This document shows positions 1-12,724 of a stretch of 12,724 bases of DNA, one piece after another; position 1 is the stretch's first letter; every line of letters begins with the position of its first letter. The position numbers and the translations under genes were made by a program. The notes under the pieces were generated by a model. That model was given only the letters and a program-made list of their open reading frames with translations. It was not told the DNA's origin and did not search any database. This DNA is from an uncultured archaeon (GTDB lineage Archaea; Asgardarchaeota; Jordiarchaeia; Jordiarchaeales; Jordiarchaeaceae): the NCBI GenBank assembly GCA_964510585.1, contig CAZECW010000155.1, positions 1 to 12,724 of the forward strand, in the 5' to 3' direction.

Positions 1-1434
1 GTCGTATACCTGCAAAAAATAGCCAAACACATTGTTTTCCGCCTCCCAATTATTACAGCCATTATTAACGAAATTGACCTCAAAGCCCGAACCTCGAAAA
101 AAACAGACTACAGCAAGTACACAGCCCTACGTGGAGCCAGCCCCATTATGCTGCTAAGCAAGGAGGAAGCCAGAAAAATAGAACCCAAACTAAGCGACAA
201 AATACTCCTTGCCGCCTATTTTGACGAAATGTTCATTGACCCATTCAGACTCTGCATGCTAAACGCCCTATCCGCCAAGAATCACGGTGCAGTGGTTCGC
301 AACTACACCGAGGTCATCGACATCATAAGAAACGGCGACAGGGTGGAGGGCGTAATAGCAAAGGACAAAAGAACCGGAGAGGTTGAAGAAATCTACGGCA
401 AGTTTGTTGCCAACTGCGCCGGACCCTGGGTACCCCGAATATCGAAAATGGCAGGCATAGATCAACCTCTCAGGCTAAATAAGGGCTCCCACGTTATTTT
501 CGACCGAAGGGTAACCGGGGTGGGAGTTGTCTGCAGAGCTCTGGATGGAAGATCAGTTTATCTCTTCCCACACTTCGACACAACTGTTCTGGGCACAACC
601 GCCTGGGACATTTTCGGGAGCCCAGACGACGCCGAAACCAGCTATGATGACGTGGAGTACCTCATTTCAAGCATCGAGGCAGCCGTGCCCTCAATCAGGG
701 AAGCCCGAGTTATAAGAACCATGTGTGGCGTGCGTCCTATGCTGCCTGAATGGTGGATAACTGAAGATGAGGCCACCCGCAACTTTAAACTGGTGGATCA
801 CGAGGAACGCGATGGGGTTAAGGGAATTGTGAGTTTTGAGGGAGGGAAACTGGTTATCTACAGAGTGATGGCGGAAAAGATGACCGACCTTATTTGCAAG
901 AAGCTAGGCATAAAGGCTGAGTGTAGAACGCACATAGAACCCCTGCCCGGCGCAGAGGGCGAAGTGGACATAGAATTGTGGTCCGAAGAATATAATATGC
1001 CCACCCACACCGTGGGAAGGATAGCGAGCAGACATGGGTCCAACACTCCGGAAGTCTTGAAGCTTACTCGGGAGAATCCTGAGTACAAGTCCACCATTTG
1101 TAGGTGTGAGTCTGTAACTGAGGCTGAGATAAGGTACTCTCTACGAAACGAGTTTGCAACCAGTCTGAGTGACCTTCGCAGGAGGGTGAGACTGGGGATG
1201 GGTCCCTGTCAGAGCACCTTCTGCAACTTTAAAGCCCTTGCCATAATTGCCGATGAGCTTAATCTCAATCCTGAGAAGGTTCACAAAGATGCCTTGGATT
1301 TCGCTCAAGAGAGGTGGAAGGGAAAATGTGTTTTACTACGGGGGGACCAGGTGAGTGAGGAGGAAATTAACCAGGCAATATACGCTGGAGTCGCAAACTA
1401 TGATACACTACCAGATTTCTGGAGGAGGGACTAA
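1..1434 (+). CDS. glpA: Anaerobic glycerol-3-phosphate dehydrogenase subunit A (FAD), 5'-truncated by the window edge
   Basis: The frame is open from base 1 (VVYLQKIAKHIVFRLP...), so the ATG at 148 is internal. Motifs: ANCAGPW, NKGSHVIF, GTT, GVRP, GGKLVIYR, and the C-terminal BFD-like [2Fe-2S] motif CRCE...RLGMGPCQSTFC typical of GlpA. The N-terminal GxGxxG lies outside the window. Confidence 0.9.
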   Translation, partial: VVYLQKIAKHIVFRLPIITAIINEIDLKARTSKKTDYSKYTALRGASPIMLLSKEEARKIEPKLSDKILLAAYFDEMFIDPFRLCMLNALSAKNHGAVVRNYTEVIDIIRNGDRVEGVIAKDKRTGEVEEIYGKFVANCAGPWVPRISKMAGIDQPLRLNKGSHVIFDRRVTGVGVVCRALDGRSVYLFPHFDTTVLGTTAWDIFGSPDDAETSYDDVEYLISSIEAAVPSIREARVIRTMCGVRPMLPEWWITEDEATRNFKLVDHEERDGVKGIVSFEGGKLVIYRVMAEKMTDLICKKLGIKAECRTHIEPLPGAEGEVDIELWSEEYNMPTHTVGRIASRHGSNTPEVLKLTRENPEYKSTICRCESVTEAEIRYSLRNEFATSLSDLRRRVRLGMGPCQSTFCNFKALAIIADELNLNPEKVHKDALDFAQERWKGKCVLLRGDQVSEEEINQAIYAGVANYDTLPDFWRRD

Positions 1435-1435
1435 G

Positions 1436-2770
1436 GTGAAGGTAGACGTTTGCGTTATAGGCGCTGGGGTAGCCGGCTTGACAGCTGCAAGAAAGGCGGC
1501 TGAAAAGGGGCTTAAAGTTCTGGCTGCGGAGAAGGGTTCCGGAGCCACTATACAATCATCGGGTGTAATTGACGTAGCGGGTTACCTCCCCCCTAATCAT
1601 ATGTTCACTTCTGCTTCTGAGGGTGTACGTACCATAGCTGAAAAGGTTAAGAATCATCCCTACTCAATTATTGGAGGAGGCAAAAAATCTGAGCCCGAGA
1701 GGAGAGGTCGAGAATCGGAGAGAAACGTTAGAAGGGCCTTAGACTTTTTTGTAGAGGGCATGAAGTCTGTAGGGGTTAATTTTAGGGGCTCTCTTGATGA
1801 AAATGTTTTGGTGACAAATTTTTTGGGAACATTTAAGCCTACCTGTCTCTGCCCCTCCACAATATACAATGGTGATTTGAGGAGGCTGGACGGTTCTTCA
1901 CTGGTACTGGTGGGGGTTAAGGGATTTCCCGACTATGATTCCAAGTTCTGCGCCCAATCCCTATCAGACATATTACCCTGCCTTGGGATTAAGCCCAAGT
2001 CTGTGAGCCACGCTTACATAGATGTTCCCGGTCTGGAGGGTAGGGGAGACATTTTGGCAATTGAAATTGCAAGAAAGATGGATGATCCACAAGTTCTGGA
2101 AAAGATTGGGCAAAGTCTTCAAAAAGTTGCAGGTTCCGCAGAGCATTTGGCTATCCCCACCTGTGGAGTTCAATCCCCCGAGGAAAACATTAAAACTCTT
2201 GCGGAAGCCACTGGAGCCAATGTTTTCGAATTGGCTTCTTTTCCCCCCTCGGTTCCCGGCTACCGTCTGGTCAAAAGTCTTGAAAATTTGGCCCAAAAGG
2301 CTGGCGTTAGTGTTCGGCGGGGATACAAAATTTTGGATGCAAAATTTGACAAAAATGTGAAAAGCTTGAGGGTGGAGGTTGGCAGAAAAATAGTGGAAAT
2401 TGAGGCCGACGTGTATATACTGGCTTCAGGGGGCTTTCTGGGGGGAGGCCTAAAGGAGGAAAAGGATTTCATAAGAGAATCAATATTCAATCTGCCAGTT
2501 TACAGCAGTGACGGCATAAATCTTGAGGAGGTCTACCTGGAAAAGCTACTTAGTAGAAAAGTGTTTCCCAAGGGAGGACACCAGCTTTTTTCATGCGGAA
2601 TCCTTGTCGATGAAAACCTGCAGCCCCTATCAGAAAAGGGGGAACCAGTGTACGGCAACCTTTACGCCGCGGGAGCCATACTCTCTGGATACAACTATAT
2701 GGCGGAAAAGAGCGGAATGGGCGTAGCCATAGCAACAGGCTACCTGGCTGGATTGAAGGCGTCAAGTTAG
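1436..2770 (+). CDS. glpB: Anaerobic glycerol-3-phosphate dehydrogenase subunit B (flavoprotein), about 444 aa
   Basis: Start moved from 1355 to the GTG at 1436, which lies 1 nt after the glpA stop and follows GGAGGAGG at 1421-1428. It gives MKVDVCVIGAGVAG (Rossmann fold). GlpB motifs: GATIQSSGVIDV, LASGGFLGGGL, NLYAAGAILSGY...SGMGVAIATGYLAG. Confidence 0.88.
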   Translation: MKVDVCVIGAGVAGLTAARKAAEKGLKVLAAEKGSGATIQSSGVIDVAGYLPPNHMFTSASEGVRTIAEKVKNHPYSIIGGGKKSEPERRGRESERNVRRALDFFVEGMKSVGVNFRGSLDENVLVTNFLGTFKPTCLCPSTIYNGDLRRLDGSSLVLVGVKGFPDYDSKFCAQSLSDILPCLGIKPKSVSHAYIDVPGLEGRGDILAIEIARKMDDPQVLEKIGQSLQKVAGSAEHLAIPTCGVQSPEENIKTLAEATGANVFELASFPPSVPGYRLVKSLENLAQKAGVSVRRGYKILDAKFDKNVKSLRVEVGRKIVEIEADVYILASGGFLGGGLKEEKDFIRESIFNLPVYSSDGINLEEVYLEKLLSRKVFPKGGHQLFSCGILVDENLQPLSEKGEPVYGNLYAAGAILSGYNYMAEKSGMGVAIATGYLAGLKASS

Positions 2771-2792
2771 GTTAAGGCGGAGGAAAATTAAA

Positions 2793-4016
2793 ATGCCGGA
2801 AAAGGAGTTAGAACACATAGAAGGAATAATGAGGGAAGAAGACATAGTACTCATGAGGCCAGAGGAGGAGGAAACGTACAAAAAGGTTGAGGCTTGCCAG
2901 AATTGCGGGTTATGTTTGGTCGTGTGTCCCATACTTGAGGTTCTTCAGCATGAAGCCTATTCTGGTCCCCGAAGCATAACCAGCGAACTCTCAAGAACTG
3001 TAAGGGAATTTTGGAAGGCCAAGGATGTGGTGTACTATTGTACCTTGTGTGGGCGGTGCCAGGAAATCTGCTCCAAAAATGTGCCCGTGCCAAAGGTGGT
3101 GAGTCTCATCCGCTCAAAGCTATTTAAGCAGAGAAGAGAGTTGATGCCTGCAAACTTTCAGGCTATGCTTGAAAACCTAAACAATTATGGTTTAGCATTT
3201 GAACCAATGGATAAAGAGGAAAGGGTGGAGAGTGCTAGGGGGAGACTGGAAATGTTGGGGCTTCCCTACGTGCCGGACAAAGTAAAATCCAATGCTGAGA
3301 TTCTCTACTTTCCGGGCTGTCAGGCGGAAAATCTTCTTCCAGAAATTAGGGAGAGCGCTAAACTGGTTATGGAGAAAATGGGGGTTGACTACACCCTATT
3401 GCCAGACCTAAAATGCTGTAGCCTCCCCTCAATACTCATGGGAGACTCAGAAACCGCTGAGAAGCTGCAAAAGGACTTTCTGGAAAAAATGAGGAGTGTG
3501 GGCGCCAAAATAGTCGTTACCACCTGTGCGGGCTGCACCGCAACCCTTGCGGAAATAAGGGACAGGAGTAATGGGGACTTCGAGGTAAAGCACCTAATTG
3601 AATACATTTTGGAGGATTTTGGGAAGGAAAAATTCGGAAAACTCGTTCCCAACCATCCTGAGAATGTTAGTGTAACCCTACACTCGCCCTGCCACCTGGA
3701 CAGACACGTGGGCAAATACACCACGGAATACGCGGAAGAACTCCTAGGAATGCTGCCCAAAGTGGAGTTCAAAAAACTAGGGGAGCCTGGAAGGTGCTGT
3801 GGAGCAGGAGGGCTACTCAACCTCTACAATCCCCAAATATCAAGAGAGATAGCTAAGAAAGAAATTGAAGAAATCCAAAAATTAAACGTGCAAAACGTGG
3901 TCACACCCTGCCCCCTCTGCTTAGTACAAATAGACCAAGCGCTTTTCAAAAAGAAGTCCAAAACCCAGGCTCTCGACTACACAGTATTCCTAGCGAAAAG
4001 ATTATACGGGGCATAG
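2793..4016 (+). CDS. glpC: GlpC/HdrD/GlcF-family Fe-S protein with two 4Fe-4S motifs and two CCG domains; probable G3P dehydrogenase subunit C
   Basis: CQNCGLCLVVCP and CTLCGRCQEIC, then CCG elements YFPGC, KCCS, TTCAGC, HSPCH, RCCGAGG, TPCPLC. GGAGG lies upstream, 22 nt after glpB. The gene symbol rests on position. Confidence 0.78.
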   Translation: MPEKELEHIEGIMREEDIVLMRPEEEETYKKVEACQNCGLCLVVCPILEVLQHEAYSGPRSITSELSRTVREFWKAKDVVYYCTLCGRCQEICSKNVPVPKVVSLIRSKLFKQRRELMPANFQAMLENLNNYGLAFEPMDKEERVESARGRLEMLGLPYVPDKVKSNAEILYFPGCQAENLLPEIRESAKLVMEKMGVDYTLLPDLKCCSLPSILMGDSETAEKLQKDFLEKMRSVGAKIVVTTCAGCTATLAEIRDRSNGDFEVKHLIEYILEDFGKEKFGKLVPNHPENVSVTLHSPCHLDRHVGKYTTEYAEELLGMLPKVEFKKLGEPGRCCGAGGLLNLYNPQISREIAKKEIEEIQKLNVQNVVTPCPLCLVQIDQALFKKKSKTQALDYTVFLAKRLYGA

Positions 4017-4117
4017 ACCGTAACAAAAAAGAGAAACCACAAAAATATTTGCATTAAGCCTATCGTAACATTCATCAATATCACAATTATACGAAGTTGC
4101 CAGTTTCTGGAAGGTGA

Positions 4118-5569
4118 ATGGTAGTGAAGGAAAATTTGGAGTTGGATTTTGTGAAGAAGATGATTTATGATGAACTGGTGGAAATTGTGGGGGCTGAAAA
4201 TGTTTCGGTGTCCGAGGCTGACAAAATCTGTTACTCCCGGGACGCTTGGCCCAAAGCATTAATGTGGATTGATTTGGCCAAAAAATTGCCCCTACCGGAC
4301 TACATTGTCCACGTGGAGAACAAGGAGCAAATATCAAAGATTCTTAAGCTTGCCAACACCAGGAAGATTCCCGTTATCCCCTTTGCCGGTGGGGCTGGAG
4401 CCTGTGGACAGGTTGTGCCAATCCATGGGGGAATAATTCTTGATGTTAAAAAAATGGACAAAATTCTGAGAATAGACGAAGTGTCAGCCACTGTAACCGC
4501 CCAGCCTGGAATAATTGGGGAGGACCTGGAAAGGGAACTGAACAAGAGGGGATTCACTACGGGACATTTTCCCGCTTCCCAGTACACTTCCTGTCTGGGG
4601 GGCTTTGTGGCCTGCCGCTCAGCGGGATCCCTATCATCCAAGTACGGGAAAATAGAGGACATGGTAATCTCAATGGAGGTGGTGCTGCCCAACGGCGAAA
4701 TTATACGCACAAAAACAGTACCCAGAACCTCTGCAGGCCCCAATCTAAACCAACTATTCCTGGGATCTGAGGGAACACTGGGAGTAATTACTGAGGTAAC
4801 CCTGAGACTGCACCCCCTACCTGAGGAGAGGAGATTCAAAGCATTCATAATGAAAGACCTCAAAACAGGACTCGAAACAGTAAGGCAAATCTTCAGGAAA
4901 GGCCTCCGACCAGCGGTCATAAGGCTCTACGATGAACTAGACACAGTGTTCACACTAAAAGGCAAACTACAAATACCACCCGGAGCCTGCTACCTAATCT
5001 TAGCCTTCGACGGGGATAAAGAAATGGTAGACTTTGAAGAAAAACAAACCACCAAAATCTGCTTGAAAAATGAGGGCAAAGAAGTGGAAAAGGAACTAGC
5101 CGAGTACTGGTGGAACCACAGATACGACATGTATTTCCCCCACCCGGACCGCGCAAAAATGGGTCTAGTCGCCGACACAATAGACGTAGTAACAACCTGG
5201 GACAAGCTGGAAGAACTCTACTACGGAGTAAAGAAAGCAATAACCGACAGACACCCAAATGTTTTCATAATGTCCCACTTCTCCCACTTCTACCCTGAGG
5301 GAGGCAGCATATACATAATATTCGCTTTTCAGGAGCCAGACAGAGAAAAAGCCCTCCAAATGTACACCGAAATCTGGAACGACGGCCTGGAAGCCTGCCA
5401 CAAAATAGGGGCCTCAGTAGCCCACCACCACGGCATTGGCCTACTAAGAGCGAAATGGATGAGGAAAGAGCACGGCGAAGAAGGATTCAAGCTACTACAA
5501 GCAATCAAAAAAGCAATCGACCCAAACAACATAATGAACCCCGGAAAAATGGGATTCGAATCAAAATAA
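4118..5569 (+). CDS. FAD-binding oxidoreductase (VAO/PCMH fold) of the alkyl-dihydroxyacetonephosphate synthase (AGPS)/YgcU-like subfamily
   Basis: TTGHFPAS..S.LGG.VA.RSAG..S.KYG.IEDMV, PRTSAGPNLNQLFLGSEGTLGVITE, RPAVIRLYD, SHFYPEGGSIY, VAHHHGIG, DPNNIMNPGK. It lacks the GlcD/Dld motifs GHAGDGNLH and GEHG. The start could be the GTG at 4124, which is 6 nt after GGTGA. Confidence 0.85.
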   Translation: MVVKENLELDFVKKMIYDELVEIVGAENVSVSEADKICYSRDAWPKALMWIDLAKKLPLPDYIVHVENKEQISKILKLANTRKIPVIPFAGGAGACGQVVPIHGGIILDVKKMDKILRIDEVSATVTAQPGIIGEDLERELNKRGFTTGHFPASQYTSCLGGFVACRSAGSLSSKYGKIEDMVISMEVVLPNGEIIRTKTVPRTSAGPNLNQLFLGSEGTLGVITEVTLRLHPLPEERRFKAFIMKDLKTGLETVRQIFRKGLRPAVIRLYDELDTVFTLKGKLQIPPGACYLILAFDGDKEMVDFEEKQTTKICLKNEGKEVEKELAEYWWNHRYDMYFPHPDRAKMGLVADTIDVVTTWDKLEELYYGVKKAITDRHPNVFIMSHFSHFYPEGGSIYIIFAFQEPDREKALQMYTEIWNDGLEACHKIGASVAHHHGIGLLRAKWMRKEHGEEGFKLLQAIKKAIDPNNIMNPGKMGFESK

Positions 5570-5650
5570 AAGGATTCCAACCAAAAATTTAGTCAGCTCT
5601 CCCTCCCTTTTTATTGCTTAACTCCTAATAGTCTAAACAATGGATACTGT
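5570..5650. terminator. Convergent intergenic gap with T-tracts on both strands; putative archaeal terminators
   Basis: 81 nt lie between two converging stop codons, with a pyrimidine/T run on + (ctctccctccctttttatt) and a T5 run on - (forward 5584-5588). Inferred from position and composition only. Confidence 0.35.
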
Positions 5651-6514
5651 TTAGATGATTTTTGCGTGTTTAATTTGCATTTCTTTTTCGGGCATTTTTT
5701 GGAGGAGTCCCATTTTTTGGAATTCTTCCTCTGCTTCTTCTAGTGTTAAGGGTACTTTGCTGAGCCCAATTTTTTTGGCTAATGATACGAAGGGCGGTGG
5801 TTCTATTCCCGCATCCCTTAGGAGTTCTTCGTCGGTTAGAATTTTTCTTGTTTCATCATATGCTACCACTTTGCCCTTCTTCATTATCGCCACTTTGTTT
5901 GCGAGTAGGGGAATGATTTGCACGTCGAAACTGGTAAACACCAGAGTTAATTTATGCTCTTTTTCTAAATCTTTTATGATTGAGATTATCATGTTCTTTG
6001 TTTCGAAGTCTAGGTTCGCCGTTGGCTCATCCATTACTAGAATTTTTGGCTCCATCACTAAGACACCTGCTAACGCAACCAGCTTCTTCTGGCCTCCGCT
6101 AAGGAAATGTGGAACCTTATTTCGGAACTGGTATAGGCCCAATTTTTTCAGTAGCTTTTCTGTTTCTTCTAAGGCTTCCTCCCTCGGTTTTGTGTTAAGT
6201 GCTCCGAAGGCTACATCATCCAGCACAGTTGGCATAAAGAGTTGGTCATCGGACTCCTGGAAAACTATACCCACATTTTTTCTGGCATAGTTCACATTCT
6301 TCTTTGTAATCTTCACCCCATATATGTAAACTGATCCACTGGATGGATGCAAGGTTCCGTTCAAATGCAAGAGAAGAGTTGTTTTTCCACTTCCATTCGC
6401 TCCCAGTATGGCAACAGATTCGCCTTCCTCCACACTCAAATCCACACCATTCAGTGAAGGCGTCCCATCAGGATACCAATGTTTCACATCCTCCATTCTA
6501 ATAGCCAAAGTCAT
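5651..6514 (-). CDS. cbiO: ECF transporter ATPase (CbiO/NikO), with a degenerate H-loop
   Basis: Walker A GANGSGKTT, Q-loop VFQESDDQLF, signature LSGGQKK, Walker B ILVMDEP, D-loop TANLD. It overlaps the cbiQ stop by 4 nt (ATGA). Confidence 0.93.
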   Translation of the reverse strand: MTLAIRMEDVKHWYPDGTPSLNGVDLSVEEGESVAILGANGSGKTTLLLHLNGTLHPSSGSVYIYGVKITKKNVNYARKNVGIVFQESDDQLFMPTVLDDVAFGALNTKPREEALEETEKLLKKLGLYQFRNKVPHFLSGGQKKLVALAGVLVMEPKILVMDEPTANLDFETKNMIISIIKDLEKEHKLTLVFTSFDVQIIPLLANKVAIMKKGKVVAYDETRKILTDEELLRDAGIEPPPFVSLAKKIGLSKVPLTLEEAEEEFQKMGLLQKMPEKEMQIKHAKII

Positions 6515-7251
6515 AATGCTACCACCCTTTCCAAATATACTAGAAATAGAGGTAAAGCTACGGCTAACGCAAGGTAAGCCGCGTCTCTCAACCTGAACCT
6601 CACATCTGAAACAAGGCTCAGCCGGCCCGTATATCCCCTCGACTTCATTGCGACATAAACCTTTTCAGTCTTATCATACCCCCTCAAAATCAGGTTAACA
6701 ATCATGGATCCAAAGAGTTTAATTTTTCTACTCCAGGGAATACCCTCTCCCTGCCTCACATTCGCCGCGATAAACGTTTTCTGCGCTTCACCAAAAAAGT
6801 AGAAAATGTACCTTAAAGAGAGTAGAAAGGCGTCAGACAACCAGGAGGGAAGAATCCGAGACACATACTTTCCTAAGCTCATAGTAGGAGTAGACAAAAC
6901 CAGTAAAAACATGTACCAAGCAGCAGTCATCCCCTTCACCAAAATTTTGAGAATATACTCCCAACCATAACCAATGAGGGGAAGAAAAATTACAATTGAA
7001 ACAACGAAAAAGGCGGGCAAAGCACTCCACACCAACAACCTCCCCAAAGGCAACCTAGCAACAAAAAACAACAACCAAACCAAAACCGACAAAACCAAGA
7101 TTAAACGCAAGTTCTGAAGATACACTGTGGCCAAAACCATAGCCAAAGAAAAAACAAGCTTCCCCACAGGATGCAACCTATGCACAACTGAATCCAAACC
7201 AGAGTAATAATCAATAATCATAGGATTAGGAAGCAATGAATGAAACTCCAA
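6511..7251 (-). CDS. cbiQ: ECF transporter transmembrane T component (CbiQ/NikQ), about 246 aa
   Basis: Hydrophobic protein with S.VHRLHP..K, LRY and coupling-helix arginines (ANVRQG, AMKSRGY). Start moved to the TTG at 7251, 6 nt after GGAGGTG; the ATG at 7221 is an alternative. Confidence 0.88.
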   Translation of the reverse strand: MEFHSLLPNPMIIDYYSGLDSVVHRLHPVGKLVFSLAMVLATVYLQNLRLILVLSVLVWLLFFVARLPLGRLLVWSALPAFFVVSIVIFLPLIGYGWEYILKILVKGMTAAWYMFLLVLSTPTMSLGKYVSRILPSWLSDAFLLSLRYIFYFFGEAQKTFIAANVRQGEGIPWSRKIKLFGSMIVNLILRGYDKTEKVYVAMKSRGYTGRLSLVSDVRFRLRDAAYLALAVALPLFLVYLERVVAL

Positions 7252-7340
7252 AGCAAGCACCTCCCAACAAAAAATTGAAATTGAAAAATTAAGATTCAAA
7301 CTTTACCAAATACACTATTCAATTTGTATGGGCAACCACA

Positions 7341-8177
7341 CTAGTCCATAGGACCCTCTACTACAACTGATTCTTCCAATATATCGGGCCTAGTTTTAGC
7401 AAGAGTTTCAACTATTATCCCAGTTACCACAGCCTCAATCACTCCCACACCAGCATTGACCGGCAGCATAGCAGCCAAAAAGGCGCTGAACGAGTTAGTA
7501 CTGGCTATAATTGCGTTGAAAACAGCGTAGTAAACGTTTATTTCCATTATGGGGCCGAAAACTGGTTCCAGAAGCCACCCCAAGAGCATTTCACCCAAAG
7601 CCTCCAATTCATGCGGAAAGATTTGCGGGATAGGAATCAAAGGATTACCCAAAAAGTTAACCAGTGCGGTTTGAAACTGCTGGAAACCACCAGAAAAGGT
7701 AACAATGGTAACCGCCGCAAAGGTTCCAGCAATAAGCGCTACGAAGGTTGCCAGCCCAGCAGACACATCTCTCCTTTTAAGATAACGTTTCAAACCCACA
7801 TATACGCCAAAGCCTAGTGAGATCTCCACAAAGAGAACCACGGTGTTCGCCCCGATAACCGTAACCCCACCATGTCCCACTGCAGCGCTGAAAACGTTTA
7901 TTAGGAAAACAATTATCGCCCCAAACCATGGACCTGCCAGTATGCCTGCTAGAGGTGTGAAGTTCAGGTGTGTGCCTCCCAGAGGTGCTGGAACCGGTAT
8001 TTGCATTATTACAAACAGGAGACCGGTGAGAAGAGCGAATAGTACTACTTGGCGTTGGGAAGCTCCCTTCCTTTTTATCATGTAGAGACTGACAAGGAGT
8101 ATCCCTGCAGTTACTGCAAACCACAGAGCGCACCATTCAAGCGGCATGATTCCATCGGGTAAGTGTATATGCGCCAT
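7341..8177 (-). CDS. cbiM: ECF Ni/Co substrate-binding S component (CbiM/NikM family), 278 aa
   Basis: Start moved to the ATG at 8177, after GTGAGG, giving MAHIHLPDG. Motifs GGTHLNFTPLAGILAGP, GHGGVTVIGAN and a terminal GVIEAVVTG...RPDIL. Ni versus Co specificity cannot be read from the sequence; the adjacent nikR favours nickel. Confidence 0.88.
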   Translation of the reverse strand: MAHIHLPDGIMPLEWCALWFAVTAGILLVSLYMIKRKGASQRQVVLFALLTGLLFVIMQIPVPAPLGGTHLNFTPLAGILAGPWFGAIIVFLINVFSAAVGHGGVTVIGANTVVLFVEISLGFGVYVGLKRYLKRRDVSAGLATFVALIAGTFAAVTIVTFSGGFQQFQTALVNFLGNPLIPIPQIFPHELEALGEMLLGWLLEPVFGPIMEINVYYAVFNAIIASTNSFSAFLAAMLPVNAGVGVIEAVVTGIIVETLAKTRPDILEESVVVEGPMD

Positions 8178-8216
8178 AATCCTCACTTTATTAACTTTCA
8201 GCAATATTATTAATAA

Positions 8217-8243
8217 GAAATACATAAAAATTTTTCCTATTCT
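8217..8243. promoter_or_regulatory. Candidate NikR operator in the cbiM promoter
   Basis: GAAATAC-N13-CTATTCT is an imperfect dyad (AATA-N15-TATT core) 40-66 nt upstream of the cbiM ATG. It sits between two AT-rich TATA-like boxes (8205-8216 and 8243-8250). Confidence 0.3.
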
Positions 8244-8418
8244 TAATAAAACTACAAAAATCAGACAACCGGCATCAAAAATCCCGGCCCAGATACAGCG
8301 TTAGCCTCCATAACATTGACTCCCCCCTCAACAGTTCCACAAGAAGACCCCCTCCCAAGAACTAGAAGAATCAGGCACATCTCTAGGTACTGTTATCTTG
8401 AGTTTCTCACGGCCGAGC

Positions 8419-8445
8419 CAAAAAAGGAGAGGAACCCTCTTCTCT
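8419..8445 (-). terminator. Possible terminator downstream of nikR
   Basis: The minus strand reads gaAGAGG-gtt-CCTCTcc-TTTTTT, a short stem followed by T6, about 70-90 nt past the nikR stop. Confidence 0.3.
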
Positions 8446-8511
8446 AACTTGCCAAAGAGAATACTTCTAAAAGGCTGGAAGAATACTTTTTAAAAAGTGC
8501 GATAGCTTCTC

Positions 8512-8910
8512 TTAAACTTCTGCTAGCGTTGAGACATATTTAACCTGTTTGACGCCTTTAATATGTTTAATTTTCTGGATGATCTCCATGATTCTCGTCG
8601 AAATGCCCTTAACCACAAAAACCTCCAAGCAGTTAACCTGATCCAAATGCATGTGCATAAGAGTGTGGATAATGTCATCATAATTGTGCTCCAGGCTAAA
8701 CAAGGGATCCCTGTGGACACTCTTGTCGTAAATCACCAAAATAACCGCAATTGTTTCTTCACTAGTCCCCTTTGCCCACTCCGCCTCAACAACAATATCC
8801 CTAATAAAATCCCTGAGAGCCTCAGACCTACTAGAATACCCCTTATACTTCAAAACGTTATCCAACTTTTCCAACAAACTATCATTAATAGAGAGACTAA
8901 TAATAGGCAT
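8512..8910 (-). CDS. nikR: Nickel-responsive ribbon-helix-helix regulator NikR
   Basis: N-terminal RHH domain (PIISLSI...LDNVL...GYSSRSEALRD) and a C-terminal ACT-like domain with all four Ni ligands in pattern (LEH...HMH...NCLEV). It lies beside an ECF metal transporter. Confidence 0.93.
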   Translation of the reverse strand: MPIISLSINDSLLEKLDNVLKYKGYSSRSEALRDFIRDIVVEAEWAKGTSEETIAVILVIYDKSVHRDPLFSLEHNYDDIIHTLMHMHLDQVNCLEVFVVKGISTRIMEIIQKIKHIKGVKQVKYVSTLAEV

Positions 8911-8941
8911 ACAACATCAAAAAACAAATAATTCACAAACC

Positions 8942-8953
8942 TAATAAATTTAT
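8942..8953 (-). promoter_or_regulatory. Putative TATA box of nikR
   Basis: The minus strand reads TATAAATTTATTA, 32-43 nt upstream of the ATG. Confidence 0.4.
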
Positions 8954-8958
8954 AGATG

Positions 8959-8990
8959 AAAACACCTCTCTCCCAAAACACCCTCTTCCC
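8959..8990. repeat. Imperfect 16-bp tandem direct repeat
   Basis: aaaacacctctctccc / aaaacaccctcttccc, 12 of 16 positions identical. Confidence 0.55.
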
Positions 8991-9101
8991 GTAATACAGA
9001 AATAAGCGTGTTTCGAGGCGAGTTTTGGAGTCCGTAGGAATTGAAAAAATTTGAAATGATTTTCGAATCTTTTGAAAAACCCTTTGAGCCAGGTTCTCCT
9101 C

Positions 9102-9875
9102 CTACTTTTGGGGTTTGAACAATGGACAATCAATGGTTTTATTTATAAGACATTTTATGCAGGAGGCGTCTGTCTCTATCCTATCCTTACAGAGAAATAT
9201 TTTCAATTTGGTGTAGCGGGGCATTATTTCCTCCTGCTCATCTAAGCTCATTTCGCTAAAGCTTTTTTCTATTTGCCCCAACACTTCCTCCATCTCCTTT
9301 TTGCTTATAGTATCCTTTTCTAGTGAACTGTATCCTTGCAAAGCCTTTTGCTTGCCAGATGGCTTCTTTTCCTCCACTTCTTGGATTATTGTTGCTGTTT
9401 CTCCGCTTGCTGCCATACTTACCGCTTCAACTGTTACTCCCTCGATTTTTTCTCCCAGCGGTTTCCCCACTATATTTTCTTTTTGAAGCGGGGATTCAGT
9501 TAATGTTTCCTCCGTCTTTTGAAGCTCTCCACCTACAGCGAATCCAGGAGAGACGCTCTGACAGCCAATGCCAACTGAATCTTGCTCATCTAGGGGAGTC
9601 GTGGCACCACTTTGAGTTTGCTCCCCCTCTATCTCTTCCGGTTTATTTCGTTCTTTTAGAAGGGATAATACTGCTGATTGAACTTCACTGGATAGCTCTG
9701 CGTATTTTAAAATCATACTATGATATTTTGGTGGGAAGGCTTTTAGTTTGCAGTATAAGTTGTCTGCGTCTTGAGGGCTCATTCCCGATTTGACCAAGAT
9801 GGAAGTGATGGCTTCCTTTAACTCAGTTGTTGGTTCACCCAAAGCGGGACTATTTCTGCTGCTTGCGTCTGCCAA
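9102..9875 (-). CDS. Hypothetical protein: helical N-terminus, acidic low-complexity linker, C-terminal four-Cys cluster
   Basis: 257-aa ORF with a TTG start after GGGGT and an upstream TATA box. It ends in C-x9-C-x2-C-x7-CP. No family recognised. Confidence 0.75.
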   Translation of the reverse strand: MADASSRNSPALGEPTTELKEAITSILVKSGMSPQDADNLYCKLKAFPPKYHSMILKYAELSSEVQSAVLSLLKERNKPEEIEGEQTQSGATTPLDEQDSVGIGCQSVSPGFAVGGELQKTEETLTESPLQKENIVGKPLGEKIEGVTVEAVSMAASGETATIIQEVEEKKPSGKQKALQGYSSLEKDTISKKEMEEVLGQIEKSFSEMSLDEQEEIMPRYTKLKIFLCKDRIETDASCIKCLINKTIDCPLFKPQK

Positions 9876-9912
9876 CTCTATTACCCCAAAATGCCGAATG
9901 TTGGACGATGTC

Positions 9913-9920
9913 TATATAAA
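9913..9920 (-). promoter_or_regulatory. TATA box upstream of the 257-aa gene
   Basis: The minus strand reads TTTATATA, 38-45 nt upstream of the TTG start. Confidence 0.5.
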
Positions 9921-10010
9921 ATTTGGGGGAGTACCCATATAAAAATTATGAATCTTTAGAACAAAATAAATCCAATTTACTCATGTAAGTTTTGAAAATA
10001 ATAAAAAACA

Positions 10011-10445
10011 TTACCCTGTTTTATACTCAATTTTCCCATTTTTTCCATTCTTTGGGGGCTCGATCTTGAAGCTTATGTCAAACTCGCCGCAGTAAGCCCT
10101 CATAAAGGATTCGCAGAAGTGGGGACAGAAGTTAGTCACACCACTTATCCTCGCCGTCCGCATATATCCGCAGTTCTCAAGGTTACATTCCGCCTCTGCC
10201 TTTTTCCCCTTAATCTCTTTCGGGTGAGGAATACCAAGAGACGCACCCAACATTAAAAGGTAACGCAAAGCATACTCCCTATCCTTTCCAAAAATCCTCT
10301 TAACACTCTGAGCCGCGTTAAAACCCTGAGCCGCAGCATAATCACGCTCACTACCCGTCCTTTGAGCAAACTGGTAACCACCAACAATGGCAGCCAAACA
10401 AAAAGTTTTGGCAATCTCCAACTTCTCATCACTGGAAAACGACAT
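10011..10445 (-). CDS. Hypothetical protein, possibly V4R/ATC-hydrolase-like fold with clustered cysteines
   Basis: 144-aa ORF with GGAGG 6 nt upstream. The pattern ECNLENCGY...A...G...FCPHFC followed by beta-strand-like segments resembles V4R-like proteins; this resemblance is from recall only. Confidence 0.7.
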   Translation of the reverse strand: MSFSSDEKLEIAKTFCLAAIVGGYQFAQRTGSERDYAAAQGFNAAQSVKRIFGKDREYALRYLLMLGASLGIPHPKEIKGKKAEAECNLENCGYMRTARISGVTNFCPHFCESFMRAYCGEFDISFKIEPPKNGKNGKIEYKTG

Positions 10446-10492
10446 ATCAATCCTCCATCAACACATTGTCAATAAAAAATATCTACCTGAAA

Positions 10493-10507
10493 ATATAAAT
10501 TTTAGTG
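10493..10507 (-). promoter_or_regulatory. BRE-TATA promoter of the 144-aa gene
   Basis: The minus strand reads cactAAAA-TTTATAT, about 48-62 nt upstream of the ATG. Confidence 0.5.
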
Positions 10508-10719
10508 TGAAGATTTAACCGTCTTAATCAAACAATTAATAATACGGCTCCAAATCACAAAAGAACATCCACACCTATTCTAACAAACGTCAAATTAACT
10601 GCCCTAAGAAAAAGAACCCAAAAAACCTTCCCCGAAAAGGAAGCAATAATAAAACCATTTGTTCAGTCCCCAAAATCCACATGCATAAAGTTCTGGTTCA
10701 AAGCAGCCCCTCCGCGGTT

Positions 10720-10820
10720 CCGGAAAAAAGAGATCGAGACACCTTAAAGGGAAAAAATGTTAACCCCTCCATATCCTCTAGCAAAGCTTCTCTACTTCTC
10801 CTAGCCACCCGGAAAAAAGA
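10720..10820. repeat. 12-bp exact direct repeat CCGGAAAAAAGA (10720-10731 and 10809-10820)
   Basis: Read directly. A degenerate third copy, CCCGAAAAGGAA, starts at 10631, giving 89-nt spacing twice. Confidence 0.5.
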
Positions 10821-10893
10821 CGTAAAGCGCCAAACTATCACCAGAAGCTGAACACATACTTGGCTGCTGATTTTTAAAGATTAACTAAAGATA

Positions 10894-11020
10894 TCAACTC
10901 ACACTTCTAATTCTTTCCATTCAATCTATTAGCAGTCCCACTTCCTCCCATAAACCACATCACCCCCCCCACCACACTAGACTAAACTTCGAAGTCAACT
11001 ACGTTATCAATTCTTTCCAT
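10894..11020. repeat. Degenerate direct repeat with exact core AATTCTTTCCAT (10909-10920 and 11009-11020)
   Basis: The two cores are 100 nt apart, and each is preceded by TCAACT and ACTAAA. Confidence 0.55.
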
Positions 11021-11084
11021 GCACCATCCCTCACTCTCAGTATTGGACTCTGCCACAACCTCCCTTCACTCAGCCCTCTAGGCT

Positions 11085-11294
11085 TCACCTAGAAATCACC
11101 TGACAGTTTCTAGTACCAAATACGCCTCGTAAGGTTAATGTGTGGGTCAAGCCATTCTCTAACATATGTACATATACCTCGAGAACAGTGTGACCCACAA
11201 TTTTGTATGGATGTACTTCTCCTCCTTTTTGAGGATGCCGGCGTCTTCCCTCTTTAAGTAAGGCTTCTCTCTGCAAATTATCAAGACATGTCAC
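11085..11294 (-). CDS. Doubtful small ORF (69 aa) or gene remnant
   Basis: GTG start 4 nt after GGAGG; no recognisable motif. An overlapping +1 frame also looks protein-like, and the region is full of inverted repeats. Confidence 0.3.
   Translation of the reverse strand: MTCLDNLQREALLKEGRRRHPQKGGEVHPYKIVGHTVLEVYVHMLENGLTHTLTLRGVFGTRNCQVISR
11137..11202. repeat. Nested imperfect inverted repeat (long hairpin)
   Basis: TGTGGGTCA (11141-11149) pairs with TGACCCACA (11191-11199), TTCTC (11155-11159) pairs with GAGAA (11181-11185), and the central palindrome is ATATGTACATAT (11164-11175). All are centred near 11170. Confidence 0.7.
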
Positions 11295-11480
11295 CTTCCC
11301 TCCAAATAAGGAAAGTAATTTAAAGAGGAAAGCGGAAGATATCTATGACTTCTACAAAAGTAATAAATATACCTATCATCACATATTATTCTTGAATAAA
11401 TTTTAAAGCTTCTAAATTAAAGAAAAATGCATATGGGGAAAAGCGTTGCCTAGAAAAATTGATTCAATCCCAGTAGGTTG

Positions 11481-12724
11481 ATGGATTTGCTTGGCAAAGT
11501 AAATAAGAGACATATACTAGGTCTTGCACTTACTCTATTCTTAAGTGTATTAATAATAGCGCCTATCCTCGCATCAAACAACCAGATACCTGCTCCACTA
11601 AACTCCCTTATCAATTACAATTCTCCAGTCAATTCTAAGGCTAATCCCGGACCTGTGCCATTGTCTAATTGGTGGAATACTAGTTGGGGATACCGGGTAC
11701 AAGTCAATGTAACAGAGCCAGGGTATTATGATAGAATAAACCAGTCAGTCATAGTAAACCTTAACTTCGACGAAGAAAAATGTTACAATAACAGCATTCG
11801 AGTACTTTACTACAATGACTCCACATCCCAATGGGTGGAAGTGCCAAGTCAAGTAGAGAATAAAACCTATCACTCCTCACCCTACAATAATTACCTCAAG
11901 AGTTGCTCTCTCATTTTTCTAGCCAACGTCACCAAGGGAGGAACCTCAACATACTATGTATACTACAACACCACCTATAATGAAGCACCCAAAACATACT
12001 CAACCCCCCTCAACGTCACCTACGGTACACCCTACCCCGGTTACAGCAGTGGAAGCTATATTCACTTTGAAACCGGATTAATAAACGGCACCTACATGGT
12101 TGTTAAACCCAGCGGATACAACGGAGACGGCGACGCATCCTTCCAAGAATTCTGGGTCAGCGGATATAACCTTATAGCCTCCACTGGAACTCACAGAGGA
12201 ATAGACCGTATAGACGCAGACTGGGACTGCTACATTAACTGGCAGGTAGAATTTCTAGAACAAGGACCACTAAGAGTTAAAGTTAAAGTATACAAATTAA
12301 GCACTGATACCACCGTAACTGGTTTTAGTTATGGACCCACAAACAAGACCTACACCTTCTACGCCTATCAAAGCTATGTCTCCGTCCTAGTTGAAAGCGC
12401 AACCCCCAGTAACCAAATATACGACTTCGCAACCATATACGTCACAAACCAGTGGAACTTCTACGTAGACAGCACCAACCTAGGAACAGCAACAAGCTAT
12501 AACGGTGGCACTTGGACTGATAGAAAAGCTCCCAATCAACCTCAAAACTATACTGCGCTTATCAGAAATGATGGTATTGGATTAGGTCTTCTCGGTGCTC
12601 CACAATGGCCGAGAGACACTGCAAATGGCACCAGTATGGAGTACGGCGTAGGTATAGATAAAGGTAGCACATGGGGGAATAATCCGAACAATTTTGGTAA
12701 CAGGAATGATGGAAGAGAAGGACA
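11481..12724 (+). CDS. Secreted or cell-surface glycoprotein with a DUF2341-like N-terminal domain; 3'-truncated by the window and absent from the ORF track
   Basis: ATG at 11481 follows an in-frame TGA at 11460 and is open for 414 codons to the window end. Signal peptide MDLLGKVNKRHILGLALTLFLSVLIIAPILA, motifs WWNTSWGYRVQVNVTEPG and WVEVPSQV, 13 N-x-S/T sequons, rich in Y/T/N/S. Confidence 0.88.
   Translation, partial: MDLLGKVNKRHILGLALTLFLSVLIIAPILASNNQIPAPLNSLINYNSPVNSKANPGPVPLSNWWNTSWGYRVQVNVTEPGYYDRINQSVIVNLNFDEEKCYNNSIRVLYYNDSTSQWVEVPSQVENKTYHSSPYNNYLKSCSLIFLANVTKGGTSTYYVYYNTTYNEAPKTYSTPLNVTYGTPYPGYSSGSYIHFETGLINGTYMVVKPSGYNGDGDASFQEFWVSGYNLIASTGTHRGIDRIDADWDCYINWQVEFLEQGPLRVKVKVYKLSTDTTVTGFSYGPTNKTYTFYAYQSYVSVLVESATPSNQIYDFATIYVTNQWNFYVDSTNLGTATSYNGGTWTDRKAPNQPQNYTALIRNDGIGLGLLGAPQWPRDTANGTSMEYGVGIDKGSTWGNNPNNFGNRNDGREG

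Follow-up and report, generated by a model that had tools for sequence, protein, structure and literature searches.

The window, a 12,724-nucleotide stretch of DNA, opens with four genes on the + strand: glpA, glpB, a glpC-like gene, and a gene for an AGPS-type FAD-linked flavoprotein (AGPSL) (Table 1). Reading the junctions directly gave gaps of 1, 22, and 101 nt, just as an earlier note on this DNA had described, and each of the three junctions carries a ribosome-binding site of the GGAGG/GGTGA type. The best protein homologs are labeled Candidatus Jordarchaeaceae or Jordarchaeum, which are Asgard archaea (97% and 87% identity); the note was therefore right to assign the DNA to an archaeon.

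Table 1. Coordinates of the features at the glpABC-AGPSL locus.
Feature	Position	Strand	Description
glpA paralog	1..1434	+	FAD G3P-dehydrogenase-type catalytic subunit with BFD [2Fe-2S] domain; 5'-open at contig start
glpB	1436..2770	+	Second flavoprotein subunit; GTG start 1 nt past glpA stop
glpC-like	2793..4016	+	Iron-sulfur subunit: 2x[4Fe-4S] ferredoxin domain and two CCG domains
Intergenic gap glpC/AGPSL	4017..4117	+	A-rich, without oligo-T run
AGPS-type FAD-linked flavoprotein (AGPSL)	4118..5569	+	PF01565 and PF02913
T5 run	5608..5612	+	39 nt past AGPSL stop; convergent spacer ahead of cbiO

Read from ATG 4118, behind a GGTGA ribosome-binding site at 4111-4115, AGPSL is 483 amino acids long. 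Comparison within the genus suggests that the true start is probably GTG 4124, which would shorten the protein to 481 amino acids and widen the gap to 107 nt. This gap holds a TATA-like AAAATATTT at about 4041-4049, a candidate promoter element. Gaps of 101-142 nt at the glpC/AGPSL junction are found only in the window's genus. In other Asgard families the two genes overlap by up to 53 nt or lie at most 39 nt apart, with the exception of one locus that carries an inserted 321-amino-acid ORF. Oligo-T runs are frequent end points of archaeal transcription, and the T5 run behind AGPSL is, tentatively, a possible terminator signal. The missing 5' end of glpA (its first ~81 codons) lies on another contig (C200; L004:142-384, - strand), which overlaps exactly with the first 141 bases of the window. 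This join is borne out by G056, a related genome with a colinear contig.

The window's GlpA is, judged by its profile scores, a divergent paralog that stands beside a canonical GlpABC. The partial protein comprises PF01266 (DAO), PF16901 (DAO_C), and PF04324 (BFD) domains and scores 364 bits against TIGR03377 (GlpA); a full-length ortholog (97% identical) reaches 442.5 bits where the equivalog cut-off is 552.8. Another GlpA (GlpA2), encoded on contig C25 of the same genome within a canonical FGGY-GlpA2B2C2 operon, scores 613.6 bits. GlpB passes its own cut-off (TIGR03378; 205.5 versus 174.15 bits), and GGAGG lies upstream of its start, GTG 1436. The glpC-like gene was named on position and architecture: its product matches PF13183 and PF02754 (two stretches), and its top NCBIfam matches (TfrB, LdhH, and GlpC) are all under their cut-offs. 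The window thus shares gene order and domain content with the GlpK-GlpABC systems of Escherichia coli and Haloferax volcanii, but differs from them in its sub-threshold GlpA and GlpC and in the second operon on C25.

AGPSL is, on its sequence relationships, of AGPS type and not of GlcD/D-lactate dehydrogenase type, and the earlier label "AGPS-like" was correct. Its top PDB sequence matches are AGPS (ADPS; EC 2.5.1.26) from Dictyostelium (2uuu, 1.5e-62) and Cavia (4bby, 1e-57), with which it shares the VAO/PCMH two-domain FAD fold; D-lactate dehydrogenase trails at 1.5e-46. AGPS also leads the fold matches (TM-score 0.85 on the query and 0.76 on the target). AGPSL keeps the equivalents of AGPS Arg419/Arg352, Tyr578/Tyr508, and the HHH loop (HHH615-617) in the motifs AVIRLYD (Arg269), GGSIY (Tyr399), and AHHHGIG (His436-438). 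GlcD-type paralogs in the same genome carry E, GDGNxH, and GEHG instead, and the tree splits them from the AGPS-type clade that includes AGPSL with an SH-aLRT support of 100. AGPSL is, however, ~100-170 residues shorter than AGPS. It is without the AGPS-only N-terminal domain that holds the gating helix (its residue 51 pairs with Dictyostelium residue 129 in the alignment), and the motif around Dictyostelium Arg447, "PY[LI]RD", is absent from the Asgard proteins and from those paired with CCG2.

CCG2, a second iron-sulfur protein that carries a 2x[4Fe-4S] domain along with two CCG domains, is part of a conserved Asgard gene cluster. We sampled 40 Asgard loci with an AGPSL gene and found the arrangement FGGY kinase - (GlpA-GlpB-GlpC) - AGPSL - CCG2. 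The most constant partners of AGPSL are CCG2, which is directly downstream at 37 of the 40 loci, and the kinase, which is inside the cluster at 29. In the first 20 loci, AGPSL and CCG2 overlap by up to 41 nt or lie at most 25 nt apart. The linkage with glpABC seen in the window held in relatives, where these genes are directly upstream of AGPSL at 14/40 loci from four families; at loci without glpABC, the kinase adjoins AGPSL-CCG2 directly. This iron-sulfur pairing and the kinase/G3P-dehydrogenase context distinguish AGPSL from AGPS. An upstream FGGY kinase is also a feature of GlpK-GlpABC systems, but the cluster kinase scores nearer LsrK and XylB than GlpK, and the Asgard operon is extended by AGPSL-CCG2.

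The window's own genome departs from this arrangement. Its CCG2 gene has moved away from AGPSL and is on contig C197, where it is cut by the contig end. No close ortholog of the cluster kinase was found in this genome (best match 42% identical). The earlier note had suggested looking for a kinase in the upstream flank: in this genome the flank holds a divergent 534-amino-acid ORF that matches no Pfam or NCBIfam family and is not a kinase. The note had also named lipases and alcohol dehydrogenases as neighbors to look for; the sampled clusters of Asgard archaea share no conserved lipase, esterase, or alcohol dehydrogenase.

AGPSL and CCG2 are predicted to form a complex. The modeled pair, taken from a genome of the window's genus (G038), scored 0.91 against 0.02 for the best of three controls. 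The same mark was attained in 51 of 78 solved complexes and in 2 of 108 mismatched pairs. Contact agreement among runs was at least 89%, with a partner pLDDT of at least 90. The predicted interface lies between residues 8-77 of CCG2, its ferredoxin domain, and the domain of AGPSL that binds FAD. A sequence search brought up no solved flavoprotein-CCG complex of this kind, although the score may still reflect a structure that the predictor had learned. A VAO flavoprotein gene beside a 2x[4Fe-4S] + 2xCCG gene is also found with GlcDEF glycolate oxidase and GlcF-paired D-lactate dehydrogenases, and the modeled contact would be a further likeness. AGPSL differs from these in its separate clade and in the replacement of the metal ligands by AGPS-type residues.

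AGPS-type genes adjoin GlpD/GlpA homologs in many bacteria (as GlpD-AGPSL-FGGY or FGGY-GlpD-AGPSL) or the kinase (AGPSL-FGGY). A survey of bacterial neighborhoods confirmed the pairing with glycerol genes that the earlier note had named for actinobacteria. The AGPSL-CCG2 pairing extends to Chloroflexota, Kiritimatiellae, Opitutia, Spirochaetota, Bacillota, and Thermoplasmatales. Several CCG2-paired bacteria and alphaproteobacteria have sugar-type neighbors: a MalK-like ATPase, a xylose-isomerase-like TIM barrel, and a GFO/IDH/MocA oxidoreductase. E. coli K-12 YgcU is likewise a short AGPS-type protein (484 amino acids, 33% identity, E 7e-83) with the same three motifs (RLYD, SHSY..Y, and HHHG). 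Its cluster (ygcNOP, ygcQRSUW, and yqcE-ygcE) resembles the Asgard one in having an FGGY kinase (YgcE) and a dedicated electron-transfer system. This consists of ETF alpha/beta (YgcQ and YgcR) and the ETF-QO/FixX-like YgcN and YgcO (FixC/FixX-like) rather than a CCG protein. Unlike the glpABC-AGPSL locus, the ygc cluster is without a GlpA/GlpD gene and includes two MFS transporters and an SDR. The Pseudomonas aeruginosa operon PA3026-PA3025-PA3024(-PA3023), which is activated by GliR, combines an AGPS-like FAD oxidoreductase with a GlpD homolog and an FGGY kinase (PMC8151288). We liken PA3026 to AGPSL by that paper's annotation and by analogous bacterial loci. This aerobic system differs from the Asgard one in having a single-subunit GlpD for GlpABC and no CCG partner; it also has a YegS-type lipid kinase as a neighbor, and a phospholipase C is co-regulated (PMC8151288). 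The authors of that paper likewise suggested that glycerol is linked to alkylglycerone phosphate (PMC8151288). The AGPSL family, including PA3026 and YgcU, is uncharacterized, as the earlier note had suggested of this synteny.

We propose, with a probability of about 0.5, that AGPSL, as the catalytic subunit of a flavin/iron-sulfur dehydrogenase, works in a pathway that handles a glycerol-type phosphate and depends on a kinase; we infer its redox role, what class of substrate it acts on, and how the steps are ordered. AGPSL and CCG2 would form a two-subunit FAD/iron-sulfur dehydrogenase laid out as in GlcD-GlcF, with AGPSL bearing the flavin and with the AGPS site (Arg, Tyr, and HHH loop) in place of the 2-hydroxyacid dehydrogenase metal site. 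Glycerol or a small glycerol-like polyol would be phosphorylated by the kinase, and the phosphate ester would be oxidized to a DHAP-type ketol phosphate by the GlpABC paralog. AGPSL would hold the same C3 phosphate skeleton beside flavin N5, as AGPS holds the DHAP moiety, and perform a further or parallel oxidation, with electrons leaving through the CCG2 ferredoxin domain. Candidate substrates are DHAP itself, sn-G1P (the other glycerol-phosphate enantiomer), and 1-substituted G3P or DHAP; that the class is glycerol-type is suggested by synteny and by homology to a DHAP-binding enzyme.

Because a redox-neutral AGPS can work without any electron-transfer partner, the CCG2 and ETF contexts argue for a dehydrogenase. 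The kinase context in Asgard clusters and bacterial FGGY arrangements counts for a catabolic, kinase-dependent role. The missing gating domain and the sugar-type neighbors are hints of a small substrate. Several observations weigh against a dehydrogenase: CCG2 and the kinase in the window's genome do not follow the cluster pattern, GlpD-linked bacterial clusters have no obvious electron acceptor for AGPSL, and deletion of PA3026-PA3024 gave no phenotype (PMC8151288). An exchange or cleavage reaction would likewise suit the full set of residues that serve AGPS in redox-neutral covalent catalysis. The partners CCG2 and a sugar-type kinase nevertheless point to an uncharacterized redox step in the breakdown of a small glycerol-like phosphate and not to ether-lipid synthesis.

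Cleavage, the catabolic direction raised in the earlier note, would begin with a 1-O-substituted glycerol (a glyceryl ether or ester) that is phosphorylated by the kinase. The GlpABC paralog would oxidize the substituted G3P to 1-substituted DHAP, and AGPSL would expel the substituent through AGPS-type covalent flavin-N5 chemistry, freeing DHAP. CCG2 would then only keep or restore the oxidized, active flavin in a reducing, anaerobic cytoplasm. Such an oxygen-independent ether or ester cleavage seems unlikely, yet it draws on the retained covalent-catalysis motifs and on the recurrence of kinase, GlpA/GlpD, and AGPS-type genes in Asgard archaea and bacteria; a divergent GlpA beside a canonical one also allows a different substrate. 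CCG2-paired lineages appear, from taxon names, to be mostly anaerobes and GlpD-paired ones mostly aerobes. YegS/DAG-kinase-like lipid kinases adjoin AGPS-type genes in the "PYLRD" clade (Nocardia-type loci) as in P. aeruginosa, where phospholipase C is co-regulated (PMC8151288). However, a stoichiometric, translationally coupled iron-sulfur subunit and the E. coli ETF genes exceed what a repair role needs, and the lipid-gating domain and Arg447 motif are absent. FGGY kinases and GlpA/GlpD work on soluble substrates, and the Asgard clusters offer no conserved lipase, esterase, or alcohol dehydrogenase.

Another reading takes AGPSL(-CCG2) for an ordinary D-lactate/glycolate-type 2-hydroxyacid dehydrogenase, with glpABC nearby by chance or only through shared regulation of fermentative carbon flow; this is distinctly improbable. 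The top NCBIfam match of AGPSL is GlcD (TIGR00387), but at 234 bits this is far under the cut-off of 567.9. Mouse D-lactate dehydrogenase nearly equals AGPS as a fold match (TM-score 0.82 on the query and 0.87 on the target), and GlcD-type FAD-oxidase + CCG pairs do occur elsewhere in the genome (contigs C60 and C113). Yet the genome's true GlcD-type paralogs keep the GDGNxH and GEHG motifs that AGPSL has exchanged, AGPSL falls outside their clade, and chance leaves unexplained a GlpA/GlpD and FGGY kinase linkage that recurs in many unrelated phyla.

The earlier note also considered that these genes might make G3P-backbone ether lipids, with consequences for the lipid divide. Its four-gene linkage stands, but this biosynthetic direction is not supported, and the note had missed CCG2, the FGGY kinase, and the YgcU-ETF context. 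A true alkyl-DHAP synthase in this Asgard archaeon has very little probability, despite the best matches by sequence and fold, the kept catalytic residues, and the label "alkyldihydroxyacetonephosphate synthase" that JGI pipelines give to many homologs. We found no PlsC/GNPAT-type acyltransferase (PF01553) in the 96%-complete genome, and thus there is no known route to acyl-DHAP. The PF07993 matches, in reading frames of 46-531 amino acids, are at most candidates for a fatty-acyl reductase partner. A G1P-dehydrogenase-like gene is present, and the iron-sulfur partner and catabolic kinase/dehydrogenase context also speak against synthesis, as do the absent N-terminal domain and Arg447 motif. 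The "PYLRD" motif, common to eukaryotic AGPS, occurs in Myxococcota and Actinobacteria sequences but not in Asgard ones, in keeping with the published view that eukaryotic AGPS came from myxobacteria (PMC13012113).

AGPSL, the short AGPS-type FAD-linked flavoprotein encoded by the fourth gene of the window, carries the active-site signature of alkyl-DHAP synthase (AGPS). It is at this level that the earlier note's description of the gene as AGPS-like is borne out, by PDB matches, motifs, tree and fold. The best PDB sequence matches are Dictyostelium AGPS (1.5e-62) and guinea-pig AGPS (1e-57), with D-lactate dehydrogenase at 1.5e-46. In HMMER alignments to 4bby and 2uuu, Arg269 (AVIRLYD) aligns to Cavia Arg419 and Dictyostelium Arg352, Tyr399 (GGSIY) to Cavia Tyr578 and Dictyostelium Tyr508, and His436-438 (AHHHGIG) to the HHH loop of Cavia, His615-617. 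Arg269, Tyr399, His436 and His438 are invariant among 48 homologues, and the middle His of the loop is Gln in Thor-type sequences. In a large Asgard group, with a Thorarchaeota locus among its members, the loop reads H-Q-H (loci L121-L127, L019 and L058, of which two carry the labels Thorarchaeota and Hermod); sequences from Chloroflexota, Kiritimatiellae, Opitutia, Spirochaetota and Thermoleophilaceae have E-H-H or D-H-H there (L006, L009-L013, L016, L017). Arg and Tyr are fixed across all these variants, which may mark subgroups with different chemistry.

AGPSL is considerably shorter than AGPS (483 aa versus 584-658). Its AlphaFold model (mean pLDDT 86.8) finds guinea-pig AGPS as the top Foldseek matches (5ae2 and 4bby) at a query-normalised TM-score of 0.85. 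Normalised to the target, the TM-score is 0.76 for AGPS and 0.87 for mouse D-lactate dehydrogenase, and in its predicted size and architecture AGPSL is a GlcD-sized enzyme. Its alignment starts at residue 51 against residue 129 of the Dictyostelium chain and at residue 59 against Cavia 205, and the N-terminal gating-helix domain found only in AGPS is missing. This extra domain consists of a beta-sheet and a 'gate-keeping' helix that controls the C16 channel (PMC3509576). For residue roles we relied on the same review and on PDB entry titles; R352, Y508 and R447 of the Dictyostelium enzyme are important for catalysis (PMC3509576). At the Arg447 position AGPSL carries HRYDMYFPHPDRA; the alignment of this segment is poorer than that of the other motifs, and the call on the residue is therefore weaker than the call that PY[LI]RD is missing. 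We found PY[LI]RD in the collected Myxococcota, Nocardia-type and Bacteroidales sequences, and in none of the collected Asgard sequences nor in the Acidimicrobiia group. In the functional sense, AGPSL lacks several features that define AGPS (gating domain, Arg447 motif and pathway partners).

The four genes lie as the earlier note described them. Gene calls were made from an ORF listing and family scans, and the junctions, read directly, all agree with co-orientation and spacings of 1, 22 and 101 nt. The glpC-like gene has the A-B-C gene order and domain content expected of GlpC, and its equivalog scores are below the cut-offs (TIGR03379, 97 versus 279.9). Across the window's genus, the gap between glpC and AGPSL is 101-142 nt, without an oligo-T run and with a candidate TATA-like element; the same junction is operon-tight in other Asgard families. 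At L120 (G023:C1, family f13), glpC and the AGPS-type gene are separated by an intervening 321-aa ORF with gaps of 671 and 626 nt, so that a tight junction is not universal. A scan for sigma-70 promoters and intrinsic terminators returned counts at shuffle expectation, these models not being applicable to archaea. The start of AGPSL at ATG 4118 is doubtful (window 4118-4126). GTG 4124, 8 nt past GGTGA, is probably the true start, because the first two codons in the related genome G038 are non-start codons and its conserved start aligns there. A 97%-identical database protein is 481 aa long.

Features of the window and the second glp operon of the same genome
Feature	Location	Strand	Remarks
glpA	1..1434	+	5'-open at contig start; DAO FAD, DAO_C and BFD [2Fe-2S] domains; best family TIGR03377 (GlpA)
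glpB	1436..2770	+	GTG start; passes GlpB equivalog TIGR03378 (205.5 bits, cut-off 174.15)
glpC-like	2793..4016	+	4Fe-4S dicluster PF13183 and two PF02754 CCG stretches
FAD-linked oxidase AGPSL	4118..5569	+	PF01565 (6.6e-39), PF02913 (2.4e-42)
cbiO-cbiQ-cbiM ECF-type metal transporter and NikR regulator	5651-8910	-	convergent to glp cluster
144-aa ORF	10011-10445	-	syntenic with the gene preceding CCG2 in G038
415-aa ORF	11478-12722	+	runs off contig; hydrophobic N-terminus; no family match
FGGY kinase - GlpA2 - GlpB2 (GlpB-like) - GlpC2 (GlpC-like)	contig C25, L149:5101-10502	-	second, canonical operon

The missing start of glpA lies on a second contig of the same genome, C200 (2455 bp), which has an exact reverse-complement overlap with the first 141 bases of the window's contig, C155. 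The N-terminal part of GlpA, positions 1-77 of its profile, is encoded on C200. The join is sound, since a contig of the related genome G056 runs colinear with the joined sequence through the junction (88.7% nucleotide identity over 8.6 kb). The earlier note proposed to look on this flank for a kinase, lipase or acyltransferase; in the window's species none is present on the joined C200 flank, and glpA is preceded by a divergent 534-aa ORF that has no Pfam or NCBIfam match.

The most constant neighbour of AGPSL in Asgard archaea is a second iron-sulfur protein, CCG2, and not glpABC. We compared gene order over ~20 kb around the AGPSL orthologue in 40 genomes from 14 families. CCG2 (~370-430 aa, two [4Fe-4S] clusters and two CCG domains, 22-42% identity to the CCG2 query) lies directly 3' of AGPSL in 37 of the 40 loci, with spacings between a 41-nt overlap and a 25-nt gap in the first 20. 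In 29 of the 40, the cluster includes an FGGY kinase. The proposed linkage of glpABC with the AGPS-like gene is itself conserved, glpA-glpB-glpC being directly upstream in 14 of the 40 loci, from four families. The full cluster reads FGGY - GlpA - GlpB - GlpC - AGPSL - CCG2; at loci that do not include glpABC, AGPSL and CCG2 are directly flanked by the kinase, giving FGGY-AGPSL-CCG2 or AGPSL-CCG2-FGGY. The window's genus departs from this pattern: the complete genome G038 has its kinase upstream of glpA, and its CCG2 is found 3.3 kb downstream, past three opposite-strand genes. In the window genome, a CCG2 orthologue is found on contig C197 (7230-8180, cut by the contig end), and the best match to the cluster kinase is only 42% identical. 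No flank beyond the core cluster is conserved across Asgard families; leads dropped for this reason were enoyl-CoA hydratase, metallo-beta-lactamase, radical SAM, GNAT, aldehyde dehydrogenase, ArsA-type ATPase, M42 peptidase, lipoate ligase, methyltransferase and deaminase.

AGPSL and CCG2 are predicted to form a complex. The model of the G038 pair, from the window's genus, scores 0.91, and the best of three controls scores 0.02; of 78 solved complexes 51 reach the mark set for this score, as do 2 of 108 mismatched pairs. Between runs, at least 89% of contacts recur, with a partner pLDDT of at least 90, and the modelled interface places the ferredoxin domain of CCG2 (8-77) on the FAD-binding domain of AGPSL (28-61, 87-110, 129-153, 332-342). 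This model supports binding, yet a pass denotes likeness and is not proof of binding. The PDB entries related to CCG2 in sequence comprise HdrB subunits and one 'iron-sulfur-binding reductase', and none is a flavoprotein-CCG complex of the AGPSL-CCG2 kind.

Another flavoprotein of AGPSL's type is associated with a different electron carrier. E. coli K-12 YgcU (484 aa, 33% identity, E 7e-83) has the motifs RLYD, SHSY..Y and HHHG, and its gene lies in the order ygcW-ygcU-ygcS-ygcR-ygcQ, which includes ETF beta and alpha. Nearby are the ETF-QO/FixX-like ygcN and ygcO, and yqcE-ygcE, an MFS transporter and an FGGY kinase. A redox-neutral synthase is hard to reconcile with two unrelated electron-transfer systems, CCG2 and ETF, on one flavoprotein type, and such neighbours speak, if indirectly, against AGPSL acting in a wholly redox-neutral way. 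Furthermore, the near-universal downstream CCG2 gene mirrors the layout of GlcD-GlcF dehydrogenases. The best-supported reading is a dehydrogenase: we put at about 0.5 the probability that AGPSL is the catalytic subunit of a FAD/iron-sulfur dehydrogenase with CCG2 as its partner, which, together with the FGGY kinase and the GlpABC paralogue, would act on a small phosphorylated substrate of glycerol type. Our literature search met no short AGPS-type protein that has been characterised biochemically.

The window GlpABC appears from its family scores to be a paralogue of GlpABC. GlpA2, from the second operon, passes TIGR03377 (613.6 versus a cut-off of 552.8); the window-type GlpA, scored on a 97%-identical full-length orthologue, reaches 442.5 against the same cut-off with its domains present. 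Because the window GlpA falls below the equivalog cut-off beside a passing GlpA2, the window GlpABC may act on a substrate that is different from, or broader than, free G3P. The C25 kinase passes the XylB equivalog (413.9 versus 380.25) and does not pass that of GlpK. Likewise, the cluster kinase does not score as GlpK (LsrK 279, XylB 276 and GlpK 224 bits, all below cut-offs).

The alternatives to a dehydrogenase include the two ether-lipid routes of the earlier note. In the catabolic one, a 1-O-substituted glycerol would be phosphorylated and converted to 1-substituted DHAP, from which the substituent would be expelled by flavin-N5 covalent catalysis, an oxygen-independent displacement of an ether or ester. 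The possible altered substrate of GlpABC is the sole observation that keeps this idea alive, and we regard the route as doubtful. Also doubtful is the wider proposal that the kinase, the GlpABC paralogue and AGPSL-CCG2 cleave glyceryl ethers or esters without oxygen and that such short AGPS-type enzymes of anaerobes, coupled to iron-sulfur subunits, are ancestral to the ether-lipid synthase of myxobacteria and eukaryotes; if true, the latter arose by reversing the same chemistry. The biosynthetic route to G3P-backbone ether lipids, with its bearing on the lipid divide, is very unlikely. AGPSL has the AGPS active-site signature. Against this, the gating domain and PY[LI]RD are missing, a G1P-dehydrogenase-like Fe-ADH_2 gene is present, and the 96%-complete window genome gives no match to the PF01553 (PlsC/GNPAT-type acyltransferase) profile, a result that in an incomplete genome falls short of proving absence; as a control, the profile matches 10 of 14 reference genomes. 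The PF07993 matches of the window genome, in reading frames of 46-531 aa, are at most putative fatty-acyl reductases.

That AGPSL is an ordinary GlcD or D-lactate dehydrogenase is unlikely. A GlcF-like CCG subunit adjoins it as CCG2 in 37 of 40 Asgard relatives; in the window there is only glpC, upstream. The metal/substrate motifs HxGDGNxH and GEHG are absent from AGPSL, which has HFSHFYPEGGSIY and AHHHGIG instead. Its own-genome FAD-oxidase paralogues on contigs C60 and C170, serving as an internal control, have HAGDGN(L/I)H and GEHG/AEHG at the same columns, and Glu where AGPSL has Arg. AGPSL scores 234 bits against the GlcD profile TIGR00387 (cut-off 567.9), and a maximum-likelihood tree splits AGPS-type from GlcD-type sequences with an SH-aLRT of 100. 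At L079 (Candidatus Borrarchaeum yapensis) there are two tandem FAD-oxidase and CCG pairs of GlcD type (GEHG); from their motifs, flavoprotein-CCG pairs of both types appear to coexist in Asgard genomes. A single CCG2 query finds 35 matching stretches across the 3.8-Mb window genome, several of which adjoin GlcD-type FAD oxidases (C60, C113), and the genome's set of HdrD/GlcF-like proteins is unusually large.

AGPS-type genes are also linked to glycerol genes in many bacteria. Among 80 loci listed from a genome-wide pattern scan, the AGPS-type gene directly follows a GlpD or GlpA homologue in at least about 30, from Acidimicrobiia, Streptomyces, Actinomadura, Paraburkholderia and Bacteroidales, usually with an FGGY kinase before or after. 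In Nocardia- and Rhodococcus-type loci it is divergent to glpD, with a YegS/DAG-kinase-like lipid kinase downstream. The actinobacterial pairing that the earlier note mentioned is therefore real, being seen in Acidimicrobiia, Streptomyces, Actinomadura and Nocardia-type loci. The AGPS-type gene after glpD in Streptomyces may be gylX, a name for which the literature yielded nothing relevant. In Afipia, Brucella and Methylobacterium, the AGPS-type gene adjoins an FGGY kinase and a MalK-type ATPase. Among the listed loci, CCG2 comes next after it in Chloroflexota, Kiritimatiellae, Opitutia, Spirochaetota, Bacillota and one Thermoplasmatales archaeon, and one Anaerolineae contig has glpA-B-C-AGPSL-CCG2 in the order seen in Asgard archaea. 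In the tree, CCG2-paired lineages branch at the base of the AGPS-type clade, where resolution is poor, and the GlpD-linked and PYLRD clades are nested in a 55-row group (SH-aLRT 83). This is a weak hint that the iron-sulfur pairing came first. Eukaryotic AGPS is placed by motifs only, the tree being built from other sequences, and N-terminal extensions read from ORF length were set aside as unreliable, since open frames are inflated in high-GC bacteria.

To our knowledge, the ether bond in the ether lipids of eukaryotes and myxobacteria is formed by AGPS only, through an unusual covalent flavin catalysis. Here its active-site signature is found in a shorter protein tied to iron-sulfur or ETF carriers, and such proteins are embedded in kinase/G3P-dehydrogenase clusters of Asgard archaea and many bacterial phyla, with YgcU as the E. 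coli member. The substrate of AGPSL, once identified, would fill a gap in the glycerol or polyol-phosphate catabolism of anaerobes and show the ancestry of AGPS. In P. aeruginosa, GliR strongly activates PA3026 (FAD oxidoreductase)-PA3025 (GlpD homologue)-PA3024 (FGGY kinase)-PA3023 (lipid kinase) and, with it, a phospholipase C; deletion of the operon gave no phenotype, and the authors' route from glycerol to alkylglycerone phosphate comes from database mining alone (PMC8151288). 'Agps homologues' have been counted by BLAST alone in many bacteria and some archaea (PMC11868695), and alkyl-DHAP synthase figures in a LUCA reconstruction as one of the ancient lipid enzymes (PMC11383801). Eukaryotic AGPS was traced to myxobacteria in a 2026 study (PMC13012113), with which the distribution of PY[LI]RD motifs agrees. 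A survey of archaeal G3P dehydrogenases makes no mention of the glpABC-AGPSL arrangement (PMC11962113), and the literature held no link of 'alkyldihydroxyacetonephosphate synthase' to Asgard archaea that bears on this locus. Asgard 'AGPS' annotations probably do not bear on membrane evolution; thus, KEGG-style AGPS calls are better avoided in reconstructions of the lipid divide or LUCA.

The remainder of the window may have been rearranged locally. The cbi and nikR genes, which have no bearing on the glp/AGPSL finding, sit where most Asgard relatives carry CCG2. Synteny with G038 would place CCG2 at the window end, and the 415-aa ORF there, which matches no family, was rejected as CCG2. The 144-aa ORF followed by this other ORF points to a local rearrangement in the window's species. 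AGPSL is 97% and 87% identical to its closest homologues, whose labels are Candidatus Jordarchaeaceae / Jordarchaeum, and the next tiers are Jordarchaeales, Atabeyarchaeia, and Njord-, Thor-, Hel-, Hod- and Lokiarchaeota; the host is therefore an Asgard archaeon. No RNA data set is among those listed for positions 2800-5600 of the window, and the DNA metagenomes listed for them come from hot-spring sites and one subsurface site.
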